From an uncultured Rhodospirillaceae bacterium (GTDB lineage Bacteria > Pseudomonadota > Alphaproteobacteria > Dongiales > Dongiaceae): a stretch of 64,000 bases of DNA. Each line of letters starts with the position of its first letter. Position 1 is the stretch's first letter. The stretch spans positions 8,443 through 72,442 of the forward strand of contig CAZIUB010000044.1 in NCBI GenBank assembly GCA_964542425.1, in the 5' to 3' direction. A program made the translations under genes and the position numbers. The notes below the pieces were generated by a model that had not been told where the DNA came from, made no database searches, and saw only the letters and a list, made by a program, of their open reading frames with translations. Shown one piece after another: positions 1 through 64,000 of this stretch.

Positions 1-115
1 CGGCGGCGAGCATCGCGGTGGCGGTTCCCAGGCCGGTCACGCCCAGGAAATGCCGCCTTGAAATCGAGCCCCGCTGGTAGCGGCGCAGTTGCTTGATGAA
101 TTCCTTGCGGTCCAT
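1..115 (-). CDS. 5' end of a Tat-exported ABC transporter substrate-binding protein (polyamine/amine type), truncated by the window edge
   Basis: Translates MDRKEFIKQLRRYQRGSISRRHFLGVTGLGTATAMLAA with twin-arginine SRRHFL motif; GGGAG SD upstream; follows a PotA-like ATPase. Confidence 0.7.
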   Translation of the reverse strand, partial: MDRKEFIKQLRRYQRGSISRRHFLGVTGLGTATAMLAA

Positions 116-204
116 GGCTTGTCTCCCATTTGCACGCGACGGGTTCATGGGTTGCGTTCGAACCGGGATCGCCCGTCGCGACCGCCCCGATTGCATTTGC
201 TCCG

Positions 205-328
205 CTAGTGTTCCGTAAGCGGCATTCTGCTTCCGGAATATTGCCCCGGAACACTAGAAAACTCAATGGTATGTGTCGTGTTTCCAACGGTATTGATTGG
301 GAATCAAGTGTTGGACCCACAACACCAG
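205..328 (+). repeat. MITE-like repeat family B, copy B1
   Basis: CTAGTGTTCCG...CGGAACACTAG hairpin plus a second TTCCAAC...GTTGGA hairpin, ends CCAG; similar to 48871-48994 and 49720-49846. Confidence 0.9.
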
Positions 329-350
329 CGCCTCCTGGCGCCGGCAATCG

Positions 351-1523
351 TCACACCTCGCGAAGTGCCAAGGCCTGTTCCGAACGCCAGCCGATTTCGA
401 CCGCGTCGCCGGGAACGAGTTCGGTGGCCAGCGCCGAGGATTTCGGCATGCGTGCCAGCACATCGCCAAAATCCTCGGCCGCCAGGCTGAACTCGCTGTG
501 ATCGCCAAGATAGATGCGGTTCCTGACAATCGCCTTCCGGCGGACCGAGAGATCTCCGGGTGCCCTGCCCTCGCGCCACAAACCGACCACTTCGGGGCGG
601 ACCACGATGACACCGGTTTCGCCCGCCGCCAGTGCCGGCGCCTTGGAATTGACCGGCGCCGAAAGCCGCGTCCCGCCGGCGATCTCGATCTCGGCCCCGC
701 CCGCCGCGATATTGATCACCCGGCCGGTGAAGAAATTGGATTCGCCGACGAAATCGGCGACGTAACGGCTGGCCGGTGCGTCATAGAGTTCCTGGGGCGT
801 GCCCGATTGCACGATCCGCCCCTCGCGCATGACGGCGATGGTGTCGGACATCGACAGCGCCTCCTCCTGATCGTGGGTGACCAGGATAAAGGTGATTCCG
901 ACATCGCGCTGCAGGTTCTGCAATTCGATCTGCATGTCGCGCCGCAGCTTGCGGTCGAGCGCCGCCAGCGGCTCGTCCAGCAACAAGACCGTCGGCCGGT
1001 TGATGAGCGCGCGGGCGAGCGCCACGCGCTGCTGCTGGCCCCCGGATAGTTCCCAGGACCTTCGTGCGTCCATCCCGGGCAGGCGCACCAGTTCCAGCGC
1101 CTCGGCGATGCGGCGCTCGATCTCGCCCCGTTCCATCCTTGGCCGGCGCTGGCGCAGGCCATATCCGACATTCTGCGCCACGTTCATGTGCGGAAACAAC
1201 GCGTAATGCTGGAACACCATGTTGGCGGGGCGCTGGTAGGCGGGGATGCCGACCATTGATTGTCCGGCGATCTCGACCTCGCCCTCGTCCGGCTGTTCGA
1301 AGCCCGCGATCAAGCGCAGGGTTGTGGTCTTGCCGCAGCCGGATGGCCCCAGGAATGAATGGAACGCGCCCTTCCCGATCTCGAAGGAGACGCCATCGAC
1401 CGCAAGCACCTCGCCGAAGCGCTTGCCGACCGAGCGAAAACGGATATCCGGGTCGAGCGCGACAATTGCTGGATTGGACTCGGATTGCGACAACTTGTTG
1501 AAGCTCCCTGAAGGCCGCATCAC
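351..1523 (-). CDS. PotA-like polyamine/amine ABC transporter ATP-binding protein
   Basis: Walker A GPSGCGKT, LSGGQQQR signature, LLLDEP Walker B, TOBE-like C-terminus. Confidence 0.92.
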   Translation of the reverse strand: MMRPSGSFNKLSQSESNPAIVALDPDIRFRSVGKRFGEVLAVDGVSFEIGKGAFHSFLGPSGCGKTTTLRLIAGFEQPDEGEVEIAGQSMVGIPAYQRPANMVFQHYALFPHMNVAQNVGYGLRQRRPRMERGEIERRIAEALELVRLPGMDARRSWELSGGQQQRVALARALINRPTVLLLDEPLAALDRKLRRDMQIELQNLQRDVGITFILVTHDQEEALSMSDTIAVMREGRIVQSGTPQELYDAPASRYVADFVGESNFFTGRVINIAAGGAEIEIAGGTRLSAPVNSKAPALAAGETGVIVVRPEVVGLWREGRAPGDLSVRRKAIVRNRIYLGDHSEFSLAAEDFGDVLARMPKSSALATELVPGDAVEIGWRSEQALALREV

Positions 1524-1637
1524 GCGGCCAATGCTCCATCATCTTAGCCCGGCGCCATGATCTGCGGCATTGGTTGATCCATGTATATACCGCCAAAGTG
1601 ATAGAATCAGCAAAAAATGGCGGAAAGTGGGGTAGGA

Positions 1638-2432
1638 ATGGCATCTCCGGAAGCCGAATGGCATCAGGCCCTGGGCCAGGCCGTGAATGCCCTGGAAATG
1701 CCCGAGTTTCCAGCAATCCTGGTGGCCGCCTTGCACCATGTCGCGCTGTTCGATTATTGCGTGATTTTTGGTTACGCGGGTTCGGGCCGGCCCGCCGACC
1801 TTTACGACGATTTCGGACCCCGGCGGCGAGACATCTTCGTCAGCGTGTATCAATCGGGACCCTATTTGCTGGACCCCTTCTATCATGCTTCGCGCCAGCG
1901 CATCCAAGCCGGTCTCTATCGATTGCGCGAGCTGGCGCCCGATCGATTTTATCAAAGCGAGTATTACCGGTCCTATTACATCCGGACCGGGCTTGCCGAG
2001 GAGATAGGTTTTGTGATCCATCCCAATGACGCGGCCACCATCGTCATGTCGCTGATGCGGGCGGGGCATCGAACCCTCTTTGCGACGCGCGAACTCCGCC
2101 ATCTGCGCGCGGTAGCGCCGGTAATCATCGCCTTGGCTGGGCGTCATTGGCGCGATTTTGCCGAACCCGCGTCGCACGGCGCCCGCCACCCCGATCCGGC
2201 GATGCTTCCCAGCTTTGAGCTGCCCGGACAGCCGCGTTTGACCCGGCGCGAGGGCGAAGTGGTGTCGCTGGTGTTGCGTGGCCATTCCTCTGTGGCGATC
2301 GCCCAGGAGCTCGGGATCGCCGCCGGTACCGTCAAGATTCACCGCAAGAACATCTACGCCAAGCTCGGCCTTTCCAGCCAGGCGGAGCTGTTTTCGCTGT
2401 TCCTGTCCTCGGTCGCGCGGCCGGGGGATTAA
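1638..2432 (+). CDS. LuxR-family transcriptional regulator
   Basis: C-terminal LTRREGEV...GTVKIHRKNIYAKLG HTH; divergent from the ABC operon. Confidence 0.9.
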   Translation: MASPEAEWHQALGQAVNALEMPEFPAILVAALHHVALFDYCVIFGYAGSGRPADLYDDFGPRRRDIFVSVYQSGPYLLDPFYHASRQRIQAGLYRLRELAPDRFYQSEYYRSYYIRTGLAEEIGFVIHPNDAATIVMSLMRAGHRTLFATRELRHLRAVAPVIIALAGRHWRDFAEPASHGARHPDPAMLPSFELPGQPRLTRREGEVVSLVLRGHSSVAIAQELGIAAGTVKIHRKNIYAKLGLSSQAELFSLFLSSVARPGD

Positions 2433-2474
2433 GACATCATCGGGCCTTGGGCGGGTGCCGGACCCGCCGGATTT

Positions 2475-3188
2475 CTACCCGGCCATCGCCCGGAAATTGC
2501 GATAAAGAATTCGCGCCGCCCTGACGAAACCATCCATCAACGGTTCCGCCTCCTTGGCCAGGCCCTGCAAGGCGTCGGGCCCGCGGGTCTTGGCCAGCGC
2601 CGTTTCGTAGGCGGGAACACTGCCCCAATTGGGGATCGTATCGGGTTCCAATTCGACGTGATATTGCATGCCGATCGCGCGTGGCCCCATCCGCATCGCC
2701 TGGCATCCGCAGAGCGCCGATTTCGCCAGCACGATTGCTCCTTCCGGCGGTTGGGCGACCCGTACCGAATGCCATTGCAGACAGATTTGGCGCGAGGGCA
2801 TTCCGGCCAGAATCGGATCGGCCTTGCCCGCGGGTGTGAGTTCGATCTCCAGGAATCCGACTTCCGGTGGGCGCTGGGGCCCACAGGTCCCGCCAAGGGC
2901 ATCGGCCAGCAATTGGTGCCCGAGACAGATGCCCATGAACGGGCGTTGCAACTCGCCGACCCAGCGACGGATGGCGCGTTTTTCCGGCACTAGCCAGGGG
3001 TGATCATCCACATCCCAGACATCCATCGGGCCGCCCATCACCCAGAGCGCGTCGTAATCCTCCAAGGGCGGGATCGGCTGACCCTCATCCAGCTCGATTG
3101 CCTGCCAGGCGATTCCGTCTTCGGCGAGGAAACGCCGAAACACGCCTGGATGTTCACAGGCGATGTGCTGAAAGACCAAGAGACGCAC
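2475..3188 (-). CDS. Class I glutamine amidotransferase-like protein
   Basis: MGGPM, GICLGHQ, QYHVE motifs; GTG start with AGAAGG SD chosen. Confidence 0.88.
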   Translation of the reverse strand: MRLLVFQHIACEHPGVFRRFLAEDGIAWQAIELDEGQPIPPLEDYDALWVMGGPMDVWDVDDHPWLVPEKRAIRRWVGELQRPFMGICLGHQLLADALGGTCGPQRPPEVGFLEIELTPAGKADPILAGMPSRQICLQWHSVRVAQPPEGAIVLAKSALCGCQAMRMGPRAIGMQYHVELEPDTIPNWGSVPAYETALAKTRGPDALQGLAKEAEPLMDGFVRAARILYRNFRAMAG

Positions 3189-3251
3189 CCTAAACCTTCT
3201 CCGTCGATGCATGCCGACGGACAACGAATAGCCGTTGCCGGTTTGAAATCG

Positions 3252-3998
3252 TCATTCGCGCTCCGCCCGCTGGATTGAATCGATCGGCATGAGGCCGCTG
3301 ATCTCCAGCACCATTTTCTCCATGAGCGCGCGGGTGAAATCCTCGCGCGTGTTGGCTGGCAGGACGAAGGAACCCGGCCCCCCGATCACTTCCTGCTCGT
3401 ACATTTCCACCAGCCACGGGCGGCCATTGGGGCCCAGCGATCCGTCCTCGATGATCGCCAGCGCGTTGATGACGATCTTCTCGGCGATCGCCTGGTCGCG
3501 CGCGAGCGGTGCGGGATGCAGGCTTTGCGCGTCGGGATTATCGCCAGATACATCAATTATCTTGCGTTGCGGCTGGCACGGGCAATCGGCGATCATCTGG
3601 GCGGCAAGGTCGATGCCGTCGCCGATCGCGTTCCAGGTGTGGCGCGAGCGGGGTGCCGTGAGAAGCGCCTGGGCGAAGACCTCGGCGCCCTGGGGCCCGT
3701 CGACGATCTTCCAATCGACCACGGTCTGTGCCAGGCCCGGCGAGCCCCATTCGACATAGGCGAGTGCTATTCGCCGTTGACGGCCGCCGCGGATGGCGCC
3801 CAGCACGGTCGGATCCTTGATCGCCTGGGCGATGCCTTGCTTCTGCAACTGGAACTCATCCTCCTCGATCGATAGCGAGGCATCGACCAGGAGCACCAGC
3901 GCCACGTCGACCGGGGGGTCCTGGGCACGGGCGGATTCCGAAGCAACCAGCGCGGCAAGGCCCAAGATCAGTGAACCGGCGAGACGCGAAATATCCAC
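3252..3998 (-). CDS. DUF1194 (vWA-like) secreted protein
   Basis: Signal peptide; VDVALVLLVDASLSI, IIDVSGD, VIGGPGSFV motifs. Confidence 0.85.
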   Translation of the reverse strand: MDISRLAGSLILGLAALVASESARAQDPPVDVALVLLVDASLSIEEDEFQLQKQGIAQAIKDPTVLGAIRGGRQRRIALAYVEWGSPGLAQTVVDWKIVDGPQGAEVFAQALLTAPRSRHTWNAIGDGIDLAAQMIADCPCQPQRKIIDVSGDNPDAQSLHPAPLARDQAIAEKIVINALAIIEDGSLGPNGRPWLVEMYEQEVIGGPGSFVLPANTREDFTRALMEKMVLEISGLMPIDSIQRAERE

Positions 3999-4004
3999 TG
4001 GCGC

Positions 4005-4427
4005 CTAGCCCTCGTCCGATATCTGGCCGCGCATTCGTTTGATCTTGGCGCGGTGCTGTTTGCCCTCGGCACGCCTGCGCATGGCGGCGGGACCGGGCCT
4101 GGTCGGGCGACGGGGCGTTGGGCGCTCGGCCGCCCGGCGGATGAGGTTCAGCAATCGCTCCAGCGCGTCTTCGCGGTTCATCTCCTGCGATCGGTGGCGC
4201 CTGGCGGTGATGACGATAACCCCCAGCTTGCTCGCCGCCGACCCGGCCAGCGCCAGCAGCCGATCGCGCAGCTCCTCGGGCAGGGATGGCGAATGACGCG
4301 CGTCGAAGCGGAGTTGTGCGGCACTCGCCACCTTGTTCACGTTCTGCCCGCCCGGACCGCCGGCGCGGATGAATGTGAAGGTGATCTCGCCTTCGTCGAG
4401 CGAAAAATGGCGATTGACCTTGATCAT
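4005..4427 (-). CDS. arfB: Alternative ribosome rescue peptidyl-tRNA hydrolase ArfB
   Basis: GPGGQNVNK motif, RSQxxNR, basic C-terminal tail. Confidence 0.93.
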   Translation of the reverse strand: MIKVNRHFSLDEGEITFTFIRAGGPGGQNVNKVASAAQLRFDARHSPSLPEELRDRLLALAGSAASKLGVIVITARRHRSQEMNREDALERLLNLIRRAAERPTPRRPTRPGPAAMRRRAEGKQHRAKIKRMRGQISDEG

Positions 4428-4515
4428 GGTGGCCAAGCCTAGCGGGAGACGGCTGGATTGTCAGTGCCCTTACGCCGGTTTAGGATCGATTGAAGGGTCT
4501 CAAAGGGAATAATCG

Positions 4516-5175
4516 ATGATCGATTGGCTGGCGCGTTCCGAACAGGTCAAGATTTTCATCGACCAAACGATGTCGATCGAGGGGGAGGTGGCGCGCGCGC
4601 TCCGCGCCGAAACCGCCAAGCTGCCCCAATCCATGATGCAATCGCGTCCGGAACAGGCGGCGTTCCTGCAATTCATGGTTCGGCTCATCGGCGCTGGGCG
4701 CGTGATCGAAATCGGCGTCTTTACCGGGGGCGGCACACTCGCCATGGCGCTGGCCTTGCCCGAGGACGGGCGGATCATCGCCTGCGACGTTAGCGCCGAA
4801 TGGACCGCGATCGGAAGGCGGCATTGGGCGGCGGCGGGGGTCTTGGGGAAAATCGACCTTCGCCTGGCGCCGGCCGGGGAAACGCTTGCCAAACTCCTGA
4901 AAGAGGGCGGCGCGGGCAAGTTCGACATGGCCTTCATCGACGCCGACAAGACCGGCTATGACCAATATTACGAGGCCTGTCTCAAGCTGGTGCGCAAGCA
5001 CGGGCTGATCGTGCTCGACAACATGCTATGGTCGGGCAATGTCGCCGATCCCGACCACCACGATGCCGACACCGATGCCTTGCGCGCCCTCAACCTCAAG
5101 ATCCGTGGCGATTCCAGGATCGATTGGGCGCTGCTTTCCGCCGATGACGGAATCATGCTGGCGCGCGTGCGGTGA
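4516..5175 (+). CDS. SAM-dependent O-methyltransferase (caffeoyl-CoA/COMT-like)
   Basis: IEIGVFTG, FIDADK, LDNMLWSG. Confidence 0.9.
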   Translation: MIDWLARSEQVKIFIDQTMSIEGEVARALRAETAKLPQSMMQSRPEQAAFLQFMVRLIGAGRVIEIGVFTGGGTLAMALALPEDGRIIACDVSAEWTAIGRRHWAAAGVLGKIDLRLAPAGETLAKLLKEGGAGKFDMAFIDADKTGYDQYYEACLKLVRKHGLIVLDNMLWSGNVADPDHHDADTDALRALNLKIRGDSRIDWALLSADDGIMLARVR

Positions 5176-5254
5176 GGGAACGGGCGAACGCGCCGATTCC
5201 GGGCGGGGCATGCTGACTTTGGCAATCGGTGCTGCTATAAAAGCCGCCCAGGCT

Positions 5255-5331
5255 GACCCCGTAGCTCAGCAGGATAGAGCGTCGGTTTCCTAAACCGCAG
5301 GTCGGAGGTTCGAATCCTCTCGGGGTCGCCA
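5255..5331 (+). tRNA. tRNA-Arg (anticodon CCT)
   Basis: GACCCCG/CGGGGTC acceptor stem, TAGCTCAG..GGATAGAGC D arm, TT-CCT-AA loop, GGTTCGAATCC T arm, encoded CCA. Confidence 0.96.
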
Positions 5332-5380
5332 ATTGCCAATGTGTCCGGTCCGACCCAATGCCCCATCGCGCGCCGCTGGC

Positions 5381-5447
5381 CTATTGCCAACTTTCGTTGA
5401 GCCATGGGCGAAGGTCATGTATCACCTCCTTGGAAAGCTGACACTGG
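5381..5447 (-). repeat. Single-hairpin half copy of repeat family A
   Basis: Minus strand CCAGTGTCAGCTTTCC..GTGATACATG..CGAAAGTTGGCAATAG aligns to the first hairpin of family A. Confidence 0.75.
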
Positions 5448-5460
5448 GAGAACATGAGCG

Positions 5461-6981
5461 ATGATCCGCACCGGCCAACAATACATCGAATCGATCCGCG
5501 ACGGTCGCCTGGTCTATGTCAACGGCGAGCGGGTGAAGGATGTCCCGACCCACCCGATGTTCAGGCCGTTGGTCGAGATCCGCGCCCGCGTTTACGACAT
5601 GCAGCACGAGGTGGCGACAAGCGAGATCATGACCTATGCCGAGGGCGCCGAGCGCTTCGCCATCGCGCTCAAACTGCCGCACACCGAGCGCGATTGGTGG
5701 GACAAGAGGCGCGCGACCGATGCCGTATTCGAGGACATCAAGGGCGTGGTCACGCGCGTGGGCGACGAGACCGTGGGCGAGATGTGGTCGCTGTTCGACG
5801 GCCAGGACATCCTGAATGAGGTCGATCCGCAATTCTCCGAGAACATCAAGCGCCATATCGACCGGGTCATCAGCCGCGACCCGTTTCACGTGTCGGCCAA
5901 CACCGATCCCAAGGGCGATCGCTCCAAGCGCCCGCAGGATCAGGACCCGGACATGCTGCTGCACGTGGTCAAGGAGACCGACAAGGGGATCATCGTGCGT
6001 GGCGCCAAATACGAGACGGCGGCCGCTTACGCCAACCAGGCCTTCACCAAGCCGACGATCGCCAATTGGGGCGATTCGCAATTGTCCGATTACGCGGTCG
6101 GATTCATCTGTGATCTGGGCTCGCCCAATGTGCACATGATCTGCCGAACCGGGTTTGCCGGGCGGGCACCGATCGAGGATTATCCGCTTTCCAACCGCTT
6201 CGACGAGGTGGATTCGCTGGTCGTGTTCGACAACGTGCTGATCCCGTGGGAGAACGTGCTGTTCTACCGACATACCAGGGCCGCGAGCTTCATCCGCGCC
6301 ACTCTCCACCGCTACAGCGCCTTTGCCTTCGTGCAAAGGAGCCTGAAAGTGGCCGACATGATGATCGGGGCGGCGTTGTTCAACGTGCGCCAGACCGGGC
6401 TCGACAAGCAACAAGCGGTGCAGGAGAAGCTGGCCGAACTCGCGGTCTATCGCGAGGGGATCAACGCGCATCTGACGGCCGCCATCACCTTGGCCGAGCA
6501 AAGCCCGCGCGGGCTTCTCATGCCCAACCAGTCGCTGCTCTATACCGGGCGCGTGCACGCTTGCACCGGGCTCCCCAAGGCCATGCATCTCGCCCGCGAA
6601 TTGTGCGGCGGGCAGATCTGCGTCACGCCCGATTTCGCCGCCTTCAAGGACGAAGAGGCGGGGTCGTGGCTGGAAAAATTCTACACCGTCAATTCGGATT
6701 GGGTCGCCGACGATCGGCGCCGGCTGCTGGCCTTCGCGCGCGATCTCTTGAATTCAGATTACGCCGGCCACCGCCTGACCTTCCAATTATTCGCCCAATC
6801 GCCACCCTTCGCGCATCTGGGCGCGGTCTATCGCAGTTTCGATTGGGAGGGCGCCTTGGATTTCGCGGGCAAATCGGCGGGCCTCTCGGATAAGTTGAGG
6901 GTCCAGACCAAGCGCGCGGCCGGCGATGGGGCGGTGGCCAAATACTATGCCGAGCGCCCCGCGCGTAGCGCCGCGGAATGA
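5461..6981 (+). CDS. HpaB-family (4-hydroxyphenylacetate 3-hydroxylase-like) flavin monooxygenase, oxygenase component
   Basis: RTGQQYIESIRDGRLVYVNGERV start, TDPKGDRS, VRGAK, RFDEVD..VFDNVLIPWE. Confidence 0.88.
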   Translation: MIRTGQQYIESIRDGRLVYVNGERVKDVPTHPMFRPLVEIRARVYDMQHEVATSEIMTYAEGAERFAIALKLPHTERDWWDKRRATDAVFEDIKGVVTRVGDETVGEMWSLFDGQDILNEVDPQFSENIKRHIDRVISRDPFHVSANTDPKGDRSKRPQDQDPDMLLHVVKETDKGIIVRGAKYETAAAYANQAFTKPTIANWGDSQLSDYAVGFICDLGSPNVHMICRTGFAGRAPIEDYPLSNRFDEVDSLVVFDNVLIPWENVLFYRHTRAASFIRATLHRYSAFAFVQRSLKVADMMIGAALFNVRQTGLDKQQAVQEKLAELAVYREGINAHLTAAITLAEQSPRGLLMPNQSLLYTGRVHACTGLPKAMHLARELCGGQICVTPDFAAFKDEEAGSWLEKFYTVNSDWVADDRRRLLAFARDLLNSDYAGHRLTFQLFAQSPPFAHLGAVYRSFDWEGALDFAGKSAGLSDKLRVQTKRAAGDGAVAKYYAERPARSAAE

Positions 6982-7041
6982 GGCAACGCGCAGTGCCGCG
7001 GAATGAGGCAGCAGGATCATCGAGACCAAGGAGACGATCGA

Positions 7042-7494
7042 GTGGCGCATAAAAGGATTCGAAAGTTCAATACCAGGGACACCTATCCCGAACAGAAACT
7101 CGACAACGATCTCTGCCAGGCGGTCGTCGCCGGCGACACCATCTATTTGAGGGGCCAGGTGGGCCAGGATTTGGACACCCGGAAATCCCTACATGTCGGC
7201 GACGCCGGCAAGCAGGCAGACCAAGCGATGGCCAACATCGAGATGCTGCTGAAGGAATGCGGCAGCGAACTCGGCCACATCGTCAAGATCGTGGTCTATC
7301 TGACCGACATCCGCCATCGCGAGGCGGTCTATCGCGCCATCGGCGAATGGCTGAAGGGTGTGTTCCCGTGCTCGACCGGCCTCGTCGTCCAGGCGCTCGC
7401 CCGGCCGGAATGGGTGGTCGAGATCGACGCCACCGCCGTCATTCCCAAGGGATACAAGCGCGCGCGAAAGAAATCGAGAAGGGCGCGGCCATGA
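7042..7494 (+). CDS. RidA/Rid-family protein (HinL-like)
   Basis: RIRKFNTRDTYPEQKLDNDLCQAV, STGLVVQALARPEWVVEIDATA; GTG start after AAGGAG. Confidence 0.85.
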   Translation: MAHKRIRKFNTRDTYPEQKLDNDLCQAVVAGDTIYLRGQVGQDLDTRKSLHVGDAGKQADQAMANIEMLLKECGSELGHIVKIVVYLTDIRHREAVYRAIGEWLKGVFPCSTGLVVQALARPEWVVEIDATAVIPKGYKRARKKSRRARP

Positions 7495-8165
7495 CCTTTT
7501 CGATCGCCGCGCGCTGTCCCACGACCGGCATGCTCGGGATCGCGATTTCCTCGTCTTCGCCGGCGGTGGCGGCGCGCTGCGCCCATGTGCGGGCCAAGGT
7601 GGGCGCGGTCTGCTCGCAGAACATCACCGATCCCAGCCTGGGGCCGCGCGCACTCTCGCTGATGGGTGAGGGTGCCGGGGCGCAAGCAGCGTTGGAAACC
7701 CTCCGGCGCTTGCAACCCAATCTCGAATACCGGCAATTGGTCCTGGTCGATGCCGAGGGCAAGACCGCATCGCATTCGGGCGCGCGCACGCTCGGCATTC
7801 ATGGTTCGGCGCAAGGAGATAATGTGGCCGCCGCCGGCAATCTACTCAAGGACAAGGCGGTGCCTTCCCGCATGGTGGAAGCTTTCACGCGCGCGACGGG
7901 GCATCTCGCGGATAGGCTCCTGGTCGCGATGCTGGCCGCCTTGGAGGCCGGCGGCGAGGAGGGGCCGGTGCATTCCGCCGGACTGCTGATTGCCGGCGAG
8001 GTTTCCTGGCCCATCGCCGATCTGCGTATCGATTGGACCGATTCCGATCCGATCGCGGAACTGGAAAAACTGTGGGCAATCTACGAGCCCCAGCTCGAAG
8101 CTTACGTGACCCGTGCCCTCGATCCCTCCCAGGCGCCCAATTTCGGCGTGCCTGGGGATCGCTGA
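7491..8165 (+). CDS. DUF1028 Ntn-hydrolase-like protein (HinH-like)
   Basis: MTFSIAARC start, AAGNLL, GGEEGPVHSAG, ADLRID; ATGA overlap with the RidA gene. Confidence 0.85.
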   Translation: MTFSIAARCPTTGMLGIAISSSSPAVAARCAHVRAKVGAVCSQNITDPSLGPRALSLMGEGAGAQAALETLRRLQPNLEYRQLVLVDAEGKTASHSGARTLGIHGSAQGDNVAAAGNLLKDKAVPSRMVEAFTRATGHLADRLLVAMLAALEAGGEEGPVHSAGLLIAGEVSWPIADLRIDWTDSDPIAELEKLWAIYEPQLEAYVTRALDPSQAPNFGVPGDR

Positions 8166-8167
8166 GG

Positions 8168-8318
8168 CCAGTGCCAACTTTCGAAACGGCGTGATCCATG
8201 AAACGCTCCGGTGCTTCCACGAAAGTCGGGCCACATGTTGCCCAATGATGAGTCTCCCGCCGGCGGTTGCGGGCAGCGTCATTTGGCTCGATCAGCCAGC
8301 CACGACGGCGGGTACTAG
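8168..8318 (+). repeat. MITE-like repeat family A, copy A1
   Basis: CCAGTGCCAACTTTCG...CGAAAGTCGGGC...CCCGCC...GGCGGGTACTAG, 151 bp. Confidence 0.93.
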
Positions 8319-8331
8319 GCGTCCCGAAAAA

Positions 8332-10398
8332 ATGACTCGCGACCCGCGCTACGACATCCTGTTCGAGCCGGTCCGCATCGGGCCGGTGACGGCCAAGAAC
8401 CGATTCTACCAGGTGCCGCATTGCAACGGCGCCGGCTATCGCGACCCTTCCGCCAATGCCGGCATGCGCCGGGTGAAGGCCGAGGGCGGCTGGGCAATCC
8501 TGTGTACCGAGCAGGTGGAAATCCACCATACTTCCGAGATCACGCCTTTCATCGAGTTGCGCCTCTGGGACGACGACGATCTGCCGATGCTCTCGCGCAT
8601 CGCCGAGGCGATCCATGCAGGCGGTGCCTTGGCCGGAATCGAGCTTTGCTACAGTGGCATGAACGGCCCCAATCTCTATTCGCGTGAGACACCGATGGGG
8701 CCGATGCACCTGCCGATCGCCACCTTCACCAACGAGCCGGTGCAGGCCCGCGCCATGGACGCCCGAGACATCGCCAACCTCAGGGCCTGGCATCGTAAGG
8801 CGGCACTCCGCGCCAGGAAGGCGGGGTTCGACCTCGTCCATATCTATGGCGCGCATGGCTTCGGCGCCGTGCAGCATTTCCTGTCGCGCGATACCAACCA
8901 GCGCACGGACGAATATGGCGGTTCGCTCGCGAACCGGGCGCGGCTGTTGCGGGAATTGATCGAGGACACCAAGGATGCAATCGGCGATACGAGCGCGGTG
9001 GCGGTCCGCCTGTCGCTGGGCGATGCCACCGGCGAGGGCGGCCTCTCCAATGACGAGGTTCGAGATGTCATCGGCATGCTGGGCGAACTTCCCGATCTTT
9101 GGGACTTCGCCATGCACAGCTGGGAGGAATGCTCCGGCACCTCGCGCTTCGCCGAGGAGGGCCATCAGGAAAGCCTGGTCAAGGGGCTGAAGGCGCTCAC
9201 CACCAAGCCGGTCGTCGGTGTCGGGCGATTCACCTCGCCCGATGCCATGGTGCGCCAGGTGAGTTCAGGCATCCTGGATCTGATCGGCGCGGCCAGGCCC
9301 TCGATCGCCGATCCGTTCCTGCCCCGGAAGATCGAGGAAGGCCGGCTCGACGACATCCGCGAATGCATCGGCTGCAACATCTGTGTGGCCGGCGACATGA
9401 CCGGGTCGCTCTCGCGCTGCACGCAGAATCCGACGTTCATGGAGGAATGGCGCAAAGGCTGGCACCCGGAAATCATGCGCGCGAAGGAATCGCAATCGCG
9501 CGTGCTGGTGGTGGGCGGGGGCCCCGCCGGGCTGTCGGCGGCGCAGGGGTTGGGACTTCGCGGCTACGAGGTGGCGCTCGCCGAGGCCTTGACCGAGCTT
9601 GGCGGCCGGGTCAGTGCCGAGCGCGGATTACCCGGGCTCTCCGCCTGGGGCCGGGTCGCCGATTATCGCCGGGGCCAGATCGCCAAGATGCCGAACGTTC
9701 AGGTCTATTTCGAATCCCGGCTTTCAGTCGATGACGTGCTGGGCATGGGATTCGACCAGGTGGCGGTGGCGACGGGTTCGCGCTGGCGCAAGGATGGCGT
9801 GGCGCGGTTCCACACCAAGGCGATCCCCATCGATCCCACCATGCGGGTGCTGACGCCCGACGATCTGATGGCCGGCGTGAGGCCCACGGGTCGCGTAATC
9901 GTCTATGACGACGACCATTACTACATGGGTGGCGTATTGGCGGAATTGCTGGCCCGGAACGGCAACCAGGTGATCCTGGTGACGCCGGCAACCAGGGTCT
10001 CGGATTGGAGCTGGAACACCCTGGAACAGGTCAGGATTCAGCGGCGCCTGATCGAGTTCGGCGTTCAGATTCATGTCACCCATGCGCTCGGCAGGATCAT
10101 GGCCGAGGGGGTACAATTGGCCTGCGTCTATTCCGGCCGCACACTTGAGTTGCGTTGCGAGGCAGTCTTGCTGGTGACGGCGCGGCTGCCGGAGGATTCG
10201 CTTTATCTTGGCCTGAAGGCGCGGGAAGGCGAATGGAAGGCGGCCGGAATCAAATCGGTGAAGGTGATCGGCGATGCCGAGGCGCCCGCGCCCATCGCCT
10301 GGGCCACCTATGCCGGCCATCGCTATGCCGAGGAACTGGACGCGCCCGATCGCGGCGATGCGCTTCCTTTCAAGCGCGAGGTGGCGAGGCTGGAATAG
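8332..10398 (+). CDS. Histamine dehydrogenase-like flavoenzyme (TMADH/DMADH family; cysteinyl-FMN, [4Fe-4S])
   Basis: NRFYQVPHCNG covalent-FMN motif, CIGCNIC...C cluster, GGGPAG ADP site; closely resembles Nocardioides histamine dehydrogenase as I recall it. Confidence 0.85.
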   Translation: MTRDPRYDILFEPVRIGPVTAKNRFYQVPHCNGAGYRDPSANAGMRRVKAEGGWAILCTEQVEIHHTSEITPFIELRLWDDDDLPMLSRIAEAIHAGGALAGIELCYSGMNGPNLYSRETPMGPMHLPIATFTNEPVQARAMDARDIANLRAWHRKAALRARKAGFDLVHIYGAHGFGAVQHFLSRDTNQRTDEYGGSLANRARLLRELIEDTKDAIGDTSAVAVRLSLGDATGEGGLSNDEVRDVIGMLGELPDLWDFAMHSWEECSGTSRFAEEGHQESLVKGLKALTTKPVVGVGRFTSPDAMVRQVSSGILDLIGAARPSIADPFLPRKIEEGRLDDIRECIGCNICVAGDMTGSLSRCTQNPTFMEEWRKGWHPEIMRAKESQSRVLVVGGGPAGLSAAQGLGLRGYEVALAEALTELGGRVSAERGLPGLSAWGRVADYRRGQIAKMPNVQVYFESRLSVDDVLGMGFDQVAVATGSRWRKDGVARFHTKAIPIDPTMRVLTPDDLMAGVRPTGRVIVYDDDHYYMGGVLAELLARNGNQVILVTPATRVSDWSWNTLEQVRIQRRLIEFGVQIHVTHALGRIMAEGVQLACVYSGRTLELRCEAVLLVTARLPEDSLYLGLKAREGEWKAAGIKSVKVIGDAEAPAPIAWATYAGHRYAEELDAPDRGDALPFKREVARLE

Positions 10399-10446
10399 AG
10401 CCTTCCAGCGCTGGACGCGGACGACGTGTGGCGTATGATCACCGTC

Positions 10447-10671
10447 ATGTCCGAACCCAAGACAACAGCGGAGCCCCGGTCCGAATGGCCGCCCGGGGCC
10501 AATCCATTGCCCGCCCGCCCCAAGGAGAGACCGGCGGATCGGCGGCCCGAATTCGGCGGCCCGAAGGGTCCGGAACCAACGCGTTACGGCGATTGGGAGC
10601 GGAACGGACGGGTCAGCGATTTTTTGGCCCTGTTTGCGAACTCGGTTTGGAGCCGCGATGCCGGGATGTGA
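10447..10671 (+). CDS. DUF1674 (SDHAF4-like) protein with element-derived C-terminal extension
   Basis: [25 protein letters not shown] motif, normally terminal. Confidence 0.85.
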
Positions 10672-10926
10672 TGCGAATGCGAGGCACCAAGGCCCTGCCG
10701 ACGCAAGTCGGCCTTTAGGCCTTTGGGGCGATGTGGGGCATCGGCGAGACTTGGGCCAACGCGCGGCCCAAGCGCGCAAGTCCCGTCATCCCGAGGGGCC
10801 TACGCGCGCGGGTGCCCGATTATCGATGCCGAAAGCCTCGACCATGATCCCGCCATGGCCATTGGCTTGATTCTCGACCACCCGCGCGGTAACGCAGCCC
10901 GAAAGGAGTTGGTAAACAGGACCTAG
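10623..10926. mobile_element. MITE-like element D (~300 bp) with 17-bp imperfect TIRs
   Basis: GCCCTGTTTGCGAACTC / GAGTTGGTAAACAGGAC (14/17), right flank CTAG. Confidence 0.75.
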
Positions 10927-10982
10927 TCGCGCTCACCGCGAAGTGATTGGGTAGTGGGAGGCTGGGTGGCTATGGTGCGGCG

Positions 10983-11867
10983 ATGAAAGTTCCTCTGGTT
11001 AAAATCCCTTTGGCCGCGATCATTGTTGTTCTGGGCGTCCCATTGGGCGCCTTGTCGTCACCCCCGGCGATGGCCCAATCCACCTCCGATTATTCGGCGG
11101 GCTTCGCTGCCCCGCCTTCGGGCGGGACGAGTGAGCCCGGCTTGCCGCTCGAGGACGGGGAATCGGTGGCGCCTGGCGCCGAAAAAATCGTGCTCTCGAC
11201 CGTGCCGGCGCCGATCGTGGCCGAGCTTTTCACCTCGGAGGGGTGCAATTCCTGTCCGCCGGCCGATGAATTGCTCGGCGAATTGCGCGAACGGCAATTC
11301 GTGCTGCCGCTCTCCTATCACGTCGATTATTGGGATTACATCGGCTGGAAGGATCGTTTCGCCCGGCCGGAATTCACCGCCCGCCAGCGCGCCTATGCCG
11401 AGGCCCAGGGCTCCCGCATGGTCTATACCCCGCAGATGATCGTGGCTGGGGCGATCGACGTGGTCGGTTCCGACCGCAAGGAAGTCAACAAGGCGTTGAA
11501 GCGGGCCTTCACCCGTAATGCCATGTATTCGATCCAGGTGTTCCGCGGCGGCGACGGCGGGGTGATCGCCCGCTTCCCCGAGGCACCGATCGGGGTCCCG
11601 GCGACGATCTGGCTGGTGACCTATGTCAAGCGCGCCGAGAGCGACGTGAAAAGAGGCGAGAACGCCGGGCGTCGCCTGGTCACCTACAATGTCGTGCGCT
11701 CGATCCAGCGGATCGGCGAATGGCGGGGCCAAGCCATGGAATTGCCCGTAACCCTAGATTCGACCACCATGGAATTCGAGCCGGATTCCTGCGCGATCAT
11801 CGCCAACCAGGCCGGCGCCGGCCCGATCGTCGCGGCGGCTGCCTTCGATTATCACAAGGCCTGGTAG
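10983..11867 (+). CDS. DUF1223 thioredoxin-like secreted protein
   Basis: ELFTSEGCNSCPPAD, HVDYWDYIGWKD, YTPQM. Confidence 0.9.
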   Translation: MKVPLVKIPLAAIIVVLGVPLGALSSPPAMAQSTSDYSAGFAAPPSGGTSEPGLPLEDGESVAPGAEKIVLSTVPAPIVAELFTSEGCNSCPPADELLGELRERQFVLPLSYHVDYWDYIGWKDRFARPEFTARQRAYAEAQGSRMVYTPQMIVAGAIDVVGSDRKEVNKALKRAFTRNAMYSIQVFRGGDGGVIARFPEAPIGVPATIWLVTYVKRAESDVKRGENAGRRLVTYNVVRSIQRIGEWRGQAMELPVTLDSTTMEFEPDSCAIIANQAGAGPIVAAAAFDYHKAW

Positions 11868-11923
11868 AAGCGACCACTTCCCGCCTTTTCGCGCGGAATG
11901 CGCCGGGCTATGTATGTCGAACC

Positions 11924-12892
11924 ATGAATATTCCCTATCTGGACGCGGCGGAGGTCGCGCGGCTCCTGGATTATCCGGCGCTGATCCAGGCGTTGCGCGC
12001 GGGCTTCGCCGCCGATTGGACGGTGCCGGCCCGCCACCATTATTCGATTCCGATGCCGGGGGGAGAGCCTGACCAGACCCTGCTGTTGATGCCGGCCTGG
12101 GACGCGGGAAAATCGATCGGGGTCAAGCTGGCGACGATCACGCCAGGGAACGGCGCGCGCGGCCTGCCGGCGGTGCAGGCGGTCTATTTCCTGCTCGACG
12201 GCGCGACCGGGGCGCCCCTGGCGCTCCTGGATGGCGCGACGCTCACCATCCGGCGTACGGCGGCCGCCTCGGCGCTGGCGGCAGGATATCTCGCGCGCCC
12301 TGATGCCACCACAATGCTGATGGTAGGCGCGGGCGCCATGTGCCGGCCGCTCATAGAGGCGCATTGCGCCCAGCGCCGAATCACCAGGGTTCTGCTATGG
12401 GCGCGCGATGACACGAAGTGCCGGGCCAAGGTCCGGGAATTGGCCGCGATCGGTCTGCCGGTCGAGCCGGCCCTGGTCCTGAAGGCCTCGGCCGGCGCGG
12501 CCGATCTTATTTCCTGCGCCACCTTGTCGCGCGAACCCTTGATCAGGGGCGCCTGGCTGAAGCCGGGCTGTCATCTCGATCTCGTCGGCGCCTTCACGCC
12601 GGAGATGCGCGAGGTGGACGATGGCGCGATCGGGCGGGCCAGCCTCTTTTGCGACACCCGCGAAGGCGCGATGAAGGAGGGCGGCGATCTGGTTCAACCG
12701 CTCAGGGCCGGCCTCATCACCGAGGAGGCGATCAAGGCCGATCTTCGCGACCTCGTTTGCCACCGGCACAAGGGGCGGATGAGCGAGGACGAGATCACGC
12801 TCTTCAAATCGGTCGGCACCGCGACCGAGGATTTCGCCGCCGCGAGGCTGGCACTCGAACGAGCGGGGATCGTTTCAGCCCGCCCCGGCTGA
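11924..12892 (+). CDS. Ornithine cyclodeaminase/mu-crystallin family protein
   Basis: LLLMPAW, RRTAAAS, GAG, LFKSVG.A.ED. Confidence 0.9.
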   Translation: MNIPYLDAAEVARLLDYPALIQALRAGFAADWTVPARHHYSIPMPGGEPDQTLLLMPAWDAGKSIGVKLATITPGNGARGLPAVQAVYFLLDGATGAPLALLDGATLTIRRTAAASALAAGYLARPDATTMLMVGAGAMCRPLIEAHCAQRRITRVLLWARDDTKCRAKVRELAAIGLPVEPALVLKASAGAADLISCATLSREPLIRGAWLKPGCHLDLVGAFTPEMREVDDGAIGRASLFCDTREGAMKEGGDLVQPLRAGLITEEAIKADLRDLVCHRHKGRMSEDEITLFKSVGTATEDFAAARLALERAGIVSARPG

Positions 12893-12911
12893 CGGATTTG
12901 GAGCGCCTACC

Positions 12912-14777
<1,866 letters not shown>

Positions 14778-14816
14778 GGGCAACCTCTTGGGGGCAAAAT
14801 CGCGGGTTCGGTCGCT

Positions 14817-14846
14817 GATATGCGCAATTCACGCCTCCGGTTCAAG
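14817..14846 (-). promoter_or_regulatory. RpoH (sigma32)-like promoter of htpG
   Basis: CTTGAA-N16/17-(C)GCATATC upstream of a heat-shock gene. Confidence 0.6.
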
Positions 14847-14911
14847 GGCCGCTGATTGCGCCTTTGCAGCCGGTCCACAATCTGCCAGCATCCGAAAGCA
14901 ACGATCCGCGG

Positions 14912-15601
14912 ATGGCGGGAATTGTGCGTTTGATCTCATGTCTTCTGGCCCTGGCCCTGACAGCGATGGCTGCAGGGCTGCCCCGATCAGCCACCGCCGG
15001 TGAGCTTGACGCGCTTTATCGCGCCGAAGGGGCGGATGCCGATGGGCGAACCTATGCGGGCGAGGTTCGGATTCAATCCCTGGGCAAGGCGCAGGCGGTG
15101 TTGTGGCGCCTGGAAAGCGGCGAGGCCTATAAGGGCCTGGGTCTGGTTGCTGATGGCGTGCTGGGCGTTGCCTATGGCCCGCCCGAGGCTAAGTTCGGGA
15201 TCGTCGTCTATCGCATCCAGGATGGCATATTGGACGGTATCTGGGCCATGCCCGATTCGGCAAAGGCCGCGATCGGGCGCGAAATCCTCGAAGGCTCGCC
15301 CGATTTGGCTGGGGATTACCGCATCACGCTTGGCGAAAATCCCGATGGCCAAACCAATTACACCGGCAAAGTTCACATCCAGCGCCAGGGCGAGGTCTAT
15401 CTGATGGCCTGGTTAACGCCTGGCGGTAAGATCAGCGCGCTTGGCCTCGGCGTGCGCCAGGGCGATGTAATGGCGGTCGCCTATGGCGCCAGCCTCAAAG
15501 GCATCGGCTCGGTCGCCTACAAGATCGAAGGCAGCCATCTCGAAGGCGTGTGGTCGAGCGGCAGGAAAACGCTCGGCCGCGAGACCTTGACGCGGCAATA
15601 G
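14912..15601 (+). CDS. Secreted hypothetical protein with a tandemly duplicated beta-rich domain
   Basis: Signal peptide; two copies of Y..G..PDG..Y.G.V.I...W...GLG....VAYG...Y.I....L.G.W....GRE.L. Confidence 0.7.
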   Translation: MAGIVRLISCLLALALTAMAAGLPRSATAGELDALYRAEGADADGRTYAGEVRIQSLGKAQAVLWRLESGEAYKGLGLVADGVLGVAYGPPEAKFGIVVYRIQDGILDGIWAMPDSAKAAIGREILEGSPDLAGDYRITLGENPDGQTNYTGKVHIQRQGEVYLMAWLTPGGKISALGLGVRQGDVMAVAYGASLKGIGSVAYKIEGSHLEGVWSSGRKTLGRETLTRQ

Positions 15602-15667
15602 GTGTTCTCTCATTGTTCCAGGTGCCACGCCCGCGACGCTGCCCCGCGAAAGACCGTGCTTTCCCCT

Positions 15668-15760
15668 TGCCTTTCCGGGGTTGAGGGCTATATTCCCGGC
15701 AAATCCCAAGGTCGACAAGATCGACGATAGAAGGGTGGGCCGAAAGAGCCCGCCTTTTTT
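15668..15760 (+). promoter_or_regulatory. rimP operon promoter and leader hairpin/terminator
   Basis: TTGCCT...TATATT; GGTGGGC-loop-GCCCGCC-T6 at 15731-15760, typical of rimP leaders. Confidence 0.6.
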
Positions 15761-15819
15761 GTTGCCCGCCCGGCGCCCCCGGGGCGCCTAAGCGGCGGGC
15801 CATCGGTCTTCGGCCGCTC

Positions 15820-16347
15820 GTGTTCGTAACCGGATTGGAATTGGTGTTGAGCGAAAGGATCGCGCGCCTCATAACGCCTGCCATCGAGGCCATGGGCTTC
15901 GATCTGGTGCGTGTGCAATTGTCCGGGAGCCAGCGCCCGACCCTGCAGATCATGGCCGAGCCCGTGGATGGAAGGTCGATGTCGGTCGATGATTGCGCCC
16001 TGATCTCGCGCGCGATCTCGGCAATTCTCGACGTCGAGGACCCGATCGCGGGAGCCTATTCCCTGGAAGTGAGTTCGCCCGGTATCGACCGGCCGCTGAC
16101 CCGGCCCAAGGATTTCCGGCGCTACCAGGGTCACGCGGCCAAGATCGAGACCGACCAGCCGCTGGAAGGGCGCAAGAGGTTCAAGGGCAGAATCGGTGCC
16201 GTGTCGGAAGGGGCGGTCGTTCTCGATTGCGATGGCGAGGCGATCAGCCTGCCGATCGAGCGGATTCACAAGGCCAAGCTGGTGCTGACCGATTCCCTGA
16301 TCGCCGCCCACCAGGCGGGGCCAGCGCCAACTTTCGAAAATGTGTGA
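15820..16347 (+). CDS. rimP: Ribosome maturation factor RimP
   Basis: LEVSSPGIDRPL; exact start uncertain; stop codon lies inside repeat A2. Confidence 0.95.
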   Translation: MFVTGLELVLSERIARLITPAIEAMGFDLVRVQLSGSQRPTLQIMAEPVDGRSMSVDDCALISRAISAILDVEDPIAGAYSLEVSSPGIDRPLTRPKDFRRYQGHAAKIETDQPLEGRKRFKGRIGAVSEGAVVLDCDGEAISLPIERIHKAKLVLTDSLIAAHQAGPAPTFENV

Positions 16348-16471
16348 TCCATGAAACGCACCCAACGTTCCACGAAAGTCGGGCCGCATGTTACCAATTG
16401 ATGAGTCGCCCGCCGGCGCGCATTGGCGGGGTCGAATTGCGGAATCACCGATCCGCGACGGCGGGTACTAG
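16321..16471 (+). repeat. Repeat family A, copy A2
   Basis: CCAGCGCCAACTTTCG...GGCGGGTACTAG, 151 bp. Confidence 0.93.
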
Positions 16472-16515
16472 GGTGGGCAGGCGATTACAATGCAAGATCA
16501 AGCACGGGGCTAGAG

Positions 16516-18042
16516 ATGGAACAAACGATTGCCATTCCACGCATGGAATTGCTGCAGGTCGCCGACGCGGTGGCGCGCGAAAAGGGGATCGACCGGGACG
16601 AGGTGCTGATCGCCATGGAACAGGCGATCCAGAAGGCGGGCCGTTCGAAATACGGCCACGAGCACGACATTCGCGCCAGCATCGACCGCAAGAGCGGCGA
16701 AATCCGCCTCACTCGCGTGCGCGAGGTGGTGGAGAATGTCGAGAACGAGGTGACGCAACTCTCGCTGCCCCAGGCCCAGCGCCTCGATGCCAAACTTGGC
16801 TTGGGCGATTTCATCGTCGATGAATTGCCGCCCATCGATTTCGGCCGCATCGCCGCCCAGACCGCGAAGCAAGTGATCGTGCAGAAGGTGCGCGAATCCG
16901 AGCGCAAGCGCCAGTTCGAGGAATTCAAGGACCGCAAGAGCGAGATCATCAACGGCCTGGTGAAGCGCACCGAATTCGGCAACGTCACGGTTGATCTGGG
17001 TCGCGGCGAGGCCCTGCTGCGGCGCGACGAATTACTGCCGCGCGAGACCTTCCGCAACGGCGATCGGGTGCGGGCGCTGATCCTGGACGTGCGCGAGGAA
17101 TCGCGCGGGCCCCAGATCTTCCTGTCGCGCACCCATCCGACCTTCATGGCCAAGCTCTTTGCCCAGGAAGTGCCGGAAATCTACGACAGCATCATCGAGA
17201 TCAAATCGGTCGCCCGCGATCCCGGCAGCCGCGCCAAGATCGCGGTCGTCTCGCGCGACAGCAGCATCGATCCGGTGGGGGCGTGCGTGGGCATGCGCGG
17301 CAGTCGCGTCCAGGCCGTGGTGCAAGAGCTACAGGGCGAGAAGATCGACATCATCCCCTGGTCGGCCGACAACGCGACCTTTGTGGTGAACGCATTGGCC
17401 CCGGCCGAAGTGTCCAAGGTGGTTCTCGACGAGGATTCCGGGCGCATAGAGGTGGTGGTGCCCGACGACCAATTGTCGCTGGCCATCGGGCGGCGCGGGC
17501 AGAATGTGCGCCTGGCCTCGCAATTGACCGGGTTCGAGATCGACATTCTGACCGATGCCCAGGAATCGGAGCGCCGGCAGGAGGAGTTCCGAACCCGTTC
17601 GCAGATGTTCATGGATGCCCTCGATGTCGACGACGTGATCGCCCATCTGCTGGTGACCGAGGGCTTCGCCAGCGTCGAGGAAGTGGCCTTCATCCCGACC
17701 GAGGAATTGCAGTCGATCGAGGGCTTCGACGAGGAAGTGGTGGTCGAACTGAAGAGCCGTGCCCAGGCTTGGCTCGAGGCGGAAAGCGAGCGGCTGACCG
17801 TCAAACGGCGGGAATTGGGCGTGGCCGAGGAGGTGGCGGCGATCAACGGCCTCACGCCGGCCATGCTGGTGGTGTTGGGCGAGAAGGGGATCAAGTCGCT
17901 GGACGATCTCGCCGATCTCGCCGCCGACGAGCTGACCGACGAGAACGACGGGATTCTCAGGGACTTCACTGTTTCGATCGAGGACGCCAACAATATCATC
18001 ATGGCGGCGCGCGCCCATTGGTTCGACGGCGAGGAAAAATAG
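16516..18042 (+). CDS. nusA: Transcription factor NusA
   Basis: [37 protein letters not shown]. Confidence 0.98.
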
Positions 18043-18045
18043 GCT

Positions 18046-18702
18046 GTGATGGTCGTGGAGCCACGGACCCTGACCCGGCTGGCGGCGGAGATGGCCGAGG
18101 CCGAGCCCGATGCTGCCGGGCCAAGGCGCCGGTGCATCGTCACTCGTGCGCTTGCCGAGAAGAATGCGATGATCCGCTTCGTGCTCGATCCCTCGGGCGT
18201 GGTGACGCCGGATCTTAAGGCAAGATTGCCGGGGCGCGGGCTGTGGGTCATGGCTGATCGGGAGGTGCTCCAGAAGGCGGTCGAGCGCAACGCCTTCGCC
18301 AAGGCGGCGAAGACCATGGCGATGGTGCCGGCCGATCTTGGGGATCGGGTTCGGGATTTGGCCGAGCGCGAGGTCATCGAGTTGATCGGCCTCGCCAAGC
18401 GCGCGGGCCAATTGGTCGCCGGATTCGAGAAAGTCCGGGCGGTATTGCGCCGGGGCAAGGTGCGCCTGCTGCTGGCTGCCAGCGACGCCGCCGAGGACGG
18501 ACGAGGAAAACTGGCGCGGCTGGCCGAACCTGGAGTAGATATCCGGGCGCCCCTGAATGCGGCCGCCTTGGCCTCCGCCCTCGGGCGCGAGCACGCGGTC
18601 CATGTGGCGGTCACGGCCTCGGGATTGGCGGAGCGGCTGGCCGTGGCGATCGCGCGGCTGGAAGGCCTCGCCGCGAGGGAACGGCAACGGATTACGCATT
18701 GA
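18046..18702 (+). CDS. YlxR/DUF448 plus L7Ae-like RNA-binding protein
   Basis: [25 protein letters not shown]; between nusA and infB. Confidence 0.88.
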
Positions 18703-18722
18703 CGCGGGATCAGACGGGAAAG

Positions 18723-21311
18723 ATGACCAACGAAACCGAGACCCAGACGCGCAAGCCGCTGAAGCTCCATTCGCCGGGCAAGCTCGAGTTGAAGAAGACG
18801 GTCGACGGCGGCCAGGTGCGGCAGAGCTTTCCGCACGGCCGCTCCAAGACCGTGGCCGTCGAGGTCAAGAAGAAGCGGACTTTTGCTCCCGGTGTCGGCG
18901 GCAAGATGGAAGCGGTCAGCGAAGCAGAGGCCAAGCGAGCGGAATTCACCGCACTGGCCGCCGCGGCCGCCGCGGCGCTCGACCATCACGGCCTCACCCA
19001 GCAGGAGCGCCTGGCCCGCCATAATGCGCTGGAACATGCGCTGAAGGACGACGACCACCGCCGGGTGCGCGAGATCGAAGAGGCCCAGCAGGCAGCCGAG
19101 CGTTTCGAACTCGAGCGTCAGGAACTGGAGCGCCGCCGACAGGTCGAGGAAGACGAGCGGCGTCGGCGCGAGGAAACCGAGGCCAAGGCCAAGATCGCCA
19201 AGGCGCCTGGCGAGGACGAGGAAGAAGGGCGCAAGCCGGCGAAACCGGCCAAGACGGGTGTCACGCCGGGATCGATGAAGGCGCATATGCACCGGCCGGC
19301 CATCGTGCCCGAAACCGACGACGAGGAAGGCGGAAGGGCGCGCCGGCCCGGCGGTCCCGGTCGCGCCGTGCCGATCAAGCCCAAGGCCCCCAGCCCGCGC
19401 GAGGAACCGAAACGGCGGATGGGCAAGCTGTCGATCAACCAGCTCCTGAGCGAGGACATGGGCGAACGCATGCGTTCGCTGGCCTCGGTCAAGCGCGCCA
19501 GGGAAAAGGAGCGCCGGCTGCTCCTCTTATCGCAGCAGGCCCCGCAAAAGATCGTGCGCGATGTGACGCTGCCCGAAACCATCACCGTTCAAGACCTGGC
19601 CAGCCGCATGGCCGAGCGCGGCGCCGACGTGATCAAGGCCTTGATGCGCATGGGGGTGATGGCCACCATCAACCAGGTGATCGACGCCGACACCGCCGAA
19701 TTGGTGATTGGCGAGTTCGGGCACAAGGCGCGCCGGGTCTCCGATTCCGATGTCGAGCTCGGCCTTAGCGGCGTCGTGGACCAGGCCGGGCAATTGCAGC
19801 CGCGCCCGCCGGTGGTGACGGTGATGGGCCACGTCGATCACGGCAAGACCTCGCTCCTGGATGCGTTGCGCCAGACCGATGTCGCGGCACACGAAGCTGG
19901 CGGCATCACCCAGCATATCGGCGCCTATCAGGTGACGCTCGCCAACGGGCGCAAGATCACCTTCATCGACACGCCCGGTCATGCCGCCTTCACCGAGATG
20001 CGCGCGCGCGGCGCCAACGTCACCGATATCGTTGTGCTGGTGGTGGCCGCCGATGACGGGATCATGCAGCAGACGGTGGAGGCGATCCGTCACGCCAAGG
20101 CGGCCAAGGCGCCGATCATCGTCGCCATCAACAAGATCGACAAGCCGGGCGCCGACGTGGCCCGGGTGCGCAACGAATTGCTGAGCCACGAATTGGTGGT
20201 CGAGGAACTGGGTGGCGACGTGCTCGCGGTCGAGGTGTCGGCCAAGCTGAAAACCAATCTCGACAAGCTCGAGGAGGCGTTGCTGCTGCAGGCCGAAATC
20301 CTGGATCTCAGGGCCAATCCGCTCCGGGCCGCCCAAGGTGCCGTGATCGAGGCCAAGCTGGAGCGCGGCCGGGGCACGGTTGCCACTTTGTTGGTGCAGA
20401 AGGGGACCATGCGCCAGGGCGATATCGTGGTCGCCGGCACCGAATGGGGCCGGGTGCGGGCGCTGCTGGACGATCGCGGCCGGCCGGTCGAGATTGCCGG
20501 CCCGGCGATGCCGGTCGAAATCCTGGGCCTGCAGGGCACGCCCCAAGCGGGCGACAATTTCGTGGTGGTGGAGAGCGAGACCAAGGCGCGCCAGATCACC
20601 GAGTATCGGATGCAGCGCCAGCGTCAGCTGGCGATGGCCGCGGCCAAGCGCTCGACCCTGGATCAGATGTTCACCAAGATTCAGGCCGGCGAGGCCAAGG
20701 AAGTCGCCGCCGTGGTCAAGGGCGACGTGCAGGGATCGGTCGAGGCGATCGTGAGTTCGCTGAAGCAACTGGCGACCGCGGAAGTGGGCGTGCGCATCCT
20801 GCACGCGGCGGTGGGCGGCATCAACGAAAGCGACGTGACGCTGGCCAGGGCCTCCGGCGGCCTGATCATCGGCTTCAATGTGCGCACCAATCCCCAGGCC
20901 CGCGAAATGGCCCGGCGCGACCATGTCGATATCCGCTACTATTCGATCATCTACAACGTGGTCGACGACATCACCGCGGCGATGACCGGCATGCTGGCGC
21001 CGACCTTGCGCGAGCGGTTCCTGGGCAACGCCGAGATTCGCGAGGTGTTCAACGTCACCAAGGCCGGCAAGGTGGCCGGCTGCATGGTGGTCGAGGGCAT
21101 CGTCAAGCGCGGCGCCAGGGTGCGCCTGTTGCGCGACAACGTGGTCGTTCACGAGGGCACACTGAAGACGTTGCGCCGCTTCAAGGACGAAGTGCGCGAG
21201 GTCAAGGAAGGATTCGAATGCGGCATGGCGTTCGAGAACTACCAGGACATCCAGGCCGGCGACGTCATCGAATGCTTTGAACTGGAAGAGGTGGCGCGCG
21301 CGCTGGCGTGA
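18723..21311 (+). CDS. infB: Translation initiation factor IF-2
   Basis: [17 protein letters not shown]. Confidence 0.98.
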
Positions 21312-21375
21312 GGGCAGGCCTTGCGCATCGCCATCCGGGCCATCGCCCGACCGCGCGCCATCGGACACGGGAATC

Positions 21376-21792
21376 ATGACCCGCAGAAAATCACCGCCGC
21401 CAGGCCAGCGCCCGTTGCGCGTGGGCGAGGAATTGCGCCACGCGCTGGCTTCCATCCTGGCCGAGAATCATCTGGCCGATCCCGATCTCCACGGCAAGGC
21501 GGTCACGGTGACCGAGATCAGGGTCTCTCCGGATCTCACCAATGCCACCATCTTCGTGGTGCCGTTGTTCGGCCGGGGCGAGGCGAAGGAAGCCGAACGC
21601 GTGGTCGCGGCCTTGAACCGCGCCGCTACCTATTTCCGCTTCCGGCTGTCGGAGCGGGTCAAACTGCGCGTCTCGCCGCGCCTGCGGTTCTTCCAGGACG
21701 AGAGCTTCCTGCGCGCCGGAAGGATCGAGGCCCTGCTGCACGATCCGGCGGTGGCGCGCGACCTGAAATCCGGCCGGGACAAAGAACCTTAA
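21376..21792 (+). CDS. rbfA: Ribosome-binding factor A
   Basis: RPLRVGEELR, VSPDL, P.LRF..DESF. Confidence 0.95.
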   Translation: MTRRKSPPPGQRPLRVGEELRHALASILAENHLADPDLHGKAVTVTEIRVSPDLTNATIFVVPLFGRGEAKEAERVVAALNRAATYFRFRLSERVKLRVSPRLRFFQDESFLRAGRIEALLHDPAVARDLKSGRDKEP

Positions 21793-21794
21793 GG

Positions 21795-22721
21795 ATGGCG
21801 CGCAAGGCCAAGGGGCAACGGATCAATGGCTGGCTGATCCTCGACAAGCCCGCCGGCATCACCTCGACCGCCGCATTGGCCGCGGTCAAGCGCCTGTTCG
21901 ATGCCGCCAAGGCCGGCCACGGCGGAACCCTCGATCCCTTGGCCACGGGCATCTTGCCGATCGCACTGGGCGAGGCGACCAAGACCGTCCCCTATGTCAT
22001 GGACGGCCGAAAGATCTACCTATTCACCCTCAAATTCGGCGAGGAGCGCTCGACCGACGATGCCGAGGGCGCGGTGATCGCCACCGCCGACATCCGACCG
22101 AGCGACGATCAGATCCGGGCCGCCCTTCCGCGTTTCATCGGAATCATCGACCAGGTGCCGCCGCGCTTCTCGGCGATCCGCATCGACGGCGAACGGGCCT
22201 ATGATCTGGCGCGGGCCGGCCAGCAAGTAGAATTGCCCGCGCGCAAGGTCAGGATCGATGAGTTCCGGCTCAAGGAGCGGCCAGAGCCGGGTCTGGCGGT
22301 ATTCGAGGTGGTCTGCGGCAAGGGCGCCTATATGCGATCGCTCGCCCGCGATCTGGCAAGGGAATTGGGCACCCGAGGCCATGTCGTTGCGTTGCGACGC
22401 CTGTCGGTGGGCCCGTTCGGGCTGGATCGGGCGATTTCACTGGCATCTTTGCAGGCGCTCGGGCATAGTCCCGCCGCTTTCGAGCACCTGTTAACGGTCG
22501 AGACCGCGCTGGACGACATCCCGGCACTGGCCTTGACCGCCACCGAGGCGCAGCGCCTTCGGTCCGGGCAGCCGATCGGATTGCTCCATCGGCAGGACCG
22601 CGACCGCATCTACGAGCTTTCCCCTGGCGGCATGGTTCGCGCCGTGGCCGAGGGCAAGCTCGTGGCCTTGACTCGTTTCGAGGCTGGCGAATTGATCCCG
22701 GTCAGGGTGATGAACCTTTAG
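21795..22721 (+). CDS. truB: tRNA pseudouridine(55) synthase
   Basis: [18 protein letters not shown]. Confidence 0.97.
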
Positions 22722-22740
22722 CGACATGAGGAGTCATCCG

Positions 22741-23010
22741 ATGTCGATTACCGCCGATCGCAAGCAAGAGATCGTCAAGGAATTCGGCAAGGGCGGCGTG
22801 GATACCGGTTCTCCGGAAGTCCAGGTCGCGTTGCTTTCCGAGCGCATCAAGAACCTTTCGGAACATCTGCAGACGCACGAGAAGGATTTCCACTCGCGCC
22901 GTGGCCTCTTGGTCATGGTCGGGCAACGCCGGCGCCTGCTCGATTACCTGAAGCACACGAATTCCGGGCGCTACCAGGACATCGTCAGCCGCCTGGGCCT
23001 GCGTCGTTAG
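22741..23010 (+). CDS. rpsO: 30S ribosomal protein S15
   Basis: [19 protein letters not shown]. Confidence 0.98.
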
Positions 23011-23251
23011 TGGACGTTTTGCCGGCGCCGCTCGAGACGAGTGGGGCCGGCTTCTGGTTTCATCCGATTCCGCGCCGATCCGGCCGGGGCGCTGAATCGA
23101 CGAATACGGAGGCCGGGCCGACGCAAACAACGCGAGCCCACCCGGGCCAGGCGTTGCTTGCGCGGGTCCGGCGCCACCGGTCACTCAAGGCCGCGTCTAC
23201 CCCGAAACATCTCGGCGCGGCGCGGCCCCTACTGGAAGCAAAGGACCAGAC

Positions 23252-25390
23252 ATGTTCAAGATCTACCGCAAGGAACTCAATTGGGGCGGGCGCAAGCTGG
23301 TGCTCGAAACCGGGCGCATCGCGCGCCAGGCCGATGGGGCGGTGCTCGCCACCTACGGCGACACCGTCGTTCTCTGTACCGCGGTCGGCGAACGCTCGCC
23401 CAAGCCCGGGCTCGATTTTTTCCCCCTGACCGTGAATTACCAGGAAAAGACCTTCGCGGCCGGCAAGATACCGGGTGGCTTCTTCAAGCGCGAGGGCCGA
23501 CCTTCCGAGAAAGAGGTGCTGACTTCGCGCCTCATCGACCGGCCGATCCGGCCGCTGTTCCACCCGGCCTATCGCAACGAAACCCAAATCATCTGCACCA
23601 CGCTTTCCCATGATCTGGAGAACGATCCCGACATCATTGCGTTGATCGGCGCCTCGGCGGCGCTGACCATCTCGGGCATTCCCTTCATGGGTCCGATCGC
23701 GGCTGCGCGCGTGGGCTACGTCGATGGCCAATACGTGCTCAATCCCAAGACCGAACAATTGACCGCCTCGGAGCTCGATCTGGTCGTGGCCGGCACCGCC
23801 GAGGGCGTGCTGATGGTCGAATCCGAGGCCAAGGAATTGTCCGAGGAAGTGATGCTGGGTGCGGTCAATTTCGGCTTCGCTGAGTTCCAGGCGGTGATCG
23901 GCGCCATTATCGAGCTCGCCGAAATGTGCGCCAAGGACCCCTGGCCGCTGCCGGAGATTTCGCCGGTCCAGGAAGAAGTGTGGGGCGCGCTCAAGGATGG
24001 GTTCTCGCGCGATCTCGCGGTGGCCTATTCCGAGACCGCCAAACAAGCGCGGACCGATAGAGTGGCCGAGGTCAAGGCGCGGGCCAAGGAGGCGCTCGGC
24101 AGCGACGAGGCGCGCGCGGCCCTGGTCGGCAAGCTGTTCAAGGATCTGGAACGCGACATCGTGCGCGGCCAGATCTTGAGCACCGGCACCCGCATCGATG
24201 GCCGCGACACCAAGACCGTGCGCCCGATCGCCAGCGAAGTGGGCGTCTTGCCGCGGGCACATGGCTCGGCCCTGTTCACCCGGGGCGAAACCCAAGGACT
24301 GGTGGTGGCCACCCTCGGCACCGGACAGGACGAGCAGATCATCGACGCGTTGGAGGGCGAGTATCGCGAAGCCTTCATGCTGCACTACAACTTCCCGCCC
24401 TATTCGACCGGCGAAACCGGGCGCATGGGTTCGCCCGGAAGGCGCGAAATCGGCCATGGCAAGCTCGCCTGGCGGGCGCTGCGCCCGTTGTTGCCGAAGA
24501 AAGAGGATTTCCCCTACACGATCCGCGTGGTCTCGGAGATCACCGAATCCAACGGCTCCTCTTCGATGGCCACGGTCTGCGGCTCGTCCTTGGCCATGAT
24601 GGATGCCGGCGTGCCGCTACCGCGCCCGGTCGCCGGCATCGCCATGGGCCTGATCAAGGAACCGAACGGCCACGCGGTCTTGAGCGACATCCTGGGCGAC
24701 GAGGATCATCTGGGCGACATGGATTTCAAGGTTGCCGGAACCGCTTCCGGCATCACCGCCCTGCAGATGGACATCAAGATCACCTCGATCACCGCCGCCA
24801 TCATGCAGGTGGCACTTGCCCAAGCCCGCGACGGACGCCTCCACATCCTGGGCGAGATGGCCAAGGCGATCGACAGCGCTCGGGACGCCGTCAACCAGAA
24901 CGCGCCGCGCATCACCGTCATCAGCATCCCGAAGGACAAGATCCGCGAGGTGATCGGCAGCGGCGGCAAGGTGATCCGCGAGATTTGCGAGGTCACGGGC
25001 GCCAAGATCGACATCGAGGACGACGGCACAATCAAGGTGGCCGCGGTCGATGCCAACGCCGCCAAGGCGGCGATCGATTGGATCCGCAATATCGTGGCCG
25101 AGCCGGAAATCGGCGTGATCTATGAAGGCAAGGTGGTCAAGCTGATGGATTTCGGCGCCTTCGTGAATTTTCTGGGGGCTCGCGACGGCTTGGTGCACAT
25201 CTCCGAGCTTGCCCCCCACCGGGTGAAGACGGTGGGCGACGTGGTGCAAATCGGCCAGGTGGTGAAGGTCAAGGTCATCGGCATGGACGATCGCGGCAAG
25301 GTCAAGCTGTCGATGAAGGCGGTCGATCAGCAGACCGGCGAGGATCTGTCGCAAAAGGCCCAAGCAATCCAGGCCGAGCACGGCGGTTGA
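23252..25390 (+). CDS. pnp: Polynucleotide phosphorylase
   Basis: [27 protein letters not shown] and S1 domains. Confidence 0.98.
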
Positions 25391-25409
25391 CGGGAGCGCT
25401 CGCCGCTCG

Positions 25410-26156
25410 ATGGGCTCGTTCCCGCGACCGCCTCGGATCATCGGCCATCGGGGTGCCGCGGGATCGGCGCCCGAAAACACCTTGGCCTCGATCAGGGAGG
25501 CGGCGCGCCAGGGCGCGCGCTGGGTGGAATTCGACGCCAAGCTGACGGCGGACGACGCAATCGTCTTGCTGCATGACGACGAGCTTGGCCGCACCACGAG
25601 CGGAACTGGCCCGGCGGCGAAGCAATCGCTGGCGCAAATCCGCGAACTGGATGCCGGTTCCTGGTTCGCGGAGAAATTCCGCGATGCGCGCGTGCCGACC
25701 CTGAAAGAGGCTACCGCCGCGCTTGTCGATCTCGACCTCGGCTGCAATGTCGAGATCAAGCCTTGTCCCGGCCGTGAAGTCGAGACCGGCGAGATCGTCA
25801 TGCGCGAGCTCGCGGGGCTGTGGGCGAAGCATGGCGACTTGCCGCTGGTTTCCAGTTTTTCGCGAGACTGCCTGGTGGCGGCGCGGCGCCTGGCCCCGAA
25901 CTGGCCGATGGGCGTCCTCTTCAATGATCAACCGGCCGATTGGCTGGACTGGGCCGCAAGGATCGGCTCCATGTCCGTTCATTGCTCGCACAAGACCCTA
26001 ACTTCATCATGGGCAATGGCCATAAAATCCAGTGGTTTCCTGCTTTTGGTCTACACTGTCAACGAGGTCGATCTGGCGCATCGATTGTTCGATTGGGGCG
26101 TGGATTCGATTTTCACCGATATGCCCGGGCGCCTGCTGGAAGCCGGGCTCGGCTGA
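25410..26156 (+). CDS. Glycerophosphodiester phosphodiesterase (UgpQ-like)
   Basis: IGHRG, PENT, VEFD, HD, YTVN. Confidence 0.9.
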
Positions 26157-26207
26157 TTCTATAATCGAGGTCGCCGACAAGCGCGGCGGCAAGACGGGAG
26201 AACATTC

Positions 26208-27608
26208 GTGAAGGCGCTAAACGCGTTGCTGATCTCTGGCCGCGAGGTCTTGCCTCTCATCGAGGGTGGCAAGGGCATCTCGATTTCGAACGGCGAATCC
26301 TCGGGCGCCTGGGCGGCGGCTGGGGCCGTCGGCACGTTCTCGGGCGTGAACGCCGATTCCTTCGACGAGAGCGGAAGAGCGATCCCACAAATCTATCACG
26401 GCAGGACCCGGCGCGAGCGGCACGAGGAATTGCTGGCCTACGCGATCAAGGGCGGCATCACCCAGGCCCGCATCGCCCACGACATGTCGGGGGGCAGCGG
26501 CCGATTGCACATGAACGTTCTATGGGAGATGGCGGGCGCCGAGCGTGTGCTGCACGGCGTGCTCGAAGGCGCCAAGGGGTTGATCCATGGCGTCACTTGC
26601 GGCGCCGGCATGCCTTATCGCATCGCCGAGATCTGCGCCGGATACGGTATCCACTATTATCCGATCATTTCCTCGGCACGTGCCTTCCGCGCGCTGTGGA
26701 AGCGCGCCTACCACAAATTTCGGGATTTCCTGGGCGCGGTCGTCTACGAGGATCCGTGGCTGGCCGGCGGCCACAACGGCCTATCCAACGTCGAGGATCC
26801 GGCCAAACCCGGCGATCCCCTGCCCAGGGTCCGAGATCTGCGCCAAGTGATGCGCGACGAATGCGCGCTGGGCGAGGTTCCGATCGTTATGGCGGGCGGC
26901 GTATGGTGGCTGGACGAATGGCAGGACTGGGTCGACAACAAGGAATTGGGGCCGATCGCCTTCCAGTTCGGCACCAGACCGCTCCTGACCGAGGAAAGCC
27001 CGATCTCGGCCAGTTGGAAGAAGCGCTTGCTGTCGCTGAAGGAGGGCGATGTGTTCCTGAACCGGTTCAGTCCGACCGGTTTCTATTCCTCCGCCGTCAA
27101 TAACGCGTTCCTCCGGGAATTGAGCGAGCGCAACCACCATCAAGTGGCCTTCAGCCACGATAAGGTCGGCGAGCATGACTCGCCCTTCGCGGTGGGCGCC
27201 CGCAATCGAATGGTCTATCTGACCGCCGCCGATAAGCTCCGAGCGGAGGGATGGGTGCGCCAGGGATTCACCGAGACGTTGCGGACCCCGGATTCGACGC
27301 TCATCTTCGTGACCCCGGCCAAGGCCAAGGAAATTCTCACCGACCAGATCGAATGCATGGGGTGCCTTTCGGCTTGCCTATTCTCCAACTGGGCGCAGAA
27401 CGAGCACGGCACCACCGGCAAGAAGGCCGACCCGCGATCCTTCTGCATCCAGAAGACGCTGCAGAACATCAGCCACTCCGAGCGAACCGAGGACGAGCTC
27501 ATGTTCGCCGGCCACAACGCCTACCGCTTCGCGCTCGATCCCTTCTACAATAACGGTTTCATCCCCAGCGTCCGCCAGTTGATCGATCGGCTTCTGACCG
27601 GACGATAG
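26208..27608 (+). CDS. Nitronate monooxygenase/FabK-FabX family FMN enzyme with Cys cluster
   Basis: PLIEGGKG, CGAGMP, AGGHNG, CMGCLSAC...FCI. Confidence 0.82.
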   Translation: MKALNALLISGREVLPLIEGGKGISISNGESSGAWAAAGAVGTFSGVNADSFDESGRAIPQIYHGRTRRERHEELLAYAIKGGITQARIAHDMSGGSGRLHMNVLWEMAGAERVLHGVLEGAKGLIHGVTCGAGMPYRIAEICAGYGIHYYPIISSARAFRALWKRAYHKFRDFLGAVVYEDPWLAGGHNGLSNVEDPAKPGDPLPRVRDLRQVMRDECALGEVPIVMAGGVWWLDEWQDWVDNKELGPIAFQFGTRPLLTEESPISASWKKRLLSLKEGDVFLNRFSPTGFYSSAVNNAFLRELSERNHHQVAFSHDKVGEHDSPFAVGARNRMVYLTAADKLRAEGWVRQGFTETLRTPDSTLIFVTPAKAKEILTDQIECMGCLSACLFSNWAQNEHGTTGKKADPRSFCIQKTLQNISHSERTEDELMFAGHNAYRFALDPFYNNGFIPSVRQLIDRLLTGR

Positions 27609-27630
27609 CGCTCAATTTCCGGGGCGTGCA

Positions 27631-28044
27631 TTACGACGGGAGATCCGGCGCGATCAGATCGATGGTCGGGAAATAGGTCCGGAATCTGGCTGGATCGCGC
27701 GTCAGCAGGCGATGCCCGCGCAAGGCCGCATGGGCGCCGATGAAAAAGTCGGGCAGCGGTGACCGGCGCGTTCCGCCTCCACGCCGATAGGCGAGATAAA
27801 CTTTCCCCGCCAGAAAGGCCGCCGGAAACGGCATCGCCTCTCGCTCGAAAAGGGATGGCGGCAAGGCCTCCTCCAATTCCTCGATCCGGGAAAAACGGAC
27901 GGAGACCTCGGCATAGATGACGGCGTTGATGACGAGCTTTTCGCGATCCGCCACGTGGCGGATCGCCGAAATCGACCAGGCACCCCATCGCGGATCCTCC
28001 GTCATGACATCGAGAAGCACATTGCTGTCGACTAGACAGCCCAT
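27631..28044 (-). CDS. VapC-family PIN toxin
   Basis: LVDSNVLLD, LPDFFIGAHA, LLTRD. Confidence 0.92.
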   Translation of the reverse strand: MGCLVDSNVLLDVMTEDPRWGAWSISAIRHVADREKLVINAVIYAEVSVRFSRIEELEEALPPSLFEREAMPFPAAFLAGKVYLAYRRGGGTRRSPLPDFFIGAHAALRGHRLLTRDPARFRTYFPTIDLIAPDLPS

Positions 28045-28277
28045 CAGTCTTTCCGCGTCAGCGCCATGATGGCGTCGGTCGTCATGGCGACGTCGCCGCG
28101 GGACTTGAGCGCCGCGATCACTCGCTCGCCCCGGCCCCAGCGCTCCGAAACCGGCTTGCGCCGGATGCGCACACTGTTTCCGTCAAACTTGAACTCCACT
28201 TCCGTATGCGGCAGCAGGCCCGCCCGCTCCCTGATCTCGGCTGGAATGGTGACCTGACCCTTGGAGGTGATGCGCAT
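28044..28277 (-). CDS. AbrB/MazE-type antitoxin
   Basis: MRITSKGQVTIP; overlaps the toxin start. Confidence 0.92.
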   Translation of the reverse strand: MRITSKGQVTIPAEIRERAGLLPHTEVEFKFDGNSVRIRRKPVSERWGRGERVIAALKSRGDVAMTTDAIMALTRKD

Positions 28278-28288
28278 GCGATGTCCTC

Positions 28289-28310
28289 TTACTCTTACAT
28301 GTAAGAGTAA
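28289..28310. promoter_or_regulatory. Perfect 22-bp palindrome, probable TA operator
   Basis: TTACTCTTACATGTAAGAGTAA directly upstream of the antitoxin start. Confidence 0.75.
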
Positions 28311-28359
28311 TACCTAAATGGTGACGATTCAAGCCGGCAAGAAGAAATCCCGGGCCTAC

Positions 28360-28376
28360 ATCCGAATAATTCTAAA
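28360..28376. promoter_or_regulatory. ICE-box-like Irr site upstream of irr
   Basis: ATCCGAATAATTCTAAA, 14/17 to TTTRGAAYnRTTCYAAA. Confidence 0.5.
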
Positions 28377-28418
28377 TTACCCCTTCAAACGCCTTAGAAG
28401 TGCGCTAATATCCCGCTC

Positions 28419-28838
28419 ATGTCCGAGCCCAGACCCTATGCTCCGATCGTCCACAAGCTGCGCGCCGCGCATTTGCGCCCGACGCGCCAGCGCCTGTCGC
28501 TCGCGCGGTTGCTGTTCGATTCGGGCGATCGGCACGTGACCGCCGAACAGCTTCACGAGGAGGCGGTGGTGGCCAAGGTCTCGGTCTCGCTGGCCACGAT
28601 CTACAACACCCTCCATCAATTCACCGCCGCCGGCTTGTTGCGCGAAGTCGTTATCGAGCCGGGCCGATCCTATTTCGACACCAATGTGACCGATCATCAC
28701 CATTTCTATGTCGAGGGCGAAGGCCGGTTGATGGATATTCCAGGCGATCAGGTCGCCTTGGCCCGAATCCCGGCGCCACCCGAAGGCGCCATCATTCATC
28801 GCGTCGATGTCATTGTCCGGTTGCGGAGTCAGTCCTAG
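28419..28838 (+). CDS. irr: Iron response regulator Irr (Fur family)
   Basis: LRPTRQR, HVTAEQL, SLATIYNTLHQF, HHHF. Confidence 0.9.
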   Translation: MSEPRPYAPIVHKLRAAHLRPTRQRLSLARLLFDSGDRHVTAEQLHEEAVVAKVSVSLATIYNTLHQFTAAGLLREVVIEPGRSYFDTNVTDHHHFYVEGEGRLMDIPGDQVALARIPAPPEGAIIHRVDVIVRLRSQS

Positions 28839-28867
28839 CGTCATTATTTCAATTGGTTGAAGTATTT

Positions 28868-28884
28868 ACTGGACTAGTTCTAAT
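28868..28884. promoter_or_regulatory. ICE-box-like Irr site upstream of rubrerythrin
   Basis: ACTGGACTAGTTCTAAT, 13/17 to the ICE consensus, next to TTGACG. Confidence 0.5.
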
Positions 28885-28997
28885 TTTCTTGACGAGCCAT
28901 CGTAGACCCCCTATATTGCGGATTGACGGCGATCAAAACCGCCGTGGTCGCTGGGCCTTTTCCTATGGCCGGAAAAACGCAACGAGGGAGATGTGAC

Positions 28998-29417
28998 ATG
29001 GCAAATCTCAAGGGGTCGAAGACCGAAGAGAATCTGAAGGCGGCATTTGCCGGCGAAAGCCAGGCCAACCGGCGCTATCTCTATTTCGCGCAGAAGGCCG
29101 ACGTCGAGGGCTACAACGACGTGTCGGCGGTGTTCCGCTCGACCGCCGAGGGCGAAACCGGCCACGCGCATGGCCATCTTGAATTCCTGGAAACCTGTGG
29201 CGATCCGGCGACCGGTTTGCCGATCGGGGCAACTTCGGCCAATCTCAAGGCGGCGATCGCCGGTGAGACCCACGAATACACCGACATGTATCCCGGCATG
29301 GCGCGGACCGCGCGCCAGGAAGGCCTCGAGGAAATCGCCGATTGGTTCGAAACCCTGGCCAAGGCGGAAAAGTCGCATGCCGGCCGGTTCCTGAAGGCCC
29401 TCGACACGCTGGGCTGA
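28998..29417 (+). CDS. rbr: Rubrerythrin (aerobic type, no rubredoxin domain)
   Basis: [23 protein letters not shown]. Confidence 0.93.
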
Positions 29418-29497
29418 TTGGTCATGCTCGAACGGCCGCGCGTCGATCAGGGACGCGCGGCCGGCGATCATTGAATTCCAGATGGATTGGACGCGAC

Positions 29498-30829
29498 ATG
29501 CGTGAGGGCAGCCTGGGCGCGCCGGTGCGCCATCCCCTGGATTGGCGCAATCCCGATTTCACCGACATGGCGAAGATCGAGGCCGAGATGCATCGGGTCT
29601 TCGACATCTGCCATAGCTGTCGGCGCTGCTTCAACCTGTGCGAATCCTTCCCCCGGCTCTTCGATCTGGTGGACAAGTCGCCGAGCGGCGAATTGGATGG
29701 CGTCGATCCCAAGGACTACAGCCGAGTAGTCGATGCCTGCACGCTCTGCGACCTCTGCTTCATGACCAAATGCCCTTACGTGCCGCCCCACGAATGGGCC
29801 GTGGATTTCCCGCATCTGATGTTGCGCCACCGGGCGGGGGAATTGAAGGCCGGGCGCGATGACAAGATCCATGCGCAACTGACCGAAACCGACCGCAACG
29901 GCAAGGCCGCCTCCTTCGCCGCGCCGATCGTCAATTGGGCGAGCGGCAATTCCCTCGCGCGGGGTGCCTTGGAAGTGGCCGCCGGGATCGATGCTGAAGC
30001 CAAGCTCCCGCGCTTCAATGGGGCGACCTTGGTCATGCGCGCCATGGAAAACCCGCCGAAGGTGAATGAGGGCGCTCCCGCGTTCGGGCGCAAGGCGGTG
30101 CTCTATGCCACCTGCTTCTGCAATTACAACAATCCCGAGATCGGCATGGCGGCCCTGGCCGTGCTAGCCCATAACGGGGTCGCGACCGAGATTCTCTATC
30201 CGCGCTGCTGCGGTATGCCGCAACTGGAACGCGGCGACATCGCCCGCGTCGCCGGGCATGCGCGCGACGTCGCGGCGGTGCTGCTGGCCTATGTCGATCA
30301 AGGTCACGACATCATCGCGCCGGTCCCCTCTTGCGCGCTGATGATGAAGTTCGAATGGCCGCTGATCCTGCCGGAGGATTCAGAAATAAAACGCTTGGCC
30401 GAGGCGACCTTCGATATCTCCGAATACGTGGTCGACATCGCCGGCCACGAGGGCCTGACCCCGGGCTTGCGGGAATTGGAGGGCGGAGTGACGCTGCACA
30501 TCGCCTGCCATGCGCGGGCGCAGAACATGGGCCAGAAGGCAGCCGAGATGTTGCGCCTCGTTCCGGGCGCCGATCTTCGGGTGATCGAGCGTTGCTCGGG
30601 CCATGGCGGCGCCTGGGGGGTGATGAAGGGAAATTTCGACCTCGCGTTGAAAGTGGGCCGGCCGGTCGCGCGCCAGGCCGTCGAGGCGGCCAAGCGCCAC
30701 GTGGCCTCGGAATGTCCGTTGGCGGGCGAGCATATCCTCCAGGGCATGGAACGCCTGGGCGATGGCGTTCACCCAAGCGAGGCGCCCCATCCGATCCAGT
30801 TGCTGGCGCGCGCCTATGGGTTCCAATGA
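29498..30829 (+). CDS. Rubrerythrin-associated Fe-S oxidoreductase (GlpC-like)
   Basis: CHSCRRCFNLC, CTLCDLC, CCG domains. Confidence 0.88.
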   Translation: MREGSLGAPVRHPLDWRNPDFTDMAKIEAEMHRVFDICHSCRRCFNLCESFPRLFDLVDKSPSGELDGVDPKDYSRVVDACTLCDLCFMTKCPYVPPHEWAVDFPHLMLRHRAGELKAGRDDKIHAQLTETDRNGKAASFAAPIVNWASGNSLARGALEVAAGIDAEAKLPRFNGATLVMRAMENPPKVNEGAPAFGRKAVLYATCFCNYNNPEIGMAALAVLAHNGVATEILYPRCCGMPQLERGDIARVAGHARDVAAVLLAYVDQGHDIIAPVPSCALMMKFEWPLILPEDSEIKRLAEATFDISEYVVDIAGHEGLTPGLRELEGGVTLHIACHARAQNMGQKAAEMLRLVPGADLRVIERCSGHGGAWGVMKGNFDLALKVGRPVARQAVEAAKRHVASECPLAGEHILQGMERLGDGVHPSEAPHPIQLLARAYGFQ

Positions 30830-30852
30830 AGGAAGGAGCCACGACAATCCCC

Positions 30853-31458
30853 ATGGCCGATACCGCGACACCTGCTGGGAAGCGCATCACGCCGGCCGAT
30901 ATTCTGCCGGGGGCGGAATATGCCGCGAGGCGCGTGCAATTGCGCCGGGAGATCGTCGATCTGAAGCGCCGCCGACGCCTGGAAGTGGGTCCCTCGGCAA
31001 CCCTGTATTTCGAATGCCATGCCACCATGCTCCAGCAGGTGCAGGAGATGCTGCACATCGAGAAGGGAGGGGCGGAGCAATTGCCCGCTGAACTCGCCGC
31101 CTACAACCCGCTCATCCCGCAGGGATGCGAATTGGTGGCAACCGTGATGTTCGAGATCGACGATCCGATCCGGCGCGAGCGATTCCTCGCGCGAATCGGC
31201 GGGGTCGAGCACACCCTATTCATCCAAATGGGCGATGAGAAAATCATGGGCCAGGCCGAGGAAGACCAGAATCGCACCAATGAATCCGGCAAGGCATCCG
31301 CGGTGCAATTCGTTCGCTTCGCCTTCACGCCGCGAGAGATCGCGATTTTCCGCGCCGGAAATGTCCCCGCGATCGTCGGCCTGTCGCACGAGAATTACGC
31401 GCACATGGCGGTGATGCCGGAAGCGGTTCGCGAGGAATTGGCCGGCGATTTCGACTGA
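30853..31458 (+). CDS. DUF3501 protein
   Basis: QVQEMLHIE, AYNPLIP, KASAVQF; third gene of the Rbr-RFO-DUF3501 cluster. Confidence 0.85.
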   Translation: MADTATPAGKRITPADILPGAEYAARRVQLRREIVDLKRRRRLEVGPSATLYFECHATMLQQVQEMLHIEKGGAEQLPAELAAYNPLIPQGCELVATVMFEIDDPIRRERFLARIGGVEHTLFIQMGDEKIMGQAEEDQNRTNESGKASAVQFVRFAFTPREIAIFRAGNVPAIVGLSHENYAHMAVMPEAVREELAGDFD

Positions 31459-31485
31459 AATCGGCCAAGCGCGGGATCGCTCGCT

Positions 31486-32145
31486 TCAATCGTCCTCGAC
31501 GATCTCGCCGTCACGCACGCCCCATAGGGCGTCGCGGGTGATCCAGCCGGAAAAATCCTGGATCTCTATCCGGCACCAGGGACCGATGCCACATTCGCGT
31601 AAGCCAGCGATCACTCCGGCTTCGAGATTGGCGATGGGTCTTGAATCCGGTTCGGGCCTGGCGCGGATTTCCCTCGTCTCGCCCACGATCTGGGCCATGC
31701 GCCGGCCCGATAGCAGATTCCGTTGCACCCAGCCGAGCGTTCCGTCGCGATCGCGGATGCGCCGCCAATTCTCGAATTCCTGGACGATCTCGACCGGCAA
31801 TCCCTTGCGCCGATAGACCCACAGGATCGGGTAATCCGTGCCCGGGCCGGCACGCAAATTGATTTCGCCGCTGTCCAGCGAGGCAAAGCGCGGCAAGGGC
31901 GCCTTGTTCTCCTCAGCCAGGCCCAAATGGGGCGAGAGAGCAATCGCGAGCACCAGGGCCAACTTTCGAAAAAACCTGATACACGACACATTCCGAGGCT
32001 GCCACGAAAGTTGGCACAGGTTGCCAAGTAGATAGTACCCGCCGACGTGTGCTGGCTGGATCATTGGGCTCGAATCAGCCAATCCCGCGACGGCGGGTCC
32101 TAGCAAGACCAGCCGCGATGTGCGCGCGGCGAATTCGAAACCCAT
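31486..32145 (-). CDS. Secreted bacterial SH3-domain protein with a 49-aa in-frame repeat insertion in its signal peptide
   Basis: LPRFASL, NLRAGPG..YPI.W, WRRIRD.DG..GWV; residues 16-64 are encoded by repeat A3. Confidence 0.85.
   Translation of the reverse strand: MGFEFAARTSRLVLLGPAVAGLADSSPMIQPAHVGGYYLLGNLCQLSWQPRNVSCIRFFRKLALVLAIALSPHLGLAEENKAPLPRFASLDSGEINLRAGPGTDYPILWVYRRKGLPVEIVQEFENWRRIRDRDGTLGWVQRNLLSGRRMAQIVGETREIRARPEPDSRPIANLEAGVIAGLRECGIGPWCRIEIQDFSGWITRDALWGVRDGEIVEDD
31953..32103 (+). repeat. Repeat family A, copy A3 (intragenic)
   Basis: CCAGGGCCAACTTTCG...CGAAAGTTGGC...GTACCCGCC...GGCGGGTCCTAG, 151 bp. Confidence 0.92.
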
Positions 32146-32348
32146 GGCTTGGCGATCCCGATTCCACCCCTCCGCCTGAAGCCGCGAGGGTAGTGGCGTG
32201 CTTAGCGAAACCTTGCCGGCGGGTCAAGATTCGAGGCCGCGCCGGTCCGATCCGCCGCTTGCTGGACAAGCTCTCGCCAATCCTGGTATGGCAAGGGCCG
32301 AGGGCCGGTCGCAACGGCCCCATTGTTCCGCGCCCAGGGGGAAGCCCG

Positions 32349-33332
32349 ATGTCGTCCAAGCCGCTCGTCATCGTCACCCGGAAATTGCCGGATGCGATCG
32401 AGACCCGGATGATGGAGCTGTTCTCGGTCAAACTCAATCTGGACGACCACCCGATGTCGCAAGGCGAACTCATCGAGGCAGTCAAGGCGGCCGAAATCCT
32501 GGTTCCGACCGTCACCGACCGGATCGATGCGGCGATCCTCTCCCAGGCCGGGGAAAGGCTGCGCCTGATCGCCTCCTTCGGCACCGGCGTCGATCACATC
32601 GATTTGGCCAGCGCCCGTCAGCGCGGCATCACCGTCACCAATACGCCGGGTGTCCTCACCGAAGACACCGCCGACATGACCATGGCACTCATCCTCGCGG
32701 TCGCGCGGCGCATCAGCGAGGGCGAGCGCCTGATGCGCTCCGGCAAGTGGCAGGGCTGGAGCCCGATGGGCATGCTCGGCCACCGCATCCATGGCAAGCG
32801 GTTGGGCATTGTCGGCATGGGCCGGATCGGCCAGGCCTTGGCCCGGCGCGCGCGGGGCTTCGGCCTCTCGGTCCATTACCACAACCGGCGCCGGGTGCAT
32901 GCCTCGGTCGAGCAGCAATTGGAGGCGACCTATTGGGAGAGCCTGGACCAGATGCTCTCGCGCATGGACATCATCTCGGTCAATTGCCCGCACACGCCGG
33001 CCACCTATCATCTGCTGTCGGCGCGCAGGCTGAAGCTGTTGCCCAAGCACGCTTTCGTTGTCAACACCGCGAGGGGCGAGATCATCGACGAGGCGGCGCT
33101 CACCCGCATGCTGGAGAAACAGGAAATCGCCGGCGCCGGATTGGACGTGTTCGAGCACGAACCGGCCATCAATCCGAAGCTCTTGCGGCTCGATAACGTG
33201 GTCCTGTTGCCACACATGAGCTCGGCCACCCTCGAGGGCCGGGTCGACATGGGCGAGAAGGTCATCGTCAACATCAAGACCTTCGTCGATGGCCATAAGC
33301 CGCCCGACCGGGTGATCGAATCGATGCTGTGA
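32349..33332 (+). CDS. D-glycerate/2-hydroxyacid dehydrogenase (GyaR-like)
   Basis: GMGRIG, NTARG, LDVFEHEP, LPHM. Confidence 0.92.
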   Translation: MSSKPLVIVTRKLPDAIETRMMELFSVKLNLDDHPMSQGELIEAVKAAEILVPTVTDRIDAAILSQAGERLRLIASFGTGVDHIDLASARQRGITVTNTPGVLTEDTADMTMALILAVARRISEGERLMRSGKWQGWSPMGMLGHRIHGKRLGIVGMGRIGQALARRARGFGLSVHYHNRRRVHASVEQQLEATYWESLDQMLSRMDIISVNCPHTPATYHLLSARRLKLLPKHAFVVNTARGEIIDEAALTRMLEKQEIAGAGLDVFEHEPAINPKLLRLDNVVLLPHMSSATLEGRVDMGEKVIVNIKTFVDGHKPPDRVIESML

Positions 33333-33352
33333 ACTGGGGCGCGAGGGCGGCG

Positions 33353-34126
33353 CTATCGCGGGCGCGCCTCGCCGCAGACCGGGCAATCGGGCCGGCGCTT
33401 GATCCGGATGGCGCGAAACTCGGTCGACAACCCGTCATAGAGCAGCAATCGCCCACCCAGACTTTCGCCCAGGCCGAGCAATTCCTTTAGCACTTCGGTT
33501 GCCTGCAAGGCGCCGATCGTGCCCGCGACCGCCCCCAGTATGCCGGCCTGTTCGCAGCGCGGGATGAAATCAGGGTCGGGCTCCTCCGGGAAGACGCAGC
33601 GATAGCAGGGAAACTCGGCCCCCTGATGCGCCTTGAAGACACCGATCTGGCCGTCGAACCTGAGGAGGGCCGCCGCCACCAACGGGCGCTTTTCGCGATA
33701 GCAGATCTCGCTCAAAAGATAGCGGGTGCGGAAATTGTCGGTGCCATCGGCCACCAGATCATAGGGGCGCACGAGATCGGCGGCGTTGTTCTCGACCAGG
33801 CGAATTGCGTGAACCACCGCCTTCACCTCGGGGTTGAGCCGGCGCACGAAATCAGCGGCGCTCTCGGCCTTGTTGCGCCCGACATCTTCCAGCCGATGAA
33901 TGGTCTGGCGCTGAAGGTTGGAGATCTCCACCCGGTCATCATCGACGATGCCGATCGTGCCTACGCCGGCCGCCGCCAGATACTGGATGAGCGGCGAGCC
34001 CAATCCGCCCGCGCCCACCACCAGCACTTTCGATCGCAGCAGCTTGATCTGCCCCTCTTCGCCGACCTCGTCCAGGACGACGTGGCGGGCATAACGCTCC
34101 AATTGGCTGTCGCTGAGTTCGGTCAT
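33353..34126 (-). CDS. moeB: Molybdopterin-synthase adenylyltransferase MoeB/ThiF family
   Basis: ERYARH, GAGGLG, SNLQRQ, CYRC, CPVC. Confidence 0.88.
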   Translation of the reverse strand: MTELSDSQLERYARHVVLDEVGEEGQIKLLRSKVLVVGAGGLGSPLIQYLAAAGVGTIGIVDDDRVEISNLQRQTIHRLEDVGRNKAESAADFVRRLNPEVKAVVHAIRLVENNAADLVRPYDLVADGTDNFRTRYLLSEICYREKRPLVAAALLRFDGQIGVFKAHQGAEFPCYRCVFPEEPDPDFIPRCEQAGILGAVAGTIGALQATEVLKELLGLGESLGGRLLLYDGLSTEFRAIRIKRRPDCPVCGEARPR

Positions 34127-34176
34127 GATTGCACGGCAATCGTCGTTGTCACTCGTGTTAGGGACGTTCTCTTATT

Positions 34177-34238
34177 TGTCATTGCCGGGCTTGACCCGGC
34201 GATCCATGGATGCAAGGGACCCAAGTCCGGGCATGACA
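34177..34238. repeat. REP-like palindrome (GTCATTGCCGGGCTTGACCCGG type)
   Basis: TGTCATTGCCGGGCTTG...CAAGTCCGGGCATGACA inverted repeat. Confidence 0.75.
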
Positions 34239-34248
34239 GAAAAATCGA

Positions 34249-35220
34249 TCACTCCAGACCCTCGAAGAGCGCGGTCGAAAGATACCGCTCGGCGAAAGAT
34301 GGCAGGATGACGACGATGCGCTTGCCGTGCATCGCCTTGCGCTGCCCAAGCTCGCAGGCGGCGGCAAGTGCGGCACCCGAGGAGATGCCCACCGGCAGGC
34401 CCTCGATCCTGGCCGCCTTGCGCGCCATGGCAAGCGCCGAGGCGTTGCTGACCGCCAGAACCTCGTCGATCACCGCGCGATTGAGGATTTCCGGCACGAA
34501 GCCAGCACCAATGCCTTGGATCTTGTGCGGGCCAGGTGCCCCTCCGGAAAGAACCGGCGAATCCTCGGGTTCGACCGCGATCATCTTTAAATGCGGCAGG
34601 CGGCCCTTCAAGACCTCGCCCAGACCGGTGATTGTGCCCCCGGTGCCAACGCCAGACACGATCGCATCCAGCCGCCCATCACAATCGCGCCAGATCTCCT
34701 CGGCGGTGGTTCGGCGGTGGATTTCCGGATTGGCCGGGTTCTTGAATTGCTGGGGGATGACTGCGCCCGGAATCTCGCGCAGCAATTCTTCCGCGCGCTG
34801 AATCGCCCCGGACATGCCGCGGGCGGAGGGGGTCAGTTCCAACTCGGCGCCGAGAAGGCGCAGCATCTTGCGCCGTTCCACCGACATGCTCTCTGGCATG
34901 GCCAGGATCAGCCGGTAGCCCTTGACCGCGCACACGAAGGCGAGCGCGATCCCGGTATTGCCGCTGGTGGGTTCGATGATGGTGGCGCCGGGGCCGATCG
35001 CGCCCTCGTCCTCCAGATGCTCGATCATGGCGATGCCGAGGCGATCCTTGACCGAGGACAGCGGATTGAAGAATTCGCACTTGCCAAGGAGTTCGGCTCC
35101 CACGCCTTCTGCGCGGGCGAGCTTGGCCAGGCGAATGATCGGCGTGGCGCCGATCGTCTCCAGCAGATTCTCGTAGATGCGACCGCGGAAATGCGGCTCC
35201 GTCGCCATCATCTTGTTCAT
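34249..35220 (-). CDS. cysK: Cysteine synthase A
   Basis: SVKDR PLP lysine, PTSGNTG, GTGGT, IQGIG. Confidence 0.96.
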   Translation of the reverse strand: MNKMMATEPHFRGRIYENLLETIGATPIIRLAKLARAEGVGAELLGKCEFFNPLSSVKDRLGIAMIEHLEDEGAIGPGATIIEPTSGNTGIALAFVCAVKGYRLILAMPESMSVERRKMLRLLGAELELTPSARGMSGAIQRAEELLREIPGAVIPQQFKNPANPEIHRRTTAEEIWRDCDGRLDAIVSGVGTGGTITGLGEVLKGRLPHLKMIAVEPEDSPVLSGGAPGPHKIQGIGAGFVPEILNRAVIDEVLAVSNASALAMARKAARIEGLPVGISSGAALAAACELGQRKAMHGKRIVVILPSFAERYLSTALFEGLE

Positions 35221-35261
35221 CTATGATCCATTCGTCTCCCGGGCGCAATCGTGGGCAAGAG

Positions 35262-35717
35262 TCAGATCGAGAAGTCGAGCTTGGCTTCGGTGTCGGCGCG
35301 GATGCCGGCCTGCTGGGCGCGCTGGCACAGATCCTCCAGCGTCACCGAATCCAGTTCCGTCACCATCTTCTTCTGCAAATCTCGCCACAGCGGGCGCACG
35401 ATCTCCAGCCCGACGCGCGAGCCGCTCGCGGTCTGCACCGGATCTTGATTGCCCTCGAAGTGGCGCACCGCGCGCACGATCTCGCCCAGGCTGATGCGGC
35501 GGCGTTCTCTCGCCAATTGATAGCCGCCCCGAGGCCCGCGATGCCCGGCCAAAACGCCGCTCCGTACCAAATGCTGCAGCACCTGCTCCAGATAGCGCCG
35601 GGGTATGCCCTGGCGCTCGGAAATGTCGCCCGATTGCACCGGGCCGGCGGTGCCGTAATAGGCGATGTCGAGAACCGATTCGATGGCAAGAAGCAGGCGC
35701 TTGGATGGGTGAAGCAC
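35262..35717 (-). CDS. Rrf2-family regulator (CymR-like)
   Basis: YLEQVL, RGPRGGYQL; upstream of cysK. Confidence 0.9.
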   Translation of the reverse strand: MLHPSKRLLLAIESVLDIAYYGTAGPVQSGDISERQGIPRRYLEQVLQHLVRSGVLAGHRGPRGGYQLARERRRISLGEIVRAVRHFEGNQDPVQTASGSRVGLEIVRPLWRDLQKKMVTELDSVTLEDLCQRAQQAGIRADTEAKLDFSI

Positions 35718-35723
35718 GTCTAC

Positions 35724-36194
35724 TCACCCCGCCGCCGGATTGCCGGCGATTCCGGTCGAGCCGTAACCGCCCTCGCCGCGCGGGGTTTCCTCGAGGTTCA
35801 AGCGCTCGTCCCAGACGACGCGCGCGACCGGCGCCACCACCAGCTGCGCGATCCGCTCGCCCCGGCGCAACAGCGCTGGCGTTTGGCCTAGATTGATCAA
35901 GAGCACCATCACCTCGCCCCGGTAATCGGCATCGATGGTGCCCGGGGAATTGAGCACGGTCAGGCCGTGGCGAAGGGCCAGGCCCGAGCGCGGCCGCACC
36001 TGCGCCTCGTGACCCGTCGGGAGCTGGATGGCGATACCGGTCGGGATCAGGGCTCGCTCCATGGGGGCAAGCTTGATCTCGTTCTCGATCGCCGCCGGCA
36101 GATCTACACCAGCGGCATGCTTGCTCGCGTATTCGGGCAGAGCAAGGCCTTCGCCGTGGGGAAGGCGCATGATCGCGACGCGCAATTCAGCCAT
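35724..36194 (-). CDS. dut: dUTPase
   Basis: RPRSGLA, GTIDADYRGE, RGEGGYGSTG. Confidence 0.97.
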   Translation of the reverse strand: MAELRVAIMRLPHGEGLALPEYASKHAAGVDLPAAIENEIKLAPMERALIPTGIAIQLPTGHEAQVRPRSGLALRHGLTVLNSPGTIDADYRGEVMVLLINLGQTPALLRRGERIAQLVVAPVARVVWDERLNLEETPRGEGGYGSTGIAGNPAAG

Positions 36195-37419
36195 TGCCCT
36201 TGCCCCTCTTCAGGCGCGCGCGCAGCGCCGCTGCGATGCGCTGGCCCAGGCGTTCGGCCACATCCGCCTTGCTCAGTTCCGGCCAATCCTCGGTTCCGGC
36301 GGCGCGAATCAGGTGCACCTTGTTGCGATCGCCGCCAAAGGTGCCCGTTGCCGCCGACACGTCATTGGCGAGAATCCAGTCGCAGCCCTTGGCCTTGAGC
36401 TTGATCCTGGCGTGTTCGACCACGCGCTCGGTCTCGGCGGCAAAGCCGATCACCAGGCGCGGCCGCTTTGGTCCGGTTGCGGAAAGCGTGGCCAGGATGT
36501 CGGGGTTGGCGACGAGCTTCAGAACCCGGCCTTCCTCGGTGCCAACCTTCTTGATCTTCTGGGTGGATGCGTCCGCGGGACGCCAATCGGAGACCGCGGC
36601 CGCGCAGATGGCGACATCGACCGGCAGCGCGCCATTGACCGCGTCCAGCATCTGGCGCGCATCAATCACCCGGCGCGTCGTCGCGCCGATCGGATCGGCA
36701 AGCTCGGTCGGTCCGCTGATGAGGATCGTGTCGGCGCCAAGCCTGGCCAAGGCCTGGGCGATGGCATGGCCCTGCTTGCCGGAGGATCGATTGGCGATGT
36801 AGCGCACGGGATCGATCGCTTCTTGGGTCGGGCCGGAGGTAACCAGGGCGCGAACGCCCTTCAGCGGCTGGTCCTTGGGCGCCAGCATTGCCTGGATAGC
36901 ATCCAGGATCTCGGCCGGTTCCGCCAGCCGCCCGTCGCCCTCCTCGCCGCAGGCAAGATCGCCCGCGCCCGGACCCACGAAGCCGATCCCCCGCGCGCGC
37001 AAGGCGGCGACATTGGCCTGGGTCGCTTTGTGGCGCCACATCATCACGTTCATCGCCGGAACGACCAGGACTGGCTTGTCGGTCGCAAGCAGCGCGGTGG
37101 TCGCCAAATCGTCGGCCAATCCTGCCGCCATCTTGGCCAGGAGATCGGCCGATGCCGGTGCCACCACGACCAGTTCGGCCTCGCGCGACAGCCTTATGTG
37201 GCCCATCTCGCTCTCGTCGGTCAGCGAAAACAAGTCCTGATAGACCCGTTCGCCGCTCAAGGCGGCGATGGAGAGGGGTGTCACGAATTCCGCCCCGCCC
37301 TTGGTCAGGATGGTGGGGAAGGTGAGCCCGCGCTCGCCCCCACGCCGGATCAATTCCAGCGCCTTGTAGGCAGCAATGCCGCCCGAAATGATGAGCAGGA
37401 TACGACGTTTTGCGGCCAC
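36187..37419 (-). CDS. coaBC: Bifunctional CoaBC
   Basis: GGIAAYK, PAMN, LACGEEG.GR, DPVRYIANRSSGKQG, GFAAET. Confidence 0.96.
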   Translation of the reverse strand: MAAKRRILLIISGGIAAYKALELIRRGGERGLTFPTILTKGGAEFVTPLSIAALSGERVYQDLFSLTDESEMGHIRLSREAELVVVAPASADLLAKMAAGLADDLATTALLATDKPVLVVPAMNVMMWRHKATQANVAALRARGIGFVGPGAGDLACGEEGDGRLAEPAEILDAIQAMLAPKDQPLKGVRALVTSGPTQEAIDPVRYIANRSSGKQGHAIAQALARLGADTILISGPTELADPIGATTRRVIDARQMLDAVNGALPVDVAICAAAVSDWRPADASTQKIKKVGTEEGRVLKLVANPDILATLSATGPKRPRLVIGFAAETERVVEHARIKLKAKGCDWILANDVSAATGTFGGDRNKVHLIRAAGTEDWPELSKADVAERLGQRIAAALRARLKRGKGNG

Positions 37420-37502
37420 TTCCCATATTCCACAGTTCAATAGAGTATTTACTGTGCCGAAGCGGGTTTTGCAAGCGGGTGGGAGGTTGACCCCGGCTTC
37501 CA

Positions 37503-37668
37503 GTAACGGGTAACGGGGTAACGGTGGGTAACGGTCGTAACGGTGGGTGGTAACGGTGCCAAATGGGCGCCGTCCACACATGACAGTGCACTTAATTGCC
37601 TCACTGCCGCGGGTCGAAATGCAAGGGCAGCCTATTTAGTGCGCTGTTACCGTTTTATCGTTTTATCC
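37503..37668. repeat. Six irregular GTAACGG units plus inverted repeat TGACAGTGCACTTAAT / ATTTAGTGCGCTGTTA
   Basis: Units at 37503, 37510, 37518, 37528, 37537, 37550; IR arms 37581-37596 and 37634-37649 (13/16). Confidence 0.8.
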
Positions 37669-37711
37669 CCGCCCGAGATAAGACAATCGGTTCAAATCGT
37701 AGTTGCACCCG

Positions 37712-39268
37712 CTATCGCGTGAACAGCAGCCCGGCGACGAGGACCGCGATGATCAGCCACAGGAACCAGTTGCTTCCGGTCCGGTTGATGACATTCAAGG
37801 CCTCGGGGTCGAGTTTCAGCCCGCCCTCGGCCAGGTGATCGACCACCCGGTCGAGGTTGCGCATGACGGAAGGGAAGCGGGCGGCCACATGCAGCGCTTC
37901 TTCCATCGCCTGGGCAAGCCTTGCCTCGGGTCCGCGATTGTCGCGCATCCATTGTTCGATCAAGGGCCGGGCGAGCGTCCAGATGTTGAGCGTCGAGTTC
38001 AATTGTCGGCTGATCCCTTCGGCCATCAGCATGTTCTTCTGCAGCAGCAGCAATTCCGGCTGCACCTCCATCTCGAAGCTCTCGGTCACGCCGAACACCT
38101 GGCCCAGCACGCGGGCGAAGGAGATCTCGTGCAAGGGCTTGCCGTGGATGGGTTCGCCGATCGAGCGCAGAGCCAGCGTGAACTCGTCCACGGATTTCCT
38201 GGCCGAGAGGTACCCGGCATCGAGATAGATGCGGGCCACGCACGCGTAATCGCGTTCCAGGAACGCCAGCAGCATGTCGGCCAGGAAAAAGCGGGTCGGA
38301 CGCGACAATCGGCCCATGATGCCGAAATCGACCACCTGGATGGCGCCGTCCGCCCCGACCGTCATGTTGCCGGGGTGCTGGTCGCCGTGGAAATAGCCGT
38401 CGCGGAAGGCCTGATTGAAGAAGATCGCCGCCGCCTTGGCCAGCACTTCGTCAACGTCATGGCCGGAAGCAAGCATCGCCCCGCGATCGTCCATCGGAAT
38501 GCCGATCAGGCGCTCCTGGGTCATCACCCGCTTGCCGGTTCTAAGCCAGTCGATCTCGGGCACCCGATAGTTGGGATCGCCAGCGAAATTCTCGCGCAAT
38601 TCCGTGGCCGAGGCCGCCTCCAGCCGTAAATCCATTTCCACCCGCATGGTGGCGGCGAAGGTCCGCACGATCTCGACCGGTTTCAGGCGGCGGAGCCTCG
38701 GCTGCGTGCGCTCGATCAGCTCGGCCACCCATAGCAGCAGATCGGTGTCGCGCTTGAAGGCGATCTCGATGCCCGGGCGCAACACCTTGACCGCGACCTT
38801 TCGGCCATCGGGAAACGCCGCGTCGGGCGGGGTCAGCGCGAAATGCACCTGACTGATCGAGGCGGCCGAGACCGGCAAATCCTCGAATTCCGCGAACAAA
38901 TCGCCGACCGGCGCGCCCAATTCCGTCGCGATCGTCGCCCGCGCCTCGAAGGCCGAGAAGGCCGGCAATTGATCCTGAAGCTTGGCCAGGTCGGCGGCCA
39001 CCTGCTCGCCCAGGAGGTCCGAGCGCGTGGACAAGACTTGTCCTAGTTTGATGAAGGCCGGGCCCAGATCGGTCAGCGCCAACGCCAAGCGTTCGCCCGG
39101 GCGCTTGGCGCCGCCGCCCTGGCCGAAGAACAGCCGAATGAAAAACAGCAGGAGGGGCGCGATGCCGGCGTCCGCCATCGCCTCCTCGAACGGTGCCAGG
39201 GCACCATGCCGCGCGAATACGATGGCAATCCGCAAGAGCCGCAGGAGGGAACGCGCCGATCGCAGCAT
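37712..39268 (-). CDS. ubiB: Ubiquinone biosynthesis kinase-like UbiB
   Basis: LGPAFIKLGQ, AASISQVH, VAVKV, FHGD.HPGN, DFGIMG. Confidence 0.96.
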   Translation of the reverse strand: MLRSARSLLRLLRIAIVFARHGALAPFEEAMADAGIAPLLLFFIRLFFGQGGGAKRPGERLALALTDLGPAFIKLGQVLSTRSDLLGEQVAADLAKLQDQLPAFSAFEARATIATELGAPVGDLFAEFEDLPVSAASISQVHFALTPPDAAFPDGRKVAVKVLRPGIEIAFKRDTDLLLWVAELIERTQPRLRRLKPVEIVRTFAATMRVEMDLRLEAASATELRENFAGDPNYRVPEIDWLRTGKRVMTQERLIGIPMDDRGAMLASGHDVDEVLAKAAAIFFNQAFRDGYFHGDQHPGNMTVGADGAIQVVDFGIMGRLSRPTRFFLADMLLAFLERDYACVARIYLDAGYLSARKSVDEFTLALRSIGEPIHGKPLHEISFARVLGQVFGVTESFEMEVQPELLLLQKNMLMAEGISRQLNSTLNIWTLARPLIEQWMRDNRGPEARLAQAMEEALHVAARFPSVMRNLDRVVDHLAEGGLKLDPEALNVINRTGSNWFLWLIIAVLVAGLLFTR

Positions 39269-40024
39269 TCAGATTCGCCAGCCCGAATGCAGCGCGGCGA
39301 TGCCCCCGGATAGATTGCGCCACGTGACTTGGCTCAATCCGCTTTCCGCCATCATGCCGGCCAGTGTCTTCTGATTGGGGAATCGCCGGATCGATTCGAC
39401 CAGATATTGATAGGCTTGGCGGTCTCCCGCGACGCGCTCGCCCAGCCAGGGCAGCAGGTTGAACGAATAGAGATCATAGAGCCTGGACAGCGAGGGGATG
39501 GCGAAGGTGGAAAATTCCAGGCACAGGAACCGCCCGCCCGGGCGCAACACGCGGAATGCCTCGGCCAGCGCGCGCTCTGGCTTGGCCACGTTGCGCAGGC
39601 AAAAGGCGATGGTGTAGGCATCGTGACGCATGTCCGGCATCGGCAAGGTCTCGGCATTGCCGGCGACCCAGGAAATTCCCGACAATTGTCCCCGGTCGAT
39701 GGCGCGATCCCGCCCGACATCGAGCATGGCCGGCGTCAGGTCGCAGATCGTGACCTCGGCCGAGGGCGCGCGCTCCAGAATGCGCAAGGCGATGTCGCCG
39801 GTGCCGCCGCCCACATCCAGCACCCGCCAATGCGGCCGCGGGTCCAGCCAATCGATCATCGCCGCCTTCCACAGGCGATGGATGCCGGCCGACATCAAAT
39901 CGTTCATCAGATCGTACTTGCCAGCGACCGATCGGAATACATCGCCGACCAGCATGGTCTTGGCGCTGGCATCGACGCGGGCGTCGCCGAACCAAGTCTG
40001 CTCTTTCCGGGGTGGTTCCATCAT
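39269..40024 (-). CDS. ubiE: Ubiquinone/menaquinone C-methyltransferase
   Basis: YDLMNDLMS, LDVGGGTGD, YLVESIRRFP. Confidence 0.96.
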   Translation of the reverse strand: MMEPPRKEQTWFGDARVDASAKTMLVGDVFRSVAGKYDLMNDLMSAGIHRLWKAAMIDWLDPRPHWRVLDVGGGTGDIALRILERAPSAEVTICDLTPAMLDVGRDRAIDRGQLSGISWVAGNAETLPMPDMRHDAYTIAFCLRNVAKPERALAEAFRVLRPGGRFLCLEFSTFAIPSLSRLYDLYSFNLLPWLGERVAGDRQAYQYLVESIRRFPNQKTLAGMMAESGLSQVTWRNLSGGIAALHSGWRI

Positions 40025-40199
40025 GGCCCGCACATTAGTGCGGAACGGTGCGGAATGGAACTGCCGGGGTAGGGCGTCGCCGCGGGGTTCGCCAAGGCCA
40101 CGGAGAATCGCATCATGCCTTGACTTGCGGGCCAATTTCGCAGTCGCTGATGCGCGAATCTTTTTGCCCTTAGACCAGCAAAGGCGAGCCGGAAACGCG

Positions 40200-41042
40200 A
40201 TGCCCGAGTTGCCGGAAGTCGAAACCATCTGCCGGGGTCTGGCGCGGCGTCTCGAAGGGCGCCGGCTATGCAGCGTGTTGCAGCGCCGGCCCGATCTCAG
40301 GTTTGCTTTGCCGAGGAACTTCGCCAAGCGTCTCGAGGGCAGAACGATCATCCGGATCTTCCGCCGGGCCAAATACATGATCTGGGAATTGGATGACGGT
40401 CAGGCACTGCTTGGCCATCTCGGCATGTCGGGAAGAATGCTGGTGAGCGAAGGCGTGCCCGATGTTCTGGAACGCCATGACCATCTGGTGTTCGAAACCG
40501 AGGACGGCGCCTGCGTGCGCTTCAATGATACCAGGCGATTCGGGATGATGGATTTGGTCGCGATCGATGCCCTCTCGCACCACAAACTGCTCAAGGGTTT
40601 GGGGCCGGAACCGCTGGAGCGCGCCTTCGACGCGGCGGCGCTCGGGGCCGCGCTCAGGGACAAGAAGACCAGTATCAAGGCGGCCCTACTCGATCAGCGC
40701 GTGGTGGCGGGCCTGGGCAACATCTATGTTTCCGAGGCTCTGTTTCGCGCCGGCGTTTCGCCCCGGCGCCAGGCACGCTCCGTCCCGGGCGCGCGCGCGC
40801 GCCGCCTGGTCCGGGCGATCAAGGCCGTGCTTAGGGAAGCGATCGCCGCCGGTGGTTCGTCGCTGCGCGACTATGTGCAGAGCGACGGCGAGCTCGGCTA
40901 TTTCCAGCATCGCTGGCGGGTCTATGACCGCGAGGGCGGGAAATGCCACGGCTGCGATTGTGAGACCGCGCTCACCGGCGGGGTCCGGCGCATCGTCCAG
41001 GCCGGCCGCTCGACCTTCTATTGCCCGAGGCGCCAGAAATGA
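40200..41042 (+). CDS. mutM: Formamidopyrimidine-DNA glycosylase
   Basis: MPELPEVE, HLGMSG, GLGNIY, C-terminal zinc finger. Confidence 0.97.
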   Translation: MPELPEVETICRGLARRLEGRRLCSVLQRRPDLRFALPRNFAKRLEGRTIIRIFRRAKYMIWELDDGQALLGHLGMSGRMLVSEGVPDVLERHDHLVFETEDGACVRFNDTRRFGMMDLVAIDALSHHKLLKGLGPEPLERAFDAAALGAALRDKKTSIKAALLDQRVVAGLGNIYVSEALFRAGVSPRRQARSVPGARARRLVRAIKAVLREAIAAGGSSLRDYVQSDGELGYFQHRWRVYDREGGKCHGCDCETALTGGVRRIVQAGRSTFYCPRRQK

Positions 41043-41051
41043 CCTTTCGGG

Positions 41052-41714
41052 TTACGCCTTCGCGTCGTGGGGCAGCGGAAAGTGCCGTGGGAACAGGCCG
41101 TGAAGCCCCAGCCGGCAGACCGCGCGCGCCTCGAGCTTGCGAAATCGTCGCGGGCTCAGCGCCCAATCGATCCACAACCCCTCCAGCAAATAGACGATGG
41201 CGAGTGCGGCCTCCGGCGCCCTGATCGGATAGGCGCCCTCGGCCACCAGTTCGCGGCACGCGCCCTGAACGGCGCGATGGAAATCGGCCTCGCGCGGGTC
41301 GCAATAAGGGCGGTAGTTCGGCCGCGAGATGGCCTCGCGCCGATAGGAGAGCCAGGCCACCAGCCAATCTCGATCGATCCCGCCGCGGTCGATATCGTGC
41401 TCGATGATCGCCCACAGGCGCTCGGCTGACGCGGGTCCGGCCTGCGCCAGAGCCGCCTGCCAGGATGCGCGGTAGGAGCGTGCCAGATGCCGCAGCACTT
41501 CGAAGAGCAGGCTCTCCTTGCTGACGAAATAGAGATTGACCATCCCGCGCGACAGGCCGGAATAATGCACCAGGCGCGTCACCGAAACGCCGGCGAAGCC
41601 ATGCCGGGCGATGGCCCTGATCGTGGCATCGATGATCGTCTGGCGATAAAAGATCTTGGCTTGGCCCCGATCGCGCGGCCGCTCGGGCTTTTTTGCCCCA
41701 CTTCGCTCGATCAT
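41052..41714 (-). CDS. TetR/BetI-like regulator
   Basis: N-terminal HTH (GLSRGMVNLYFVSKE). Confidence 0.88.
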   Translation of the reverse strand: MIERSGAKKPERPRDRGQAKIFYRQTIIDATIRAIARHGFAGVSVTRLVHYSGLSRGMVNLYFVSKESLLFEVLRHLARSYRASWQAALAQAGPASAERLWAIIEHDIDRGGIDRDWLVAWLSYRREAISRPNYRPYCDPREADFHRAVQGACRELVAEGAYPIRAPEAALAIVYLLEGLWIDWALSPRRFRKLEARAVCRLGLHGLFPRHFPLPHDAKA

Positions 41715-41749
41715 GATCCGATCCCCCGACGGCGCTTGACACAGCATCA

Positions 41750-41773
41750 TTTCATGAACGGTCATTCATGAAA
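41750..41773. promoter_or_regulatory. Probable TetR operator
   Basis: TTTCATGAA-N6-TTCATGAAA just downstream of TTGACA, between divergent genes. Confidence 0.65.
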
Positions 41774-41835
41774 AGCAGCGTTTTGTTTGACCGCGCTGGG
41801 CGCGGCCACCGGCACAAGAGATGGGAGGAAGCGGG

Positions 41836-42921
41836 ATGAACAGGATTGCTTTGGCGCTCTTTGGCGCGCTCAGCCTTGGTGCTGGCGGGGCACTGGCCGA
41901 GGATATGGAACTCAATGTCTATAACTGGAGCGATTACATCGGCGAGACCACGATCGCCGATTTCGAGAAGGAAACCGGCATCAAGGTCCGCTACGACTAT
42001 TTCGACAGTTCGGAGACCTTGGACGGCAAGATGTTGGCCGGCGACACCGGCTACGACGTGATCTTCCCGACCCGCACCGTGATCACGCATCATGTCAGGG
42101 CCGGCATCTATCGACCGCTCGACAAGTCCAAACTCACGAACATCGGCAACATCGACGACAAGTTCTGGAAGGCCCTGGAAGTGGCCGATCCCGGCAATTT
42201 GCACGCGGTTCCCTACATGTACTGGACCAACGGCTTCGTCTATGATGCCAAGAAGGTGCAAGCGATCATGCCCGATGCCCCGGTCGATTCCTGGGCCATG
42301 ATCTTCAAGCCGGAAATCATCTCCAAGTTCAAGGATTGCGGCGTCTCGATCCTGGATTCGCCGGAGGACGTGATGGAGCTGGCGCTTAATTACCTGGGCA
42401 TCAATACCTCGACCAAAAAGCAGGAGGATCTGGCCAAGGCCGCCGATCTCATCATCGCGATCACGCCCTACATCCAGAAATTCGATTCCATCGGCACCAT
42501 CGACGCGCTGGCGGCGGGCGACCGTTGCATCGCGATGACGTGGTCGGGTGATTTCGCGCAGGCAAAGAATCGCGCCGCCGAGAACGGAATCGACGTCGAG
42601 CTGCAATTCGCGGTGCCCAAGGAAGGCGTCAATCTGGATTACGACGGCCTGGCCATCCCGGCCGATGCGCCCCATCCCGAGGCCGCGCACAAATTCATCG
42701 ATTTCATGCTGCGCGCCGATGTGATCGCCGCCGCCACCAACTACATCGGATACGCCAACGCCAACAAGGCGGCCACACCGCTGGTCCTGCCGGAAATCCG
42801 GGAGAATCCGGCGCTCTATCCCGACCCCGCGCGGCTTGCCCGGGTCTATACCAGCGATGTGCGCGACGCCGACGGCATCAGGGTGCTGACCAGCGAATGG
42901 AACCGGGCCAAGAGCCAATAG
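41836..42921 (+). CDS. PotF/SpuD-like polyamine ABC substrate-binding protein
   Basis: LNVYNWSDYI, TGYDV, WSGD, PKEG. Confidence 0.9.
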   Translation: MNRIALALFGALSLGAGGALAEDMELNVYNWSDYIGETTIADFEKETGIKVRYDYFDSSETLDGKMLAGDTGYDVIFPTRTVITHHVRAGIYRPLDKSKLTNIGNIDDKFWKALEVADPGNLHAVPYMYWTNGFVYDAKKVQAIMPDAPVDSWAMIFKPEIISKFKDCGVSILDSPEDVMELALNYLGINTSTKKQEDLAKAADLIIAITPYIQKFDSIGTIDALAAGDRCIAMTWSGDFAQAKNRAAENGIDVELQFAVPKEGVNLDYDGLAIPADAPHPEAAHKFIDFMLRADVIAAATNYIGYANANKAATPLVLPEIRENPALYPDPARLARVYTSDVRDADGIRVLTSEWNRAKSQ

Positions 42922-43177
42922 GGCCGCCCGGCACCCAAGGGAAACGGTCGCGGTCGGTGGCCGCGACCGGGTTCCTGAAATACAACCGCCGAAATCCGTG
43001 GTTAGGAATGGATCGACGCCGAGCGATATGGTTCGGGCGGGTGAGATCGGGCGCCTGTGGCACCCATCCAGGTCCCCGGCCGCGGCTTGAGCCCGGCCCC
43101 ATATTCGGCCAAGCCGATTTCACTTCACTGGAAAATCCTTTAGAAGGATTGCCAGACCCAACGTCTTGGAAACCGCG

Positions 43178-43537
43178 ATGTGGCGCCTGATCGCTTGCCT
43201 GCTCCTGCTATTCGGCACCGTCCCATCGGCGCTCGCCACCGAATATCTGTCGATGATTCCCGACATGCCCTTGCCCCTTGGCCTGGCCGAGGAGGCGGAC
43301 AAGGGCGCCGTTTTCGACGCGCCCACCGGGCGCATCGCCACCGGCTATGCGAGTGGGATGATCGCGGCAGGCGCGGTGCGCGACTTTTATCACCAAACCC
43401 TGCCGCAATTGGGCTGGGAGACGGTGACGCCGGGCACCTATCGACGGCAGAGCGAAACCCTCAAGATTGACGTGCTGGGCGGCGAGAACGGCGATGCGTC
43501 CATTGTCAGCTTCACCCTGTCCGCCGAGAGCCAATAG
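43178..43537 (+). CDS. Small secreted hypothetical protein
   Basis: Signal peptide; DMPL..GL, FD.P.GRI, FY..TLPQLGW. Confidence 0.75.
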   Translation: MWRLIACLLLLFGTVPSALATEYLSMIPDMPLPLGLAEEADKGAVFDAPTGRIATGYASGMIAAGAVRDFYHQTLPQLGWETVTPGTYRRQSETLKIDVLGGENGDASIVSFTLSAESQ

Positions 43538-43540
43538 GTC

Positions 43541-44317
43541 ATGACCTACGAGAATCTGCTGGCCGAGAAAACGGGGCGCGTCGGCCTGGTAACCTTGAAT
43601 CGGCCCAAGGCGATGAACGCGCTCCGCGCGGCGCTGATGGAGGAACTGGCCCTTGTGCTCGACGATTTCGAATCCGATCCCGGGATCGGCGCCATCGTGG
43701 TGACCGGCAATGACAAGGCCTTCGCCGCCGGCGCCGACATCAATGAGATGAAGGACCGATCCTTCCAGGATGTGTTCGCCGCCGATTTCATCACCAAGGA
43801 TTGGGAGCGGTTGGCGCGATGCCGCAAGCCGACGATCGCGGCAGTCGCCGGGTTCGCATTGGGTGGCGGTTGCGAATTGGCCATGATGTGCGACCTGGTG
43901 ATCGCGGCGGAGAATGCCAAGTTCGGGCAGCCGGAAATTACCATCGGCACCATTCCCGGTTGCGGTGGGACCCAGCGCCTGACCCGGGCGATTGGAAAAG
44001 CCAAGGCGATGGATCTGGTGCTGACCGGGCGCATGATGGATGCCGCCGAGGCGGAGCAGGCCGGGCTGGTGGCGCGCGTGGTGCCCGCCGATCGGCTGCT
44101 GGCCGAAGCTCTTGAAGTGGCCGAGAAAATCGCCAGCCATTCCCTGCCGATCACGCTGATGGCGAAGGAAGCGGTCAATCACGCGCTCGAGACGGGCTTG
44201 GCCGAGGGCATCCGCTTCGAGCGCCGGCTGTTCCACGCCACTTTCGCCACCGAGGACCAAAAGGAGGGCATGCAGGCCTTCGCCGACAAACGCAAGCCCG
44301 CGTTCAAGCATCGCTGA
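43541..44317 (+). CDS. Enoyl-CoA hydratase
   Basis: [20 protein letters not shown]. Confidence 0.95.
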
Positions 44318-44346
44318 AAGGCCAGCCCAGGGGAGATTCAGGAGCG

Positions 44347-44682
44347 ATGGCGAAGGAAACCATCATACAAAACGCGGCCATTCCGGCCGGCCGCATCAAG
44401 ATCAAGTCGGTGCATGTGACGATCGATCAGAAGCGCCATGAGATCGTCCATATGTCGATCGCGGACGTGCTCATCGCCGGGGCCCCGGATTGGTTCGCGC
44501 CGCGCCAAAAAGTCGATTTCTGCTTTGTCCTCACGCTTCCCAATGCCGAGCGCGTCTTGCCAACCTATGGCATCGTCATTCGCAACGATTCCGCCGGGCT
44601 CGAAGTGCGCTACACGCCGCCCTCGCTGCAATGGCGCGACATTCTGACCAAACTCATTCAGGAGGAAATGCGGCAAGCCTGA
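44347..44682 (+). CDS. Hypothetical protein (possibly PilZ-like beta barrel)
   Basis: AGGAG SD, coding-like codon use; weak fold resemblance only. Confidence 0.6.
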   Translation: MAKETIIQNAAIPAGRIKIKSVHVTIDQKRHEIVHMSIADVLIAGAPDWFAPRQKVDFCFVLTLPNAERVLPTYGIVIRNDSAGLEVRYTPPSLQWRDILTKLIQEEMRQA

Positions 44683-44764
44683 ACTGGCGAGGCGGCCAAG
44701 CTGGCGCACCAGGTGGTGGAACCGGCTGGCAATCCTGTTGAAAAATGGCCGCGAGGGGCCTTGG

Positions 44765-46018
44765 TCAAGCGGCCTCGGGCCTGCGCGGTGTCGGCGAATC
44801 CGGGCGCCGCTGCGAAACACCAGGCCCCCACTTGCCTTGCATCATGTAATCGCGGGTCGCTGGTGCTCCGGCGATTCCCCGGCACAATTGCATCTGGAAA
44901 ACCATGGTGTGATCCTGGCGGAATGTCAGCTCGCTACCTGTAAGATAGAATTCCCACATCCGGCAGAAACGCTCGTCAAAGAGCTTGGCAATCTCCGCCC
45001 GGTTTGCGGCGAAGTTCGCGCGCCAATGGCGGAGCGTCTCGGCGTAATGCAGACGAAGAATCTCGATGTCCGAGATCCACAGGCCGGTCTTTTCAACCAC
45101 CGGCACGACTTCCGAAAGCGCCGGGGCATAGCCCCCGGGGAAAATGTATTTGCGCACCCAAGGATTGGTGGCGCCCGGGCCGTCCCTTCTGCCGATCGAA
45201 TGCAGCAGCGCCACGCCGCCCGGCTTCAAGATCTCCTCCACCTTTTGAAAGAACTCCGGGAAATGCCTCAAGCCCACATGCTCGAACATGCCGACCGAAA
45301 CGACGCGGTCGAACAAACCCGTCTCCAGCCGATAATCCTGCAACTTGAAACTGACCAGATTGTCCAGGCCGGACGCCTTGGCGCGCTCGGTCGCCAATTC
45401 GCATTGTTCCTTGGAAAGCGTGACGCCGACGACCTCGACCCCGGCCGCCCTGGCCAAGTAAAGGGCGAGCCCACCCCACCCGCAGCCAATGTCGAGGACC
45501 CGCTGGCCCTTCTCCAGAAAAAGCTTGGCCGCGATGTGGCGCATCTTGGCCTGCTGCGCTTCCACGAGCGTCGCGTCGGCGCGCGCGAAATAGGCGCAGG
45601 AATATTGCAGGCTGGGATCCAGGAACAATTCGAACAGCCGGCGCGACAAATCGTAGTGATGGGCCACATGCTGCCGAGCCAGGCCGATCGGATTGTTCTG
45701 GTGCCACCAGCGCAACCCCGTGCGCGCCCATCGCATCAGGACGGCCCAGGCGTCGCCTTCGATGCGGGCCTGATTGGTCATGGCAATATCGATGAGGTCG
45801 TAAAGCGAACCCTCCTCGATGGTGATCCGGCGATCCATATAGGCCTCGCCAATCGCCAGCCAGGGATTGAAAGTCAATCGCCGATCGGTCGCCGCATCAT
45901 GCACGCGGATGGTCACTGTTGGTCCATCGGCGGCGTGGAATTCGTGGCGCCGGCCACGATGATCCAGCAGGGTCAACCGACCGTAATCCCCGCACTTGGC
46001 CAGGACTCGTTCGAACAT
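44765..46018 (-). CDS. cfa: Cyclopropane-fatty-acyl-phospholipid synthase family
   Basis: HHYDLS, YSCAYF, LDIGCGWG, YIFPGG, HYAETL. Confidence 0.93.
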   Translation of the reverse strand: MFERVLAKCGDYGRLTLLDHRGRRHEFHAADGPTVTIRVHDAATDRRLTFNPWLAIGEAYMDRRITIEEGSLYDLIDIAMTNQARIEGDAWAVLMRWARTGLRWWHQNNPIGLARQHVAHHYDLSRRLFELFLDPSLQYSCAYFARADATLVEAQQAKMRHIAAKLFLEKGQRVLDIGCGWGGLALYLARAAGVEVVGVTLSKEQCELATERAKASGLDNLVSFKLQDYRLETGLFDRVVSVGMFEHVGLRHFPEFFQKVEEILKPGGVALLHSIGRRDGPGATNPWVRKYIFPGGYAPALSEVVPVVEKTGLWISDIEILRLHYAETLRHWRANFAANRAEIAKLFDERFCRMWEFYLTGSELTFRQDHTMVFQMQLCRGIAGAPATRDYMMQGKWGPGVSQRRPDSPTPRRPEAA

Positions 46019-46158
46019 GGCAACTACCCCGGCCCCGGACTTGGCTCATCCGCCCGGTCCGACAAACACCCGTCCCAATCTAAAAATGCCTTGGAAAAAC
46101 TGTCAACACTTGCAATCGTGGCAACGGACGGCTTGAGATTGGAGGGCGGAAAAAAACG

Positions 46159-46470
46159 ATGACGCGGTCCGAAGGGGGGAAAATTGCTTCCGCCGACGAT
46201 CCGAAGCACTTAATCGAGCAGGTTTTTGCCATGGGGGATGAATTCCCGGGCCCGGCCGAGGATCTGTTGCTCTCTTGGATGTTGTCACTGGCACCGGAAG
46301 CCGATGCACCCCAAGCAGCGCGGCGTCTCGCCGATTGCTACGAATCACGACTGCGGGATGTGGCGGAAAACCGGCCCTTGCGCCGGCTCTGGCGGTTGCT
46401 TCGCGAGACCGCCATGGCCAAGAATGAGCGCGGCCGGCGCCGAGGCGGCGCCAATGGCCGACGGTCCTGA
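46159..46470 (+). CDS. Small hypothetical protein
   Basis: GGAGG SD; fills the gap between cfa and secB. Confidence 0.5.
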   Translation: MTRSEGGKIASADDPKHLIEQVFAMGDEFPGPAEDLLLSWMLSLAPEADAPQAARRLADCYESRLRDVAENRPLRRLWRLLRETAMAKNERGRRRGGANGRRS

Positions 46471-46478
46471 ATGATCCC

Positions 46479-47009
46479 TCAATTCAAGGGCGGTTTGGCT
46501 GCCCCGGAATTGCCGCTATGGGCCTGCTGTTGCTTCAGCAATTCCTCGCGTTTGTCCCGGTAAAGTGCGGCAAAATCGATGGGATTGATCAGGAGCGGCG
46601 GGAAATTGCCGGCCTGGATGGCATTGGCGATGATCTGGCGCGCAAACGGGAACAGCAAGCGCGGGCCCTCGATCATGATCAAGGGCAGCACATGTTCCTG
46701 GCCGACGCGCCCGACCCGGAACAGCCCGCAATATTCGCATTCGACCTGATAGACGACTTTTTCTCCGGTCTTGGCCTCGACCGACAGGAAGAGCGTGATC
46801 TCGACATCGGGCGGGTTCCTGGGCTCGATGCGAACGTCAACTCGAATGGTTCCAGTCGGTATCTCCTTCATGGCCAAGAGGGTTTGATGCCCGCCCGGAT
46901 TCTCGAACGAGAAATCCTTGAGATACTGGGTGATGACGGCGAGGGGAAATCCGTGCCCCTGCGGTGTGTCCTGGCCAGCCGGTTTTTGCGCCTGATCGTT
47001 TTCCGCCAT
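46479..47009 (-). CDS. secB: Protein-export chaperone SecB
   Basis: QYLKDFSFENP, PRLLFPFAR, PIDFAALY. Confidence 0.95.
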   Translation of the reverse strand: MAENDQAQKPAGQDTPQGHGFPLAVITQYLKDFSFENPGGHQTLLAMKEIPTGTIRVDVRIEPRNPPDVEITLFLSVEAKTGEKVVYQVECEYCGLFRVGRVGQEHVLPLIMIEGPRLLFPFARQIIANAIQAGNFPPLLINPIDFAALYRDKREELLKQQQAHSGNSGAAKPPLN

Positions 47010-47195
47010 GGTGAACAATCCTCAAGAATTTCAGGTGGGCGGTCCAGCTTTTTTCGCCATTTCCCCGGGCATTCGATGTGCGACCGATTGCCGCGATCGA
47101 ATCGCGATCTGGCGATCGACGGCCGAGATCAAAGGCCCAGTTCCAACCATCGGATGGCTGCACCTAGCATGCGGTACCCATGACTGGCAATCGCC

Positions 47196-47729
47196 TCAAG
47201 GCGGGGGCAACGTTGGATCGAAAGGCAGGATCTGGCAGTTGCGCAGTTCTTTTCCGCTCAGGCGCAAGATGAAGCCCCAATGGCTGACCACCGCCACATG
47301 ACGGAAATCCAGCCAACTCGCCGCTTTGTCGCGAAAGGCCCGAGCGCGGGTCCGGACCTGCTCCTCGGTCTCGTCCAGATCCGGCCACCACTTCTCCTCC
47401 AAATGGTCGAATCCCAACGCCGGCCACGATTGCGCCAGGTGGCTGCGCGGGCTGCCAATGTCGCAGTGATAGAGCGCGTGTTCCCGCACCAAGGGCTCAA
47501 CCGCCATCGGCAAACCGAGTGCCGAGGCGATGATCTCGGCGGTCTCCAGCGCGCGGGTATAGGGCGAGACCACGATCCGGCGCAACTCGCTGGAAGCCAG
47601 CGTTTCGGCGGCGCGACGGGCCTGATCGCGACCCAGTGGCGTCAGACAAGGATCGCCGATCCCGGGGTCGCGGCCGGTGCGGTTGAACACCTCGTTGAAC
47701 TCCGACTGGCCATGGCGAATTAGGATCAT
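47196..47729 (-). CDS. Histidine phosphatase family protein
   Basis: LIRHG, SPYTRA.ET, VSHWG. Confidence 0.9.
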   Translation of the reverse strand: MILIRHGQSEFNEVFNRTGRDPGIGDPCLTPLGRDQARRAAETLASSELRRIVVSPYTRALETAEIIASALGLPMAVEPLVREHALYHCDIGSPRSHLAQSWPALGFDHLEEKWWPDLDETEEQVRTRARAFRDKAASWLDFRHVAVVSHWGFILRLSGKELRNCQILPFDPTLPPP

Positions 47730-47731
47730 TG

Positions 47732-48103
47732 CCAGATCATATTTCGACCAGTTGGAACCGGCTCGGTTTGCTCGCCGGCGTGCCAGTCCGAATGGAGGAA
47801 CGCGCACCGGACGAAGTCCGCCTTCGCGGACGGGGGCGATGTGGTGCATTCGGCAAGCGGCCTGCCAAATGGGACGCCCACTGGGCGGATGGCCGCCAAT
47901 GGGACGCCCCTTTGCGGACCAAACCCCGAAGGGAACAGGCGCTTTTGGCCCAGTGGGACGCCCAGGGGGACGCCCAGGGGGACGCAATGGGGGTCGGCGT
48001 CAGGTGCCTTGGCCATAGCACCACTATGACCGGCGGCCCCTTTCTTGCATTTGGCCAAAATCGCTCTGTCCGAGCCATTCCATCTGGTCGAAACATGCTT
48101 GTT
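47732..48103. mobile_element. MITE-like element C (~370 bp) with ~30-bp TIRs and internal GGGACGCCC units
   Basis: ATCATATTTCGACCAGTTGGAACCGGCTCGG vs reverse complement AGCATGTTTCGACCAGATGGAATGGCTCGG; left flank CCAG. Confidence 0.78.
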
Positions 48104-48142
48104 TCATGACTTCCTTGGCCCTTTCGCCCAAGATGGGCCGCA

Positions 48143-48610
48143 CTAATCCTCGCCGACATCGATGATCGGACGCTCCGGCCCGGGATGGCGCGTGGGTGGG
48201 CGATCGTCGATGTCCTTGTGATCGCCGGTAACAATCGGATGATGCCGAACGTTCCTGGCCTGGAAGTGTCGCGCCACCCACCGAAGCAGACAGTCGCGGG
48301 TCCAGGGCAGCATCAGGGCAACAGCCACGATATCGCTGATCGGCCCCGGAACGATCAGCAGAATGCCGGCGATGGCGAAACAGGCGGCGTCGATGAGCGT
48401 ATGGCCCGGCTCATCGCCCATCTCAATTGCCAGGCGCAGTCGCTGGACCGCCTGCAATCCGGTTTGGCGCAGGACGAACAGCCCGGCAAGGAAGCCCGCC
48501 CCGGTCAGCGCCAGCGTAGCCGCCAGCCCGATCCTTTCAGCGAGCCACACCAGGCCCGCGATCTCCAGAAGGGGCCAGAACAGAATAAGCGCGCCTAACC
48601 ATCGTGCCAT
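48143..48610 (-). CDS. fxsA: FxsA family membrane protein
   Basis: PLLEIA, AGILLIVPG.ISD; near secB. Confidence 0.88.
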   Translation of the reverse strand: MARWLGALILFWPLLEIAGLVWLAERIGLAATLALTGAGFLAGLFVLRQTGLQAVQRLRLAIEMGDEPGHTLIDAACFAIAGILLIVPGPISDIVAVALMLPWTRDCLLRWVARHFQARNVRHHPIVTGDHKDIDDRPPTRHPGPERPIIDVGED

Positions 48611-48611
48611 A

Positions 48612-48640
48612 CTTGCCCTTCGACCGCCAATTGCCTATCT
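48612..48640 (+). promoter_or_regulatory. RpoH-like promoter pointing toward tim44
   Basis: CTTG-N18-CCTATCT. Confidence 0.45.
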
Positions 48641-48720
48641 AGAACCAAGGACCCAGAATCGAGGTACCAGGGTTTGCCGTTCCGTGGCGAGAAGTTTGCG
48701 CGGGGGCCGGCCGGGTGAGC

Positions 48721-48874
48721 CCCGTACCCGCCGTCGTAAGACTGGATGATTCGAGCCAATTTGGCCCCGCCCGTGCACACCGGCGGGTGCTATCTATCTT
48801 GTGACATGTGGCCCGACTTTCGTGGAAGTTTCGGAGTGTTTCGTGTATCACGCGTTTTCGAAAGTTGGCACTGG
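48721..48874 (-). repeat. Repeat family A, copy A4
   Basis: Reverse-orientation copy, 154 bp; shares CTGG with B2. Confidence 0.92.
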
Positions 48875-48994
48875 TGTTCCGCAACCAACATTCTGATCCC
48901 GGAATTTCGGCCCGGAACACTAGCAAGTTCAATGGCATGCGTTGTGGTTCCAACGGGAATGATTGGGAATCAAGCCTTGGAACCACACCACTAG
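48871..48994 (+). repeat. Repeat family B, copy B2
   Basis: CTGGTGTTCCG...CGGAACACTAG...TGGTTCCAA...TTGGAACCACACCACTAG, 124 bp. Confidence 0.92.
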
Positions 48995-49027
48995 CGCGCC
49001 GGTCGACCGGGAAAGGATGATTCTCGA

Positions 49028-49705
49028 TTGTCCCTGGATCTAATTTTCTTCGCGGTGGTGGCGCTGGTCCTTGGCTGGCGGCTGTATAGCGTGCTGGGCC
49101 GACGCACCGGGACCGAGCGGCGCGTCGATCCCTTGGCCGAACAACCGGCCGACGCCGCGGAATCATCGCCGGCGGTGGCGCGAATTCCCAGCCGCGCCGA
49201 TCGCGAGCGGCGTCAGATGGAAGCCGCGATCGCGGCGACCCCCCACGACACCCAGCAGGGCCTACGCGACATCAAATCCGCCGATTCCGGATTCGACGTC
49301 ACCCAGTTTCTCGCCGGCGCCAAGGTCGCCTTCGAGATGATTCTGGCTGCCTTCGCCAAGGCCGATTCGAAGGCCCTGCGGCCGCTTTTGAGCGATCAAG
49401 TGTTCGGCAATTTCAATACCGCGATAGAAGAACGGAAGCGCCGGGGCCACCATCTGGAAACCACGCTGATCGGCATCTCTGGGGCCGAGATCGTTGCCGC
49501 CCAGTTCCAGAAGGCGGGGAGCGAGGCTCGGATCACTTTGCGCTTCAACTCCCAGCAGGTGAATTTGACCAAGGATGCCGAGGGACGGATCGTCGAGGGT
49601 GATCCCGGCGAGGTGGCGACCATTGTCGATCTTTGGACTTTTGCCCGTTCAATCAAGTCGCGCGACCCGAATTGGACCTTGGTTGCCACCGAAAGCCCGC
49701 AATAG
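49028..49705 (+). CDS. Tim44/TimA family protein
   Basis: RLYSVLGRRTG, FLAGAK.AFEMI, D.WTFAR, DPNW.LVAT. Confidence 0.92.
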   Translation: MSLDLIFFAVVALVLGWRLYSVLGRRTGTERRVDPLAEQPADAAESSPAVARIPSRADRERRQMEAAIAATPHDTQQGLRDIKSADSGFDVTQFLAGAKVAFEMILAAFAKADSKALRPLLSDQVFGNFNTAIEERKRRGHHLETTLIGISGAEIVAAQFQKAGSEARITLRFNSQQVNLTKDAEGRIVEGDPGEVATIVDLWTFARSIKSRDPNWTLVATESPQ

Positions 49706-49709
49706 GTCC

Positions 49710-50933
49710 ATGCGTTTCGCTAGTGTTGCGGTTCCAACGTTTGATGCCCAATCATTCCCGTTGGAACCACAACGCATGCCATTCCCATTTGCTAGTGTTC
49801 CGGGCCGACATGTCCCTAGAGCGGAATGTCGGTTGTGGAACACCAGGCGCGCGCGCCTTGCGCTGCTACTGGCGCTCCTCGGATGTGCTTCGCCGCCCCC
49901 GGCCCTCTCGGCAGTTCCCCTAACGCGCCTGCCCGGCTGGTCGGTCGAAGCCGTCGCGCGGGCGGCGCCGGCGTTGCTTTCCGGCTGCCAATTCCTGGCC
50001 GCACTCCCGGCCGATCAGGCACTGCCGGCGATCGCACCTGGGATGTCGGCCGAGGATTGGCGCCGAGCTTGCGCGGAATTGGTGGCGGCCTCCCACCAGG
50101 GCGACGCTGCTCTTGCCCAGCACTTCGCCGATCGATTTGTTGCCCTGGCGCCGGCCGATTCCGGTGTAGCGGCCCTGATCACAGGATATTACGAGCCCGA
50201 ATTCGCGGGAAGCCTGACGCCCGATTTGCAATATCGTTGGCCGCTTTACGCGTTGCCGGCGAGCCCCTTGCGCTTCGATCGCGCCGCGATCTCGGCGGGC
50301 GCGCTCGATGGACAGGGACTGGAGCTCCTGTTTCTCGCCGACCCGATCGATGCCTATTTTCTCCAGGTTCAAGGTTCGGGGCGCGTGCGCCTGCCCGATG
50401 GCAGGGTGGTGCGGCTTGGCTATGCCGGCAGTAACGGGCGCGACTATGTGGCGATCGGCAAGCCGATGGTCGAGGCCGGCCTGATCCCGAAGGACCAGGT
50501 GTCGATGCAATCGATCCGCGCCTGGTTGATGGCGCACCCGGAAAGCATCCAGCAATGGCTCGATCGCAATCCGCGCTATGTGTTCTTCCGCGAATATGAG
50601 GGCCCCGGTCCCGTGGGCGCCTTGGGCACACCCTTGACCGCGCTGGCCAGCGTCGCCGTCGATCCCGAATTCGTGGCCATGGGCACGCCCATGTGGTTGA
50701 ATGCCGCGTGGCCCGCGAATGCGCCAGGCCAGGCCAGGGGCGCGGCGCTGCAAATCCTGGTCGTGGCCCAGGACAAGGGCGGCGCGATCAAGGGGACGGG
50801 CCGCATCGATCTTTTCTGGGGCACTGGCGCGCTGGCCGAGGAAATGGCGGGGCGGATGCGCATCGAGGGCTCCTATTATCCGATCGTGCCCAGGGATTGG
50901 GCATCGCGCCAGGGCTGGTTGCCAGATTCATGA
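49710..50933 (+). CDS. mltA: Membrane-bound lytic murein transglycosylase A with a 41-aa repeat insertion in its lipoprotein signal
   Basis: TGYYEP, QVQGSG, NPRYVFF, AQDKGGAIKG..R.DLFWG; lipobox LLGC. Confidence 0.92.
   Translation: MRFASVAVPTFDAQSFPLEPQRMPFPFASVPGRHVPRAECRLWNTRRARLALLLALLGCASPPPALSAVPLTRLPGWSVEAVARAAPALLSGCQFLAALPADQALPAIAPGMSAEDWRRACAELVAASHQGDAALAQHFADRFVALAPADSGVAALITGYYEPEFAGSLTPDLQYRWPLYALPASPLRFDRAAISAGALDGQGLELLFLADPIDAYFLQVQGSGRVRLPDGRVVRLGYAGSNGRDYVAIGKPMVEAGLIPKDQVSMQSIRAWLMAHPESIQQWLDRNPRYVFFREYEGPGPVGALGTPLTALASVAVDPEFVAMGTPMWLNAAWPANAPGQARGAALQILVVAQDKGGAIKGTGRIDLFWGTGALAEEMAGRMRIEGSYYPIVPRDWASRQGWLPDS
49720..49846 (-). repeat. Repeat family B, copy B3 (intragenic)
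   Basis: Reverse copy bounded by CTAG and CCAG, 127 bp. Confidence 0.9.
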
Positions 50934-51688
50934 CCGGCTCCAGGCCTAGGGTTGGTTTGTTTGTCACTTGCCTGGTCGATTTCTATCGCCCGAGCGTCGG
51001 CTTTGCCGCCATCCGATTGCTGGAGAAGGCGGGCTGCGATGTCCAGGTGCCGGGAGTTCAAACCTGTTGCGGCCAGCCCGCCTACAATTCCGGCGATAGG
51101 CTGGGCGCTGCCCGGATCGCGCGCCAAATCGTAACGGCGTTCGACGGCTTCGAATACGTGGTCGCGCCGAGCGGCTCCTGTGCGGCGATGATTCGCCACC
51201 ATTTGCCCGATCTGCTCGCCGATGATTCCACGTTCGGGCCGGGTGCCCGCTCTCTCTCAGCCAGGACCTACGAGCTGACGCAGTTCCTGGTCGATGTCCT
51301 GGGCTGGGACAGGATCGAAACGAGCTGCCAGGCCAAGACGACCTATCACGATTCCTGCTCTTCCTTGCGCGAAATGGGCATCAAGGACCAGCCGCGCCGC
51401 CTGCTGGCTCGGGTCGCTGGGCTGACGCTCGTGGAATTGGCGGACGCGGAGGCGTGCTGCGGATTCGGTGGCACTTTCTGCGTCAAGTTTCCCGACATCT
51501 CGGCGCGCATGGCGGCGGAAAAGACCGCCAATGTCGTGGCCACCGGGGCCGATCTGGTGCTGGCCGGTGACATGGGCTGCCTGCTGAATATCGCCGGACG
51601 CCTCGCCCGCGAGGGTGGGAAGGTCAGGGTCCGACACGTGGCCGAAATCCTGGCCGGAATGATCGATCATCCCGCGATCGGGGAATAG
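50930..51688 (+). CDS. lutA: LutA/YkgE-family Fe-S protein
   Basis: FVTCLVD, CCGQP, YHDSC, CCGFGG. Confidence 0.88.
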   Translation: MTGSRPRVGLFVTCLVDFYRPSVGFAAIRLLEKAGCDVQVPGVQTCCGQPAYNSGDRLGAARIARQIVTAFDGFEYVVAPSGSCAAMIRHHLPDLLADDSTFGPGARSLSARTYELTQFLVDVLGWDRIETSCQAKTTYHDSCSSLREMGIKDQPRRLLARVAGLTLVELADAEACCGFGGTFCVKFPDISARMAAEKTANVVATGADLVLAGDMGCLLNIAGRLAREGGKVRVRHVAEILAGMIDHPAIGE

Positions 51689-51689
51689 G

Positions 51690-51839
51690 CCAATGCCAAC
51701 TTTCGAACAAGCGTGATCCATGAAACGCTTCGACGCTTCGGCGAAAGTTGGCATATGTTACCAAACGATAGTACCCGCCAGCGTGCACTGGCGGGGTCGT
51801 TTGGCTCGAATCAGCCAGTCCCACGACGGCGAGTACTAG
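51690..51839 (+). repeat. Repeat family A, copy A5
   Basis: 150 bp filling the lutA-lutB gap; ends CTAG 1 nt before the lutB ATG. Confidence 0.92.
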
Positions 51840-51840
51840 C

Positions 51841-53256
51841 ATGCAATCGACCGCGCATCTCTTGACCGACAATGCAAAGCGGGCCCTCGCCGACCAGGAG
51901 TTGCAGCGTGCGCTCGGCCATGTGCGGCGCAACTTCATCGACCGGCGTCAGGCGGCGATCGAGAAATTGCCGGAATTCGAATCCTTGCGCGATCACGCGC
52001 GCGCCATCAAGGATCACGTTCTCTCGCACCTCGACCAGTATCTGCTGCAATTCGAGGCCAAGGTCCTGGAACGTGGCGGCGAGGTGCATTGGTGCGCGAC
52101 ACCCGAAGCGGCCCGAGCCGCGATCCTGGGCATTTGCCGCAAGGCTGGCGCCGCGACCGTGACCAAGGGCAAGACCATGATCGGCGAGGAAATCGCCATC
52201 AACAGCCATTTGGAGGAAAACGGCATTCGCCCGATCGAAACCGATCTCGGCGAATACATCATCCAGCTGCGCGGCGAGACGCCGAGCCATATCATCGCGC
52301 CCGCCGTTCATGTCACCAAGCGCCAGGTCGAGGAAACTTTCCGTGCCCACCATGCCGATCTCGATCCGGCGCGCAATTTGCAGGAGCCGAGCTCGCTTCT
52401 CGCCGAAGCGCGAACCAGGCTGCGCGGGCAATTTCTTGCCGCCGATGTCGGCATCACCGGCGCCAATTTCCTGATCGCCGAAACCGGATCGACCGTGATC
52501 GTCACCAACGAGGGCAACGGCGATCTGACCCAGATGCTGCCGCGCGCCCATATCGTCTTGGCCTCGATCGAGAAGGTGGTGCCTACCCTAGAGGATGCCG
52601 GCACGTTGCTGCGGGTGCTCGCGCGATCGGCGACCGGGCAGGAGATGTCGGTCTACACCACCTTTTCCACTGGACCCAAGCGGCCGACCGATCTTGACGG
52701 TCCGGAGGAGTTCCATGTCGTGCTGCTGGACAACGGGCGCTCAGGCCTGCTCGGCACCGAATTCGAGGATTTGTTGCGCTGCATCCGCTGCGGTGCCTGC
52801 CTCAATCATTGCCCGGTCTATCACGCCATCGGCGGCCACGCCTATGGCTGGGTCTATTCCGGGCCGATCGGCGCGGTGCTGACGCCGGCCCTGATCGGGA
52901 TCGAGCATGCGGCACCCTTGGCCAATGCCTCCTCGCTTTGCGGGCGCTGCGAATCGGTCTGTCCTATGCGGATACCGATTCCCCGCCTGCTGCGCCAATG
53001 GCGCGAACGCGAATGGGCGCGATCGCTGGCGCCCAAGCGTGCCCGCTGGTTGCTGGCGATCTGGCGATGGATGGCGCTTCATCCGGCCTGCTATCGCTCG
53101 GTCACGCGGATTCTTGCCATCACATTGCGACTGCTGGCCGGCGGCAAAGGCCGGTTGCGCAAACTTCCCTTGGCCAAGGCCTGGTGCCAGGATCGCGACT
53201 TGCCGGTGCCGGAGGGCCGCACTTTTCATGACCGTTATCGGAAATCGCGCCGATGA
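51841..53256 (+). CDS. lutB: LutB/YkgF Fe-S protein
   Basis: ETDLGEYIIQL, CIRCGACLNHCP, LCGRCESVCP. Confidence 0.92.
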   Translation: MQSTAHLLTDNAKRALADQELQRALGHVRRNFIDRRQAAIEKLPEFESLRDHARAIKDHVLSHLDQYLLQFEAKVLERGGEVHWCATPEAARAAILGICRKAGAATVTKGKTMIGEEIAINSHLEENGIRPIETDLGEYIIQLRGETPSHIIAPAVHVTKRQVEETFRAHHADLDPARNLQEPSSLLAEARTRLRGQFLAADVGITGANFLIAETGSTVIVTNEGNGDLTQMLPRAHIVLASIEKVVPTLEDAGTLLRVLARSATGQEMSVYTTFSTGPKRPTDLDGPEEFHVVLLDNGRSGLLGTEFEDLLRCIRCGACLNHCPVYHAIGGHAYGWVYSGPIGAVLTPALIGIEHAAPLANASSLCGRCESVCPMRIPIPRLLRQWREREWARSLAPKRARWLLAIWRWMALHPACYRSVTRILAITLRLLAGGKGRLRKLPLAKAWCQDRDLPVPEGRTFHDRYRKSRR

Positions 53257-53897
53257 ACGATCGCGAGAAAATGCTGGGAGCGATCCGCGCGCGTGCGAAA
53301 AAGCTGAGACCCCACCCGGGCATGGGTCCGGTGCCGGCGCGCGGCAAGGTCGAGGGCAAGGCGCGCATCCGCCTTTTCCAATCGATGGCGAGCGAAGCGG
53401 CCGCGACACTCGCCGAAGCCGCCACCATGGCCGATGTTCCCGGGCTGATCGCGCAATATTTGCGCGAAAACAACCTGCCCGCGAGGCTGCGCCTGGCGCC
53501 CGATCCCCGCATCTCGGGCCTCGATTGGGCATCGCAGCCGCTCCTCGAAACCAGTACCGGCGCCAGCGATGGCAATGACCAAGCCTCGGTGACGCCCGCC
53601 TTGGCCGGATTGGCCGAAACCGGCACCCTCGCCCTCGGCTCCTCGCAATTGACGCCTGCCACGCTCAATTTCCTCCCGGAAACGCATATCGTGGTGGTTA
53701 GCGAGAACGAAATCGTCGGCACATTCGAGGAATTGTGGAGCCGCGCCCGAAGGGAAGTGGGGGCCGATTGGCCGCGCAGTCTCAATTTGGTGACCGGCCC
53801 CTCGCGTAGCGCCGACATCGAACAGACCCTGCTCATGGGTGCCCATGGGCCTAAGCGCCTGCACATCATCCTCGTGGCAACTTTCGAAAGATCTTGA
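53253..53897 (+). CDS. lutC: LutC/YkgG (LUD domain) protein
   Basis: AETGT, TGPSRSADIEQTL..GAHGP; stop lies inside repeat A6. Confidence 0.9.
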   Translation: MNDREKMLGAIRARAKKLRPHPGMGPVPARGKVEGKARIRLFQSMASEAAATLAEAATMADVPGLIAQYLRENNLPARLRLAPDPRISGLDWASQPLLETSTGASDGNDQASVTPALAGLAETGTLALGSSQLTPATLNFLPETHIVVVSENEIVGTFEELWSRARREVGADWPRSLNLVTGPSRSADIEQTLLMGAHGPKRLHIILVATFERS

Positions 53898-54020
53898 TCC
53901 ATGAAGCGCGCCGATGCTTCCACGAAAGTCGGGCCCCATGTTACCAATTGATGAGTCGCCCGCCGGGCTGCGCTGGTGGATACCATCGCCGATCCGCCCG
54001 TGTGCGACGGCGGGTACTCT
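53871..54020 (+). repeat. Repeat family A, copy A6
   Basis: CTCGTGGCAACTTTCG...GGCGGGTACTCT, 150 bp; abuts the IS left end. Confidence 0.9.
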
Positions 54021-54024
54021 TAAA

Positions 54025-55675
54025 CCCGCATTTCCCGGATAGGTTCGTTGTTTGATGCAGCGCGGCTATGATTCTGATGTAAGAATCAATGTGTTGACTG
54101 TGCCGGGGACGGCGCCGATGATGAACCCGACGGGTGAATCCGAGAATGAGTCTTTGCGGCTGGATTTCGACCATCGGCTCAAGCTGGATCTCCACGGTTG
54201 CAAGGTCACGTCCGACGCTGGACTGCTTGCTTACCGCGAACTCGATGACGCCCTCGGGTTGACCGGCATGGTCGGCGAGCAACTCGTTGATCCGCGTACG
54301 GGCAAAAACGGCCAGCACACAATGACGGGCTTGTTTCGCCAGTCCGTCTTCGGCCGCCTCGGCGGCTACGAGGACGTGAACGACGCCGACCGGCTGGAAC
54401 GTGATCCGGCGATACGTTGGATTGTCGGCGGTCGCGCCCTGACGATGCAGGCCGCATCCACCAGCCAGATGGGGCGCTTCGAGACAGAGGTGCTGACTCG
54501 GGCCGAGAACCAGGTGGCGCTGGCTGACCTGTCGGGACGCTGGATCGACACCGTGCATAGCCGCCGCCAGGTGAAGGCGGTGGTGCTGGACATGGACAGC
54601 AGCGTCAGCCCCACCTTCGGTGACCAGGAGGGAACCGCCTACAACGGCCACTTCGCCTGTACCTGCTATTACCCGCTGTTCGTGTCTAACCACTTCGGCG
54701 ATCTGGAGCGCTGCGCCCTTTGTCCGGGCAACGTCCACTCGGCCCATGGCTGGCGGGAGGTGTTGGAGCCGGTCGTGGCCCGCTATCGAGGCAGGTTCAA
54801 CCGCCGCTACTTCCAGGCCGATGCCGCCTTTGCGAACCCTGAGGTCCACGAGTTCCTGGAGGCCTAGGGCTTCAAGTACGCGATCCGGCTGCCTGCCAAC
54901 AACGTGTTGCACGACAGCATCGGCTACTTGCTCAAGCGCCCCTTCGGTTGCCCTCCCATCGAGGTCCGGCGGTACTACGCCAGCTTCAGCTATCAGGCCC
55001 AAAGCTGGAAGACGCCGCGCCGCGTGGTGGCGAAGGTCGAGTGGCACCCTGGCGAGTTTTATCCACGCGTCGGCTTCATCGTCACCAACCTGTCACGCCG
55101 GGCCGAGCGCGTCGTCGGCTTCTACAATCAGCGCGGCACGGCGGAGCAGTGGATCAAAGAAGGCAAGAACGCGATGAAGTGGACGCGGCTGTCATGCTGC
55201 TCGTTCGCCGCCAACGCGGTCCGGCTTCAGCTTCATGCGCTGGCGTACAATATCGCCAACTTCATGCGGACGCTGGCGTTGCCCGAGGCAGTCGCGCACT
55301 GGTCGCTGACCAGCCTCAGGGAGAAGCTCGTCAAGATCGGCGCCAGGATCGTCACGCATGCCCGGTACGTCATCTTCCAGATGGCCGAGGTCGCGGTGCC
55401 GAGGGAATTGTTCCAGGGAATCCCGCGGCTCATCGCGGAATTGAAGCCGCCGCCTATCGCGGCGCCAGCGTGAGACGTTCGACGGCCATTCGTACGGAGA
55501 GAAACGACGGGAGAGGTGCGCCTTGATGGCGGAAAATAGAGCCACCAGCGGCCTGGGAAGGCCATGTTTGACGGTCGTGGTAGCAACCGGCCGCCCGCAC
55601 CGTATTCCAGATTGCCGCAGGGAGCCCAAATGGCTACTCTCACACTCGGAACTGGGATTCATCTGGGAATGTCGG
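54025..55675 (+). mobile_element. IS1380-family insertion sequence
   Basis: IRL CCCGCATTTCCCGGAT, IRR ATCTGGGAATGTCGG; IS1380-type transposase inside. Confidence 0.88.
54118..55473 (+). pseudogene. IS1380-family DDE transposase with an in-frame TAG at 54865-54867
   Basis: TSDAGLL, GYEDVNDAD, LDMDS, YNQRGTAEQWIKEGK, ANAVRL; the two ORFs share one frame. Confidence 0.9.
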
Positions 55676-55699
55676 CTCAACCGATCGGCGGATGCGACG

Positions 55700-56707
55700 A
55701 TGAGCACGGATATGCTGCGAAACGAACCCGCACTCGTGCCGCTGGACGCGGCGGAAGTCTATGTCCTCGTCGATAACGTAAGCGATATCGCATCTTCCGT
55801 TCCCGCAGGGGTGACCGACGAAATACCGCTTCTGCTGAAGGCTGGAGCGAAGGAGTTCTCCGGGGAAAACCTCTGCTGCGCCTGCTGGGGGCTGTCGCTG
55901 CTGGTCACCGGGCGGACCGGCGATCGCGTCCATTCGCTGCTGTTCGACGGCGGGCCGGAGGCCTATGCCATCGACCGGAATGTGTCGCGCCTCGGCGTCG
56001 ATCTGGGCCGCGTCGAGGCGGTCGTGCTGTCCCACGGCCATACCGATCACGCAGGGGGGTTGATCGCGGCGTTGCAACGTATCACCCAAGAGAACGGCGG
56101 ACGGCCAGTTCCAGTCCACGTCAACCCCGGCATGTTTGAGCATCGAGGCGAATACAACGCAGACGGGAGCGTACTGCCTTACAAGGACGTGCCGAACCCT
56201 GCCGAGCTACGGCAAGCAGGCGGGCACATCGTGAACGAGAGCGGGGCCAGGCTCCTGCTCGACGATATGTTCTACCTGAGCGGCGAGATCCCGCGGGTGA
56301 CGTCATACGAAAAGGGCTTGCCCGGTCATTTGAAGCAAAATGCCGACGGCAGCGGGTGGGAGCCCGATCCCTGGATCAGGGACGAACGCTTCGTCGCCGT
56401 CAACGTTCGCAATGAAGGCCTCATCGTCTTTTCTGCCTGTTCGCATGCTGGCATCGTAAACGTGCTGACGCACGCCCGGGAGTTGTTCGATCCGGTGCCG
56501 ATCTACGGGGTAATGGGCGGTCTCCACCTTTCAGGTCGAGCGGGCGAGAAAATCATCCCGCAGACGGTCGAAGACCTCCGGGCATTCGATCCCAAGGTGA
56601 TCGTGCCCGGACATTGCACGGGGTGGCGCGCCACACACGCATTGGTAGATGCATTCGGAGACAAAGTCGTCGTGCCGTCCGCGGTGGGACGATTTCATGA
56701 GTTCTGA
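55700..56707 (+). CDS. MBL-fold metallohydrolase (COG1237-like)
   Basis: LSHGHTDHAGG, ACSHAG, GGLHL, PGHCTG. Confidence 0.9.
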   Translation: MSTDMLRNEPALVPLDAAEVYVLVDNVSDIASSVPAGVTDEIPLLLKAGAKEFSGENLCCACWGLSLLVTGRTGDRVHSLLFDGGPEAYAIDRNVSRLGVDLGRVEAVVLSHGHTDHAGGLIAALQRITQENGGRPVPVHVNPGMFEHRGEYNADGSVLPYKDVPNPAELRQAGGHIVNESGARLLLDDMFYLSGEIPRVTSYEKGLPGHLKQNADGSGWEPDPWIRDERFVAVNVRNEGLIVFSACSHAGIVNVLTHARELFDPVPIYGVMGGLHLSGRAGEKIIPQTVEDLRAFDPKVIVPGHCTGWRATHALVDAFGDKVVVPSAVGRFHEF

Positions 56708-56919
56708 TCCCCACGGTGCAGCTTCGGCTGTTTGGTTTGGCACAGAAACAGTCGCATGCGTGGCAAAGAGTCCCGAAGCATCCGCAATGGAGGAAGTCGA
56801 TGCAAGCGTCGGGGCGGCCTTTGGGCCAACGCACGCGACCCGGCCGTCGCTGGATCGCTTGAGAGGTTCGCCCGTACCATCTATTTCGCTACAATGCTCC
56901 CGCAGCGGGAGGTCCCTTC

Positions 56920-57447
56920 TTGCAGCGAGTACAGCGTAAGCTCGCGGCGATCTTGGCCGCCGACGTGGCCAAGTACTCACGGCTGATGGCGACCGACGAG
57001 GCAGGCACGCTAGCGGGGCTCAAGAGGCAGCGTGCCGAGGTGATCGGACCCCAGATCGCCGAGTTCGATGGCCGCATCGTCGGTTCCACCGGCGACAGCC
57101 TGCTTGTCGCGTTCGCAAGCGTTGTCAGCGCGGTCCAGTGCGCGGTTGAGGTGCAAGAGCGGCTGGCAGAGAGCAATTCCGGCTTGCCCGAAGATCAACG
57201 CATGGCTTTTCGCACGGGCGTGAATTTGGGCGACTTGATCGCCGAGGACGGCACGATCCATGGCGACGGCGTGAGTATCGCTGCGCGGCTGGAAAAGCTT
57301 GCGGAGCCTGGCGGTGTGTGCATTGCACGCAGCGTCCACGATCAGGTCAAAGGCAAGCTCGCCTACGCATACGCCGACCTCGGCGTGCAACGGCTCCATA
57401 ACATTCCGGATCCGGTGCGCGCCTTCCAGGTAATCCCGTTTAAATGA
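56920..57447 (+). pseudogene. Class III adenylate/guanylate cyclase domain, probably 3'-truncated
   Basis: RKLAAILAADVAKYSRLM, TGDSLL, GVNLGD, GDGV.IAARL; ends right after the catalytic domain at the TTAAA junction. Confidence 0.75.
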
Positions 57448-58001
57448 CTAGACGCGATCCGACCGACGAAGAATTGGCGCTGTGGCGGCTGATTGCCGCC
57501 GGGGCGCGCCCGCTGAAATCGCGCCGCAAGCGCAAGGCCCCGGCAAAATCCTCGCCCACCGCGCAATCCGCTGGTCCCGCTTCGGCCGGACCCGCGCCCA
57601 GGACGCCGCCAAGATCTTCGCCCAAACCCCAGCCGGCGCCGGGGGCGGAGACCGTGCTTGCCCATGGTCACGCCCCTGGCATGGACCGCCGCCAGGCCGA
57701 TCGTTTCCTCAAGGGCAAGATGACGATCGACGGGCGGCTCGATCTGCATGGCCACACCCAGGCCGAGGCGCATGACCGGCTGCTTGCGTTCCTGCGCCGT
57801 GCCCACGAGCGGGGCGGGCGTTGCATGTTGATCATCACCGGCAAGGGCATGACCGGCGGCACCGCGGGGGTGCTGCGCCAGGCGGTGCCGCGCTGGCTGA
57901 ACGAGCCGGCCTTTCGTCGGCTGGTTCTTGCTTTCGGCCATGCGCGCATGAAGGATGGGGGCGAAGGCGCGCTCTATGTCCTGCTCAAGAGGGCGAAATG
58001 A
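57444..58001 (+). CDS. Smr/MutS2 C-terminal domain protein
   Basis: IDGRLDLHG, IITGKG, GGEGALYVLL. Confidence 0.93.
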   Translation: MTRRDPTDEELALWRLIAAGARPLKSRRKRKAPAKSSPTAQSAGPASAGPAPRTPPRSSPKPQPAPGAETVLAHGHAPGMDRRQADRFLKGKMTIDGRLDLHGHTQAEAHDRLLAFLRRAHERGGRCMLIITGKGMTGGTAGVLRQAVPRWLNEPAFRRLVLAFGHARMKDGGEGALYVLLKRAK

Positions 58002-58369
58002 CCCCATTCGGCGAGAAACTGCGTCGCCTGCGTTCCGATCAGGGCCGCGCGATGAAGGACCTCGCCAGGGCGCTGAAGGTTTCTTCGGCCTATCTCTCGG
58101 CGCTGGAGCACGGCCACCGTGGCAAACCCTCGGCCGGCCTCGTGCAACAAGTCGCCGCCTATTTCAACCTGGCTTGGGACCAGGTCGACGAGTTGCGAAA
58201 CTTGGCGGAGATTTCCGACCCCAAGGTCACTATCGACACCGCCGGACTTTCGCCGCTGGCAACAGAGCTCGCCAATGTTCTGGCGAGCCGCATCGGCGTG
58301 CTGGACGAAGGGGCCCTCTCCGCGTTGCTGGCGGCGTTGCGCGGCCAAGCCAGTACCCGCCGTCGCTGA
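57998..58369 (+). CDS. XRE-family HTH regulator
   Basis: MTPFGEKLRRLR, VSSAYLSALEHG; stop lies inside repeat A7. Confidence 0.9.
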   Translation: MTPFGEKLRRLRSDQGRAMKDLARALKVSSAYLSALEHGHRGKPSAGLVQQVAAYFNLAWDQVDELRNLAEISDPKVTIDTAGLSPLATELANVLASRIGVLDEGALSALLAALRGQASTRRR

Positions 58370-58500
58370 TGGCCGATCCGCCGATATGAGGCCGCGAGAA
58401 TACCCCGGCGGGCGACTCATCATTTGGTAAGATACGGCCCGACTTTCGTGGAGGCTTGGGAGTGTTTCATGGATCCCGTATTTTCGAAAGTTGGTACAGG
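58350..58500 (-). repeat. Repeat family A, copy A7
   Basis: Reverse copy CCAGTACCCGCC...CGAAAGTTGGTACAGG, 151 bp. Confidence 0.9.
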
Positions 58501-58520
58501 GCGATGAAGGTGGGTCGACC

Positions 58521-59033
58521 TTGAAATTGGTGGCGATCGATTTCGAGACCGCGGATCATGGCGCCGACAGCGCGTGCGCCATCGGCTTGGTCGCCATCGA
58601 AGACAATCGGATCGCGAAGACGCGGGCGCTGTTGATCCGCCCGCCGCGTCGCGATTTCCGTTTCACCCACATCCACGGCATCACCTGGAATGACGTGCGG
58701 CGACGGCCTGGTTTTGCCCAATCCTGGCCGAAGATCGCCGAACTCCTGTCCGGCGCCGATTATCTGCTGGCGCATAACGCCGGCTTCGATCGGGGCGTTC
58801 TGCGCGCCTGCTGCGCTGCCTCCGGGATCGCCGACCCGGGTCTGCCTTTCGTTTGCACCGTACGGCTCGCGCGGGCGGCCTGGAACGTCCGCCCGACCCG
58901 ATTGCCCGATGTTTGCCGGCACCTCGCCATTCCGCTGCGCCACCACGAGGCACTCTCGGATGCCCGCGCCTGCGCCGAGATCGCGCTGGCGGCCATGGCC
59001 GACGGTATTGGCCTGGAGAGCGCGCGGATCTAG
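58521..59033 (+). CDS. DEDDh 3'-5' exonuclease (DnaQ-like)
   Basis: AIDFETA, AHNAGFD, HHEALSDA. Confidence 0.92.
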   Translation: MKLVAIDFETADHGADSACAIGLVAIEDNRIAKTRALLIRPPRRDFRFTHIHGITWNDVRRRPGFAQSWPKIAELLSGADYLLAHNAGFDRGVLRACCAASGIADPGLPFVCTVRLARAAWNVRPTRLPDVCRHLAIPLRHHEALSDARACAEIALAAMADGIGLESARI

Positions 59034-59239
59034 AGCGCTGTAGAATAGCCCCTTGTCGACCGGATGACGGAGTGATTCAACCCCAGAGGCAGCGGCACAT
59101 AATTCGACGGAGGGGGCGTCCGGCGATCGCGCTATTGTTCAGCTGGTTGGTGGTTCTTGGCATCGACAACGAAGTCTGGACCATCCGGTATTGTCGAAGA
59201 ACCGCGCCGGCTACATCCCCGAAAAGTGCTTCGCCACGT

Positions 59240-59755
59240 TCAGTCGGCCCATTTTGTCGAAAACTTGAGAGCGCGGGTCATTCCAAAGGTATCACAGCAC
59301 TGGACGCCCAACTTCTTGCAAACGTCCGGGATGCGTGAGTTTTGCCGTCTCTGACCGGGCTTTGAGGCTTCCGTTGTGACGACATATCGGTTGGCTGGTT
59401 CAGCCAACGCGTAGCCGATTAGAAACGGGTCGCGGCCAATTTGTTCGATCTCCTGGTCGGTGAGATCCGGCGCGTAGCCCTCTTGCAAGATTCTGGCAAC
59501 TAGTTTTCGATCGACTTCCTCGCCCGTCATAAGGATTGCAGCCTTGTTGTGATCGTCCTTGATCCACGAGTAGAGAGGATCGTCCTCGCCGTCTTTACTG
59601 CCGTCTTTCACTTCTTCGAACGTCTCAATAGGCATTTTGACGTTCCCGGCTTTTCCCTGATTTGCCAGCCAGGACCAAAACTCCGGGACGGTATCGACAC
59701 CATAGTACTGGTTGTTGGCGGTAATCAGCACATTGGCATCGAGGAGATACAGCAC
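59240..59755 (-). CDS. DUF4411-family PIN-like protein
   Basis: YLLDANVLI, FWSWL, DPFLIGYA, VVTTE, IPDVC. Confidence 0.85.
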   Translation of the reverse strand: MLYLLDANVLITANNQYYGVDTVPEFWSWLANQGKAGNVKMPIETFEEVKDGSKDGEDDPLYSWIKDDHNKAAILMTGEEVDRKLVARILQEGYAPDLTDQEIEQIGRDPFLIGYALAEPANRYVVTTEASKPGQRRQNSRIPDVCKKLGVQCCDTFGMTRALKFSTKWAD

Positions 59756-59756
59756 T

Positions 59757-60956
59757 CTAAGCGACCTTGACTTGCAAGGCCGCGCTACGCAGCAGGGAGC
59801 CGATGTTCCGGGGCTTCACGCCAAGGACTTTTCCTGCCTTTGTAGGCGTCATGGCACCCTCGCTCATGGTACGAGCAACGAAGTGCAGGAGTGCAGAGCC
59901 CAGTCGGTGCCGCCGCACGACGTAATAGTTTGGTCCGCCATCAGCCTGCCGCTCGCGAGAGCGGTGCGCCGCCCTCATTTCGAACCATTCATTGCGGAAT
60001 CGATCTTTGAGTTTCCGCCAATTGGCCTCGGTAAGGATTCCTTCTCGGAACAGCCGGTATGCCACCATGGAGCGGCTCAGCAGCCGCTCTTGCGCGAAGA
60101 TATTGATCCGCATAGCGGCGATCTCGGGCGACATGTCCCGCGTCACACCGGCTTCAGGCAGCTCGTTTCCGTGAAGAAGGAAATTGCTGGCGACATCATT
60201 GCAAAAACGCTCGACCTGAACGTCCGCGAACGCACCGCTGATCCCTGTGGTGCCCAACCATAGGTGCGCCAGCTCGTGCAGCAGCGAGAACGACCAAGCG
60301 GATTTAGAGTCTTGATCGTTAATTACTATAAAGGGTGCGATCGGGTCCGCCAAAGCGAACCCGCGAAAAGCTGATGCGTCAATGGCAGTGTGATGGCTAC
60401 CGAGGTTACCGATGAGCAAGACGAAGACGCCGAGGCGTTCGACCCGATCCCGCAAAAGCGTGAACGCGTTCTCTGGCTTCCCTTGGGCCCGGAACTCGGC
60501 CAGATCCAATTGCAAAGCTTTCCGTAATTCGGCCAGGGCGCTCCCGGCCCCGTCCGCCATGGCCATTGATCCGACGAATGCGATTGGTTGTGCGTCTTCG
60601 TCGGCCTCTATGACACTTCGAACCATCGCCTGGCGGGCCCGAATGTCGCGGACCAACGCATCAACGAGAGGTTCGGCAATTGTATTGCGCTCGGGGGCGG
60701 GCCTGAAATCCTCACCTCTATCCCCTCGCGGCGGCGGTGCATCCATGTAAAAAGTGACGAGAGGCCTGTGATAGAGTTTGGCCATCTTTAACAGCAAGGG
60801 ACGGCCTACCGGTTCACCGTCCTCGAGTTTCTTCAATCGCTCAGGGCCAGGAATACCCCTCGCTTCTCGAATGCAGAGCTTGCCTGCGGCGGCCTCGATC
60901 GTGAGGCCGGCGGTTTCTCTCGCCCAAGTGAGTATCCTCGGTTGGACAATTGGCAT
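59757..60956 (-). CDS. XRE-HTH fused ImmA/IrrE metallopeptidase
   Basis: N-terminal HTH (LTWARETAGL), FRGFAL, HELAH zinc motif. Confidence 0.88.
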   Translation of the reverse strand: MPIVQPRILTWARETAGLTIEAAAGKLCIREARGIPGPERLKKLEDGEPVGRPLLLKMAKLYHRPLVTFYMDAPPPRGDRGEDFRPAPERNTIAEPLVDALVRDIRARQAMVRSVIEADEDAQPIAFVGSMAMADGAGSALAELRKALQLDLAEFRAQGKPENAFTLLRDRVERLGVFVLLIGNLGSHHTAIDASAFRGFALADPIAPFIVINDQDSKSAWSFSLLHELAHLWLGTTGISGAFADVQVERFCNDVASNFLLHGNELPEAGVTRDMSPEIAAMRINIFAQERLLSRSMVAYRLFREGILTEANWRKLKDRFRNEWFEMRAAHRSRERQADGGPNYYVVRRHRLGSALLHFVARTMSEGAMTPTKAGKVLGVKPRNIGSLLRSAALQVKVA

Positions 60957-61168
60957 CCGCTGAATCTGACACAGGACAATCGGACCGGCGAGCCCTTTGT
61001 ATCAAAGGCACCCCTTGCTGCCAAAGGCTGACAGCGCCCGGCATGGCGCCTCGGCAACCCGATCCGGCGCAGCAATCACCAGAAGCCTCAAATCGAAAGC
61101 CGCTTCAAGAGCAGCAACCGAGCCAAAACGACAAGCAACTCCGATGACACCCACAATTCAACAGCCAG

Positions 61169-63886
<2,718 letters not shown>

Positions 63887-64000
63887 TTTGTTCTCTCCCT
63901 TGTTCCAATGGCCGGCGGCACCCGGCGAAGGGACGCCGATTCGGGGGTAAAATTCGCGAGGACGAACATATAACATGATCGATTCCCGAGGGTAACAGGA

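Follow-up and report, generated by a model that had tools for sequence, protein, structure and literature searches.

A probable one-ended IS1380 transposition unit carrying an MBL-fold gene and a truncated cyclase between lutC and smr in an uncultured alphaproteobacterium

Between lutC and smr in an uncultured Rhodospirillaceae bacterium lies a block of 3,415 bp, bounded by two copies of TTAAA, in which an IS1380 element is followed by an intact MBL-fold gene and a cyclase gene that is cut short. How did these components come to lie together at this site? We consider it most likely, at a probability of roughly 85%, that the block is a one-ended transposition unit (a transposable module) that inserted as one piece and has decayed since, because identical 5-bp repeats flank it and relatives lack the insert. 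Positions are those of the window, the whole stretch of 64,000 nucleotides that was analysed. The flanks and boundaries are as follows.

53253-53897, + strand: lutC, with a LUD domain (PF02589); left host flank, its last codons inside the dispersed repeat
53874-54018, no strand assigned: copy of a dispersed repeat of ~145 bp with 299 blastn hits, 83 of them near full length; in this genome it has also entered the lutC/smr junction, outside the unit
54020-54024, + strand: left TTAAA copy, putative 5-bp target duplication
57440-57444, + strand: right TTAAA copy; its last A doubles as the first base of the smr start codon
57444-58001, + strand: smr, intact gene for an Smr-domain endonuclease (PF01713); right host flank, syntenic in relatives

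The preliminary description placed TTAAA before the left inverted repeat (IRL) at 54020-54024 and again at 57440-57444, with CTCAA after the right inverted repeat (IRR), and all of these coordinates are exact. A duplication of 4-5 bp is expected for the IS1380 family; here TTAAA flanks IRL and a putative alternative right end, not the true IRR. The word is scarce, with 405 sites on both strands of the 3.4-Mb, 63% GC genome (5.9e-5 per position) and four on the + strand of the window. Targets of related elements tend to have T as the second and A as the fourth base; the left TTAAA agrees with this bias in the flanks of related copies (T at 2 in 24 of 28, A at 4 in 22 of 28), and so does CTCAA. 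Cyclase homology gives way to smr exactly at the right TTAAA, and this copy also generates the cyclase stop TGA (57445-57447), which overlaps the smr start as ATGA. Judging from these letters, the duplication would restore the smr ATG, and the overlap might lead to coupled translation of smr. The block holds one IS; no second IS was found in it.

If the block inserted as one piece, relatives should show lutC next to smr. A search for Smr succeeded in 12 of the 13 genomes of the genus; loci from 11 of these and from eight other genera were compared. The gap between lutC and smr is 2-17 bp at all 11 same-genus loci and 2-65 bp at seven of the eight others, the eighth having mltA beside smr; none of these loci contains a transposase, MBL or cyclase gene. 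The arrangement that would speak against a unit, MBL and cyclase genes beside smr without the IS, is accordingly seen at 0 of 11 same-genus loci. In Smr the identity to these relatives is only 54-61%, and neither the dispersed repeat nor TTAAA is present in them. Because they are so distant, the empty site is established at the level of genes and not of nucleotides: the expected adjacency of lutC and smr was recovered, but the single TTAAA copy that the preliminary description predicted was not found. TTAAA is not the end of the dispersed repeat, whose consensus ends in GGTACT(A/G)G. This repeat folds no better than shuffled sequences (z -0.6), and a search of 53700-58700 against Rfam gave 0 hits. 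A repeat finder run on 52000-60000 showed the dispersed repeat and mostly chance pairs, and did not recover the inverted repeats of the IS.

The IS has the following parts.

54025-54041, + strand: IRL; the copy in genome G097 aligns over exactly 54025-55675, and related copies share the IRL start
54118-55473, + strand: IS1380-family DDE transposase pseudogene, with matches to NF033539 and PF13701 on both halves
55660-55675, + strand: true IRR; the C124 and G097 copies have one base more
55676-55680, + strand: CTCAA, directly 3' of the true IRR, probably the relic target of an earlier insertion upstream of the MBL gene

The element spans 54025-55675 (1,651 bp); its relatives measure 1,647-1,688 bp and have the same ends, with short imperfect terminal inverted repeats. 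G097, from another genus of the same family, carries a full-length copy that is 87% identical and has an open transposase. The best plasmid relatives are Microvirga IS1380 elements, at 74% nucleotide identity, and IS1247, at 68% over 75% of the IS. On these similarities the element is a distinct, IS1247-like member of IS1380. A comparison with other IS copies, as had been proposed, fixed the element ends. It also showed that a perfect 5-bp duplication at a copy's own ends occurs in only one of 14 related copies (CTTTG, at locus L256), with a 4/5 match in four. As a perfect duplication is missing from 13 of the 14 related copies as well, its absence at the true IRR in the window is uninformative. 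The idea that IRR followed by CTCAA is a general feature of the group was rejected, the pattern being found with one mismatch in 2 of 83 genomes in a search that misses the window's own shortened IRR. Viral contigs scanned for the IRR gave 32 loci, with transposase homology in none, and these were discarded as chance matches.

Downstream of the IS lie two genes.

55700-56707, + strand: MBL-fold metalloprotein of the Tflp/TM1679 (COG1237-like) group, 335 aa, intact, assigned from sequence and fold matches
56920-57447, + strand: 5' fragment of a class III nucleotide cyclase gene, 175 aa (PF00211, 3mr7), with a TTG start and GGAGG

The cyclase fragment corresponds to the N-terminal domain of cyclase-TolB-TPR proteins; its best long matches are mostly ~580-600 aa. 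It is cut just after the catalytic domain. That the cyclase is cut at the boundary, as first described, is borne out, although homology extends to ...FQVIP, two residues beyond the PVRAFQV originally taken as its end. All 16 homologues with at least 60% identity continue beyond the cut point, to 274-593 aa, so a natural end at this position, which would have argued against truncation, is not seen among them. Of 15 paralogues within the genome, 13 end at a stop codon after 291-736 aa and the other two continue past the edge of their contigs. Among 47 short homologues that were scored, 44 extend 9-135 residues further and three end within 5 residues; two of these three have no contig on record and the other ends earlier. 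A natural stop at the cut point has no support among homologues, and by this comparison the fragment is truncated by the end of the unit. Class III cyclase activity requires two metal-binding Asp residues and a transition-state Asn/Arg pair. Asp15, Asp59 and Arg123 are retained here; the fragment is likely inactive because Ser replaces Asn119, which is Asn in 173 of 173 homologues. Since relatives lack the block between lutC and smr and the cyclases continue, both tests that could have contradicted the earlier interpretation failed to do so, and it is supported.

The right boundary of a one-ended unit should resemble an IS end, and the candidate is the following.

57423-57439, + strand: putative alternative right end, inside the cyclase coding sequence and directly before the right TTAAA

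The match reported for TTCCAGGTAATCCCGT (57424-57439), 10/16 to the reverse complement of IRL, is exact but common by chance: at least seven other sites within ~6 kb (54030-60000), including the true IRR, reach 10-11/16. Over 17 positions the candidate matches the reverse complement of IRL at 10 and the IRR of a related element at 12. TTAAA combined with such a match is rarer, with at least 10/16 at 2 of the 405 sites. For scoring these sites we derived a weight matrix from 27 related-element ends, leaving out the window's own. The 17-mer at 57423-57439 ranks first among the 405 TTAAA-adjacent 17-mers of the genome, although its score is weak in absolute terms. This score is reached by 0.13% of genome positions, and a site within the MBL gene (ending 55845) does slightly better. 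In these sequences the joint pattern of TTAAA and an end-like 17-mer exceeds chance, whereas the 10/16 match by itself does not. The candidate finishes in ...CCCGT, with a 3' T instead of G. A 3' G has been suggested to be crucial for alternative ends of ISEcp1 (PMC12116815); the T lowers the likeness to ISEcp1 itself and not the family-level claim. A 3' G is not known to be required in IS1247-like elements. The 12 best matrix sites include no intermediate alternative end between the MBL and cyclase genes. In the C124 and L242 copies a convincing alternative end is absent within 2.3 and 5.4 kb, and in G097 a candidate second module, suggested by TTTAC at 3,717 bp beyond the IRR with a match of 10/16, was not accepted at a matrix score of -8.3.

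These observations bear on two other ways of making the block. Two independent events could have produced it, the MBL and cyclase genes arriving first by illegitimate recombination or another element and the IS later, with the TTAAA pair due to chance. TTAAA and CTCAA are alike at 3/5 positions and could be a decayed duplication, most related copies having no perfect one; 10/16 matches are common and the alternative end finishes in T. We nevertheless think this very unlikely, as it needs a word with a frequency of 5.9e-5 at the exact edge of the cargo, after the best end-like 17-mer of 405, and the IRR-CTCAA-MBL junction occurs in another genome, so that CTCAA is DNA from upstream of the MBL gene. 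Alternatively, the 17-mer might be what is left of a second IS, either from a composite transposon or from an IS-cargo circle that recombined into a resident IS, the second IS having since been deleted down to a degenerate end. Stacked or partial IS1380 ends are indeed common (contig C33 of genome G000 carries a pair of IRRs separated by 46 bp, and three right-end remnants lie in G480), and the 12/17 likeness is to a family IRR. Yet the 17-mer is in-frame cyclase sequence, its QVIP fitting the R/G-V/L-x-P of homologues, and the deletion must be base-exact; we give such a remnant a very slight chance.

A further alternative is a chimeric assembly that unites unrelated loci, the IS having its left half from one copy and its right half from another. 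In the source runs the IS interior is fragmented into many short contigs among related elements, and no listed piece spans the whole stretch. Against this, single contigs of similar depth bridge all junctions, and the outer flanks lutC and smr are neighbours in relatives, and we regard a chimera as extremely improbable. Logan contigs from runs X1 and X2 cross the left junction (53481-54187 and 52500-54187), the IRR-MBL-cyclase stretch (55607-57367) and the cyclase-smr junction (57339-59000), all with 0 differences, and an X1 contig crosses the TAG in the transposase gene without differences. The junction-bridging contigs have depths of 10-13 in X1 and 7-9 in X2; the two sets are not independent of the assembly because these runs are probably the source samples. 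No joint skipping the unit is among those shown for eight runs (X1, X2, X3-X6, X9 and X14), of which X3-X6, X9 and X14 hold parts only, so that stretches uncovered there carry no weight. Short contigs from other studies give weak hints: two in X6 begin their exact match at 55676, and one of 198 nt in X5 is identical across the IRR-MBL junction.

The intact passenger of the unit is the MBL-fold gene. Its best matches by sequence and by fold are 2p4z (Tflp), 7dck (Tw9814) and 3h3e (TM1679), the nearest known proteins and yet only 20-23% identical. The predicted fold (pLDDT 82) has TM scores of 0.69/0.83 to 2p4z, and the HxHxDH, CSH and HC motifs are invariant. A beta-lactamase identity was rejected, the best score being 30.4 bits against a cut-off of 240 and every beta-lactamase model falling far short of its threshold, with TM about 0.3 to beta-lactamase folds as against 0.69 to Tflp. 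Tflp is described as an Fe-S-binding protein with a Cys at motif 4 and another after the motif-5 His (bioRxiv 2020.04.16.045138). The window protein carries both cysteines and, by analogy, may be a redox enzyme instead of a hydrolase. The 3.4-kb anatomy of IS, MBL-fold gene and cyclase first proposed stands, with the hydrolase label in doubt. The gene is patchy in the genus, occurring in 3 of 13 genomes at 43-44% identity, and relatives at 94% are known only from contigs of 1.3-2.3 kb. The JGI name (dihydropterin ... synthase) is an automatic label.

The MBL gene also suggests how the unit was put together. Its nearest relative with genomic context, locus L049 in G480, is 87% identical and has the same IRR-CTCAA-MBL junction. 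Similarity to the window extends from within the IRR to 45 bp past the stop codon, and no cyclase lies downstream. DNA upstream of the IRR differs between the two, so at L049 either the same target was hit by a separate insertion or an end was exchanged. Of 159 MBL loci only L049 has a clear IS end upstream, in an ungapped test that scores the window's own shortened IRR low. An adjacent same-strand cyclase is found at 0 of 151 MBL loci with at least 800 bp downstream, some of these loci being duplicates. No second copy or donor of the unit was found in 83 genomes of the family, two draws of 401 genomes of the class, 80+80 MBL loci or the protein database. Because no cyclase follows at L049 and none of the 151 loci has one adjacent on the same strand, capture in two steps is probable on the sequences compared; and because the IRR-CTCAA-MBL junction occurs in another genome, CTCAA would be upstream DNA of the MBL gene and not a target at the present site.

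We therefore propose the following order of events, starting from the two-step capture. An IS1247-like element would have entered the CTCAA site 24 bp 5' of the MBL gene, which likely gained an outward promoter from it. This IS-MBL pair was probably later positioned ahead of a cyclase-TPR gene encoding ~590 aa. The DDE transposase would then have paired IRL with the IRR-like 17-mer inside the cyclase gene, and the whole piece would have inserted at TTAAA across the start of smr, duplicating 5 bp. The transposase gene and cyclase fragment would have decayed afterwards while the MBL gene stayed intact. The promoter assumed here corresponds to one feature.

55612-55640, + strand: predicted outward sigma70-type promoter, TTGCCG-17-TACTCT, in the right end of the IS and pointing into the MBL gene

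A TTG-17-TANNNT motif is present in 16 of 28 right ends, which are related and include two pairs from the same genomes, always with a 17-bp spacer and 63-67 nt from the end; it occurs in 5% of random 70-mers. A strict consensus promoter scan found nothing outward. The predicted promoter would drive the MBL gene.

Can the unit still move? TAG at 54865-54867 (codon 250) interrupts the transposase gene, whose halves score 174.8 and 174.0 bits to NF033539 (cut-off 180, set for the whole protein, a single DDE transposase of ~450 aa) and together cover positions 2-417 of 419; PF13701 is over its cut-off. Of 11 intact relatives, 10 have 2-6 private changes at invariant columns and one has 15; the window transposase has 16. 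At columns invariant in four relatives it is changed at 24/313 and its closest relative at 5/294; for the MBL protein the counts are 7/188 and 9/190, and a Fisher test finds the contrast in decay between transposase and MBL not significant (p=0.09 and 0.32). The genome sits on a long branch, and its host genes show an excess of private changes too. From the TAG, the further substitutions and the IRR one base short, the unit is read as dead in cis. The suggestion that the TAG fixes the cargo in place holds for movement in cis, but movement in trans may be possible, given an intact IRL and the IS1380 pieces found at the edges of contigs (C74 and C113). An intact IS1380 transposase is not assembled in the genome, and these pieces could derive from an unassembled intact copy.

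The preliminary description compared the unit with ISEcp1. The kind, a one-ended unit, fits; a nearer model is the alphaproteobacterial IS1247/ISPme1 module, the element being 68% identical to IS1247 in nucleotides. In Paracoccus, reports on ISPme1 and on IS1247/IS1247a describe transposable modules with one IS copy, 3' cargo and a misrecognised right end (PMC9330008, PMC3281130), a 5-bp duplication for IS1247 (PMC3281130, Table 2) and an outward promoter for ISPme1 (PMC9330008). The window unit likewise has a single IS, 3' cargo, an IRR-like alternative end and a 5-bp duplication; unlike those modules it is a distinct element with a broken transposase and other cargo, and is known from the sequence of one copy. 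ISEcp1 (ISEc9) units are described with IRL, a weak alternative IRR (3-12 identical bases) and a 5-bp duplication, and in ISEcp1-blaCTX-M-55-delta-orf477 the last gene is truncated (PMC12116815, PMC13654711; PMC13423793 is a further source for comparison). All four properties are shared by the window unit, which differs in its inverted repeat sequence, in lacking a 3' G at the alternative end and in its non-resistance cargo. In Sphingobium herbicidovorans MH, an IS1380 element of pSHV3 is reported to have moved into the chromosome together with yfcG, gstB and part of rutE (PMC5737581). That case is also alphaproteobacterial, with non-resistance cargo and a cut last gene; it has four identical copies, whereas the window has one decayed copy.

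One-ended capture by IS1380 is already described, and the window adds another instance with non-resistance cargo. As the mechanism is described and the window copy is dead in cis, a specialist would not be surprised and no new question is raised. In G480, three right-end remnants, each followed by CTCAAC, stand ahead of GFA, a hydrolase and the same MBL gene. It is conceivable, though we think it doubtful, that the IS1247-like group in environmental Alphaproteobacteria moves with cargo as a rule, as the lack of a duplication at the own right end in 13 of 14 copies might suggest, and that its right ends persist as portable promoters once the transposase is dead, building integron-like strings of ends and genes. 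If so, the window would show one stage in a process that adds genes step by step, with an Fe-S-type MBL protein as the selected passenger. The locus is a clean natural case of one-ended gene capture by IS1380 beyond the clinic, with boundaries that are legible from synteny, and it draws attention to a Tflp-like protein as a recurrent IS-associated passenger. The machinery known for the spread of blaCTX-M would also shuffle ordinary genes in sediment Alphaproteobacteria.

A dispersed repeat of about 145 bp (GTGCCAACTTTCG...GACGGCGGGTACT) is abundant in the genome of the window, with 299 blastn matches, 83 of them near full length, and genome-wide its copies frequently form tandem arrays. The repeat is intergenic and extends into gene ends; the last codons of lutC are contributed by one copy. 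A scan of window 53700-58700 against Rfam gave no match for it, and none was found among the relatives' loci examined. The copies in the window are:

8171-8263
16328-16469
31960-32061
48767-48871
51694-51794
53874-54018
58352-58493

In the window's genus lutABC (50912-53897) lies between mltA and smr, whereas at locus L016 the order tim44-mltA-smr-HTH is uninterrupted.

IS1380 ends and derivatives are also found apart from the element next to lutC:

G000 (the window's genome), contig C124, 13546-14309: internally deleted sister element, 764 bp, 90% identical, both IRs present
L246 (genome G021), 3071-3298: solo right-end remnant, promoter-like motif retained
L241 (genome G097), 5126-5313: solo right-end remnant, promoter-like motif retained
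L297 (minus strand) running on into L049 1-3330, with a 55-base overlap (genome G480): island of right-end remnants

The sister element, flanked by GTAAA and ACAAA, is possibly a non-autonomous derivative. In L246 the remnant is directly followed by GGGGAGG and ATG. The G480 island carries GFA, alpha/beta-hydrolase and MBL genes and three IS1380 right-end remnants, each with CTCAAC after it, and is flanked by a duplicated DUF4202 gene 3' end (about 210 bp, 95%). On contig C33 of the window's genome (about 4315-4377), two IS1380 right ends that differ from each other are stacked at a distance of 46 bp.

Class III cyclase genes of the same type as the truncated cyclase number at least 16 in this genome, several of them arranged as tandem pairs. 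On the far side of smr the window contains:

59240-60956, minus strand: gene pair, IrrE/ImmA-type metallopeptidase (PF06114) and DUF4411

This pair, in a stretch of lower GC (56-59%) with an exonuclease gene on one side and aconitase on the other, looks like a further acquired module.
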